DNA of 64,000 bases from Camelus dromedarius. Taxonomy: Eukaryota. Positions 1-64,000 of this stretch are shown here, in pieces. The stretch is taken from assembly GCF_036321535.1 (NCBI RefSeq), contig NC_087441.1, positions 6,944,001 through 7,008,000 on the forward strand, read 5' to 3'. The translations under genes were made by a program, and so were the position numbers. Positions within the stretch are counted from its first letter, which is position 1. Each line of letters starts with the position of its first letter. The notes below the pieces were generated by a model that saw only the letters and a program-made list of their open reading frames with translations, was not told where the DNA came from and ran no database searches.

Positions 1-305
1 CTGGATTCAACCATGTTTGAAATGTTCTGGGTGACAGCTGGGTGTCCTCTCTCCCATGGATTTCCCTGGCCTGGGGTTTGCCTAGACCATCCTTACCCTC
101 CACTGATCCCATTTCTCCACCATTCAATGGACAGTCTCAAAAAAAAAGCTTAAATTTGATTAAAAGGAAACTAAATTAGGGTTGTACTCTCTTTGATAAA
201 ATCATTTCTTTTAAAAGAGTGTAACTCCTATCTGCTATCAGGGAGTGTTTTCCTAAACTACCTGTGACAATGGCTGGTGTGGACGGTCACCCTGTTTGCA
301 GGGGC

Positions 306-360
306 TTAGGGGTAGAGATTACCCAGGTTCTTAGGGGTAGAGATTACCCAGGTTCTTAGG
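306..360. repeat. 25-bp perfect tandem duplication
   Basis: TTAGGGGTAGAGATTACCCAGGTTC x2 plus TTAGG. Confidence 0.95.
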
Positions 361-1209
361 GAAGGAGCCTAAGCAAAGGCCTCGCACGTGTGATCAACCC
401 CCCTCCCTCTGTGGCCAGAACGAGTGGGCCGGGCAGGTGGCCCACAGGGCAGACGGAGAACTTCCCTGCCATTAAGTTTACCAACAGGGCCAGCGAGTGC
501 CCACAGTCAGAGAGGGCCTCATGTCTTAGCAGGAAGGGAGTGGCTTGGAGACTGGACCCCTGGACACAGTGTCTGAGGAACAGCAACACTGGGGTCACAA
601 AGTAAACCTTTGTAAGACCCCAGAGTGTCTGTCTCAGGAGAGGTGTTGTAAAATCCTTAAAAAAAAAAAAAAAAAAAAGTTACTCCAATTGGATAATCAG
701 AAAATGAGGAGGAGGGAAGGGTGTCGACGCCGAGAAGTCTAGTCTGACGCTGGGGTAACTTCCCGCTCCGCCCACTCTCATGCTAATGTCTAAGACGTTC
801 TCATTCCTGGTCAGCAGTTTCAGACGGATGATCAAATTTGTGCAAGACAACCCCCCCTCCAACGCAGGTCAGACTGGGCCACACCCTGGGGTGCTTTATG
901 GTATCGTGGGATCTGCGCTCACGGCGGCTGTTTTGGTAAAAATACCCTGAGGTCTGCTTTCTCGGAAGGAGGAAGAAATCCAGATGAAGCTGAGAAGCCC
1001 TCGTGGGCCTTGAGGGCACACTGCACGCGAGGAGACCCCAGATAGAAAGCCAAGGGGCCGTGCAGGGAGGGTCCGTGCACACCAGGCGGGGACGGGATGT
1101 CCCTGCAATGTAACGGGAGGCACAGGGAAGTGGCCGGACTTGGCTGCTGAGTCAGCAGCTTCTCACTCTCACAGGGAAAAAGCACTAACACCCAGGTAAT
1201 AATTTATCT

Positions 1210-1215
1210 TTTATT
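1210..1215 (-). terminator. Polyadenylation signal AATAAA
   Basis: Plus strand tttatt at 1210-1215, followed on the minus strand by GGGTGTTAGTGCTTTTT (GU/U-rich). Confidence 0.75.
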
Positions 1216-1739
1216 CAAATTGTTGAATACTTTATATTACAGTAAATTTGATTGAAAAAATGAGGAAAGAAATCAATTTTTAAAAATACACTCATGTTTA
1301 AATCAAATAAGCCCGCCAAACGGAACACAAACCAAGGAACCCTACAGGCTGGTTTGCTTCCCACGATATGAATACCATTGAGTCTATATACAATTCTATA
1401 ATGCAAGGAAAGTCGTTCACTAAACACTTCAAGAAAGGAGCCTGCAGCCGGGGAGGGCGGCGTTCCCGCCCCCTGTCCTGCAGACCCAAGGCTGACCTCG
1501 GCCGCCCCCCAAGAAGGAATCCAAGTGCAACGCCAGGGCGAAACACTGGCCCAGCGGCTTTCACGCAATTTCCGTAAGTCACGCACTGTGCAAATTAAGG
1601 CTTCTTATAGGTCGAATGGTTGAGAAACGCTTTTTCTTAAAAAAGCACAGTAAAGGTGGTATCATGAGAACCTGAAGAGGTGAGACCTACACCCCAGATC
1701 TGGAAAAAGGTTATTTCCTCTGACATCTCAGCTCCATTC

Positions 1740-1776
1740 TCTCTCTCTCACACTCACACACACACACACACACATA
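1740..1776. repeat. (CT)n(CA)n microsatellite in the 3'UTR
   Basis: tctctctctctcacactcacacacacacacacacat. Confidence 0.95.
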
Positions 1777-2574
1777 TCAATCTTTGGGTGGGTTGTCTGA
1801 CTTCACCAGCTGACGAAAGAAATACTGATAAATGTGATCTGTGCACCTAGGATTGAAGACGTCATGCAAAAAGCTGCAGCCATTACTGACTAGAGGCAGA
1901 GAGCGGGCGGACCCTCCAAAGCCCAGGCACTGGGACCCCACGCATGTGTGTGGGCACATGCGACCCCTTACAAGACAGGGAGCAAAAGGGGAAAGAGAGA
2001 GAATGGCCTATTCTAACTGAGGATACATCGTGGACCAGTTCAAAATCTCGTATGAAACCATCCAAGTGCCCCAACAGCTTCCCCTTTGACCAGGGGTGGA
2101 CAGGTACGTATGTTACCCGACTACCGGCAGGAAAAAACTGTTGGTTTTTTTTTTTCCACAAACCTGAGTAATTGTCAAAGTCAATAAATAGGAGGAGAGA
2201 ATTAAATGCTAAAATATAATGGTCAAATACCCTACAGGGCCTAAAGCAGCAAGGGTTTTTCTCCAGCACAGCCCTCTGTCCCGAGACCCGTGTGGCCCGG
2301 GCGCATGCCAGGAGGCACTCTACGCGAGGACATGGGACAAAACCTGGGGCCTGGCCCCGCCCTCCGGCAGCTGGAGCCATGCCTCCTTCCCATGCCGGCA
2401 AACCACCCCGGAGAGTGGTGCAGGCCGCCTCCCCCTCTCCCCCACCACGCAAACCCTTCCCTTTTGAAACAGTTTTTGTTAAAGGCAAAAATGACAGAAG
2501 CGTCACGGAGCTGAAGTCTTATTTGGTTGGAGGTGCCGCTGGTGCCGCCGAGCCCGCCCCGCAGGCACGGGGGC

Positions 2575-2973
2575 CTAGATGTGCAGGAGGTCCTCGTCAC
2601 TGTCGTCGTGGAAGGAGTTCACCGGCTCCTGCGTGGCCCGGGGCCGCCCGCTCCTGGCCGGCTCCCCCCGCACCAGCCCCACCCTGTCGTCCGCTCTCTC
2701 CCGGAGCACCTTCCTCTGTGGGGGTCTCATCGGGAGCACGCCGTCGGCCCCGGCCCCTCTGCCCAAGTGCACCTTCACCTCCGGGATGGTCAGGACCTCG
2801 TCCTCGCTGTCCTGCTCGTCCCCGTGCAGGGAGCTGAGGGCCTCGGCCTTCACGGACTTGGTGGTGATGTGGCCGTTCTCCTGACCCTCCTTCCCGGGCC
2901 TTGGCGCCGGCGCCTGGATCTCCTCCATCAGCCACTCTGTCTCGTTCTCATCCGCCTCCTCCTCCTTGTTCAC
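2575..2973 (-). CDS. IGF2R: IGF2R exon 48 coding part (399 nt incl. TAG), cytosolic tail
   Basis: [18 protein letters not shown]...DEQDSEDE...[10 protein letters not shown]; WLM, CK2 acidic cluster and GGA-binding DxxLL motifs; acceptor CGGCAG|. Confidence 0.98.
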
Positions 2974-5900
2974 CTGCCGGGACACACAGAAACTCCGTTC
3001 AGCTCCTCTGCCCCCTCCCTCCAGGACCCACCCAGAGTCAGGGACCCTCCTCCCTGCCCGCCACAGCCACCATGTTCCCAGGTCCCGGGTCCCCCACCAG
3101 GGAGAGGAAGCTGAGGGCTGGCAGCTCCTGCTGAGACCCGACTGAGGCAGATGGGGTCATGGGGGCAGGAAGGCGGGCCGGCGACAGGAGCCACACGGAA
3201 GACATGTGGATGAGTCCGGTAGGAGGAAACCTTTCAGAAAGCAGTCTGGCAGTTCCTGTCAAGAGCCACAAGTGTGTTCCTGCCCTCTGGCCTAAATAAT
3301 GCTGCTTCTTGGGAAATCTACCTAAAGGGAATCATCCAAATGCCAGATGCACAAAAATGTTCACTACCATGTTTTTTTTGGTAGAACAGCCAAAAAAGTA
3401 GAAGTAACCTAAACACTGAACGCCCTAAGGAAATCAGCTGTGACCACAAGAAAAACTGGAAGATGAAAGGATAAAATGTACATTCATGTCAAGAGCAAAG
3501 AATGATGCTTCCCCTTTGTCTATTTCAAACTGGTGGAGCTGACGGTCTCCTGGTCGTCACTGACCAGCACTGTAACAGCAGCTCGACAGTGTGCGCGTGT
3601 GCACACATGTGTGCGTGTGCGTTGGGGGCACAGTTACCTTCGAGTATTTGTAGGACACATTCACGCTTCTTCTGCAGCAGTTGGTGAGCTTGCTTATCAC
3701 CGTCTCCCTGAAAGGAGACCTTGGTTACTCCGGGGGGAGCCCCTCACCCCCCAGCACTCCCAGCTGGAAACCAGTTCAGCCAAAAGGCTTTGGAATCTGA
3801 CAGAAGTGGATTCAAATCCTTGCTCCATGTCTTCGTGGTGTCCCAAGGACCAGAGTGAGTTATGTGTGGATGTGACGCACCCACACCTCCCACCACCCCA
3901 GGGCCGCACTGAGATTCCTGGGCTGAGGGACGGACCCAAGTCCAGCTCACTCCCAGACCTTCCGCCCCAACCCTATGTCCCTCTGACGGCCTCTCAGGGT
4001 CGGGATGGCGAGGCCAGACCTTCCTACCCACCTGCTGCCTGCCTCTGGCTCACTGGGCAGATGACAGGCAACAGGGAGCCCCCGAGCTGACCCAGCCTCT
4101 GCCCTCAGGACAGGGCTGACCACACACAGATCCTGGGCCTCATTCATAGGTGATGTGAAATCCATCGGACAGTCAGACTGCCCGGGAATGACAAGTCCAT
4201 TCACCAGCAAAGGGAAGCCAAGGGGTGGTGTTGCACCCGGCACACAGCAGGCACCTAACAAATGCCCCCTTTTTCAACGGCAGGGGATCAGCTGATCAGA
4301 AAGAAGCCTCCTCGTTAACAGGGTTTAACTCTTTGTCCATCTGTGGACACACGCAGAGCAATGTCCTGGGAATGGGCAGGCCAGGCTGAGGCCCACAGAG
4401 CATCTGCCATGTGACCTGAGAGGGTCCACGGCCCTGGCCAGACACCTCATCACCTCATCACGGGATTACAGAACAGATTACAAAACACAGTTTAAGAGAC
4501 CGCTTCCAAAGTCTTCATCTAGAACTTCATGACTCTGATGGCCCAGGTTTCAAATGTGAAGCACCGGCCTGTCCCCCTCAACCCGCTTCCCTCTCCTTAC
4601 CGTCGCTCCTTTTTGTAAAGCAGCAGGGTGAGCAGACAGCCAGTGAGCGCCACCAGCAGCAGGCTGAGGACCGCCCCGACGGCCTGGCTCCTCTCCGAGA
4701 GCCCCTTGTGCTCCTGCGTGTCCTCCCCGTCGTCCTCGTTGTCAAAGCCCACCCTGCAGGGAAGGCACATCACTCAGCCACACCAAAGCCACCACCCCAG
4801 CAAGGCCCAGCTCGGGCAGTGGTTCTGACTCTGCAAACCCCGCACAGCAGGACCAGATCCCACCAATACGGAGAACTCAGCAGCGGACGAACTCCTCTGA
4901 CAATGAGATTAAGGTGGGGGGATCGGAACACTCAGGCCTCGTGAACTCTTGTCACCGAGGAAATGAGAGAAGCCCAGCGTGGGGAGCGCAGCCCCCCCCC
5001 AGTCCTCGCTCATCTGCCGCGGGGCTCTGAGGGCACAGACGCAAAAGCTCAGGGAAATGCTGGCTTCACCGGTCTCCCAGGACCACTGCTCCCTTCTCTG
5101 GGAAGAAGCCGTGATCGCAGCCGAGGACTCATCCTGGGACACAGCCTCAGTGCTCCCGGGGGTGAGGAAACACGGGTGGGACACCACTGGGCACAGCACA
5201 GACCCCTGTCCCCATCCAGTGCTGGTAAATCCAAGGACAGAGGGTCGGGGACAAACACAGCAGCCACTCAGTCAGCAAAGGTCCCACAATCCCCACCCAC
5301 GTGTGGGGAGAAGCAGCGCACCTCCACGTGGAGCACTCAAGAGAAGCACTGAAAATACCTAACACAAAACCAAAAACACCCTGACTGACCGTTTCCGCGC
5401 AGAGCCAGACGTCTGTGTAACGACTTGCACTTCTGCCCTTTCTGGCCCTCGCTCATTCCGGGCCAGCACGTCGGCGGTAACAGGACCAGAACAGAAAGTG
5501 TGCCCCATCCCGAGAAGGCGAGAGCAGCGACAAGAAAGATCTGGACGCTTTGGGTTAAGACAGGGGAACTCAAGAGGCCACGTGTGCAACGTGAAGGTGC
5601 TATTAATTCAGAAAAGTATTTAATTCAAATAATGGGGTCAGAGTGCAACCTGACGGCTTGGTCACATATGGATGACGGCTCTGATCAAAATTCAGTTTAA
5701 GCCAATCTTCTTCCGGAACACCCGTTAGATAAGAAACAACAGGACAGGACGGGCTCACACCTCGTGCTCTGCACACTGCAGGCAGGGCTGGCTCTCCGCA
5801 GACGCGGCACCGCGGAGCCAGCCCGGCCTCTCAGGAAGCCCCGAGGCGCGGCCCATGTTCAGAGGTCAGAGATGTTCATTCTGTTCTATGTGTGTTTCAG

Positions 5901-8316
5901 TTCCTATTTTTGGTTTCTTCTGTGAGCCATAAATTATTTAGAAGTGCGTTTTAGTTCCCAAATATATTTCTAATTTTCTGTTCATTTCTTCCTATTGGTT
6001 CCCAATTGCACAGTGTACGTCGTTTATACAGCACCAATGTGTAAATCTGTTGAGACCTGCCTTACGTCCATATTCCTAAAAAAAGTTTTGCCCTAAATTT
6101 TCCAGAAACATGGATGTAAAGCAAGTGAATTTAAGATCAAAAAGGTGTGACCTACAACCTCCCCACTCTGTCCCCACTCTGCTTTCTGCCTGAGTCCAAC
6201 ATCCCTCACCCAGGAAATGAAGGAAACGATTATACGACAAAGATTCATTTTTCTTCTGAACTTGAAGTGTTAGGACAGAGAATGAAAAACCTCTGTAAGA
6301 CAGTGGCCTGGGTAACAGAAAGAAAAGCAGTCCAGAGAAAAGCAGTTCACGGCATTTTGTTCCAGGCAGGGTCGTCTATGAGTGACAGCCCAGCGGGCCG
6401 AGAGCAAAGCTGCAGACGTGAGGGGACGCCCACGTAGGCCGCAGTCACCTCGCTCCCCCCAGGAGTCCTCGGCGCAAAACCGTGTCCTCTCACTTTCCAG
6501 GGAAACCTGGCCCCCAAGATGTCCAAGATCTGCATAACAAGCTTTTCATTCACTCAAATGTAGAAAGCAAGTCACTCGAGTTAACGTGAGATTTACCACA
6601 CTAATCTGCACCAAAACACAAAGAAAAGATGCACTGGGAACACAAAGATGAGACACAGCACCTGCCTCCCAGGAGCCCAGGGGAAAAGTCAGCTGGGAAA
6701 AATGTGCAAGGAAAGTGTGGAGGTGCTCAGGGCTCGGGGCTCGGGGCAAGAAAGCGGCAGGTGGTGATGACGGGGCAGGGCCAGCAAGGGCAGGATGCTG
6801 ACAGCCAGTGAAGCTGGGTTTACCTCTATCTCCTCCTCTGTTTTTTGTTCATGCCAGAATATTTCCACAATAAAACTCCAGGGGAAAAAAACACACATAA
6901 ACTTATACTTATAAAACTTAGGTTTTGAGAGAGGAGGTGAGGGTACAGTTGGTACTTGTCCATCGATGGAGGAAAGTACCCGACCGCAAGCTCCTGCCCA
7001 GGCCAGGACCCCACTTACCCCAGAGGACACACGGCAGAGGTGTACCAGGAGAAGAGGTACTGGCAGTCTGCAGTCTCGTGGCTGAACTCGGGGATCCCGT
7101 CCTTCACCAGTGGGTCGCAGTGGAAGAAGATGGTGGACGAGACAGACTTTGTCTTATCCTTCCCACATTTGGAGGATGAGGCAAACACCACATCCAGATC
7201 GCCATCTGTCAGAAAGGCAGGCACACACACATCACCATTAGCACCGTGTTTCAACAGTGGGACAGGCTCATCTCTTCAGAGTCTGCAAACAGTTTGCAGA
7301 GACTCAGACATAAGGCTGCATCATTAAACGCTCCAGATGAGCTCTCCACAGGCCACTTGACACATTAGGAGCCCCAGCCCTAATTCAGGATGTGGGAAAG
7401 GCTTGCACCACGTGCCAAACGATGCCTGGCCTTTGTCCTCAGCTAACAATGTGAGGCGGAGTAGGGGCTGGCCAGCATATCAGCCTACCTAGAGACCGAG
7501 GTTGGCCACGCAGGCAACCAACCAGCCAACCAGCCAACCAGTCAGCCAGCCGACACCAACAGATCAATCAGCCAAACCCAATAAAACCCCAGACACTGAG
7601 GCACGGGTGGGCTTCCGCAGCTGGTTCCTGAGCTTCTGTGCATGTCGTCGCACATCCATGCTGGGTAAATAGTGCATCCTGACTGTGGAGGGAGAAGACA
7701 GCAGCTGGCTCCCCCGGGACGTCACCCTCTGCGCTGCTTCCACCAGCTGGTTTTAATCTCTATCCTTTCACTGTAATAAACTGTGTGCATGGCTGCAAGG
7801 GCTCTCAGGGAGCTCTGAGCGCTCAGGGAGCTCTGGTGGATTATCAAACCTGAGGTGGGGATGGGAGTTGTCAGAAGTGAGAGGGCCTTGTGTGGACAAC
7901 CTCGGAATTGGCTCAAACTCCTCAAGGGCAGACACGGCTGGAGCACCGGGCAGCGAGGTGTGGAGGCCCCAGCTGTGTGGGCCGGGCTTGGGAAGGCCCC
8001 ACTGTCCTCACCCGTAACTGGCTGTGACCTGAGCAGCTGTCCCACAGGCTGGAATGTGAGCTAGCTTAGGGCCAAGGTGGCAGCTCCATGTCTCGACCAG
8101 AGACAGGGCTTCGTGGTCTCCTGCCCTTGCCCTCACGAGCAATTGTGCCTCACACAGAGTTAACAGTGCATTCCTTACTGAAACGTGAAGAAAGGTCTCG
8201 AAACCACCTACTTTCTGGGGCTGGTACATGAAGGGAGTGAAAAGGTCCAAAAGGGATTTTATTAACCGAGAATAAATAAATACGCACTCACGCCTGTGTG
8301 CACGTGCGCGCACACG

Positions 8317-8355
<39 letters not shown>

Positions 8356-11300
8356 GTTCGGAGCCACAGGAGGCTGATGAGATGGGGCCTTACAGACATG
8401 AAGGTTCTCACTCGTAACTAGACCCCCTACCAGCGCTGTGCTGTGGAGCCTGACCACTACTGCAGCCACACAGCAGCAGTGACCCTGGATTTGAGGAGAG
8501 GGGCTTTGCAGAGAAGGGGACACTGAGCTGAGTGAGTTTGGCAGGAGGAGGAGGGTGGGTGGGCTGAGGCCAGCAGAATGGCCTGCACAGAGGGGACATG
8601 AAGCCTGCGGGAGCTCGTGAATCATCTGGGTGTGTCTGCAGCACCAGCCGCTAATAAAACAAGTTTTCTGAAATCTTCCAGGGCTTTCCTTCTCTGCATC
8701 ATAGGGAACCGTAAGAGGCTTTTAAAGCAGTCCTTCAGTCAGTCAACAAACATTTGCCAAGCACTTACTACGGGGCCAGGCCCAGAGGACAGCACCTCAA
8801 GAGAAGGCCCAACCCAGCCAGTGTGCGACTCCAGCATCTGACTCGGAATTACTGGCAAAGCAGAGAAGGCGAGTGGGCTGACTCCATGACGAGGACACAT
8901 GACAGTGAGTCAGGTTGACCCGGCAGGTCTCTGCCAGGCCCCATGGCCCCATACATGGGCACAGAAACTTCCAGGCTACACCTATTTGGGGAGCGGCTGC
9001 CCCTCCGCCCAGGGAATCTCTCAGCAGCCCCTTTTACATCAGTCGGCTGGTTTTGTAAACTCATTTAACTTTTAAAAAAGCGAGTTCATTCACCTGGTTT
9101 ACAAATCAAATCAAATTTGTTTAAACCAAAAACACACAAGTGGCCTCCTGGAAATATTCTTCCAAGGTCAAAAAGGAATTAGGGAAGAAGCAGATGAAAG
9201 AAAGAGACACAAACTTGCAGTTGCAAAACACGTGTGCCACGGGATGGAGCGCAGTGTGGGGAATGCGGGCAATGCCCGTGCGATACCTCCGTGCGGTGAC
9301 AGGCAGCGGGACTTACCGTGGTGACCGTTCAGAAATGCAGAGAAATACTGTATCACTGTGTTGTCCAACAGGAACTAACACAGTGTTGTAGCTCCATTAT
9401 ACTTCAAAAATCAACAAACTCACAGAAGAAGACATCAGACTGATGGTTCCCAGAGGTGGGGGGAGGAGGAACTGGGTGAAGTTACAAGATAAATCAGCAC
9501 CAGGGATGTCATGTGCCACATGCTAAACATCAGTATTAACACTGCGGTATGCTGTTGAGCGTAAATCCGAAGAGTTCTCACCACAAGAGAAACAATTTTT
9601 TTCCCTCTATTTCTTTAATTTTCTACCTATGACGATGAATGTTCACTAAGCTTGTTGTGGTCATTTCATGATGTAAATCAGTCAAATAATTATGCTGGGC
9701 ACTCTAAACTTACACAGTGCTGAATGTCACTTCTATCTCAGTAAAACTGGAATTTAAAAAAAAAGAACTGGGATTAAAAAAAAAAAAAAAGACCACAGCC
9801 CCATTAGTGCAGCGTGATGGCTTCCTACACACCCACCCAAATCCCTAGGTCAGCTCCTTCCCAACCTTCCTACAAATGTGAAGTCTCCTATCTTCCTGTA
9901 AGAACATCTGCAGTTTCAAAATAAACACACATCCTGACTAAAACCGAATGGAAGGCAATTCCGGACGTGCACACTGTGCCCCACCTCCGCCCCACCTCTC
10001 CACCTCTGCTTTGGCCCAGGTCTGTCCGGTTTGTCTATGAGGTGAAGCTGACCCGCAGTGAAATGCTCGGGTCCCACACGCGCCGCTCGGCCCGTCTGAC
10101 GAGGCCCACGTGACAGACGCAGGGTCAGACCAGGGCTTCTGTGTGAAAATCGACCTGAGGTTTCAACTCAGGGGCGTTTGTTTATGAAGATGCTGAAGTT
10201 CCTTCCAGGAGGTTAAATGTGGGGCGTTCGCGGAGAGAATTACCTTGAACGTAGTACTTGGTTCTGTCGGAAGTTCCGACTTTCCGGCTGAAGTGCCGGT
10301 CGTTGGGCTTCACCTGACAGATGTTGGCCCCGGAGCACGCCGGGTTGGAGGAGCCCGTGATGGAGGACAGCTGGATCTCGTACAGGTACTTGTCCCCATT
10401 CGTTCTCATGTCCCCAGAGGCACTGAATCGCCTGGATACATGGAAAAGGCTGTGGTGACTCCACAGTCCTTAGAGAAAGCCCTCTATCACCTGGACCCAG
10501 AGCCCCGGGGACGGGGCAGGGCTGTGGGACGCTGGCCCCAGCTCCTTTCCCAGCCGGGAAGGGGCCGAGGGCACCATCTTACTGCCCCACCTTCCGCGCT
10601 TGGAGCCTCACGCGCCGCCCGGCACGGCCCCGGACCCCGAGACCACCCCTCAGTGACACTGTGGAGAAACGAAGTCTTCTTCCTCGTGCCAGTGAGCCCG
10701 GAAGGTTCCAGCTCCAAACCCTGGGCTTATCATGAAGTGAGGGAGGAGGGGCGGCTTTATTTTTACACTCAAGACAATTCACCATCATTAGTGTCAGTGG
10801 TGGAGTCATGCTGTCCTCCTGTCTGAGTAAAAGCTGACAATTACCTGGAAAGGTGACTGAAACATACGGGCCTATTTACCTCGCAGCCCCCGGCCAGGGG
10901 GGGGGACCTGAGTGAGGGGCAGCACTCGAACGGGAAACTTTCCACTTACTTGAAATAAATGTCCCCGAGGCTGAAGCTCCGGCCATTGGCAGGGTTGGTG
11001 ATGGTGCCGTTAACCATCTGCACCTCCTGCGGCTTCACGGCGCAGGCAGCCCGCGACTCCCAGCTCAAGTAGTAGGTGCAGCTGTTGATGTCAAACCTGC
11101 AGGGTGCACACGGGCCTGGTCACGGCCACCGACCCGACGGCCCCCACTGCCCATGCCTCTGCCCAGTGAGGGACAGGCCGCCCCGGCGGGCAGGGCTGCT
11201 CTACCGGCCCATCTCAGCACCAGCACCGGGAAGGCGACCCTCCGGCACACCCGCGACGTGACTACGGAGGCAAGTCACCTAGTTTTAAAATGTAGGAACT

Positions 11301-14300
11301 AAACATCTAAAAGCTGGGAAAATGTGCACGGAGACTTTTGAATGTTTACTTTACAAGCTCCTCAGACTCTTAGCTTGATTCGCTCTCCGACAGCGCCTGG
11401 GTCTCCCTCCTTCCAAGCCCAGCTTCTGGGAGGAATTGGTTTGCTCGCGAACAGCGGCTCATGTGCTGTCTGTGTTGGCAGAACGCCTTCCTCCCGCACC
11501 AGACTTGGAGCTGCCTAGAGATTCCCAGTTTAATCCAAGAACATCCCAGGTGCTGCCCCACCTGCTCGTGGGTCCCAGACAGGCTGCCTGAACAGCTGGC
11601 CTTGGGTGGCACCAGTCAGTGCCCTCTTGGTTATAAAGTGGCATCCAAAGACGGAGCCAGTTAAAGCCTGCTTTAGTCTAGTACGTGTGTCCCAGCCTCC
11701 ATGCAGAGACTCCTCCTTGGGCAGGGCAGCCCTGGCCCCAACTCAGGCCCTAAGTCTCAGCAGACAGGCCCTCTCCCGACTGTGGAACCCAAGAACCCTC
11801 CCTGCTGCCCACACACTCCCAACCCCACAAGTGGAAGCCATAGGGAGAAACTGTGACGGGGTCCCGGCCCGCCCTGGGCACAGCTCCCCCAGGGACCCCT
11901 ACACCCTCACCGTGTGAACGAAGGCCGGCCCACTGTTTTGGCACAGGTCAGCTCGATGACAGTGGATGCTGTCTTGTTTTCACCGCACTGATGGCCCTTC
12001 GAGTAAGTCACGACGACTCTGTCATCTGAAACACAGGTGATTGAACTGACATCATTTCCACTGCCTCCCAGGAACCTCGATGTCAAAGTCAAAACCTACA
12101 TTAAGGACAAACATTTGTCTCTCGGGAGACTCACTGCCTGGGTTATCAGCACTGCCAAGCCTGGTGACGGCGCTGGGCCCACATCACTACCTGCACGGCC
12201 AGAGGAGACCCGGGTTCAAGTCCCAGCCCCGCTCCCTGCGCTCACCAGTTCTACAACTGGGCTGCTGACTTTGGGGCTATCTCCTCACTTGGGCAACAGG
12301 AAGACTCCCCCAAAGTGAGCGGCTTCGGGGCTGGAAGGGGGATGCCCTCAGAGCGCGTGCGTGGAGCCAGACCCAAGTACCTGCAGCAGCTACCATCACT
12401 GCCCCAGCTCTGGGCCACCTCTGTGTACTTTTGGGTGCCTTCCCCACCACCCTCGTATCCGAGCCTCCCAGTAACAACAGCGCAGGTGCCAGACCTCCGC
12501 CTGACAAAGTGAAAAGCCAGATGGGGTAGTTCTGGATTTCTCAGATCTCCTGGCTCCACACGGAGCTCTCTCTGCCCCTGGAGATGAAGAAGGTAAAAGC
12601 AGAAGCTGAGGCCCCGAGCCTCCAGAGTCTAAGAAAAGTGGGGACATGCTTTCAGTTGCACGTCTCACAGGGGCCAGCGTGGCAAGCCGGCCAACTCTGC
12701 TGCTGCTGCCAGCTTCTCCCAGTGGCCACCAAGAGCTGTCCCAGGGGGCCCGAGCCCACGCAGCTCGGCAGACAGATGGTGGCTCCAGGGGCCCGCATGG
12801 GGCGGTCCTCAAAGGGAGCACACCCTCCAGCCCAACTCTCACACATCCAACCTCTGTCCTTCAAGGCAGGGGATGCGGAGGTAGGCGAGGTACCAGCTGC
12901 CCAGGGGACCTCCAGGGCACGGCCAAGGTGCAGGGGACCAGGGAACCACTCAAAGGGAGGTGAGACGTGAGGCCCAGCTGCTTTGGGTGAATTTGTTTTA
13001 CCTATTGGGCTGTGTGTGAAATTTTGGAAGAAACAGTTTCACAGCTTTAAGGAGAAATTCTTAAATGGCTGGAATATGGAGCCAACAAGCACAGGTCTTG
13101 ATGGCAGAGTGCCCCCGACAGCAGACAGGCAACACACTCAACCTTCCCTGCCTCAGTTATTCCACCTGTGAAACGGACTCAATGCCTACCCGGCCGCTGC
13201 TAAGGACCACACACATACACAAATGTACAAAGCATGGCTGTTATACAGGACTATTAGTTCCTGGGACAAGAGTCCATCTCTTCATCCCACGAGGCAACAT
13301 GCCCTAACTGAACACGGCGGCCATGGTGACTGTCCTTAGACGGCTGCCCTGTAAGGACCTCAGAGTAACACCCCACCCGCTGTGTCGGGAAACAGGGGGT
13401 TTTACTAGCTAACCTGGTGAGGCTTCAATGTTGCTTTACCAGTTGGCTGTGGGAAACTGAGGGAGAGTCAGGTCAAATATCCAAACACAAGTATGAGACG
13501 GCTGGGACAGAGCCACCCTCGGGCCATGATGCACCCTCCAGGAGCAGGTGGGACCATCTCCGACAGAGGGCGAGCCAGGCTGGAGGTCTGGCCACCCACC
13601 CCCTCAGGGCAACTAGCCTTCAGTTCCAACTTGCAGGGTTTTTCTTAAGGGTGACAGTGGCTCCCTCAGAATCCCCTTCCTCCATTTCCACAGCTCGAGC
13701 AGATGTAATCTCCCTGTGGTTTAATCAGGACAACTCAGGGACCCCTACACTAGCCTAACAGGCAGAGTGAGTGTTTCTCCTTTCCTGCCCTCTGACACAC
13801 CCCAACTGTTCCAAAACCAGGAGAGCCCCACTCTTCCTTTACATAGTGAACTGTTCACTCAACAACCAACTGCAAGATAAATTTTCTATTAAAACTACTC
13901 AAAAAAGCTTCATTATTTATCTCCAAATTATTAAGACCCTACAAAAACATCCTCCTGAATTGTCTTTACCAGGTTCTGTCACCGTTTGACTTTCCAGAAT
14001 AAATGCGCGCACGTGTCTACGGAGACTCAGACACAACCCACAGCTGGAGCAGATTCCGAGGGACCCTGAACATTCCACCCTCCTCCTGGGCACAGGTACC
14101 TTCCCGAGATCCCCGAGCCCTCTGGACACACAGGCTGTGATCTGCCGCCTCAAAGCATCCGGGGCAGAACTTACTTTAATGTTCTGGGAGGTGCCAAATG
14201 CCAGAGAAAGAGTCACTGAGAGTGCCGTCCAAGGTTTCAACCAAGCCAGAGCTGACCCTCCCGGTCACATGAGGACACCCTCAGCTTCCCAACTCAGAAG

Positions 14301-17300
14301 CGGCACCTGTGACCACGTGACAAGGATCCAGGCCTTACCTATGACATCCAGCTTCTGTGTGTGAACAAGGCCCAAGACCTGGACCTCACCCGAGGGGCTC
14401 TTTCTGCAAACACTGGCTCTGTCAGCGCAGTCGAGGGGCCCCTTATAGATCTTCTGACACAAGTTGATGAAGTAGCTGTGGAAGGACACAGACAGAGCGA
14501 TGGTCAGTGTCCGTCCCGACACACACGGGGCAGCTCTACCCACCCCTCCGGAAGAAGTCATCGTTCCAACAGCCACAGACTCCGTCACACCTTTGGACAC
14601 AGCACTGTAACAGATCTCCTGAGAAACAAAGGCCCAAGAGGGGCTACTGCAGAAGAAGGGAGCGTGTGTGCCCCCCGGGCACACGGGGGGGACCCTGAGT
14701 GTGGTGGCTTTAGAAGAAGGAGGGCTTTCGAGTCAGGACAGGCAGCAGCTCAAACCCTGGCGAGTTGTTACCTGACTCGAGGTTACCGAGGTCCTCCAGG
14801 GCCACGCTGCCCTCTGAGGGGAGGACGGAAGGACCTCAGAGCCCCCGGCCGAGGGCCCTACGCACAGAGCCGTCAGTGTAACTGACCAACCTCGGGCCAG
14901 CGCGGCCAAAGGAGTTTGTGCGGCAGCGCTAAGAAAGTCAACACGCCTCCCACACGCCCAGCCCCGGACAGCCGCCCTCACAGATGCAGACCCAATCGAC
15001 ACTAATTCATCAGGCCGACGGCCGATCAGCCGCTTCCTCTGCTTCCAAACCACCTGCTGGACGCCAGGCCTGAGACTCGTGGCCGCCCCACCTTCAGAGC
15101 CTGAGCTGAAGCAGCTGCCCCGTCAGGAACGGCACGCTCCTGCCTCCCGAGAGTGGGGCGAGGCGGGCGGGGGCAGGTACTCACGAGGCCCTGTCGTGGA
15201 CGAAGAACCAGGACCCGGTGAGGGAGGACAGGAGCCGCAGGTCATAGGTTTTGTGCTTCTGCACAAACTTGCACTCCATCTTCTTCGGGGGGCAGACAAC
15301 TTTTGTTCTCCACTCGAACGTCACCTCACACCCTCGAACTTCACTGAAAACTTGTGGCCTCCCCACATCAGCATCCTCGTCACACTTGAAGATGATGGCC
15401 GACGTCCGGTGGCTGTTTGCTGGGGACACAGGAGAAGTGTCAGACCGCAGCCTGTCTCCCCCCTGCTGCGCTAGCACCTAGGGGTTCTGTCCATTCCCAG
15501 CCGCTCCCCACGCTGCGCTGGCCACCTCTTGTTTTGTTCCTTTCACGTGTATCTTAAGCCTAAATAGACCTGGTTCCCCCAGTTCTTAATTCTGCAACAC
15601 CAGCACAACTCCTTGTAGACGGGCGTTCAGTATTTGATTAATACAGGAATGACAGCAAAAAATAAACAGTAATGATAAGATACCCATAATTACCTAAACC
15701 TGGGAGCACCACCCAACTGCCCAGGAGAAAGGTCCTGTCACGAAAAGCCTCAGGCCAAGACTGCAGCAGCCCCTTGTAAGTCAGCATTTCTCAGTCCTTA
15801 CTGCTAGCTGCGTTCCCCGGTTACTTACAAGAACTAAGCACGTTCTCCTGCATTCATCCCACCACCCTCCTGGAAACTCACATTGGTCTGTGTCACACAC
15901 GCAGCAGCGGCAAGGGCGCTACATCCGGGCCACTGTGACCCCCAAGCCCAGGCCCCCCGCAGAGCAGCCGGTCACCACACTCCTGATTACTCCCTGGACA
16001 CCCCGCAGACCCGTGACAGCGGCAGCTCTGCTCAGCGTGAGTGTGAATCACCAGTGCCGAGAACGGGTGTGGACCGAAGTCCTGCGAGCTGGGGAGTGAG
16101 CCGCGCTGACCACCCCACACCTGCTTTAGCCCCCGGCCCTGCCGAGGTCTACGTTCAAGGTAACGCAGCACAACCCACAGAGAGCTTAAAAACAGCCTTT
16201 CTTGCAGGGAGGGTATAGCTCAGTGGTAGAGCATATGCTTACCATGCACGAGGTCCTGAGTTCATTCCCCAGTACCTCCATTAAAAAAATAAATCTAATT
16301 ACCCCCCTCCAAAAAACCGCCTTTCATTATGGAAGACAGCCCTGACGAGAAAAGATTATGTGCAGCAGAGTCGCTGCCATGAATCTGGACACTGGCAGAG
16401 GTCTGAGCACGATGCGGGCCTCTGGGATGCGGGCGCTCCACTCACAGTGTCTGCAAAACCCCCACTCATGGTCTCGGTCATAGTTGGCGGTCGTCGCGCA
16501 CCAGAGCCGGGCCCTGCCCTCCAGGACACACTCATCGTAGCTCTTCTCATTGAACAGGAAGGGGAACACACACGGCTCACCGTCTTCAGTTTCTGGAAAA
16601 AAGAAGAAATCTACATGACCCCGACTGCCATCATGACACTGGCTGTGCCCGGCCAGATGCGATCCCCTAGGACAAGGACCCCCGTGGAAGCGATCACCCT
16701 GGACCAGCAGGGGGACAGCCAGGCCTCCCAGTCACCACGTGAGTGCTGGCACCCAGGGCTGTTAGTACAAGTAGTCTGAGGTCCAGTCCAGGGTCCCAGG
16801 GCTCACAGCATCTGGGGTGTCACCCCTCAGTTCACTCCTGCCACCTGATCTCATTTCGTGTTTATTAGGAAAAGGAAATTCAACCGCTGCAAAGATTTAC
16901 CTGGAGGGCAATTATCTCCATTGGCATAACTTAAAATGACGGCTTCGTCCTGGTGCCTGTAATCCAGTCTCATTGATGCCAGCCGCCCAAAAGATGTCCC
17001 CTTGCTCCCTGAAAGCAGACAGACGCCTCCATCCTTACAGCCACCTTGATCCAGGCCTGCGGCCGCAGTACACACCCCCACGCTGTAGGTGCGCGAGTCT
17101 TGGGTCACCTGGAGAGACATCACCATACGTGGCTGTGACTGGGTCTCGGGGAGAGGGCCGGCACCGCAGAGGGGAGGCTAGGGCAGGAGAGTGGGGCTGT
17201 GTCCGCGGGCTGGGCATGGGCTCCTTGGAGTTCACCCTCCTTCTCCCTGGCCCTGACCTCCCCCCACCCTCAGGCGGCAGCTGTGCTCCCGCAGGCCCAA

Positions 17301-19285
17301 GGTGGGGAGCCAGCTATGAGATCTCAGGCTGCTCTCCCCACTCCCGAAGCCCAGGTCTCCCACCTGTAACCAGAGAGTGCTGTGGACTCAGTGCCCGAGC
17401 AGAGTGGCCACAACCTAACTACACGTGTACCTCCCCAGCCCCCCTCCCTCTGTAGGCTCCATCTGCGGCACACCTGTGGGGAGCGCCTGCACCCCAACAA
17501 GATCTCCATTACTGGGGCCAGGCCACCGGAACCTGGGCACACAATTCAGAGCTCACTGCTCACCGGCCTCCCTGCAAAGTGCTAAGATCTCATGGCCTGG
17601 CTCCACAGCTGTACGACTCAGTAACATCTATGTCACAGGCCTAAAGGTTCCCCAACCACTGGCAACCCGAGATGTCCACAGCCCCATCAACATAGCACAC
17701 AGTCCACGACATGAGGCTGGGAGAAACAGCCATCCCCCAGCACACACCCCAGTGGGTCTCAAGTCAGGAAACCTCGCAGCTCCTGCCACCGTCTCCCCTT
17801 GGTCAGCAGAAGCCCGGCTGGAGACAAGGAGGGACCCACGTGGGCCTTACTGCATCCCTGATCACAGACCCTGGCGAGCGGCGTTACCTTGAAGGTGCTC
17901 TTGGAGAGGCTGGACAGGTTAAAGCTGTAGTGCAGCTGCTCGTCCGTCAGGGAGCAGCCCTCCGTTTTCACCTCATCAGGACAGACCAGCGGGGTCTCCC
18001 ACTCGAACACAAAGTCACAGTCACTGGTCCTCAGCAGCTTCGGAGTCCCCTGTTTTAAGGAAGAGCATGGGATGGAAACCCACATTTCAGCACAGCATCC
18101 TCGCACTGCTCTCTCCTCCCCGGGCAAGGGCCAGAGACACCTGCCCGGGCCTGTGGGCTCCAGCGCTGCTCCCAGACCGCCCAGTTCTCAGGTGACCCCC
18201 AGTGGCCTCTCTCCAAGAGGAGGGCGCGATTGTCATCACCAGCGGCAAGGAAGCAGCACTGCCCTCCCACCCCGACACCCTGCCACCGCCAGCCGTGGGC
18301 CTGCGCTTAAAGACAGAGTCTCAGTGCTCGATGCTACCAGCCCAAAGGAAGAAAGGGAGGGGTCCTTAACGTCATGACAGAGAAGCATATGAAACTGAGG
18401 ACTCCCGACGCAAAGTGGGGAGGCCAGGGCTCTGATGTGCTCGCGAGGGGCGTCTCCACTCCACCTTCCCTGGAAACTGAGGATGTTCACAAGTGTGAGA
18501 CACGACATGGTCCAACATTCCACAGGCCAAGTATTATAAATAAATAGAAGTCAACATATTTACGCCCTCCCTTCCCTCGTTCAGCAACCGCCGCAAAAAC
18601 AGATGAGGACTTTCATTTTTAGTTGTTGTCAAGAGTTTGTTTTTCTATAAACTTACGTGGAGAAAGTATTTCCACTGAAGATAAAAAACACAGGGGAAGA
18701 AAATCTCTTTAAAATCTTTCCCAACTTGAATGCACACGTGGCCTTGTCTCTAACACCTCATAAACCCTGACTGATCATGCTCCGCAGGCTGCTCAGAGAA
18801 TCAGCGAAAGTCCAACGGCGCCTGGAGACGCGCGTGCAGACATGGCCAAGTCAACATGCAGGCTCACAGAGAGATAAGGGAGACTGATCGCAGCTCCTCT
18901 TGTCTTGATCACTCGGGGTTATCCTCGTGCCCAGCACTCTGTGAGCAGGGACCCGTCCACTGCTTCGGGGTGCTGTGGGGCTCTACGTGCAGAGGCCCCA
19001 GGCAGCAATGGTCTGTGTGTGCCCACTTCTCTCAATTACTGTCCTGTCCCTCATTGTTAGGCTGCTGCCGGGCCACTTCCTGCCACCGTCCACAGACCCT
19101 TCTCCAGCAGCCACAGCTCCCCTTCCCTCACAAACCTGCCACAGGAATCAGAAAGTCACCTTACTGAAATCATGAGACAGGTTACAGAACCATGACCTTT
19201 ACCTGTCCTCCTAGGGCCAGATGAGCCTTAGAATTAACTTATCACCTGCAGAGTTTTAAGAGGCAATTCAGGATATATATATATT

Positions 19286-19333
<48 letters not shown>

Positions 19334-22300
19334 AGTCCTGTAATCAAACACAGTAATATTTCTATAGCAAAATGTATGAATATTCATACTAAGTGAGACA
19401 CATAAAGAGCCAAGTAGCCTCAGTCCATCCACGTCAAAGACTGGGTGTCCGGAGCTTTAAGGATTTCAGAAGCACAGGAGAGGGAGGGGCTGCGGGCAGG
19501 GCAGCCCAGGGCAGAGCTCTGCACCTGAGCAGCAGGCAGGGCTGTGTGCCGTCAGGCAGCCCTTCTGAGTCAATGTAAACTCTACCAATTCATCTCCTAT
19601 TCTAATGGGAAGTCAAAAGAGAACTTACACAAAGCTATTTATAACAACACAGTACCCTTTTTAATGGGAGCCAATGCTGTTTGGTAAATGCATGTAAAAG
19701 ATGTCAATGGCCTCCTTAAAAGTAGAAAGTACAGATTAGTTGTAGCTATTCTGACTCCAGAGGTCTTCTTTCATCTGCTAATTTCTGAATTCTGGGTTAT
19801 GTCCCGAGTGATCATAGCTGCCGAAACAGCTGTCTGACTTCCCAGTAAGGCTAACATCAGTAACGTCGTGATTCAAAAAAGGGAAAAGACAGCCGACACT
19901 TCTGTGTATTGGTAGGCAGAGGCGAATGCCACGTCTGTGCTCAACTGTTTAAAAATTCACATTTTTAAATTATAGCAAGCCTCTGTGTAAAATCTGCCCT
20001 GGTAACTCAGGGTGGACTGACTTATTATTAAGTTAATGGTTTTAAATTACTCGATGCACCACTGATACACCGTATGATGCAAGACTGGCATTTTGAATAC
20101 GGGCATCCTTAGATCTGAATCAGGCGTTTCGGGTTCCCGGCTCCCACAGTGAACAGGCGCTCACTTACCATGCTCACGCCTCTCTTACAGTGAAACGCGA
20201 TCAGAGAGGTGTAGTTGAAATGCCTGTCCGCCAAGCAAGGAGTACTGCTTTCAAAGTTCAAGTAAACCTCATTAGCTATGGGGTTGAGTATTGGAGGTCC
20301 TGTGACTCGGCCAATATCCTAAACGAAGAAAAAAAGCAAACATTTCAGGAAATTAGTTGTTCCCCAGGTTAGGGGATTAAAGGCTAATAAAAAATTGTAA
20401 AAATTATGTTACTGGTTTTGCAGAATTGTAGCATCTAAAGAAACTGGGTTAAGAGCAGCACCTTTGACAAATCCTGACAACACAGTGAACCAAAGAAACT
20501 TCAGTTTGCCCGTGGTTATCAGTTTTAAGCCTACATCAGTAACAACAGTTCTGTTTCTACTCATGGCAGATTTTGGAAGATTCTAGGGAACAGGGATCCC
20601 TCTCTCGGGTCACATCAGAAATGCTGCACCGACTCCTGACGGTGGGAGGCAGGAGCCCACGTAGCTGCCCTGACACTGTCCTGTCTCCCTGCTGCCCAGC
20701 ACTGCACAGGGACTGCTGTTTCCCCGGCCAGTGACCCAGTGCATCCTCGGGACACACACACTCATTCACCCCTCACCACCTTCTGTGGCTTTGCACAGCA
20801 TCTGCACACCCAGGCTGCTCAGAGAGCATCTGAGAGCAAATAAACATGAATGGAAGAAAGCTGACTGGCCAGAAACAGTGTGTGTGATGAGTGTGAGTGT
20901 GTGTGTGAGTGTGTGTGTGTGTGTGTGAGTGTGTGTGTGTGAAGCCACAAGGCATGGTTCGTTCACAGCTGTGGGGCATGTTCGGACCACAATGACACAA
21001 CATCCTCTTCAGTTAGAGAACTTACTGCTTTTTTTTTTAATCTGCAAAAAGGGAGCCAGGCAGGAAAACACAGCAGACTGGACCTCTCAGAAAGTGAGTC
21101 ACAGCATGCCTCCCACCTGCGCTGTTAGCAGGGGTGACGCCACAGCGCTTCCCGCCAACCCCCGGGCTCTCTGGACCCCGCGTTTGTCATGCAGCTAAGC
21201 CTTTGTCAAATTCCCATCATGACCAGCTTCCCCACCCACTCCCAGCGTTTCTCCCACCAGCGCCACAGACAATGCCTTTTAAAGGACACCTACGTATCTC
21301 GTGACAAGACTCACCGTTTAAAGAACACAGACAGAAATAGACCACTTTTGAGATGCATTTCAAATAAAACACACCAAGCGTTTCACAAAATGTGACTATG
21401 ACTCATGAAGACAATTTTTAAAGATCCCAATCTACACTGAAAAATGCGCTTATGAAACCAAGATTGTCAAGGCAGAGTCTGCAGCTGTCAGCGAACCAGC
21501 TGGTGCCCTGCACTATGACTCATTTGCCGAAGAACATGCTTGCGTTTTCCAAGTGTTTTAATGGCCCAAGACCTGCATTTAAACAAAGAAACCAAGCCTC
21601 GTCAATGTCCCTGGGGCTTCTAACACCACACACAAAAGAGTGTCTACATGTGTGTTCACATGTGTTTCCAACTCAAAGGCCTTCTGCTACCAAATCCTGA
21701 CACTGACCCTCCCCCCGCGGGACCCAGACACGGAGCCCCAGCTCAGTTCCCCATTCCGTCTGCCCAAGTCAGCCTCCACTTGCAGAACCGCCTCTGCCCT
21801 GGGACCCCCACACTCACTATGGGGGCGCCGTCGACAGGCACTTTGCACACAGCGGCTCCGGCAGGGCAGGGCACGCCGTGCATGGGGTTCAGCGGCTGGC
21901 AGATGTTGATGTAGAAATCAGGGCTGGCGTCGGAGTACTCGTCCTCACTCTCGTCATAGGCCTCGTACCCACCAGTGCGGTGGATGAGGGGCGACAGGTC
22001 GATGATGGAGCTGCCGTTCTTCACAGAGCACTCCGTCTGTCAAAGAGGAAACACACCTCGCTGGCGTGCACAGCAGAATGTCCTCGCCACCATGAAGTCA
22101 CCCCCGAGAATTTAAGCCAAACCAAAAAAAGCACGCAGAGCAGATCGGTGCCCCCTACTGCTTCGTGACATCAACATCAGGGACCTTGAACCCATTATCT
22201 CGGGCTCAGGAGGGGATGAGGCAGGCCGGGGGGGCATGTGACTCATAGGAGAACTGGAGAGGGAGACTGGCACAGCTGGGCACTCATCAGAGGCCACACG

Positions 22301-25300
22301 GGCCCAGACTCACCGGCTGCTCACAGGCCAGAGGCGTGTGCCAGGAGAAGAAGAGGGTGCACGTCTGCTTGTCCAGGGAGATGAGCACCGGCCGGTTGGT
22401 GGGCCCGGTCTCGGGGCGGCACACGAAGCTGATGACGCTCTTGTAGCTCAGGCCGGTTTTGGAGGGACACGGGGACCCGTCCTCGTACACCAGCTGTAAG
22501 ACCTGGTCCACGTAGGCCAGCCTCTTGCTGGCCTTGCCCACACTGATCCTGGTCTGCCCAAAGCAGGCCCCTGTCCCAGACGCAAAAAGGGGAGAGAAAA
22601 ACACACAATGAGGGTCTCGAACGTCTCATTTTCTGATGAGAACTTTCGGCAAATCCAGACTTTGACATTCAGAGCTGTTGCTTGTAATTTTGAGCGTCCT
22701 ATGTGGTTTTAGCAGATGTTACACATCTTGTATTTCATCACATGGCCCGAAATACCCCCCACTAGCCGCCTGCTGCAGGTGAAGGCGTCTCAACTTCTCT
22801 TCGCTAGAGGAGTGCGGAGGGCAGGCCGACCCTGGGGACGGGGGACAGGAGGGCCGCGCGACAGGCAGGCGGGCGGGCGCACTCACCCACGCCGGGGGCG
22901 CAGTTCTCGTTCTCCCCGCACACGCTGATGTAGACCAGCCCCTTCTCGCTGTAAGCAGCGGTGTATCCACCTCTGCCGCTCAGAGAGCTCAAGTCAAACA
23001 GGTGTCCTGCAGGGGCAACGGGACAGATGGGGATGCTTGGAGGCCCATCACCGTGGATCCCACCAGCCATCCAGCCTCCTGACTTCTCACCACGAGTCAC
23101 TGCCCACTTCACTGACACGGCCATAAAGCCCTTCCCTACTAGCTAGGAAGTACCACAAGGCCGTCAGTTCCCAAATTTATGAAATGGCCTGTCTTTCCCC
23201 GGGAGACAGGGGCTTACGGCACCCTCCTCCTCCTGGGGCAGGGCCACAGTGGTCACCAGGACTCTGGTGAGGTCGGGAGGGCCCTACTCCTCCCACAGCC
23301 AATGAACCTGCACCTTTCCAGTCCCCAGCACAGAGACTCGGTGGAGGCCTCCTGGTGGCCCCTTGTTAACTCTGAAAGGTAACAGGAGATGGCCTAGAGC
23401 TCGTGACCGGCACCCCAAAAACAGGAGTTACAGGGAGACTGGCTTTCAGGGAGAGGATCAGTCTCTTCTCCACTGAAGGAGAACTCGAGTCAACAGCACT
23501 GGGCAGACCCAACACACACACCGACAGGACAGGATGCTGCTGCCTCGGGGTGCCGCGCTCCCCAGACTCACACTGGGCCTCTCACCATGTGCTGTGCGTG
23601 CAGTGTGACTGGCGTGTGTGTGTGGTGTGACCGGCGTGTGTGTGTGCGCGGTGTGTCCGGCGGGGTCCCTCACCCGTGGCGGGGTTGGTGACTTGGCAGT
23701 CGCCGTGCACGTTGCTCCTCACGGGACACGCGGCTGCCGTGGGCCAGGAGAAGGTGTACTCGCATTCCTCCACCGCGCTGACCAACATGGGCCTGGAGTT
23801 CTGTGAGCAGAGGACAGACGTCACCGCCGGGGCACGCGCCTGACAGACCCAACGACACCGACTTGACTCAGACAGGAGCTTCCCTGCCAAGCACCACAGT
23901 GCGTGAACGTCTCAACGTCTTTGCGGGATGAGGGCAGACTGAGGAAAATAAAAGGGTCAGGATTTGTTCCTGAGATACCACGGGGGGCTTGACACACACA
24001 GGGTGAGACGTAGGCTGAAATCCCCGGGGGGGGGGGGGCGGGAAGGTTTTCCCACAGCTAAGACAGAAGACGGGGCGGGGACAGGGTGGACAAAGGTGCT
24101 CAAAGGGCTGCTGGGAATCAGGAATGAGGAAAGAAGTGATTCTGTCCAGGAAATGAAATCTGCTATGATGGACAAAACAACAAGAGCCTCTGGAAGAGCC
24201 AGTGTGGGTTAACTAGTCTCCGCACTACACTGGTGAGGGCTGGCTCCCGACGTCTCAAACATGTTCTGTCCACACAGAGGGGGTGAGAGTCATCCAGCAG
24301 CACCCGCCCTCCCCGGTGAACCCCACGCCGGCCTGGCTCCTGGGCCACCACAGGCCCACACAGCACTGCAGCCCTGGCCCCCTCGTGAGGAGCCCTGAGC
24401 CGAGGTTTCCAGACCTCAGTGGCCCAGGAGCCTGGGCCACACCTCTGCACTATCTTCCGGGAGGAACCCTTAGCCAGCACCCCTGACAAGAGGACAGGTC
24501 GCAGGTTCCCGAGTGGCCTGCATCCCAGGCCCCTCCCACTACCGGCAAACGCCGCCGGACAGGTAGCAGTTCGACCTGACGTGGAGTGGGCTGGCCCAGC
24601 CCAACCTCACTCACATCAGCTACAACCCAAATCTCACAGAATAGCACCCGGGCTTCGCCTTCATCTCCCATGCAGAGACATTCCCGTGGTGAACAGCAGT
24701 CCGGAGAGACCATTAATTCAGCCCACACCTGCTTAACTGCACAGACCGACCCATCAGGGAAAGGAATCACCACGGAGGTGGGAACCCAGCTGCCGCGCAC
24801 TGACCACACACTCGGCGTGACGCCTGGCACTTCCCACCTCCTCTCTCTCAGCCTCATGGTGATCTGGTGAGACAGGTAGATCTCATGTCGTGAATGGGTG
24901 ACCGTTTTGCTGGTTAAGTTACTGGGTTACACAGTCAGGGATGGGCGAGCCACCTTGGGACTGGTTCTGCCCGCCCTTCTGCTTTACCCAAGTGTCCTCG
25001 AGGAAGACAGAGGGCAGGCTGCCAGACGCCAGTTTCCACTCCAGCCTTTGGGGAATCTAAGTCAAACTTCAAAGAGAATCAACTAACTCTAGAACTAAAA
25101 CCTCCAGGGCGGCCCAGGGGCCAGAGAAGGAAGGCACTCCAGGAGCACAGGGCCGAGGCCGGGCTGCTCTCACCCGCTGTCAGGCCGGGCACCCCGAGCT
25201 CCTCGACTCTCCTCCTGGGAAAGGAAGACACCAGTCCCGCCGAGCTGGGACGCGTACCGTCCCCAGAGCCGCACATCGGGGCCGAGGCCGCTGTGTCACT

Positions 25301-28300
25301 TACCACCTGGCTCTCGCTGCAGCTGAAGTGGATGGTGGTGGACTTCTTCCGAATCCGATCGGGACACAGGTCACCATCGACATACTTCAGCAGAGTCATG
25401 CCATCTCTCCACTGGGGACCATCTCTCACCCTGCCGAGGTTCACGGGCTCGGAGCCACTCAGCAGACACACGGCCGCCTCTGGGGGGCACGGCTCTGCGG
25501 CACAAGGGGTACGAGGAACAGAGACATCAGTGGTTCTCCAGCCTTGGGCTCACAAGGCACGTGTGGCCAGCTGCGACATACTGACTCTAACAACCACTCC
25601 GAAGTGTCAGTGATTTCTTTCACGTACGTCACATGCCAAAGATACCACGCAAGTTCTCCCTCAATTAAACGCTGTTTTACCATAGGTGGACGGGGGGCTG
25701 GGGTGTGGGGAGAGTCTAAGGCGCAACAGCCTAAATTACTCCTGACCCCGAAGCAGGATGATGCTAAAATACCTCGATTAAGCCAATGGGACGTTTTAAA
25801 CGGCCTGCGTTCATGGGCTGTGTTTACCTAAGGAGCCACCAAGAGCTGCGCCATCTTCCCAGTCCCCAAAATGCCTGTGCCATCTGCCCTGGGCAAATGA
25901 GCCCCTTCACAGGTTAAGAACCTCAGTGTCACCAGTCTGGTCAGCACACAAGGCAACGGGAAGTGGGCCACGGCCTCAGACCATGCAGAGGATGGAAACA
26001 CTTATCGTAGTTACATAACGGGGGTGGGTACAGCTCAGTGGTGGGGTGCATGCTTAGTGTGCACAAGGTCATGGGTTCAATCCCCAGCACTGCCATTAAA
26101 AATAAATAAATAAACTGAATCACCTCCCCCACCCCTTGAGTTGAAGCCAGATAAGACGTGAGCGAGCTGCATGAAACTCCATGAAAATGGGACAGATCTC
26201 GTTTTCAGGATCCCAACAGGGGGCACCATGGTCTCTGTGCATCGCCCCTGGCCCCACGTGGACCGCTGAGTTCTAGTCTCATCACTGGCACCAGGGGTCT
26301 GGGTGCATCGTAAGGGGCCCTCACCCACATTACTCTCAGTAGATGCGTGGGGCAGGTACCCACATCTCCTTTCACACCCTCCGATCTCCTGCCCTGCTGA
26401 GAATTACCTGCAACGATGATTATTTCTACCTCTGTCTCCTCAAGTTCAAAAAAGGTTATATAGCGTTTCCAGCAGAGCCTTCAGCACTGATTTGTCCTGG
26501 GCCGCACCAGGGTCAGTCACTGACCCTCAGATAACTCTTCCTGTTACTTCTTGGCCAAACCACTCACATAACAGAAAGCAACACACCTTCAAGGAGCCTC
26601 ACTCTTACTCGTTCCTTCCCCATAAAGCCCCTTACAAGCCACCAGCCCACCCTGAGACCCCTCACCCGAGCCAGCCTGGGGAGCCAGAGACTTGCAAACG
26701 TTGATGAGGTAGTGCTCGGTGGCCCCCGTACTCGTGATGGCCTCCCAGTTGTCACTGTATCTTGACAGGGGTGAGAGGTCGTAGGTGTTCCCAGCCCCGT
26801 CTCTGAAGGGAAGAAAGCACGGCCGTCAGGTTCAGCTCTGTCTAACGGGGTCCTCGGTGCCCCATCTGGAAAGGCTCCGGCACTTAGAGCACAGCCTACT
26901 CCTGACACCCTGGGAATCAGGTCCTTCCAGGGACAGAACTTTATGCGGGACTCTCCCATCTCTGGTCAACCAGCAGCAACACAGCCTGAGTTCAGGAAGC
27001 ATCAAGCAATTATGTATTAACCTGAAAAGGCAAACAGCAAGTGCTTGCCCTGCTCAGGCCGGTGAGCAGACGAGGGTGCCCGGCTGGGGCACACGGGGCC
27101 CCCTCAGGCAGCCCGGGAAGGCCACCTGCTGTCTGAGCCCGAGGCCGCCGGCAGTCACTGACGTAAAACCGGCCGGGGCGGACTTTCTGCTCAAAGGTTT
27201 ACTTTCTACACAAATTCCAAACAAGGACAGTTACTGGGAACCAGCCCCACACCAGGTGCAGAGTCAAAGGTAAGAAAGACAAATACTCCACCTGCGGGGC
27301 ACCAGGTCCAGGTAGAGACAGACAAGAACACCACTTGAGTGAGAATCACTCATTCATTCAAAAACCACGTGCCCCACAACTGGGGGTGTTGTATTGAAGG
27401 AAAACAGATCAAAATCGCCCATCTTACGAAGCCTGCAGAAGTCACCAGTGGAAGAAAAACCACAAAAAAGAACTTTTTTTTTTTAATGTATATCAGATGG
27501 CAACCAGAGTGAAGAGAAGAAAAGGCAGGGTGGTGGGGTGGGCAGGGATAAAGTCTGGGAGAGGGAAGAGGAGATGAGATCAGACAGCACTCAGAGACCA
27601 CCTTCCTAAGGAGCCACCTCTGAATAAACTCAGGAAGATATGGAAGAGCCAGGCATCCAGGGACTCAGCACAGCACAGCACAGCATAGGCAGAGGGAGCA
27701 GCACGAGCAAAGGGCCTGGGGCACAGAGAGCCTGGTGAGGTCAAAGGCAAGGAGCCCCATGTGGTCGGAGCAGATCAGACGTGAGGAGTGAAAAAGCAGG
27801 GGCTGTGGTGAGACGTGATACAGGGGGTGTTCCAGCCTGTAGTGAGGACTCCAGCTTGAGACGGGCTTCACTGCACTGAGGGGTTTCAGCAAAAGCACCC
27901 TCACTGACCTGTAATTCAACAGCTTCACTCTAATCATCGAGCCGGACTGTCCCGCGTGTAGCAAGGGGACCGACTGAGGGGTGACTGCAGTGGTGCAGGT
28001 GCAAGATAAAGCCACATGAACCAGGGTGGCGCACTGCTTCCAGAATGGAGAGTCCGAGGTATTCTGAAAGTTGATGGACCGTCAACGGCCACACCACCCA
28101 GAACACGTCCAATCTTGTCTGAAAGTTGATGGACCATAAATAGGATAAGAGAGAAAAGATGCCAGCATTAACTAATACTGGAATCTGTGGGAGCCACCAG
28201 TTTTTGCAGAAGCAAGTCCTCAAGAACTTCACCTAATGGACCAGCTGAGAGGCTTACTGTAAATGGTTGAAGATCAAAAGAGGAAACTGAAACTATCGTG

Positions 28301-31300
28301 AAAGAAGGGGGCAAAATGGAGGGAAGAAAGGGTGGATTAGAAAGAGTACCAAACAGACCTCCTAGAATGAAAAGTACAGTCATGAAAATTAAAAAGGCAA
28401 CAGTCAAAACAGCGCATTAAACCAGCTAAGAGACCAGCTGATAAAACTGATTAATAGAAGTTCCAGAAGAGACAGATAAGGTTAGAGGCAACATTCAAAG
28501 TTACAGTAACTGCAAATATTCCGAAACTAGTAACAGACACGCATCTTTAGTTTCAGAGAGCACTGACTTGCAAGCAACACAGACAATAAAGCCCTATACA
28601 AGCAAATCAGAGCGAGACTGGAATACACACAGGGAAATACATAGGGAAGGCATGAAATTAGGACCAAAGGGGGCAGATCCTCTACCAGCAACGCTAAGCA
28701 CAGGAAGATGATGGACACCTTCAAAGTGCTGATACACACACACAAACTGTTAACCCAGAATTCTGTATGAGGCCAGCGAGGATAAGCCCAAGCCTTTTCA
28801 AATGAAGACCAAGACTGAACCCCACAGACTCTGTCAGAACTACCGCGCGGGTGGTGCAGTGCGATGTGGACCCCAGGCCTGGGCAGCGGCGGTGCAAGGA
28901 GTCGGAGTCAGGAGATGAGCCAACAGTGGACTTACTGGTATAAATCACTAACTGTATGTATTTCCATATGTCACTAACACTTCAAAAATTATTTCTTTAT
29001 CTAAATAAAAGGACATAACACAACAAGAAGACTGGAAGGAAACACGGAAATGACCAAATTTCTCCCAGGACAGGACGCTATAACTCAGTGATTTTTTTCA
29101 GGTGGGGTCCTCACACAGCAGAAATGTCAGCATGTCCCTTCAATACTCAGGACGTGTAGACCCAAGAAACCACACTCTCCAGGGACAGAACCCAAGAGGT
29201 CTACTTTGTAATAGTTCTGAGAGTGACACAACTGAAATTCACACACAGTGAAGGTCACCTTATCTCGAGAGCTGCCAATCACCCGATTTCAGAGGCTTAC
29301 TTGAGCCACAGGTAACAGAACAAAAGAACCAGGCGGCCACCAAGAGCCTGCCGGTTGGGTGTCACCCCCTCGTGCTCTCTCCAGCCCACCCCCATGCAGC
29401 TCCGCCATCACCTTCCTCTTCACTGTTGTGTCTCCAGACACAGGCAGCCCCTGGGGAGGAGCAGAGGCCAGGGCACACCCTGCTCACTCCAATCCGCTCA
29501 GACCCATGAATCATGCACGGTTTTCTGTTTCAACCACAATCACTTCCCTGAACCTTAACTCAAAGTAACCAAAGCCTCTCAGAGCTGTGAAGGGTTTCAT
29601 AGGTAACCTAACCCAACTTGCCAGTTTAATATTCAGGAACTAAGGCTTCAAGAAAGCACCTGACTAATCTAATGCCCTGTCCCTCAGGCAACTATTAAAG
29701 CAAAAATATTATCAAGTAAATCAGACTGCCCAAGAGCCAACATCCCCATGCACTTACTTGAATGAACACTCGGTCAGGTCAAAAGGCGGGCAGGCATACT
29801 GCGTGCGCCACTCGAACAAGTAGGAGCAGTCTGAAGTCTCCTGGAGGAACACCGGCTGCAAAAGTTGAGATACATACCCATTAAGTGGAAACTTCATTTG
29901 CGGGGGGCGGGGGGGAGGGTTAAGACTTTTTTCTTAATAAAAAAAGTTTTTTAAATATATTTTTACTGGAGGTACTAGGGATTGAACCCAGGACCTCGTA
30001 CGTGCTAAGCATGCACTCTACCACTGAGCTATACCCTCCCCACTGGGAAACTTCAGTTTTAAGGATGCAAATAGTAAGGGATGGTCCTGATCTTTACTCA
30101 ACACGCATTGATCAAAGCTTGAACTCACTTTCTGTACATAACATATTTAAACTAAGTTAACCAGGAAACTTCAAGACTTAAGAGCAGATTCTTTTATAAG
30201 ACAGTGGCCCCTGAGCTGGCAGACCGACCCTCCCACCCCATGTGCACTGAGCACACTCACCGCCTGGGTGCTGCGGTCACAATAGAAAAAGATGGTCGTT
30301 GAGCGCTGGTACACCTTGTGGCAAGGGTCCCCCCCAGTATAGTTCATCTTCAACACCCCATTCTCATAGGTCAGCTTCTGAGTAAGCAGACCTGTTCAAG
30401 AAGAAGCTAGTCAAACAAGGATTGGTTCACGAAGTCCCCAGGCCACCAGGCTGGTCCCCAGACATGTTACGCCACACACCCTGAATGAACTCTCACAGGA
30501 CCAAGTATGTCTGGCCTACCAGCACTGGACCACTGGCCCCATCACATGACACCATGGAAGAATAAAACCAGGCCTTCTCTTGGCCAAGGCTGTGACCTTC
30601 CAGACTACCCACGGGATCACCGACATGGAGACACTCCTCAGCCTGATGAGCTAAGAGGATGTCACCTCGTCTGCACAGCCCCCAAGGTCTTCCCACACAC
30701 CCCCCATCAACTACTTCAACTTCTTTTTTTTAAAGTTCTTAAACTTAGCATCACTTGCCCGGCTGTTGAGACAGCACAATGACCACAGCCTGCCCCATAA
30801 GTTTTACAGCCCAAGCCTACACAAAATGTGTCCCCTTGGACTCAATTCTAGAAAGTACGACCTCATTAATAGTCCAGTGGGTCCTAAAGGTAAAATAGAA
30901 AAAAGAGACATGAACTTAGAATCAGTAACTGGCGTGGCTAAGCACGAATGAAATAAACTCTAACAACGCTCATCAGCCGAGGCCCGGCTACGAAAATCAA
31001 GCGAAAGCAGAGACGTCACTAACACGCTGTCCCCTGGAGCGCAGGAGTCACCCTTCCCACCTGAGACAGACGTCGCCTGTAGCCTGATGTCTTAAATATG
31101 TAATTCCATTCTTGTGCAAAAACAAGGAGGAAAAACCACGGTACCTGCCACTTTCTGAAATCCCTCAGGTCCCCGCTTTTCCTGACATGACGAGACGACC
31201 CTGGACCTGTCACCGGCCGAGCAGACGCCCGAGGACAGCCTTCCGCAGACGCGGAAGTAGTACGTGTACTCGCCGGCGCTCACGACCGTGTCGTTGAGGG

Positions 31301-32999
31301 CGAGAGGCTTCAGGTCATACAAGTTGCCATGCCTCGGGTCCTTCACTTCACAGTTGTCTCCTTCAAGAACACGGCGAGGGAAGGGCATCGACACAGGCAC
31401 TCACACTTTCAGGCAAACGTTTTGCAACTTTTCATCAGCTAGGAACTGTCTTAAAATAGGCATTAAATATCATTTCCACCTGTTTTCATCTGGTTTGTGT
31501 GCATGAGACAAACTGCCTGGCAAACAGCTTTCTAGAAAAGCTTCAGGTCACAGGCTGAAGATCCACGTAAGCAAGACAAAGGCCCACGTTCATGTTCTCA
31601 CCAACCACCCACCAGTCAGGAACGTGAGGAAAATGTTACAGGTAAAGTTAGCAACGGAGTGGGGCGAACAAAACTCAAGGGTGAGAATGACCCGCCCGCT
31701 GACACGCGGGGCTGCACGCCCATGGGGCTGCTGCACCCCCTTCGCACATCCACACGTCGCTGAGCGGCGTAGGGCGGCGTCTTACCTTCGACGCGGACCA
31801 CAGGACAGGCCTCCACCGTTCTCCAGACAAACACGTACTCGCAGTCGTCCAGAAGCTGAAAGGTCGGCGATCCCTGCAGTGGAAACCAACAGTTCACTGT
31901 GCTCTCACTCAGCAAAGAGAATCAGTCAAACGCCAGCCAGAGCTGACACCCGACTTGCAACCACGAGAAAAGTACACAGCACTTGGGAAACATGTCAGAC
32001 CTGCGGGGACACAGCACGTGCTGGTCGGGCCCTACTGATGGCCTGACCCCCTCGAGAACATGGGCAAGCTCTAACTCAGACAAGAGAGCCGAGGTGGCAG
32101 GGACAGGCACGCACCGTCGTGTGGGAGCACTCAAGCATAATCCTGGTGGAGAAGCGCTGGTTCCCGCACTTGTCACCGTTGACATAGACGAGGCTCAGGG
32201 ACCCATTGGCGGCAGCTTGAGGGCTGACCTGCACGACGCCCAGGTTCCAGCTGCTGTCCTCCGACACCAGGCAGGACCCCACAACGCTGCCTGGAAGAGC
32301 CAGCAAGGCCGTTGGACGTGGGGAGGGGGGGCACGACCAACTGGGGTCCAAGGCGCGACACCCACCATGGCAGCCGGGAATGTAAGGGAGGGAGTTGCAG
32401 ACACTCAAGTAGAAGGTTCTCCTCTTCCCATCAGCCGAGGTGTCAACTGCAGTCCAAGGCTTCCTGGCTTTGCTTAAGCCGCTCAGATCATATTCGTTCC
32501 CAGCCGGGTCTGAAACACAAGGCAAATGCTGGAGACCCCTGCCTTCCCATGAGCGCTGGGCATCACTTCCAACCCCGAAGACCAAGGATGCACAAACAGA
32601 GCATCATTTCAGAAAAATGAGGGGACCCACAGCAAGCCGAGAGGGCTTCCAACAGAAACATCATCTGCCTGGCCCTCAGAACCGCGACTCACGACAGAGC
32701 ACCGTGGACATGGAGGTGGGGCCGGTCCCCAAGGAACAAGGGTCCTGGAAGCCCCACTGGGTGTCAGGGTCCGTCTAACAGGGCCTCATCCTGGTTCTTT
32801 TTCTCTCACTCAGGTGAGAAGCTCTGACAGTGTATTTGACTTTCCCCTTAGTTTTCTTCTGTTCTTAAGCAGCTTCTGATTCCAAAATATTGCTTAAAAC
32901 CATGAATTACAAATCCAGACTCTCCTCAAGAGAAATTTTATAACTCTAGGCATTGTCCACAGAAAACACGTAGCACACATGTCGTGCTGCCTGTAAAAT

Positions 33000-33050
<51 letters not shown>

Positions 33051-36000
33051 TTGATCAGCCTCTTAATTCCTGGTCCTCCAACCTCACCTGTGACTTGGCA
33101 ATCCACCGGAGAAGGTACACAGGCCAAGGCCGTTTCAAACTCAAAGAAAGTGTCCCGGATCCCAAGGCCAGAGTCGATGTCTTGATGCAGGAACCTGGGG
33201 TTCCCTGGGTAAACGTCACCATTGCAAACAAAGCGGATGATGAAAGCATCAGCTCTCCCTGGAACAGGAAGGCCAGGCTGTGAGCAGCAGCAATCATAGT
33301 GCCGCTGCCCGCACGCGTGTGTGGCACCAGGATGGCGCCCCCGAGAACCAGCCTCCAGGCCACCCCCGGGAATTCGTGCCGCAGCACTGGGTCTGTTCCA
33401 GGGACCTGATCCGAGCTCCAGGGAGGCCACATTCATTGTGACAGTGACTGACATAAAGGTGGGTTTACACCATGAACTTGGCATTCTTACATTCCAGAAA
33501 GGATGCAAATGTTACATCCATTTATCCTCCCAAATGTTAGAAAAACATCACTCTCAGGTCCTACTATGCACAGGAGTGAAATACACAGAAGAAAGCCCCC
33601 ACCTCCTAGGAGACGACATCCTCGTTCGGCCTGAGGCGCCAGGCAGAAAGGGAGTGGAGTGTGGCAGGGACAGGGCCTAAGGAATCACAAGGGTGGCGGG
33701 GATGAGGCGTGGCGGTTTTGAATGTGGCGGCCGGGCTCACTGCGAAGGTGACATCTGAGCCCATACCTGCGGAAGTGAGGAAACAAACCGCCCGGCCATC
33801 CTGAGAGAAGAGGGAACAGCAAGGACCAAGGCTCAGGAGGGGACGTGGGCGAGTGGGCCTTCACAGTTCCGGGAGCACGCGGCCACCGGGACTGAGCCAG
33901 GAGAGTGGAGGGTGACCCCGTCAGAGAGAAGCAGCAGGTGTCCCACAGCCACTGGGTCGGGGTTGGCTTCTACTCTGGGTGCAGGTGGGGCCCTGGGGGC
34001 CCTGAGCTGGAAGTGACGTGACCTAACATTCAAAATGTCACTCTGACTGCCAAGAGGAACACAGGCTACTGCAGTGGGGGTGGGGAGGAGGCTCCCACAG
34101 CAAGGGGACCACAGTGGCTGGGGGCTGCATTCACAGAAGAACGTCGTGGTCATTGACACATTAACAGGTCCAGAGGTGCCCATTTAACACATAAGGAAAC
34201 TGAAGCAGAGAGGTTAAGGAACAGGCTGGGCCGGGGTTAACACAGTTATGCACGTGCTGTGCCCCTGGCTTGCTGGAGCCTGGATTCAAACCCCGCAGAG
34301 TAAACATTGGCAGCTGTCAGCCACACGAGCTCATCGGTAACCCTGCAACGGCCTTGCCGGCTCTTCCAGGCAACGCTGTGCGGTCCTGCCTGGTGTTGGA
34401 GGACAACAGCTGGAACCTGGGCGTCATGCAGGTCAGCCCTCAGTCTGCCGCCAACGGGTCCCTGAGCCTCGTCTTCATCAACAGCGACAAGTGCAGGAAC
34501 CAGCACTTCTCCACCAGGCGGGCAGACACAAGGAAAGAGCCCCAGCACCCGTGGTCCAGGATCCCTCTCACCGCAGGATGGCCCCCAGGGGCCTGGCGGA
34601 ACACAACAGGGGGCCGTGCACGTGTGGCCCAGAGTCTCCGGGCACTCAGGTCACGTACTCAGAACCACCAGACATTTGTCAGCTGCAAAAACAACACAGA
34701 TCTGGGCTCACCTCCAGAATGGGAAGGCGACCCCTTGTAGGTCAGAGTTATGAAGCCCTCGGTGGACAGCTGAAGGCTCTTCTCCAGTCCAACCAGCCTT
34801 CCCGGCTTCAGATTCTTGAGGTCCTCCTCCTGGGTCTCTGCCTCACAGCCGGAAGCCGGCTTTCCGTCCAGGGTCCCACAGAGGGGCGTCGTGCCACACA
34901 CGTTAAACTGCAGGCCGGACAGTGAGAACCACACGCTAACTCAGGGCACGTGACTCACCAGCAACACGAGCCCCAGCAACTCAAAGCCTGCCAAGCTAAA
35001 CAGTTGTTACTTATTATCAAAATTACCAACTTTCCACGTTTGGGCAGTTACTTTCCTAAATCTAGCACGTAAGGCCAAAATGAGCGTCCAAATGGCAATG
35101 CCCAGAATTGCCCCTAAGGCTTTATGCGCACAGCCTGCATCCCTAAACGCATGATACATGTTACACATGATAATGCAGCATCTGTAACGGAAGGAACACG
35201 AGTAGTCAGAATTTCACAGTATTTTTGACCACATTAGAAAAAGTACATATAGTTGAAGTCACGTTAATTAAAAGTAAATAAAACGTGATACCCCTGTATT
35301 TCTTAAAGATGTTGACACCATTCCACTGAAGGGGAATATGTTCTTTGGTTTGAACACACAGAAAGGAAAGACTTCTCTGTAACTGGTTAAGTGTCCGCTA
35401 ACAACATCTACTAAATTAGGATCTACGTACAGAAAGTGATGTTCCTAGACCAAAGCTTCCGGCTTAAGAAATGGCCAGTCAAGACTACACCCCAGACAGG
35501 TGCCCTGCAGCCACACGGGCTGTGTGGTTACAGGAATCTGATGGTGCAGATTCAGGGCCCCCTCTCCCCTTTCTGGTCCTGCCCATAAGTTCACAACAGA
35601 GCCGAGAGAAGTCCAGGATGGCTCTGCCAGGTGGTGGGCACCAGCCAGCCTGGCTGCCCCCACCCACTGGCCTCTCCATTCGCGGGTGCTCAGGCACCTT
35701 AGCAGCGTCTCACTTGGCAGCTTCGGCCGCACGGGGGCCCCCAGGAGCAAGATGGGGCCGCTGGGCCTGGCAGGCCGGGTGAGACAGGTGCGATGCCAAC
35801 AGTCAGCTGGAGGGCGGGGGTATCCTCAGCCTCTCCGGCAACACGCTGACCGTGCCTGTCTCCCAGGAGCCTGGACACCTCCCAGTTTGTCCCCGCCACC
35901 TGCGACTGACAGGAGTGACGCACACCTGCTACGCCTGCTACTGCACAGGCAGAGCCTGTCAGGCCTGCCCCTGGCATGTTCTCCGCGGGGTCACCCCTTC

Positions 36001-39000
36001 TGGCATGCTCCTCAGGGGGCGCAACAAGCTCGTCCGCCTCACGCACTCACACTGACATCCAGCTGCACTGTCACCTGTTAGAACCTATTATAAACCAAAC
36101 TGGAGCAGCAGTTTCTGAGAGGATGTCGGTGGAGGGATGGGCCCTGGCCAGGTGTCTTCCGGCCCCGGAACCCGCTGTACGCTCTCTGGCACGCACTGCG
36201 CTTCTCTGCTTCAGGTTTTTATAAGACAGTCCCAACCCAACTTCCTGTTTTCAAAAGTTATTCTCTTCTCCCAGCATGGATTTTGCTAGAAATTAACTGA
36301 AATAAAGATTCTTAAAAAGCTTCCTTCCTTTCCAACAGCACTCAGTGTCTAACCAAACGGCATTAAGTGGAGGTTTTCCTCCTCGCTGCTCGAGACACAG
36401 CATCAGGGCCGCCCATGGAGAGAGTGAGGCCAGAAGATCCCAGAGCACAGCCGGTGGGTTGTCCCCTTGTTACAGGGAAAACAATCACCGTTTCCTCTGG
36501 ACTAGCGGCTCTCAAACCTCACTGCACATCAGAACCTCCTGGGGCCTTGTTAAAACAGACCGCTGGGCCCCACCCCGAGACTCTACAGGTTCCCAGGCAA
36601 TGCCCAAGCTGCTGGACGGAGGACCATGGCTCCAGACACTCGGCCACAGGTTAAGAATAGCTTATTTTCTGAAGAATGACACCCTCACGTCTGCACTGAT
36701 GCAGGATGGGGTGATGGTTTCACCTCACTTGCCCTTAAATCTGGATTTTCTGAGTCCCCGGGGTGAGAGCTACCATCACCGCGAGCTGGGCAATCCCTGA
36801 GGATGCTGCCCGCCCCACGCCTATTCCCCATCACCAGCTGCAGGTGACTCAGGAATCCTCCCCTCGTTTCAAAGCAAAACAGAATTCATCACGTAAGCCT
36901 TACCAAGAAGATCTTCCCGATGCCTGAGACCACGTATCCTTGGGACTTGTTTAGTGGGTTCAGATCAAACACATGCCCACTGTTGGGGTCCCTGATGGAG
37001 CAAGCCTGCAGGAACCAAAGGGGGAAAGAATCACTCAAACGAAGTCCACGAGAACACGGCAAAGCCAGAGCACCTCCAAAACCTGCCCGCATGGACCGCT
37101 TGGACTTTAAAGCCCACTCAGAGAAGCAGCCCCGTGTGTGCTCATGGCCCTGACAGACATGGCAACTGAAGTGCTCCAGGTGTGACACCGGCTCAGAGAT
37201 GCTGACGGTACTCGAGCTCTTAAGGCTGCAATCATTACCTGGACAAGAAGATGGCTGCTGATCCCCAGGGAAATGTGAGAACTGCAAGAGACCCACAATT
37301 CATTAACTGTCTCTTCTCCTCTTCTAGGAGGTGGAAGGAACCTCCCTACCCCAACGTGTCTTTTTTCTGTCCCGCCCACCATATGCAGGAAACAGAGCGG
37401 CAGCCACAGCCTTGGGCTGCACTGACGGTGGGTGCGGGCGGCATGCCACCATGCCCACCCTCCCCGGGCACCCTCCAGCCAGGACCCTGTCCTGGGAACA
37501 TTCATCAGTCCGGATGCTGCTGCTGGCGGAGCTTTGAAAAGGGAGGGAGGGAAACACATTCTTTATTGTAAAGAAAAATACCTAGTGCCATGGAAACAAG
37601 GTGCACCCTTGCGGGGTCAGAGAGCACGTCTCAGAGCAGCCTGCTGCCCGGTTCTGCAGGTGCAGGCTCGCCCGAGGGCAGGAGTGCATCCCAAGGCTAA
37701 AGGGCGGGATGAGTCTAGCACTTCAGTGGGCACAGGGCTGAAGTGGACGACGTGGGAGGAAGGTGGCTGGGACCAGAGCGTTAAACCCTCAAGTATCGCG
37801 TTGAAACAGATAGACTGTACCCTACAGATAATTTCACATTAAGACATACAGGCTGTATTCTATAAACATGTGACACTGGAACATACAAGTGTATCCTACA
37901 GATGGCGGGGCTCTGACATGTGTCAGGTGCTGAGTGACACACGAGCACTCATCTCTGCAGTGATGGAGAGCCCAGAGCCCCTGCAGCACTGAAGGACGTG
38001 GCGTGGAGGAAAAGGAAGGAATCTACAGGAATCGGGGAGTTAAACGGAAGGTCCTGGTTCTTCTCCCAGGATCTGGGAGCCAGGGGTGAGGGAGAGGAGT
38101 GCAGGATGACTTCCAGACGCCTGCTGTCAACACTGCGGAAACAGAGGCGCCAGTAACGGATTAAGCAGCACAGGGAAGGGGTGCAGAGCCAGGACACCTG
38201 GACAGGAAGGTCTGGGGCAGCTCGGCGGGAGGCCCAGGACAGCACACGTACCTGGTCTGTGTCTGTCATTACTTGGACAGGACAGGCAGCCTCTGTATTC
38301 CACAGGAAACTGACCACGCACTCCCAGTTGAGAGAAAATATGGGGTGGGTATTCTGAAAGGACAAAACCAAGATGACAGTCAATATAAGAAAATGGAACT
38401 CGATCTAACCAAAAGAATACTAGTCTGATAAATAAAAATAGCAAAAATCAACAGAACAATTATCATGCCAGTGACAGGCTAGGTGCTTAATGTGCCTTAA
38501 CTAATTAGAACTTTTTAATTTAACATCCTCATTATTCCCATTAAGGAGATATTATCTCTTATGCTCAGATGCCAGTAAATTCACCTGAGATCATGACAGC
38601 AGTAAGTGGCAGAACTGGAATCCAAACCTAGGTCTGAGCCCAAGTTGATGCTTTTGCAAAGTGTTCTAAACGTTCTACACCCAGAGTGCAGAATACAAGA
38701 GCCAGACACTAAGACCACGGGGCGCACGATCACAGCCACGAAGAGGCAAAGCTGACCCGCAGGGTCACGGGTCAGGACGGGTGGAGAAGTGACCAGAAAG
38801 GGGCAGGAGGAGGCCCCTGGGCGCTGCTGGTGTCCTGTTTGCACACGTGGGTCTAGTTTACACAGGTGCATTCAAGCTGTGGAAGTCCACCAGCTGTAAC
38901 TTACAACCCACGCACTTTCCTGAGTGTTTTCAATAAAAAGCCCCCCAACGTGTGCCACACCAGCTTCTGAGAGGGCATCGCCTCCACCACGGGCAATGGC

Positions 39001-42000
39001 CACTCAGACAGAGGCCGTTGCCACCAGACACTGCGCAAAGGATGCGACAGCATTTCTCAGCTAGCGTCACAACAACCCTCACCTGCCATCTGTACAAATG
39101 AGAACACTGAGGCCTGAGAAGGCGCCTGCCAAGATGCACAGGGAAGGAAATCACAGTGGTCTGTCACCCACCAAGCGCCCTTTGATCTGGAAGTCCCCCT
39201 AGCCACCCTCTCAGCCGCAGTCACCAACAGTGAACTAAGAGCACACCCATCCCTTCTGCCTCATGACGTGGTTGTGAGAAGTTCCGTGACTTGCAGAACC
39301 TCTGGGACATCACCTTCACTCACTCGGTATTTCCTGGGCCCTGGAAATGTGCCAGGCCCTGAGCCGAGGCGGAGAGATACAGTAACAAGGAAAATAGCTC
39401 TGAAAACTTAAAAACTCTGTCCAAACAGGATGTCACAGGAAAGCTGAAAATAGAAGGGTCTGAGAGATCCTCCTGAAGTGTCCAAGATCTCCATGGCAAC
39501 GAGACACCAGAGAAGGGAAGGGGGGTGGGCCAGGCCCAAGAAGGGGACCCAGAGGTGCACCCAGGGGGCGGCACAGAGGAGGGCCAGGCTGTGCAGCCAG
39601 GAGTCCTTCCCGAGACCAGGAGTGGAAACCGGGAAACCGAGCTTCGGCTTAGCAGACTGCGTGTTCACGTCTCAGTGCAGCCACTCTGCTCGCACACACG
39701 GGCCCTGCTCAGCCAGTAAGTACTTCACTCCCCTGTCAGAGCAGCCTTCTGGGGCTCAAGAGACATTATCTCTTGGGAAAATATTGTGTGCTGGCAAAGG
39801 ACAGAGAAAACTTGGCATCTGCAAGACGACTAGAAGGTAAGGAACCAAGGCCCCTGGCCTGCTCAGAGAGGAGTGACCACATGGGGGGCCAGCTCATGTC
39901 AATCAGGCGAGAGGAGGCTGAAACACAGACTTTAGGAAATAATCTGTTTGATAATAAACAAGTTCTATTTTCCTCACTCTGTTCATCTAAGGGTTTGGCA
40001 ATTATTCGAAAAACACATGATCCAAGTATAAAAGATCCAGGTATAAACTCCAGGTGAAAAAAGCAAAGTTCTGGAAATCCTTACTGGTGATAGGTGCACA
40101 ACGCTGTAAATGTACTTGTATTTTATTATATATTTTTTTAGTGGAGGTGCTGGGGATTGAACCCAGGACCTAGTGCATGCTAAACACATGCACTCTACCG
40201 AGTTACTTCCCTCCCCTATCATAAATGTACTTAATGCCACTAAACTTTACACATAAAAATGGCTAAAATGGTAAATTTTGTTATGTATTTTCTGCCACGT
40301 TTTTTAAAACCAATTGAGACTGTACATAATGACCCCAAAGCATTCTTATTTCCAGTTTTCTCTTCTGTCCTGACTAAGGAACTCAGGCCCAAATACAATC
40401 TCTATCACCGTCTCCATTTCTTAACCTTAATTTTTTATTCCTGCTTTGCTGACATACTACACATCCATCCCTCATTGTTCATCCCTGGCCCTGAGCTGTG
40501 CCCAGCCTCAGTTTCCTCATCTATGAACTTTGGGGTTTGGACCAAACCATCTCTAAGACTTGTTCTGCTGCGGTGATCCTGGGATCACCAACTCACAAGA
40601 ACTAAGGGCAGGACGGTGTCCATACCACTCAGAGAAAACTCAGGTCTACAGAACACCATGCAGTACGTGCCACAAACCAGCAGTAAGAGATGAGGCTTCA
40701 ACTTGCGAAAGCACAGCCGCAAGAGCACCACTGCGTGCTCCCTGCCTCCCCGCCTTTACATCACATGCTGGCCTGAAGCAGAGTAAAGAGCAACCGCCAC
40801 CCCTCTGAACCCAAAGCAGCCCAGGCCATGGGCGACCAGCGGGGCCTCCCTTACCAGGCTGCCCCTGGAGCAGATGAGGTGGATCCTGGTGGTGTAGGCG
40901 GTCCGCTTCCCGTCGCTGGTGGTGCAGGCTGAGCCATTCACGTACTCCAGCAGTAGGCTGCCGCTCGCCTCCACCACCGGGCCTGTCTTGGCGACCCCCA
41001 AGTTGCTGATGGAGACGATTTCAGAAGACGAACCCTGCAAACACGTATGTCTGTTAGATCTCCCTCTGAAGAAAAACAACTCATTTCGTCATGACTAACA
41101 TAGTGGAGTCTTGTTATTCACGGCAGGGAGCTGTGTTCTACAAACGCGACACAAATACTCAATTGGCAAGCACGGAGCCACCCTTCCTACATGTAGGGGG
41201 AAAAACTGTCAGCCTTCTGTATCCGCGGGTTCCACAGCCGTGGATTCTATCAAATTTGCATCAAAAATATTCAGGAAAAAAATTCCACAAAGTTCCAAAA
41301 AGCAAAACTTGAATTTGCCTCCAGCATCTATTAACATAGCATTTACGCTGTATCTACAACTGCAACATAGCATTTAAATTGTATTAGGTATTACAAGTAA
41401 CTGAAATGAAGTAAGGATGTGTTTAAGTAACATTAACACTGTAACACTGCATGTAAAGGACTTGAGCATCCCTGGATTTTGGTATCTGCTGGAGTCCTGG
41501 AACCAATGCCGCCCCCACCTCTCCCCTCCCCAGTACACCGAGGGACAACTCTAGGTATCTCGTGTACACTTATCTCACAAAGATAATGATCGTAAATCCT
41601 CAAAATCATTGTAGACTCTATTTTATCTTACGAAAGGGCAAACGACGTTCAGATATGCTAAGTGACTTATTCGAGGCCACCTTACTAACAGGCATCAGAG
41701 GTGGGACTCAAACCCTGTCCGCCTGGCCAGGAGCCAGGAGCTTCTGACGCTGCACTGCCTGTCCCCTCGTGACTCCATCCTCTGGCCACCGGGTAGGAGA
41801 GCTGGACAAGAGCGTGGAGCATGACACCCACGTCAGGCCACTCTGCACACGTCCATGAAAGACTGTGAAGGCACCAGGACTGATGTGGGGTTACAGGTAA
41901 TTGTCACCAAGTAGACAAACTCGCAGATACAGAATTCGTGAGTAAAGAGGACAGGCTGTACTGGGAGGCCGTTGCTCCACCCAAGAGCACACACGCTTAA

Positions 42001-45000
42001 GTGCACATGCACACCCCACAGGGCGCCCCTTCCTTAACCACCAGAGTGCGCTCTCCAGCTGCCTCTAGAACACCTCCAAGCTGCCATGTAACAGGCGCCA
42101 GGAGAAGTACATTCTCGACATGCTATTTTTAAAGAAGCACACATACATCTTTATTTTAAGACGCATCGTGTACAAGGCGCACAGGGAAACATACCAGAGT
42201 TCTGGCAGTAACTGCATCCCACCGGGATGATGGAGTGCAGCCTACACCCAGGGAGAGCTAACGCCGGGGCTGAGCTCATCCACAGTGACTCTGCCAAGCA
42301 GGTGTCACCCCTAATTAGTCCAGGAGCAAGCACTTTTGAGAGCAAAAACTACTCTTTATAGATGTCGGCTGCTCACTCGAAGACACTTCCTCTGCCAAGG
42401 ACCGTGAGCAGAGGCCACCAACACCACGGCTTTTTAAAATCCTAAATCTGAACGATGACTCAAATACAGTCACATCCGTGGGAGGCAGATGAGTTCACAC
42501 GGAGGCTCCTCTCCCGCTCAGGGGGCTTCACTGCAGCGGTCAGGCCCACTTAGATCTGGGAGCCCCGAGTAACCCCCTGCACACCCAGTCCCATGCTCGG
42601 GCGGGCCGACCCACCTGGGAGCTGTCGAACTTCATCTGGCACGCGGACGCGTAGCGATCGCAGCCGGGCACGGGGCTCAGGGGCCGACACACGTTGATGT
42701 AGTACTTCCTCCACGTGCTGCGCGGCCCTGCGTTGTCCATGGCGTACCAGTTCCCTCCGAGGCCGCCTTCAGATTTGGCTAGACTGAAACGTGAAAGGGA
42801 GACGGGTGCTTTTCAAGCTGAGTTTGATGATTCATTTCTAAGTAGTGAGGGAAATACCAAAGGAAACACAGCCCACCCATCAAACTGCAGAAGCCGCCGC
42901 CGGGACTCGGGACGCACCCGAGTGCTCTCCACCTCCCTAAATGCTGTCAGTGCTCCACAGACGGGGACCACTCCTCACCTCTGCACCAACAGGCATTGTT
43001 TTAAATGATGCAGCCGAAGACTGAGGCTTTCCTGCAGCAAAGACTGGTTGATCTCACTAAGGCTACTAGATCCTCACTAGAATTCATTGTGCTTGAAGCT
43101 CCCTGTCTCGGTCCCGCACCCAGAACTAACGGACTCCCTCTATCCGCTGAGCTCTGTGCTCACCAGCCAGGTCTGGCAGCCCCAGCACAACCCAGGCCGG
43201 GGCCAGGCCTGCGGCAGACCGACCCACCTTACCTGGAGAGGTCGTACTGCTCCAGCGTGGCGGGGTCGGTCACCACGCACTCCAGTGGCTCCTCGGGGCA
43301 GGCGTAGCTGGTGTACCACCGGAAGTCGTAGGTTGAGTTATCTTCTTCCTAATCGTGGGACAAGAGCAGACGTGGAAGGGACGGCAAAGAGAAGAGGAGC
43401 CGCGACACAAAGCCAGCATTTCGAAAACGCTGGGGCACTTCTTGCAGATAGAAACTGTAGGAAAGAAAGTTTACTTTGCCCACCTCCTCTTATTTTATTA
43501 AAAGGAAGCTCGCCCAGCAATAAATTAAGATGGAAATCTAGCCTCTGTTAAATGGGAATGAGGGACGTTTTGATGCCTTTGTGTGTCTTGTATCCAACAC
43601 CAACAGGGTTGTGGGCCGTCACTGAGGTGTGTGGCCCACTGGAGCAGCTCAGAAAATAAACACTGCCCATGTCTCCTGGCAAACCTAAAAGGATTAATTA
43701 AAATCACAGGAGATGACCATCTGGCCAGGAAACCAGACTAATAATAATAGCTCTGCTTCTAAATAAAGGGCCCACGACGGGCTCCCATATAAGCCTTCGG
43801 GAGCCAGACAACCTGACGGTTTATCCCCAGGGACCCTCCCAGCTCACACGCCACCTACATTAGAACAGCCACAAGCCCTGTCAAAGCTGCTTCTTTCTCT
43901 TCCCCTGGCTTTACGAGACTGACGTCCTCTCCTCCTCACCCGTCACTGCGTAGAGACACACACACGTGCACACACACAGAGGCACACGCGGTGCCAACCC
44001 TACCTGATATTCAGGGAGACCCACGCCAGCATCTCGGTCACAGAGAAAGGTGATGAGGGTGGCTCTCGGGGTGCGCCTCTCGTTGTTGTAGGGTGTGCCG
44101 TCTCTGTAGTTCAGCTGGATCATCCCATCGTAGTAAGAAAGCTTAGCGTTACTCCGTCCCAAGTTCCAAAACTTCTTATCACTAAAACAAACAAACATCT
44201 CTCAGAAAAGGTACCGAGACCAGAAGCACCATGATGCCGTGACGCCAAGGAAGGACAGAGGGCAGTGTGGGGGGTAGCAGCACCCAGGACCCAGGGATGC
44301 AGACCCACCCTGGTGCCAGGCTAGGATTTCTAAGCCCAGGGTGGGTGAGAGGGTGGCCCCACCCCGACACCAGGACCCAAATCCACTCAGCACGGCTGAT
44401 TTAAGGCACAGCTCCTTTCACGTGAACTAATGCTGCACTGACAGGAGACAGAGGTGCACCAATCTATCCAACAACTGAGAAGGGCCGGCTGCCGGGAGGG
44501 GAGGCGCTGTGTAAACCCACTTCCTGTCCTGCTCCTTCTCTGGGAGGCTCGACCCCCAGCAGCTTCCCCCCATTTGGGGGCCAAGTCTTCTCAGTGTTTA
44601 GGTCAATACTCCCCGTAAAGCAAAGATGTCAGCAGAGAATGCCCCTATTCCTGAATAAAGTATCAGTGAGCACAAGACACCGCAGGGAAAAGCCACAACT
44701 GAAAACAGTCTACTTGCCTCCTGGACACCTGGCAGGCTGCCGAGCCTGGTGGACAGGGGCCCGCAGACAGCGCCCCACACACGTTAATGTAAAACTCGTA
44801 CTTCTCTGTCTCGACTTTGTAGCCGTCGTTCTTCGTGAGAGGTGACAAGTCAAAAGAAAACCCTAGTAACAACCGTCCAGGTCAGTGAAGAGCCACCACC
44901 CCAGCTCACGGCTTCCAGAAGCTTCCCCGCGATGGCAGGGAGACGAGCTACCGGAGCCACCATCACTCACATTCCCCATGGAGACGGATTTTCCACCACC

Positions 45001-48000
45001 AACCCCTTCTCCTGCCCTGACCCAGCCCCACTCACAGCCCACACCTCCCAGCTGAATAAACCACCAGCGTGTTCAAAGCGGGAAGATGACAATACAATGA
45101 CCCTAAAAAGTCTAGGGTGGGTTTCTTGACCAGAAACTCACACAAAAAGCCGTTTCAAATGTGACCTATTTCCTGTGTTCCCTGGGTTTTGCATTTAGCA
45201 AATGACCTCAACTATGAATATGAGATATTTTTCATTATCTCAAGCTTCAAACACTGATTTTCAGATTTTCAGAGTCTTGGTCAAACAGTATTAATAGAAT
45301 TCTAAAATGGGTTACCTCTAAAACACTCCTAGAAAATGTCAAAAAAATAAATAAAACAAAAAGCCAGCTGAGCAGGTGCAGGTGCCTCTGCACCAGGCGC
45401 TTGGACACACACCGGCTTGGGAGTCGAAGACCGTACAGTTGTCCCCCTCAGTCCTGGACAGCACGCAGGCAGCCGCCGTGTGCCACTCAAACTCATAGAA
45501 GCAACCGTCGTCCCTGGAAGTTCTCAGCACCGGAGCACTTTCTAAGTCACCTGTTAGTGGGGAAGAGAGAGTCATCACTCACCCTGTCTCAGAAAATTTC
45601 CTTCCCTTGTTCTAAAAATAGTCCTGCAAATACTGTGGAGTCCACTTATCTGAGGTTCCTAAAGTGGTCAAACCTACAGAGACGGGACAGAAGGACAAGG
45701 GTGGACAAGGGGGTGAGGATGGGGGGACTTCAGTTTGGGAAATGAAAACGTTCTGGAGACGGACAGTGGGGTACATGTACTTAGCACACACACTTAGTGC
45801 CACTGAACTGGGCACTGAAAAAAAGATTAAAATAGTGAATTTCACATTATATGCATTTTACTACAATTCCTTTACATGGGTAAATTTTATATTATATATT
45901 TTACAATTAAAAAAATCGTCCTGGTCCTTGACTTTATCCCACAGCTGGGAATTTATCCAAAGGAAATATTCCAACGGGAGGCAGAGAGAGGTATGTAACT
46001 GCACAATTAGCAACACTGGAAACATGCTATTAATCCAGCAATAGTGAAAATGTTTAAAAACAGTTAAAACCAAGCCAGCATCAAAAAGGAAGTCCCTAAG
46101 GATTATAACAGTGAAACACAGAAGAGTATTCACAAAATATTATGTGCTGAGAAACATGAAAATGTGTGCATATACAGATTCTAACCCTGAACAACAACGT
46201 AAACCTGTAAATAAAGATAAGTGAGGAGAGCACAGTGTTGGGGGGGGGGGATCAGTGACAATGTTCTTAACCACCTGAGATTCTCCCCCTTCAAAGGAAG
46301 CTGACGGGCCACATGGTTGCCCTGCTCCAGGCCTAAGGAGAGGAAGCCGTGGGGAGAGCGCAACTCATCCGGAAAATCCCAGCCACGCGGCCCCTCCGTC
46401 TCCGGACTGGTGTGCGCGGGGATGGGGAATGGAACCCAAAGCACCACCGCCACTTCCGGGGCCTCACCAGTCAGCCCTACACCCCTCTGCCTTGGCATCT
46501 CGGCAGTGGCCAGGGAGAAGCAGAGACACAGAGTGCAGGGCGCTGCGAGCAGAAACCACCCCACACCTCATCTTTCTCATTGTTACCTGGCTTGCAGACA
46601 AGTGTTATGTTAGTCTGTATTTTCTTGCCATGACCACACTCATCACCATCGGAGTAAGACAGCTGAATGTTTCCTTTCTCTTTTGTGGGAGAAGAAACAA
46701 ATTTGCCCAGATTTTTACTTCCGTCCTTATCTGGAGAAAAGGCAAAACAAACAAACAAAAGAACACACAAACAAACCCAGAAGACAAGATTAAAAATGAT
46801 AATGACACAAAGAAGTACTGAAAATCAAGGCCCAACTCGTGTGCCTCGGCCCCTTCCCCGGCCCACCTAGTCTGGCCCCGGTGGTCAGTGGGTTTGCCTT
46901 GAGTGGCAAGGTTGACAGTGGCAGCCACACTGAGGAAGGCAAGGCCACCTCCAGGCTTAGTAGGAAAGTGCGAGAATGATAAACAACATTCCACAGGGAC
47001 ACGAGGGACAGAGAGGCGGGACCATGTCACGCCATCGCAGAAAATAACGCTGTTCCTCCACTTTAGGGGACTCAGCTCCCTCTAGCCACAAGGTCTTTCA
47101 AAACCAAGGGCTGAAATTTGTCCACGACCAGAGCAGACACTAATTAAAGCCTGCTCGGTAAGCCAAGCAGGTGATTGCTTAGTTCTTGGTTCAGTTGATT
47201 TTTACTATAAAGTACTGAAACTTTGTCCCAGATTCTTCTCAAATAAAGGCAGGGACATGCCTGGACCTGCTCTGAAAGACACCAATTCCCAGTCCTGGGA
47301 TAATGCCTAAAATCCTGCCTGGGTTCACAATTCCTTTTCTAACGGTCATAACAGATTCCAACTAGTCTCACTGCGCGTCGTTTTCCAGGTGAGTCTGAAG
47401 TGACAAACAGCTAATGTGCTATAAATATTAAATTGAAAGGTTGCAACCAACACAGTTACAGCAAAAGGGACCTAAGAGGTAAGGTGCTCTCAGATGAGGC
47501 TACAATATGAGATTCCAGGCGCCTTAAGCCATAATGCTTAAACACTTGCAGGCAGGAAGGTTGTTAAAAAATCAGAATCAGTTTTACACAAGGACTGGCA
47601 ACGCTATTCCTTGGGTTACTAAGTGAGAGGATCACCCAGTACTCTCCCACATGGTTCTCCGTTCCCAGTCAGACCACATCAGAAGGCTTCGGCCAACTTC
47701 AAGACACCTGAGGGTGACAATGTCCAGAGTGCAACCAAGCAGTTGCCTACATCTGAGTCACTGAACTCTTTTATCATCCTTTATATGCTGAACCCAAAGA
47801 AAGGAGGCTCAATAAACCACAGGAAGATTCTCTGGTTCACTCCGAACAGATGCAGCCTGGCTCCACGCACCTTCAGGACAACTGTCACCTAGAGCCTCAA
47901 CCCAGGGACCACTCACCTACGGCGCACACGGCCGCGTCCTCAGGGCAGCCCCTCGCCTTGCCCTCCTGCAGCACTCGGTGGCAGATGTTAATGAAGAAAT

Positions 48001-51000
48001 GTTTCTTCTCTGGTTCCCTCCGGCTGCCGTCCACGGCTTCCCAATTCTGTTCCAGTTCTGTAACAACAGAAAAGCTTCTTCTGAGCCAAAGGCGGTGCTA
48101 TTTCTCTGCGAGTCACAGCACAAACGGTGACTGGGGGGAAGGCAGGTGAAGGCCCGAAGCCCACCAGGCCTGTGGCTGCGAAGCGCCAGGCGCGCACGCT
48201 GTGCACCCAGCTGGCTGGAGGCACAGAAACAGGAGAATCTTAGGCTTGTCCTGAACGTGACAGAAACAAGCCATCCAACAACAGCTCCTCAGAAGAGGCT
48301 TAACAGAGAGGCCAGAGGATTAAACAATAAAATTCTCCCAAGCCCCATGCTTGGAAATCAGATGCTGAAAAGCAAATCCAGACGCCAGCCCTGCCTTGGG
48401 ACTCGGAGGGCGCGGGCTGTCGATGACGCACCTGCCTTGGGACCCCAGATAAGGCCCGTGTGAGAGAAGGGACCCAGCCCTCTCCACACAAGCAGCCCAG
48501 CACAGGGATTAGCACTCGGGGCCACCGGAAGGAAAACAAGATACATGTGGTGCCTGAGCTGGGGCGGCTCGTGACCCAGTCCTCTGTGCACAGGAAAACA
48601 TCCACCCGGGCGGAGGGAGCAGACTCGGGACACACAGTAACTGCCCTGTCACAGGCGGTCACCTCGGGGCGCAGGCAGGTTCTTCCCTGTGTGTCTTACA
48701 CATTATCCCCACTTTACAGACGCAACTCACTTCTACAAAGGCCCAAGTCCAGGGCTGCTAAAGGACATCCCCATTCCGACTCTTCACCCTGCTCTGCCTC
48801 CGGCCAAATTTCAAGGCCCACGAGGCAGGGGTCGTTCGCTGTGGTCTCCCGGGCACCGAGTCCAGCCCCTGACCCGTAACAGATACTCAGCAAGCACAGC
48901 TTCAGAGAACAAATAAATTTACCTCGGCGGGTGTCCGCCGGGAGCCAGGCTGCTGTGACAAGCCCCTCCGTACAAGGACACAGCACCGCGTCCCAAGGGC
49001 ACCCACATCTATTCTCCTCTAAGCCTCATGAAGGGCTGGGCAGGGGACACGGACCCCACTTTAGAGGTGAGGCGAGGCAGTGAGACCCAGGGGAGAGCAG
49101 AGGGCAGAAGGCTGGACCCACGCAGCCCCACCGCCCTCACCCCAGGAGGGCAAGCCTCCGGGCCTGACAGCCCACGTGTTTAGTGGGAACACTGCCTACT
49201 CCAAGCCTGCTGTAAGAATTTGAGTAACTTTTAATTGAGACAGAACGGACACACACCACCGCATTCATTGCAGGCGTACCACCATAATGACTTGATCCGT
49301 GCATAGACTGGGAAAGGGAGACCCCGCAAGTCCACTTAACGTCCACACCATGTGTGTAACCACCATACACATACCAACATGTGTGGTGAGAACTTTTAAG
49401 ATCTACCCTCTTAGCAAGGAGAGCTTAAATTTAAAAAATAATAATAAGTTTCTAGTCTCAAAGCACAAGGCCTGGCACACAGAAAGTACTGGGCAATTTT
49501 TAGCCAACTCTGACAAGGTCAGCCCAAGGTATTCCAAGCAGAAAGCAGTAACGTCGACCTCAGAGTCAGACACCCTGCTTCCTAACTCAGTGTCACTTCT
49601 GCTATTGCAATGAGCAAAGAAGAGGGGCAAGGCCTAAATGCGATTAGCTGACAAAGAAACCAGTAACCGCACCTGCAAACATACTGGTGGGGAAGGTTCG
49701 AGTGAGCCCCGCGAGGGCCGCAGGCCTACCTGAGTGCCGGGCCAGCACCGACAGGTCGAAGCGCTGCCTCCCGTCAGAGACGCCGCAGAGGAGGGCCTCC
49801 TTCTCGTCCACGCAGGCGTACTTGGTGTCCCACGTGAAGAAGTAGGTGCAATCCACCTCTCCGGTGAACACAGGAGCCCCTTTCCCACCGTTACCTGTGC
49901 AATTTGTAAAGGGAAAAAGCACCCAGGATGTGACCAAAATGTAGGAACGTCAGAGGAGCAAGGGCAGAAACAGCACAGAGGACACCAACACCAGCTGTGC
50001 AGTCACACAGACTCGAGCCCCAACCCCCGGAGATCAGAGCGGCTTCTGTAAAGTGTCCGACAGTCACAACCCTCCAGGGCAGGCCTATGTCCCTCCCATC
50101 TCAGCAGGATGGTCCCAATAGGCCATAAGGCCATCTACAACACACTCAACGGGGTCTTGAAACGACTGTTCACGAGGAACATGTGAGCCACCAGGAGGGC
50201 TCTGCTGCTCGCAGGCTGCAGTCCGCCTCCAGCAGGCCCGTGAGCGCCCTCCAGGTCAGACCCGGGGGTTCACTGACAGGCCAGGGCTCTAGTTCTGGGA
50301 GTGCCACGGATTTAACAATGTGCTTGTGAGCAGGACAAGCTCCCCGGGATGCAACCCTGCAATGAAAGTTGGAGAGGGACAGTGTCTGCAGTCGCTCCCA
50401 ACTGAAGCGTGCAGAGGCCCAGCACCGCACTCCCACAGGCTCCAGCACCCTCGGTCTGCAGGGCGGCAGCACCAGGCACAGGTCTCTTCCGCCCTACTCA
50501 AACCAGCAGGCTGTCCACCCAGCAGCTCAGGGAGCCCCACAGGCCTCCCCACCGGGAGCCCTCCCAGCTCAGCTCTGCTCTGAAGGCAGCACTTTATGGG
50601 CCACTTCCCCGCTCCACGTAGCCTGGGATTCAGCAGACTTTGTTGACTTTTCCCAGACTAGAAACACTATCCCCTAGCCTTTCCAAGCTGGTGGACCGCT
50701 GGCATGAAGGTCCATTTTCCACCCCTTGATGGCTTAATAATCCTCCTCTGGACCTCCTACATGATTTGCTTTTCTTGAGGTTTCGTGCCCTGAAGTGCAC
50801 AATGTTCTAAAGGAAAGGGAAATAATATTTTGGACCAAGGGCAAATGACATTTCAATTGCCATTCCTGTGAAATCTTTAATACCATAAACATCATAATCA
50901 TAACACCAGCGACAGTGGTTGATCTGCACAGAGCGCAAGGACGCTGTGCTGAGCGTTAAGCGCCCTGTGGGGACCCGCTGCCCCAAACAGGCTCTGCGTG

Positions 51001-54000
51001 AAGTACTCAATATAAAATGTCAGTGCATCTCATCCCAAAAACTCAATGGCACAGGTACAGGTTTAGCCCCATTACGCAGATTTAGGCAGGCTAAATAATT
51101 TGCCTATGGTTTCACAGCTAGAATGCTGGGGAGCCAGAAATCAACCCCAGACGGTCTGGCCCCAGAGCCAGACTCAACCACAAGGCAATGCTTCCCTCCG
51201 CTACTGTGGGTTTCTTTCTTCTGTTTTTCGGGGGTTTTTTGTTTTTTTTTAAAGTGAGTACTCAAAGCCGTTCTCTTTAAGCAGCAGCATTCCCAGCCTC
51301 CTTTCTGACAACACTGAGCCCACCCACCCTCCCTTGGCTTGGACCCCTGCCCCCCCACCCCACGGAAGGAGCCAGGAAGCTCCTACGCATCTTTCCACCC
51401 CCATCCCTCCTCCCCACGGTTTACATACAGCTTCCTCCCACTGGATTGGTATTTCACTCGTCACAAAAGGCCTGTTTCCTCAAAACTTGAAGCATTCACA
51501 GTGCTTTTCTTTTACCAGGTAAATTTACAAGTGATTGAATGACACTAGGAATGCTTCTAGGGTCCATCCCTACTTGGGAGCTAGATTTGCATGTGAAACT
51601 AACAATCTGCTGGGAGAGTCCATTTTAAATAACCATTGGCATGCACCTCACTGGCATTCTCATTTAATTCCTCAAAGAATTTCAGGAGAATAGTTAAGAC
51701 TCCTCTCTACCCAAGCACATTGTTTATTTGTTTTTAAGCACAATGGCCTTGCCTTCAGGACCACTTTTCCTGGGGCCAACAGTTTCCTTCCACCAGCAGG
51801 GTTAGTATTACTTTTCTGCAGTCTCCGCATCCTGGCCCCCCAGCCTCCAGCATTCACTCCCCAGCATGTTACCTGGCCTCAGGGCATGTGGATCCCCTGA
51901 CCAGCTGAAGGGCAAGCGGGCTCTTCCTGTGGAAAAAGCTCTCGGCATCAAATTTTTCCTCTAGGCGCACTAAACTACATTCCCCACCTCCCTGCCTTTG
52001 AGGCTGGGACGTGCCTTTTACTTCTGGTGATAAAAAACTGCTGCTCCCATTCTGCAGAGTCCTAGGAAGCCAAGTCTACAGATACAAGATGCAAAGTACA
52101 AAGGTCCCCAAGTGACTGTGAGACAGGAGGGGAGGGGGCAGGGCACAATCACTCAAAGAATGACACAGCAATTAGCCCTGAAGCGGAGGAACATTCAACC
52201 CCTAGCAGGCCTTGAGGCCCAAGATGGTGGGAGATCTGACTTCTAACAGACCTTGAACTTCATTATGCACCCCACTGTAATATATTAACATGGTAAATGG
52301 CCTTCCTACAGGCGCCATGACAGTTCCAAGGCTGACCGTGAAAGGTCAAAAAGTTGGCAGTGGCCCAATTCCTGGGAATCCTAGCCCCTTCCCCAAAGTA
52401 GCTGGAATAATCCTCCCACTTGTTAGCACATGAAGCTACTGAGCCCATAAAAACCAGCAACCCCGCACTGTCTATGAAGTGTGTATCTACTTTTACTTTA
52501 AATTGAGCACCCAACCCCTACACCTCGTGACTTTTCTCTGGCCTTCTGAAACAGCCTGCACTCTGTCTACGGAGGAGGCATCTCTCTGAATAAACCTACC
52601 TTTACTCAACTGTGGCTCAGTCTTGAATTCTTTGCTGTGTGAAGCCAAGGCCCCACACTTGGCGGGGCACATCCCAGGGACTCAACCGAGACCTGGGACA
52701 CGGCCATCCTCTCACCCCACATTTTTCCTGCATCAACAACATGGAGCAGGGCCCCCTCAAGACCTGCACTGAACTAAAGAAAATAACTTATTATTAAATG
52801 TAATAAGGAGCCACTTAAATCTGTGGATGGTTGTTCACTGGCCTATCATTCCTCCCCCCAAAATGGTCTAATGTTCTTATCTGACAGGATCACCACCACC
52901 AATACGTTTAATTTATATCAAACCAGATGTAAATTACTAAAATGAAAGAATACACATATCATGGATAGAAAAAAAATGCATGCACCTTTGTATCTTGAAA
53001 GGCATGAAACCCTTGATTGATAAGCATAAATAATTGCTGGAGGTCCAAGTTGAACTATAAACCACAGTTCACAATACTACAGCCTCAATTAACACCCATT
53101 CAACATGCAAAACTACATTATTACGTTTACCCAATGAACACAGAATCCACTGAGGGGCTTTCTCTAAAAACTCTAAATTTAAATTTGCACAAACTAATAA
53201 TGAAATGACTTCATAGTATACAGGCAACATAGCACATCTAGCATACAGTTTGCTCTGAATCACAGAGCTGGAGGGAGTCAAATATTTCATAGTTCAACTC
53301 CAGCCTGAGGGCAGGCTCGAAATCTCCCACAAAATACCTACCACCTCTGTCTGGTCTCCGAGTCACAATCACAATGAAATGAGCCTACAGAGATGTGAGT
53401 CTTCAGTATGAGGGCCTCTCTGTTAGTTTTGTCCTATCTGATGATGGCACTGAGGTCACATAAAGGTACATCCTCTCTCAGAGTCAGGGTGGTGTGTTAT
53501 CACCCATCAACGACACACACGGAGGAGATAAACATGGAGCAAATTTGGCAAAACATTCATGACCGTTAAGCCTAGAGTGGTGGGCACATAAGTTTTCACT
53601 GTAATGTTCATTATTTATATATCTGAAAACTTTCATAATAAAAAGCAAAAAAGGAAAAACAAATGGCCTCAAGCATTTCTGGGCTCTAGCTTTCCAGCAC
53701 CACTCCTGGACGTCCATACCTCTTCCCTGAGTCCCTGACCACGTGTCTTCTCAGTACCCTCCTCGGGTCTGCTGGGGTCTCTCTGGATCATTATTCTAGC
53801 CTCCCAGCATGCCCAAATGAGACCAGCACATTCCCAAAGACCTCGGCCAAGTCATTTATAAAAATCGCAGACAGACCGGGGCCAAAAGGGTTAACAACAG
53901 GGCGGAAGGAGACGGGCAGCAGCAGGGCAGCCCAGCCCGCAGGGGCAGCCCGAGGGTCGGAGGGTCTGGGGAGTTGGAATGTGGAGGAGGCTGGCCTTTC

Positions 54001-57000
54001 CACGGAATTGGACACAGAGCAGAAGAGGTGGACTTCAGAAAGGGTCTCCTACAAGCCTAGAAGAGGTGAGGGTGATGGAAGAAAGGAGAATCTGGGGAGG
54101 GCAGAGGCACCCAAACCAGAGGGAGACATACCCAAAGGCCACACCCAGGCCAGACGCGGGCCACCCCCTGGTTAAAGTCCCTTTGCACGGATTTCTACAT
54201 CAAGTCCAGCTCCTCTGCAGGACCTACAAGCTTTTCACCATGTGGCTCCAGTCCCCTTTCTAGGGTCATCGTTAGCCACGTTCTGGACCCATAGCTCTGA
54301 CCTGCTCACAGCTTCCCCAGTTCACACCTCTGCATGAGCTGTTCCCTCTGCCAGAAGCCGAGTGCCCACAGGTCCCCATCTTCTGCTCCTGGTTTACCCC
54401 TACTTGTCCTGCAGGGCTCACCCAAGCAGCACCTCCTCTCATCTAACTGCCTGCCCCTTACAGATACCCACCAACCTCAGGGTCTCCCTCCTGATAAAGA
54501 CCCAGTGACAGTGCTTGCTGCCCGGGCGCTCCATCTAGCCTGCATCAGCCTGCACCGCAGTCATCACTCTCCGGATCTCCCTCTGCTTCTGGTCTATGAA
54601 TGCATGGAGGCTCTCCATCATCTCAGCATCCTTAGGCCCCAGAGGGTCGAAGCAAACAGGTGCTAATAAAATGTGTGTTGAATGAATCGACTGAGAACAC
54701 AAAAAGTTCAGTGAACAGAACCCAACGTCACACCAGAGTGCACGATGGGGAGCAAGGAGGGCTGGCAGGTAACAGTAGAGCTGTGAACAAGGGTGACTAC
54801 AGACAGAAATGACAGGAGTCAACGGGACATCCTGACATAAGGTCCTCCATTTGCGCCCTTAGGTCACTCTCCACTTACTCTCCAAGCTGCTTATCAGCGC
54901 CTGGTGCTCGTCACCACCTCTCCTGACCACTGTCACTGTCACAGATACACTCCTGAAGCACAGCAGCCCCTCCCAGGCCCCTCAGTGAATCATGAAGGAG
55001 GCTTCCCTGTGACCAGATGGTCAAAAGCTCTACCACAGAAACACACCAAACAAACAGCAGGAAGGGCCAGGAGACCCTCAGGGGCGGGGCTGCTGTGCAG
55101 GCCTATGCAAACGGGGCTGGACCCAGGCGGCTCCAGGACCGAGCCCATGCGGAGGCTTGGCCAGCTTGCAGAGCAGCTGAGGTCCCCACTTGGAGGTGCT
55201 CAGGTGGGACAGCTTTCTTATGACAGTGGGGTCCCATGCATCCCTGCAGATGCAACCCGAGTCCAGAACGTTGGAGACACAGGCAGCAGCCTGGCTTTTT
55301 GCAATGCCAGTGCCATCGTAACTTCAAGGCCACTTCTCCCACTGCTCAGGAAAACCAAACGTTTGTTTAAGCTTGCCCTGTTACCTCTCATGATCCCAAA
55401 GCCTAGGCTGTAATGGGGAGTCACCATTTACAAAAAGACTCACCTAGAAACTCATCTCCTAAAAGAAGAGCTGTTCAGCAACAACCCACTTGGAGCTGGT
55501 GACTCAATGCGGCCTGCCGGCTCTGCACGCGCTCCAGTGAGAGCCAGGGCTCAGGACGGAACGCTTGCCCAGCAAGCCAGTGCTGGGCCCATGCCCAAAA
55601 CAAACAGAGCACGGGGGAAAATGGAAACAGGATGTGTGTGTCGTGGGTGGGGCGGAGCTGGGGTTCTCCTGCCCGCTCCAACAGAGGAACCTAGGCTGGG
55701 ACCTGGAGGTGGCCGAGTCTGAAGGAGGACACTTGGCCTCTCCACCCAGCGCTCATCCATGCAGACGTGGTGAAGCCCAGGGCCCGCTCACCTGCAGACT
55801 GACTGCACTCGAAGTTGATGACGCTCATGCGCTGGAAGCCAGAGCTGCACTCGTCACCTCCAAAGTAGATCAAGGTGAGGTCTCCGTCGGAGTACCTGGA
55901 TTTTTTAACACGCACACAAACATTTGGTAGAACCAAGAAACTTGAATTTTTAAACATGTCTATATTAAGTCTTTTGCACACCGTCCACAAATCAGCACTG
56001 ACAGAAAACAGCAAGCTCTCCCGCCAGCTGGGAAAGAATTGTCTCAAGGAAATGAGTTCCAAATGTGCGGGGCTTGTCATCCCCTTATTTCAAAGTAAGA
56101 ACTGGCTGGAAGAAAGCACTGAAGGTTTTACTCTGAGCACAAAGACCCCTCTGCTCTCATTTTTGGATTTTGTACAAAATAAGTGATGCCCAAGAAGACA
56201 CAGCGTTGCGAGCAACTGCCCTAAGACGTCTCACCTGAGGGATCCTGAACAACGCTTATTTTTTCAGAGAACTACGCTTTTGCAACGCTTCTGTGCATGT
56301 AACAACCAAGGTAAGGGTTGCAAGAATGTGATGAATGCTTTCCCCGTTGTTTAAAACTTTTGTTGCAGGAGGAGGGTGTAGCTCAGTGGTAGAGTGTGTG
56401 TTTAGCATGCACGAGGTCCTGGGTTCAATCCCCAGGACCTCCCTTAAAAATAAACAGGTAAGTAAAAAAATAAACCTGATTACCCTCCCTCCCCCAAAAA
56501 AGAAAAAAAAAACAAAAAAACTTTGGGGAATGCCAATGGTGTTTCAGATTCTCAAACCGCCAAAGGAAAAACAGTAACAACAAAAAATCAAAACTCCTCA
56601 GAAACATAAATCTTAGGATTACAAAAGCCAAATAAAGCGATTAAATAATCTTCCTACAGTGTGGCTCCTTACAAACAACATAAAGCAAATGGTATGAACA
56701 GAACTCCCTGACGGTGAAGCCCAGGAAAGCATCCACCTGCTCAGGGGCAGACGGCAACATGCCCGAGTCAAGCAGGAAAGCGTGCAGGCTAAGCTGATGT
56801 CCTGCACTTTGTGCAAAACGCGAGGAAGAGGCAGACAAGGGGAGGTTTCACAGGAAGACACACAAGGCACTTCAAAGTGATGCGAAGGCGGTACCCACCG
56901 GAGGGTTTGATTCTGGAGATTTCCTGCCACTTTGGCTTGAGTGGAATCTGACTTTTTCACTTGGCAAACAGCAGCATCCTTCTTATTACAGACCTGTGCT

Positions 57001-60000
57001 TCGGTTCCTCCACAGATATTCAAATAAAAAACATATTCTTCTCCATCTGAAGTGTAGTGTGGGGAGCTTGAAGCTAAGGAAACAGCGATAAACCAGAGGA
57101 AGCCTCGTTACAAGCCCGGGTGGGACAAAGTCCCAGCACGTCTTTACTCAAACCAGTAACACCCGGCCCCTGGCAGGGGAGCTCACCCCAGGGCTCCCGG
57201 CCCCGCTCCCACTTCTCGGCCCCCAGGCCCCGCCTCACCCCCGTCCTGGACAAGTGGCTGGAGGTTGATGGCGATGTCGTGCTGCTCACTGCTCAGAGAG
57301 CAGCTCCTACTTTCCAGATAATCCCTGTGGCAGGCGTACTCCGTGACCCACTCGATTTCATAGCGGCAGTTGGATTTTGCTGTGAGCTTGGGAAGGGTGC
57401 CCTAGTAAAGACGGTTTGAAAGAAGCGAAAGTAATTTTTTTTCACGCAGTTTAAAGGCCGATGTCCTATGCTTCTGAAAAGCTCAAAAGTATGTTGTTGG
57501 GTTTCGACGTGTTTCTGTTCTTGTTTCTGAATCAGCACTGCTCTCAGCAGATTTCCACTATTTGACCTACAACCACTCCATTTCCTCCCAGCTCCTCTGG
57601 TCACTTTCAGAGTCACAGGCAATTCAGCCCGTGAGCCCGCCCGGAACCAGTGTCACATGACCACCATGCCCTCTTGTGACGGGCACGTGCTCCATTCACC
57701 CCGTCAGTCAGAGGTGCTGCTGAGCCTGGGCCACACGCAGCCCCAAGGTGAGTGGCAATCATTGCGCACGTGTGCATCTGCGGAGACAGTCCTCAACCCC
57801 TTTCCTAAGACTGTCAGAGGGGTCTTGGGCACACCTCACCTGTTCCAGCCCCCAGGTGAAGCCAGGGCGTCACCCACCACAAACCCGGATTCTGGGAAGG
57901 ATGCTATGAGGTCGCTGTTCACTGGGGTACAGTGTCATCTTTCTAAACTTCCTTGGGAGAAACGCTTTACTGGTCTTAGTATCAGGACGAACAGCTGTGC
58001 TACTTCCAGGCCCCCTCACTCTGCAAACGTTGACTGAGCACCTGCAACGTGCCAGGCAGTCCTAAGGGCCAGATTTACCAAATAACAGGTCACGTGATTA
58101 TTAAGTTGCAGAGTTACAAGTCCAGCTCCAACTGGTGACTCCAAATTGATGCTTTAACCCCTCATCTCAGGGCAGTCTGACATACATACAGGGATGTGGT
58201 CCAAGTGCTGGGTGAGGGGCAGAACACCAAAGGCCACATAGTGTGTGATTCCACTTAAGGGAGACGTCAGGCAAGGCAGATGCAGAGAGAGAAAGGAAGC
58301 TCATGGTCACCAGGGCTCAGGGGGAAAGGGGAGTGAGCGCAACTGGGCCCAAGGTTTCTCCGGGTTGATGGAAATGTTCTAACACAGACTGTGGCAATGA
58401 TTGTGCAATTCTGTTAATATACTGATAACCACTAAGTTGTACTTAAAACAGTTGAATTTTCAAAGTATGTCAATAAAATTTTTAAAGATCTATATGACAA
58501 GGTGAACGTTTACTAAAGTTTCAGCTCCTAAAAGCATTCAATAAGCCAGCAGAAACGCTTCAATAAAACCTTCAAGCATTAAGGCATCCAAGCACACGGC
58601 ACCCAAGTTCTGCCCCAGGAACAGTCAGGCTGAAAACAGAACCACTAGGTCCACCGAGAACACCCTGGCCTCCCCCTCTAACCCCCGTGAGCGCCTCACA
58701 GACCCCGGAGAAGAACGAGGGAAGCCCCCAATCCTCCTCGCCGTGACTGGGTGAGATGATTCTCACTGGACATGGCACAAATAAGAAAGGGAAACACTAG
58801 AACCACTGCCAGCTTAGAGCCATCTCATCAGGCTTAAAAGACTCAGATTCACATTCGACTACTGGTCAATCGGGCCTTCGCTCCACTGACACCACGTGGC
58901 CCTGGAAGTCTAGGGACATAAAAACGAAAGCCGGCCTGCACTGTACTTTTGTCCCCCACCCCCACCCCCACCCCTAGACATAAAACAGGCCAGTAGCCAG
59001 AAACCAGAGCAAATTCCATGTTTGCTTGGGGGGCAGGGAAGGGAGGACATTCTTTGGCAAAAGAATTCAGTTCCTCCTACTTCATTCTATTAGGAGAGGG
59101 CAGAAATAAATTGCAGGAAAGCCCACCCTTCCTCCCTGGAGAATGTCTCCCTCGAACCGCATCTGCTGAGACACTTACACAGAAGCGGCATGTGCACCAC
59201 AGCTGGGCACGGGGCCCAGGGGCACGCCAGACTCGGGCCCTACCCTCAAGGAGTGCACAGCTGCCTGAGAACTGAGTGAACAGCCAGGGGGCAGGGCATT
59301 CATCTGCCCGAGAGTGTGGGAAGGGAGGGCGGGCAGGCGAAGTGGACCTCCTCCATGAAATGTAGGAACCCTGTCATCTCTGACACCGGCATCCACCCCC
59401 ACTTCCGTCGCCGGCCTGCCCAATTTCTGCCCGGTATACACACCATCTGTACCACCCGTTTCTTACTACGTTTCTATAAACCAGTGCGCTATTTTTAACT
59501 TGTCTCATCCTAAGCAATTCAGAGCCATGAAATCACAGGTTCAGGATTCTACGGATGGTTTCTCAAATAACTCATTCAAATCAGCATAACTATAAAAAGG
59601 TTTTAACTCTGTCCATGAATCACTTACAATCACTCACACACCACCTGAGCAGAACACCATCCTATCAGCAGGGGTAGGGCCCCTCCGGGTGGCTGAGGAA
59701 AATCAAACAGCAAGCTGTCCCCCCACCCACCCCAAGCCTCACAGGGGGGCCCAGGACCAGCCCAGGAAGCATGTCTTCCAGCTCCCCCGGCATCCCCCAC
59801 ACCTGGCCCCACCGCCCGGCTGCACCCCCAGCCCTGCCGCCCCTCCACTGCGGGGAGGTCGCCCAAGACCAGGCCCTCACCTCTCTGCGCTCCGATGGGC
59901 AGACAAATGTAATAGTCACCGCCGGGCTGTGACCGTCACAAAAGTCTGGCTGGATTGCCTCTTCCTTGACGTAGCTCAGGACAAGCCTGCGGGAGACACG

Positions 60001-63000
60001 TGGAGGAAAGGGTGTTATAAAAGTGCAAATCACGTTCAGAGTGACCTGTTGCCCTGAGCACTCAGCACACCCTTTGGGGAAGGAGGGTTAACAGAAGAAA
60101 GATCAAAATATAAAAGAAGCCACAGGACAGAGTAATTTAACTTTATTGTCATTCTAAAAATTTTTTTTCTGAAGTCAACGTCAGTGAGTGCTATTTTCTT
60201 AAAAAAATAAGTAAAACAACCAATATGTAAACCTGAATACTAAGAAAAGCTGTCTGAGTACAACAAACAAACACAACCAAAAAGGATCTAACAAAACAAA
60301 ACAAACAAGCTGAGCAGGCCTAGCGCACGTCAGCCGCAAAGCTGCTCGACCACTTCCTCTCTAAACACAACTCCTAAGCGCAAGCCAAAGGTCTTTTTTT
60401 TGGAATGAAACTGAAGCGAGCCCAGTGGCAGGGCCTCGGCTGCGGGGAGCTGGGAAAAGCCTGGAGCCGCGAGAGGGGGTCCTGGTCTCGCTGTGGGGCA
60501 CGGGCTCGGCTCCTGGTGTGCTGGCCACAGAACCACAGAGAGCAGATGACCTTCCTCTTCTCTGAAGACAAGCTCAGGCCTTTGCTCGATGTCCACACTT
60601 CCTCTCGAGCCCTCCCAGGATGAAGAATCACCCTTTCATCACACAGGACAATGCAAGAGACCGAACTGTGTGCCCACAAAATTCGCATGTTGAAGCCCTA
60701 ACCACCCCCAGCAGCTCCACGCGTGGTTGTACTTAGAAACAGGGCCACTGAAGAGGTGATTAAGCTAAAATGAGGTCATCAGAGTGGGCCCTCAACAGAT
60801 ACTAGTGTCCTTACTAGAGGAGATCAGGACCCAGACACAGAGGCGAGGCCGTGAGAAGACAGGGGAGAAGGCGGCTGTCTACAGGCCGAGGGCGAAGGTC
60901 TCAGGAGAACCCACCCTGCTGACACCTTAGCCTCCAACACTGAGAGGAAACAAGTTTCCGGTGTTGAACCACCCGTCTGCGGTACTTGGCTCGGCGGCCA
61001 CGGCAATGAACACAGACCCATGTGCAGACATCTCCCAAACACCTTTAAATTGCGCTTATGCTCCAGCGTTTCCTGGGGACAGAAGTGAGACCTATAACTG
61101 CACACAGGGAAGCGCCACCAGCTCCAGACTACAGCAGGTACTTGCCAAAGGCCCCAGGAACGGGGAGAAAAATCAAAATCCCTGACCCAAGTTCAGGACG
61201 TGGTCACATGTGACACACTGGAGAAGGACATCTCTGCCGAGTCAGACACATGAACAGGAGAGGCGCACGTGCAACCGGCACCGCTTTTTAGGAGAAACGA
61301 ACCACGGTCACTGGGAACTGGGGGCCTGCGTATCCCAGTTAGGGAGGCAAACTCTGCACCCAGAAGGGTGCCTGCAAAGTGGCCCTCCTGCCGCTCGCCC
61401 GCCCAGGACCATGTTTTTAAATAACAGATAACCTTAGACATAAAACCAATGTCACGGATGGCGAAGCAGGGAAACCGTCAGAACACACCTTAAGGGAGGT
61501 GTACACGAAGTGGATGCACGTGTAGGCACGAGCTGGCTCATGATACACATTTTCCTGCTCTAAGAGACAAGTGATTAGAAGGTCAACAAGCCAGCGCATG
61601 TGACTCAAGTCATGACTAACAAAGAACTTTATGAGCATATGGGAAGCAGTAATTTTGCACGTACTCTCTCAAGCCCTGTTGTAAAGGGATATTCTCGCAA
61701 CTCCCCGAAAAGCCAGTTCCTGCCAGAGATGGCACGCCAGCAGCACACCGACCTGTCATTGCTCAGGAGCTGCAGTCCCTCCTTGGGCCGGCCGACGTCG
61801 AAGCCCTGGCCCCCTCGCACCAGGCAGGCGGCAGTGCCGGGGGGACAGGCACGCAACTGCGGACTGGAGTCCCGTAGTGAGTCTGCAAAAGGTGACGTGT
61901 GACATTGAATCAGACCATGCATCCGGCGCAGTAACCAAGCTTACCCTTAGGTCCAAGGTTCCTTTAAAACATGATCAATTTTTTTTAAAGTCTCCATAAG
62001 TAACATAAGGTAGTAGAAGTTTGGAAACAAAACAGACTAGGATCACATCCCAGTTCGAGACCCTGCGCAAGTCAATGACCGCTCAGGATGAGATCAGCAC
62101 TCCCACCCTGCAGGGCAGCCGGGAAGTCACCAAGCAATGGGAAGATGCTTGCCCTGTGCCTACATAAGAGGTGAGTGAAGGGATGATGTACCCCCTTCTC
62201 CTAGACTTACAGGAACCCCAGTATTGCCCACTTTCAAGCTATAAATAGACTAGGCACTCCATGGACTGGACTAGTGGGAAGATGAGTAGATTCATGGAAA
62301 GAACCCACACACAGCTCTGGGTTCAAATCTTAGCTCCACCATTTACTGTCTCTATGACTTTGGTCAAATTACCTATGGACCCAATGGCTTGTGTGCTACC
62401 TCACAGGCTTGGGGAGGAGCAAAGAAAAGAAACTAGATGTGCCTAGAGTAACAGCCAGACTGTACAGACTGCCGGCAGCAATGGCCATGATTACTACAGC
62501 TGTGTTTCTCTTTACACGATGACTTTTATCTTCATCTGCTATCTTATACATTACGGGGCTTACTTACTATGCACCTTCCCCAGGAGAGCAGAACCCCCAC
62601 GCACTGAGTGCTACAGCCCAGTGCCCAAGTCAGTGCCCACCATGTAACAGGATTGGAAATAACAGTTCCACCACCTCGCCTGGGCTTTATTTAATTAAAG
62701 TCTGATCTTTGATGAAGGGGAGGGTTACCACGCCTTCTCTGCCCCTACTCTGCCCCAGCAGCTCTCAGCGCCCCCAGTTCCCCCAAATCAGTCCATTTTC
62801 CCTCATCTCATTAGTAGGAAGATTTGCTTGAGAATCCTGAAACCCAAAGCACCTGGCAGAGAGAACACGCTGGGATGGACCGATGGTTTGGAGACTTTGT
62901 GATGGAATCAAAATTTGCAAAAGTGAGGAGCTGTGCACAGAGAACATCCCTGGGGACAAAAGCTCTCTTAGACAGCCCATCAGTGACACGGACATCCAAA

Positions 63001-63215
63001 CAGGAATGTGGACAGGCAAATATACTGAAGCCTTCGAAGAAATCCTTCACCACCACCCTCCTCACTGCCCACAGATTCAGACCTATGTCTCTGCAAACGT
63101 TGATGAACAGAGAGGTGTCCGGGTCAGAGTCATCCACCAAGTAGGCACCGCTGATCTTGATCAGTGGGTTTAAATCATGCTTCTTGAGCTCTCTATCAAA
63201 TGCGTAGCACGGCAC
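2575..63215 (-). CDS. IGF2R: IGF2R / CI-M6PR, spliced CDS exons 5-48 (5'-partial); MRH domains 2-15, FnII insert, TM helix, cytosolic tail
   Basis: 44 exons with AG/GT(GC) boundaries join into one 6960-nt frame ending [10 protein letters not shown]. Sequence and exon sizes match the recalled mammalian IGF2R structure. Confidence 0.99.
3290..3490 (+). mobile_element. Old L1 (L1ME-like) fragment
   Basis: CTTCTTGGGAAATCTACCTAAAGGGAATCATC...CAAAAATGTTCACTAC...AACCTAAAC. Confidence 0.5.
3638..3707 (-). CDS. IGF2R: IGF2R exon 47 (70 nt), palmitoylation CC and YKYSK(V) internalisation signal
   Basis: [23 protein letters not shown]; TTTCAG| and |GTAACT. Confidence 0.97.
4601..4753 (-). CDS. IGF2R: IGF2R exon 46 (153 nt), transmembrane helix
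   Basis: [51 protein letters not shown]; CTGCAG| and |GTAAGG. Confidence 0.97.
5870..6070 (-). mobile_element. Old L1 ORF2 fragment
   Basis: AT-rich TTATTTAGAAGTG...TTAGTTCCCAAATAT...AAATCTGTTGAGAC, typical of antisense L1M ORF2. Confidence 0.55.
7019..7205 (-). CDS. IGF2R: IGF2R exon 45 (187 nt)
   Basis: [63 protein letters not shown]; GACAG| and |GTAAGT. Confidence 0.97.
7513..7580. repeat. Degenerate (CAAC/CAGC)n tetranucleotide tract
   Basis: caaccaaccagccaaccagccaaccagtcagccagcc. Confidence 0.8.
8292..8350. repeat. (CA)n microsatellite with alternating purine-pyrimidine lead-in
   Basis: gcacgtgcgcgcacacgcacgcacacac...acac. Confidence 0.95.
8735..8800 (-). mobile_element. L2 3' terminus
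   Basis: TCAGTCAACAAACATTTGCCAAGCACTTACTA. Confidence 0.6.
9415..9765 (+). mobile_element. L1 3' end (L1MB-like)
   Basis: GAGTTCTCACCACAAG...TAAACTTACACAGTGCTGAATGTCAC..TATCTCAGTAAAACTGG followed by poly(A). Confidence 0.8.
10244..10431 (-). CDS. IGF2R: IGF2R exon 44 (188 nt)
   Basis: [62 protein letters not shown]; ATCCAG| and |GTAATT. Confidence 0.97.
10950..11096 (-). CDS. IGF2R: IGF2R exon 43 (147 nt)
   Basis: [49 protein letters not shown]; CTGCAG| and |GTAAGT. Confidence 0.97.
11911..12025 (-). CDS. IGF2R: IGF2R exon 42 (115 nt)
   Basis: [39 protein letters not shown]; TTTCAG| and |GTGAGG. Confidence 0.97.
14339..14475 (-). CDS. IGF2R: IGF2R exon 41 (137 nt)
   Basis: [45 protein letters not shown]; CCACAG| and |GTAAGG. 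Confidence 0.97.
15185..15419 (-). CDS. IGF2R: IGF2R exon 40 (235 nt)
   Basis: [79 protein letters not shown]; CCCCAG| and |GTGAGT. Confidence 0.97.
16207..16316 (+). mobile_element. tRNA-derived SINE (camelid Vic-1-like)
   Basis: GGGAGGGTATAGCTCAGTGGTAGAGC head with A/B boxes, AATAAATCTAATTACCCCCC tail, probable TSD AAAAAC(A/C)GCCTTTC at 16188 and 16312. Confidence 0.9.
16446..16592 (-). CDS. IGF2R: IGF2R exon 39 (147 nt), fibronectin type II insert
   Basis: [49 protein letters not shown]; TTCCAG| and |GTGAGT. Confidence 0.97.
16901..17108 (-). CDS. IGF2R: IGF2R exon 38 (208 nt)
   Basis: [69 protein letters not shown]; CTCCAG| and |GTAAAT. Confidence 0.97.
17888..18049 (-). CDS. IGF2R: IGF2R exon 37 (162 nt)
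   Basis: [54 protein letters not shown]; AACAG| and |GTAACG. Confidence 0.97.
19273..19332. repeat. Compound (TA)n(TC)n(CA)n microsatellite
   Basis: atatatatat ttctctctc... cacacacac. Confidence 0.95.
20169..20318 (-). CDS. IGF2R: IGF2R exon 36 (150 nt)
   Basis: [50 protein letters not shown]; TTTAG| and |GTAAGT. Confidence 0.97.
20877..20941. repeat. Interrupted (TG)n microsatellite
   Basis: gtgtgtgtgatgagtgtgagtgtgtgtgag... Confidence 0.9.
21818..22036 (-). CDS. IGF2R: IGF2R exon 35 (219 nt)
   Basis: [73 protein letters not shown]; GACAG| and |GTGAGT. Confidence 0.97.
22314..22570 (-). CDS. IGF2R: IGF2R exon 34 (257 nt), domain 11 IGF2-binding loops
   Basis: [86 protein letters not shown]; ACAG| and |GTGAGT. 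Confidence 0.98.
22887..23006 (-). CDS. IGF2R: IGF2R exon 33 (120 nt), domain 11 AB loop
   Basis: [40 protein letters not shown]; CTGCAG| and |GTGAGT. Confidence 0.97.
23674..23800 (-). CDS. IGF2R: IGF2R exon 32 (127 nt)
   Basis: [42 protein letters not shown]; CACAG| and |GTGAGG. Confidence 0.97.
25304..25494 (-). CDS. IGF2R: IGF2R exon 31 (191 nt)
   Basis: [64 protein letters not shown]; CCGCAG| and |GTAAGT. Confidence 0.97.
26020..26135 (+). mobile_element. tRNA-derived SINE (same family, more diverged)
   Basis: GGGGTGGGTACAGCTCAGTGG...GGGTTCAATCCCCAGCAC...AATAAATAAACTGAATCACCTCCCCC. Confidence 0.88.
26666..26802 (-). CDS. IGF2R: IGF2R exon 30 (137 nt)
   Basis: [45 protein letters not shown]; CTTCAG| and |GTGAGG. 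Confidence 0.97.
27350..27900 (-). mobile_element. L2 3' fragment
   Basis: CATTCATTCA terminus and AGCAAAGGGCCTGGGGCA...GGAGCAG block. Confidence 0.55.
28063..28135. repeat. 18-bp direct repeat with 37-bp spacer
   Basis: TCTGAAAGTTGATGGACC at 28063-28080 and 28118-28135. Confidence 0.95.
28150..29030 (+). mobile_element. Degenerate LINE (old L1/HAL1 ORF1-like) region
   Basis: Purine/A-rich degenerate coding-like sequence (GAATTCTGTATGAGGCCAG, CACCTTCAAAGTGCTGA); family uncertain. Confidence 0.4.
29758..29855 (-). CDS. IGF2R: IGF2R exon 29 (98 nt)
   Basis: [32 protein letters not shown]; TTTGCAG| and |GTAAGT. Confidence 0.97.
29897..30041 (-). mobile_element. tRNA-derived SINE (same family)
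   Basis: Reverse-complement head ...CTCTACCACTGAGCTATACCCTCCCC; 10-bp TSD GGAAACTTCA at 29887-29896 and 30046-30055. Confidence 0.92.
30261..30391 (-). CDS. IGF2R: IGF2R exon 28 (131 nt)
   Basis: [44 protein letters not shown]; AACAG| and |GTGAGT. Confidence 0.97.
31145..31360 (-). CDS. IGF2R: IGF2R exon 27 (216 nt)
   Basis: [72 protein letters not shown]; TTGAAG| and |GTACCG. Confidence 0.97.
31786..31873 (-). CDS. IGF2R: IGF2R exon 26 (88 nt)
   Basis: [29 protein letters not shown]; CTGCAG| and |GTAAGA. Confidence 0.97.
32115..32290 (-). CDS. IGF2R: IGF2R exon 25 (176 nt)
   Basis: [59 protein letters not shown]; TTCCAG| and |GTGCGT. Confidence 0.97.
32366..32509 (-). CDS. IGF2R: IGF2R exon 24 (144 nt)
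   Basis: [48 protein letters not shown]; TTTCAG| and |GTGGGT. Confidence 0.97.
33003..33048. repeat. Perfect (AC)23 microsatellite
   Basis: Direct count, 33003-33048. Confidence 0.97.
33088..33258 (-). CDS. IGF2R: IGF2R exon 23 (171 nt)
   Basis: [57 protein letters not shown]; TTCCAG| and |GTGAGG. Confidence 0.97.
34180..34310 (-). mobile_element. MIR
   Basis: CCCATTTAACACATAAGGAAACTGAAGCAGAGAGGTTAAG...GGATTCAAACCC. Confidence 0.7.
34346..34518 (+). pseudogene. Inverted partial duplicate of IGF2R intron 24 acceptor + exon 25 (first 149 nt)
   Basis: Colinear with the reverse complement of 32142-32314, 17 mismatches in 173 nt by hand alignment, no indels. Reads [50 protein letters not shown]. 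Confidence 0.95.
34712..34907 (-). CDS. IGF2R: IGF2R exon 22 (196 nt)
   Basis: [65 protein letters not shown]; CTGCAG| and |GTGAGC. Confidence 0.96.
35620..36050 (+). pseudogene. Possible decayed leucine-rich-repeat coding relic (tentative)
   Basis: Frameshifted segments [38 protein letters not shown] and [12 protein letters not shown] fit the LxxLxLxxNxLxxLPxxxF consensus. Confidence 0.35.
36502..36642. mobile_element. MER5A-like hAT-Charlie fragment
   Basis: CTCTCAAACCTCACTGCACATCAGAACCTCCTGGGGCCTTGTTAAAACAGA...GGGCCCCACCCCGAGA. Confidence 0.75.
36904..37005 (-). CDS. IGF2R: IGF2R exon 21 (102 nt)
   Basis: [34 protein letters not shown]; CTGCAG| and |GTAAGG. Confidence 0.97.
38252..38353 (-). 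CDS. IGF2R: IGF2R exon 20 (102 nt)
   Basis: [34 protein letters not shown]; TTTCAG| and |GTACGT. Confidence 0.97.
38460..38660 (-). mobile_element. MIR
   Basis: ATTATTCCCATT...CACCTGAGATCATGACAGCAGTAAGTGGCAGAACTGGAATCCAAACCTAGGTCTG. Confidence 0.7.
40060..40300 (+). mobile_element. L1 3' end fragment interrupted by a SINE
   Basis: GTTCTGGAAA..GGTGATAG..GCACAAC..TAAATGTACTT[SINE]AATGCCACTAAAC..AAAATGGTAAATTTTGTTATG. Confidence 0.75.
40118..40216 (-). mobile_element. tRNA-derived SINE inserted into an L1 3' fragment
   Basis: GGGGATTGAACCCAGGACC B-box on the reverse strand; 11-bp TSD TAAATGTACTT at 40107 and 40222. Confidence 0.9.
40855..41034 (-). CDS. IGF2R: IGF2R exon 19 (180 nt)
   Basis: [60 protein letters not shown]; TTGCAG| and |GTAAGG. 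Confidence 0.97.
41206..41551 (-). mobile_element. MER2/MER2B-like Tigger MITE
   Basis: Terminal inverted repeats CTGTCAGCCTTCTGTATCC / CCGAGGGACAACTC; internal ACTTGAGCATCC and GATTTTGGTATC. Confidence 0.85.
41610..41750 (-). mobile_element. MIR
   Basis: TAAGTGACTTATTCGAGGCCAC...GAGGTGGGACTCAAACCC. Confidence 0.55.
42615..42783 (-). CDS. IGF2R: IGF2R exon 18 (169 nt)
   Basis: [57 protein letters not shown]; TTTCAG| and |GTGGGT. Confidence 0.97.
43233..43348 (-). CDS. IGF2R: IGF2R exon 17 (116 nt)
   Basis: [38 protein letters not shown]; TTAG| and |GTAAGG. Confidence 0.97.
44004..44181 (-). CDS. IGF2R: IGF2R exon 16 (178 nt)
   Basis: [60 protein letters not shown]; TTTTAG| and |GTAGGG. 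Confidence 0.97.
44718..44862 (-). CDS. IGF2R: IGF2R exon 15 (145 nt), GC donor
   Basis: [48 protein letters not shown]; frame is kept only with AG|GCAAGT. Confidence 0.92.
45413..45550 (-). CDS. IGF2R: IGF2R exon 14 (138 nt)
   Basis: [46 protein letters not shown]; CAG| and |GTGTGT. Confidence 0.96.
45700..45915 (+). mobile_element. L1 3' end fragment(s)
   Basis: AAACGTTCTGGAGACGGACAGTGG...TAGTGCCACTGAACTG...GTGAATTTCACATTAT, then a second GGTAAATTTTATATTAT tail. Confidence 0.7.
46587..46730 (-). CDS. IGF2R: IGF2R exon 13 (144 nt)
   Basis: [48 protein letters not shown]; CTCCAG| and |GTAACA. Confidence 0.97.
47917..48057 (-). CDS. IGF2R: IGF2R exon 12 (141 nt)
   Basis: [47 protein letters not shown]; TTACAG| and |GTGAGT. 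Confidence 0.97.
49225..49415 (-). mobile_element. L1MA-like 3' end
   Basis: TTTAATTGAGA...GTGGTGAGAACTTTTAAGATCTACCCTCTTAGCAA. Confidence 0.75.
49730..49894 (-). CDS. IGF2R: IGF2R exon 11 (165 nt)
   Basis: [55 protein letters not shown]; CAG| and |GTAGGC. Confidence 0.97.
50640..50810 (-). mobile_element. L3/CR1-like ancient LINE fragment
   Basis: TTTTCCCAGACTAGAA...CTCCTCTGGAC...TTCTTGAGG...GTGCCCTGAAGTGCACAATGTTCTAA. Confidence 0.45.
52119..52735 (+). mobile_element. ERV1 solo LTR, MER41-like
   Basis: TGAGACAGG start and ...CCTGCATCA end; CATAAAAA at 52446 and AATAAA at 52589; blocks GGCGCCATGACAGTTC, GAATAATCCTCCC and TTGAATTCTTT resemble the recalled MER41-family consensus. Confidence 0.8.
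54200..54695 (+). mobile_element. L2 3' fragment
   Basis: CTGTTCCCTCTGCCAGAA...GGTGCTAATAAAATGTGTGTTGAATGAAT terminus. Confidence 0.65.
55792..55895 (-). CDS. IGF2R: IGF2R exon 10 (104 nt)
   Basis: [34 protein letters not shown]; CAG| and |GTGAGC. Confidence 0.97.
56368..56520 (+). mobile_element. tRNA-derived SINE (same family)
   Basis: GAGGGTGTAGCTCAGTGGTAGAG...GGGTTCAATCCCCAGGACC...AATAAACCTGATTACCCTCCC plus A-rich tail. Confidence 0.9.
56899..57073 (-). CDS. IGF2R: IGF2R exon 9 (175 nt)
   Basis: [59 protein letters not shown]; the in-frame acceptor is CCTTAG|, donor |GTGGGT. Confidence 0.9.
57239..57401 (-). CDS. IGF2R: IGF2R exon 8 (163 nt)
   Basis: [54 protein letters not shown]; TAG| and |GTGAGG. 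Confidence 0.96.
58190..58490 (+). mobile_element. L1MB/MC-like 3' end
   Basis: CACATAGTGTGTGATTCCACTT...GATGGAAATGTTCTAA...AATATACTGATAACCACTAAGTTGTACTT...TCAATAAAA. Confidence 0.75.
59881..59986 (-). CDS. IGF2R: IGF2R exon 7 (106 nt)
   Basis: [35 protein letters not shown]; CAG| and |GTGAGG. Confidence 0.97.
60652..61015 (+). mobile_element. MaLR LTR (MLT1A/B-like)
   Basis: AAATTCGCATGTTGAAGCCCTAACC, ATTAAGCTAAAATGAGGTCAT, CCCTGCTGACACCTT and AACACAGA end. Confidence 0.88.
61753..61882 (-). CDS. IGF2R: IGF2R exon 6 (130 nt)
   Basis: [44 protein letters not shown]; TTTTGCAG| and |GTCGGT. Confidence 0.97.
62300..62440 (+). mobile_element. MIR
   Basis: CTGGGTTCAAATCTTAGCTCCACCATTTACTGTCTCTATGACTTTGGTCAAATTACCT. 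Confidence 0.7.
63083..63215 (-). CDS. IGF2R: IGF2R exon 5 (133 nt)
   Basis: [44 protein letters not shown]; acceptor TAG|GTG, donor |GTCTGA. Confidence 0.97.
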
Positions 63216-63429
63216 CTAGAAGAGAGGAAGGGCCTCTGTCACAGATGTAGCCCCAAGCAAGGCTGGGGACAGCACCCAGAAACCAACAGGGGCCTGTTAA
63301 ACACCTCTTTTCTGACACGTGAGGACAAGTTCCTCCCCTGGGCATCTAACCCACTCTTACTGGAGTCTAATTTATGACGACTCTCTCATCTCTATGAACT
63401 AATTAATGGCCTCTTATTTTTAAAGAGTC

Positions 63430-63517
63430 AACGAGTATATTAAATCATTACATTGTACACTTTAAATATATGCAATTTTATTTGTCAGTTATACCTCAAT
63501 AAAGCTAGAGGAAAAAA
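63430..63517 (+). mobile_element. L1 extreme 3' tail
   Basis: ATTGTACACTTTAAATATATGCAATTTTATTTGTCAGTTATACCTCAATAAAGCT. Confidence 0.75.
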
Positions 63518-63824
63518 GCGGGGAGGGAATGTCAAATAACCCATTACAGCCGGCAAGACCCTGTGCTTTGAAAGTCTCACCAAATTCTGAAGGAAAAGCA
63601 TTCAAGGCCAGAGATGGACCCTCAGTCAAGACCTGGGTCCCCTAGTCAACACCATCTGCTGCTATGTCTTTACCTGCAACACCTCCCAAGTCTAGCCTCC
63701 AAAATAATGCACTGTATCATTTTAATCATCTCAGCCAAAGAATATTCTGAAAACTCATGTTCTCCGCCATCCTTTCAAAGTAGTTTGCCTCATCACTTTC
63801 TATGGATAATTTTTCTAAATTATG

Positions 63825-63855
63825 TAGACTGAAACTATTTTAGACTGAAACTATT
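63825..63855. repeat. 16-bp-period tandem duplication
   Basis: TAGACTGAAACTATT at 63825 and 63841. Confidence 0.9.
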
Positions 63856-64000
63856 CACAGGCAGGTCTATTTACAAAAGTTAATTGCTTAATGTTAATGT
63901 TTAGCTTTTAAACGTTTTTTAAAAGATGCTATCAAGCCTGCAGGACTGCTCTGATCCACTAACCCCTTTCCCTGTCCAGTTTGCAGAGAACTAATGGATT

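Follow-up and report, generated by a model that had tools for sequence, protein, structure and literature searches.

Intron 22 of the dromedary gene for the cation-independent mannose-6-phosphate receptor (IGF2R, or CI-MPR) carries, in inverted orientation, a diverged copy of the start of exon 25 of the same gene. How did a piece of a coding exon come to lie backward in an intron two kilobases upstream, and does it do anything there? We addressed both questions in the 64-kb stretch of DNA that was analyzed here, which we call the window. The copy is a real, camelid-lineage, and previously unremarked micro-rearrangement of a known kind. We put at roughly three in four the probability that it arose on the camelid branch in a single deletion-insertion by template switching, and that the antisense copy is a tolerated, noncoding relic of that event.

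The minus-strand open reading frame (ORF) at this locus matches IGF2R (bovine 6UM1 residues 1095-1145 and 1145-1203; domain 8 of the human receptor). By tblastn, residues 173-2495 of a full-length bat protein were placed on the minus strand between 63215 and 2578, and counted against a 48-exon structure, the window contains exons 5-48. This count is consistent with the numbering of exons 22 to 25 used in an earlier model-made reading of these letters (the sequence-only reading). For the boundaries of these four exons, splice sites were taken from the sequence itself. Exons 5-48 take up ~61 kb here; by comparison, the entire gene spans roughly 100 kb or more in deer, bat, pangolin, pig, whale, horse, and cat. 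In homologue searches across many vertebrates, the closest protein by far was a partial Camelus ferus IGF2R model, and no full-length camelid IGF2R was among the results. The public C. ferus gene model splits IGF2R into 1594-aa and 616-aa products beside assembly gaps, and the annotated camel protein is therefore incomplete.

Within this part of the gene, exons 23 and 24 together make 315 nt, in frame. The 75 nt of intron 24 are a multiple of three and free of in-frame stops, so that a single 169-aa ORF runs from exon 24 through the intron into exon 25. Retention of the intron would add 25 residues in frame, and read-through ORFs of the same kind from other mammals occur in the protein collection (P0001 and P0002). 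Rfam returned no known RNA within 30000-37000.

The inverted pair, found by repeat search and by self-BLAST of the window (E 3e-59), spans 173 nt at 90% identity with no gaps, has its arms 2031 nt apart, and is the sole long repeat of the 64 kb. A base-by-base count gave 17 differences in the 173 sites (14 transitions, 3 transversions, and no indels), reproducing exactly the ungapped match that the sequence-only reading had reported. As the splice sites read, the copy consists of the last 24 nt of intron 24, with its acceptor intact (CTCTTCCAG followed by G), and the first 149 of the 176 nt of exon 25, placed antisense to IGF2R 193 nt past the exon 22 donor (Table 1). Its homology to exon 25 ends abruptly after CCACCAGG. 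There was no extension of homology on either flank, where local alignment of 500 nt gave scores within the shuffled range. The content and the sharp end are thus as first described.

Table 1. Features of the inverted pair and its surroundings in IGF2R (window coordinates)
Feature	Coordinates	Strand	Basis or remark
Inverted partial copy, end of intron 24 and start of exon 25	34346..34518	+	Identical in C. ferus L003:64959-65131
Source segment, 3' end of intron 24 and first 149 nt of exon 25; downstream arm of predicted duplex	32142..32314	-	Identical in L003:67146-67318
Exon 22, 196 nt	34712..34907	-	Splice sites, tblastn
Intron 22, 1453 nt, host of the copy	33259..34711	-	Splice sites
Exon 23, 171 nt, within loop between arms	33088..33258	-	Splice sites, tblastn
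Exon 24, 144 nt, within loop between arms	32366..32509	-	Splice sites
Intron 24, 75-nt mini-intron, in frame, stop-free	32291..32365	-	Splice sites
Exon 25, 176 nt, bovine CI-MPR residues 1145-1203, domain 8	32115..32290	-	Protein match, splice sites
Intron 22 block with orthology to deer (68%) and, weakly, to pangolin; starts at TTG	34170..34348	-	Alignments
141 nt between conserved start of intron 22 and copy	34519..34659	.	No alignment to deer, pangolin, or bat, nor elsewhere in the window

The other repeats returned by self-BLAST were microsatellites and five ~90-nt dispersed fragments only. The latter lie on both strands (16198-16294, 26020-26116, 29945-30041, 40121-40199, and 56359-56454), are 79-91% alike, and are probably old SINE/MIR-type pieces. 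The window is otherwise strikingly repeat-poor.

The copy is a noncoding relic and not an exon. It is antisense, is under no coding constraint, and has no donor, because it ends 27 nt short of the end of exon 25. When compared with some 40 mammalian sequences, 10 of the 12 amino acid differences between the arms are derived in the copy, whereas exon 25 itself is derived at two positions (A to V and N to S). We considered the Val in "VQVSPQ" as a camel-specific state common to exon and copy, and rejected it, because Val also occurs in whale, pig, shrew, hedgehog, and xenarthrans. The sequence-only reading had pointed out that the frame of the copy is still open. A frame of 50 codons is indeed open, which is unremarkable after ~10 random changes; the constraint that would give it meaning is missing. 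The same reading saw the copy as decaying under methylation, and this holds in part: five CpG sites of the exon are TpG or CpA in the copy, but about three CpG transitions fall in the exon arm too. Four sites, overlooked in that reading, are CpG in the copy and non-CpG in the exon arm, and the CpG counts of the two arms are close (10 in the exon arm and 9 in the copy).

How the copy arose can be read largely from its surroundings. Most of camel IGF2R aligns to deer or bat at about 70%. Intron 22 is alignable in three parts only, namely, its first ~50 nt, a block running from 34348 downstream in gene sense, and its 3' part. The distance between the first two of these anchors is 1657 nt in deer, 1488 nt in pangolin, and ~1 kb in bat, and the middle segments of these three species align with one another and not with camel. 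At that place the camel has 141 nt of unmatched sequence and then the 173-nt copy. The 141 nt may be either rearrangement filler or an unrecognizable remnant. On the gene strand, the last 3 nt of the copy, TTG, are also the point at which orthology with deer and pangolin restarts, so that the two positions agree to within 0-3 nt. This possible microhomology is common to the copy end and the deer orthologue at the one junction that is anchored to an outgroup, and 3 nt carry a ~1/64 chance of coincidence.

Because the copy includes intron sequence and has neither a poly(A) tract nor a target-site duplication, we regard it as a local inverted duplication at the DNA level and not a processed retrocopy. 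Reading of the flanks and the repeat search also found no direct repeats at its borders. A transposon-derived repeat fits poorly as well, as the window contains no third copy of the arms and one of them is the orthologous exon 25 of all mammals examined. What is found is a template in cis, 2031 nt away and inverted, with deletion and complexity at the same breakpoints, as in templated insertions. The sequence-only reading had named a template switch of the FoSTeS type from the intron content, and the accompanying deletion, and perhaps the TTG overlap, now speak for it too. In the preferred reading, a single deletion-insertion would have struck IGF2R intron 22 in the camelid lineage, after its split from the other even-toed ungulates. 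Some 1-1.6 kb of ancestral intron 22 would have been lost and replaced by 141 nt of filler-like sequence and a 170- to 173-nt inverted copy of the junction between intron 24 and exon 25, which lies 2 kb downstream, by template switching during replication or by templated end-joining at a 3-nt microhomology. We infer that deletion, filler, and copy belong to one event.

The placement of the event on the camelid branch rests on presence and absence and on the copy itself. The C. ferus locus (L003; GCA_000311805.2, KB016679.1) is 99.4% identical to the window (99.1-99.5% in alignments covering 49 kb, with 0.63% substitutions) and holds both arms at equal spacing, each 100% identical to its counterpart. 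The inverted copy is absent, with a single exon 25 in each case, from red deer (L004), the nearest non-camelid artiodactyl compared, from Malayan pangolin (L005), from the greater horseshoe bat Rhinolophus (L002), and from a 6-kb Logan contig (L001) whose best alignment is to the bat. As far as compared, the copy is therefore specific to the lineage, as had been suspected. The 24 intron bases of the copy match camel intron 24 at 23 sites; in deer and bat, many of the 24 are different. This puts the duplication on the camelid branch. Searches further afield added nothing: the 156-aa ORF of the copy had no match in a 5.8-billion protein set, an exact look-up of an ORF beside the copy had no record, a metagenome scan with this ORF and an exact search with the junction 22-mer returned no camelid DNA, and a literature search on camel IGF2R gave nothing relevant.

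Between the two Camelus genomes, the closest differences (34334, 34336, and 34544) flank the copy closely on both sides, and none falls within either arm. There are also substitutions at 32133 (exon 25) and 32408 (exon 24), and the (CA)n microsatellite at 33003-33049 in intron 23 exceeds its C. ferus counterpart by 18 nt.

For the age of the event, branch lengths were estimated from 21,983 intronic sites of IGF2R with deer and bat as outgroups. They came to 0.089 substitutions/site on the camel branch (0.076 without CpG), 0.215 on the deer branch, and 0.21 on the bat branch; the camel branch is thus much shorter than the other two at these sites. When the 17 differences were polarized, the derived state lay clearly in the copy at 9 sites and in the exon arm at 1, with 7 ambiguous. 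With deer as the nearest outgroup, the copy receives ~10-11 changes and the exon arm 6-7. The copy branch is then ~0.06 over all sites, a value inflated by 10 CpGs, and 0.033 at non-CpG sites (5/153). Taking the camel-ruminant split at 55-60 My (PMC3514880), the event is roughly 25-45 My old, with Poisson limits of ~10-60 My and a noisy local clock. The Camelini-Lamini split has been put at 25 My by mitochondrial genomes and at 11 My by fossils (PMC1939714). Llamas and alpacas therefore probably share the copy, which is a prediction of this dating.

As both arms lie in one pre-mRNA, a near-complete duplex of 173 bp is possible. In silico, the sense pre-mRNA would form 156 Watson-Crick pairs and 12 G·U pairs with 5 mismatches, so that 168 of 173 positions pair at a predicted -377 kcal/mol, in helices of 43, 30, 45, 15, and 35 bp. 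In a predicted minimum free energy fold of the 2377-nt stretch, 164 of the 173 arm positions pair arm to arm. The exon 25 acceptor would be buried in such an intron-exon duplex, together with its pyrimidine tract and the putative branch site, and exons 23 and 24 would be looped out. The complementary arms bracketing these two exons far exceed the 30-40 nt at which inverted repeats suffice for circularization (PMC4201285). ADAR editing, back-splicing, and splice-site occlusion are known mechanisms that could act on the predicted duplex. By default, the duplex is most likely a tolerated by-product of the duplication.

The nature of the 17 differences is the main reason to ask whether pairing has been more than tolerated. 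Twelve of them are G·U wobbles in the sense RNA, versus only 2 in the antisense RNA. In either arm, the only changes that preserve pairing as a wobble are C to U and A to G on the RNA-sense strand, and 12 of the 14 transitions in the arms are of this kind. Strand-biased mutation as the cause was rejected because the local intron spectrum is symmetric: camel-lineage transitions in IGF2R introns number 456 of wobble type and 494 of disrupting type over the 21,983 sites, a fraction of 0.48, and those at CpG sites number 39 and 51. Against 0.48, 12 of 14 gives a binomial p of 0.004 in what is a post hoc test; for all substitutions, likewise post hoc, 12 of 17 preserve pairs versus an expected 0.31 (p = 0.0009). 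A conservative version, also post hoc, treats the arms separately (6 of 10 in the copy versus 0.31, and 6 of the 7 remaining sites versus 0.48) and yields a combined p of 0.019.

It is possible, then, that the intronic arm has been kept by selection as an exon-complementary sequence, serving ADAR editing of exon 25, formation of a 315-nt circle of exons 23 and 24, or tuning of the exon 25 acceptor and intron 24. The wobble bias is not what a purely neutral relic predicts, and it hints weakly at maintained pairing. The absence of indels in 173 nt goes in the same direction. So does the absence of differences between the two Camelus genomes in either arm, which is given little weight since only ~2.2 were expected (P = 0.115, not significant). 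These two sequences are nearly identical and offer no compensatory pairs. Against this, the wobble test was devised after the pattern had been seen, it uses 14-17 sites, and coding selection filters the exon arm, and for these reasons we treat the excess as a lead only. Moreover, the overall rate of the copy looks about neutral, five true mismatches have accumulated (all three transversions among them), and the upstream arm may leave with intron 22 before exon 25 is transcribed. The wobble test raises the chance of maintained pairing, but to a level that we still consider low, though not negligible. The fuller proposition, a camelid-specific exon-complementary element that would have been born by inverted duplication of the exon itself, stayed paired for tens of My, and governed processing of exons 23 to 25, is slightly more doubtful still. 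The tolerated relic of a template switch is the reading we prefer.

A different origin for the same copy was also weighed. A break in intron 22 might have been repaired by reverse transcription of a nascent lariat-3' exon splicing intermediate, with the transcription stopping at the intron 24 branch point. The intron-side boundary of the copy (-24 to -21) falls on a branch-point-like motif, CAAC(G), at -24 to -20 of intron 24, which is conserved in camel, deer, and Rhinolophus; once the 3-nt overlap is subtracted, the part certain to be copy begins at -21, just 3' of a candidate branch adenosine at -22. Priming from the end of the coding strand would, in addition, give the inverted orientation. 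However, the branch point is a guess from the sequence, with -29 equally plausible, and the coincidence was noticed post hoc. The hallmarks of reverse transcription are absent, and a DNA template in cis, 2 kb away, explains everything without RNA. An RNA template is accordingly less likely than a DNA template switch, and we judge it improbable.

Least probable of all is that a mis-joined or chimeric read made the inverted segment, an artefact for which the comparison with assemblies of the short-read era gave no support and which is effectively excluded because a separate C. ferus assembly, 0.63% different elsewhere, carries both arms unchanged; a ~10% divergence between arms is also unlike an assembly duplication.

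A DNA template switch would place the camel copy among the templated insertions attributed to FoSTeS/MMBIR and polymerase theta, with which it has in common a short inverted segment, a cis template at ~2 kb, a deletion, unmatched filler, and a 3-nt overlap at the one junction examined. In contrast to those, the camel event is old, fixed in the germ line, and seen as a product only, with one junction anchored to an outgroup. It resembles a processed retrocopy as a nonfunctional copy of coding sequence, but differs in that it has an intron portion, lacks a poly(A) tract and target-site duplication, comprises part of one exon, and sits inside its parent gene.

With regard to the predicted RNA, ADAR-directing exon-complementary sequences such as those of the GRIA2 Q/R site and BLCAP form duplexes that are shorter, conserved across vertebrates or mammals, and proven to be edited. 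In the camel intron, too, a stretch is complementary to a coding exon of its own pre-mRNA, with a long imperfect predicted duplex and one A·C mismatch at exon-arm position 98, where a Gln codon has its third base; however, this element is confined to camelids and has its arm 2 kb upstream. Plant proto-miRNAs and animal hairpin endo-siRNA loci are hairpins born by inverted duplication of target-gene sequence. The camel locus is similar in that a genic inverted duplication would give a long hairpin RNA, and dissimilar in that both arms lie in the parent pre-mRNA and one of them is a working exon. Finally, the arms bracket exons 23 and 24 in the manner of circularizing intronic inverted repeats such as Alu pairs (Liang & Wilusz 2014, PMC4201285), but they consist of unique gene sequence rather than transposon copies, and exon 25 with its acceptor makes up most of the downstream arm, which is not purely intronic.

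As a structural variant the copy is ordinary, as small inverted templated insertions are known products of replication and repair errors. The value of the case is that it is clean and datable, with template, product, deletion, and one junction still readable. It also carries an annotation risk: a spurious plus-strand CIMR-like match may turn up at the copy in gene prediction and alignment, as it did with tblastn.

Taken together, the copy most likely does nothing for the protein and is a tolerated relic. Nonetheless, a near-perfect predicted duplex of 173 bp sits in the pre-mRNA of an important receptor gene, and there is a modest chance that it is a working RNA structure. If the pairing has in fact been maintained, the camelid locus would be a dated example of the one-step birth of an exon-complementary editing or circularization element from its own exon.
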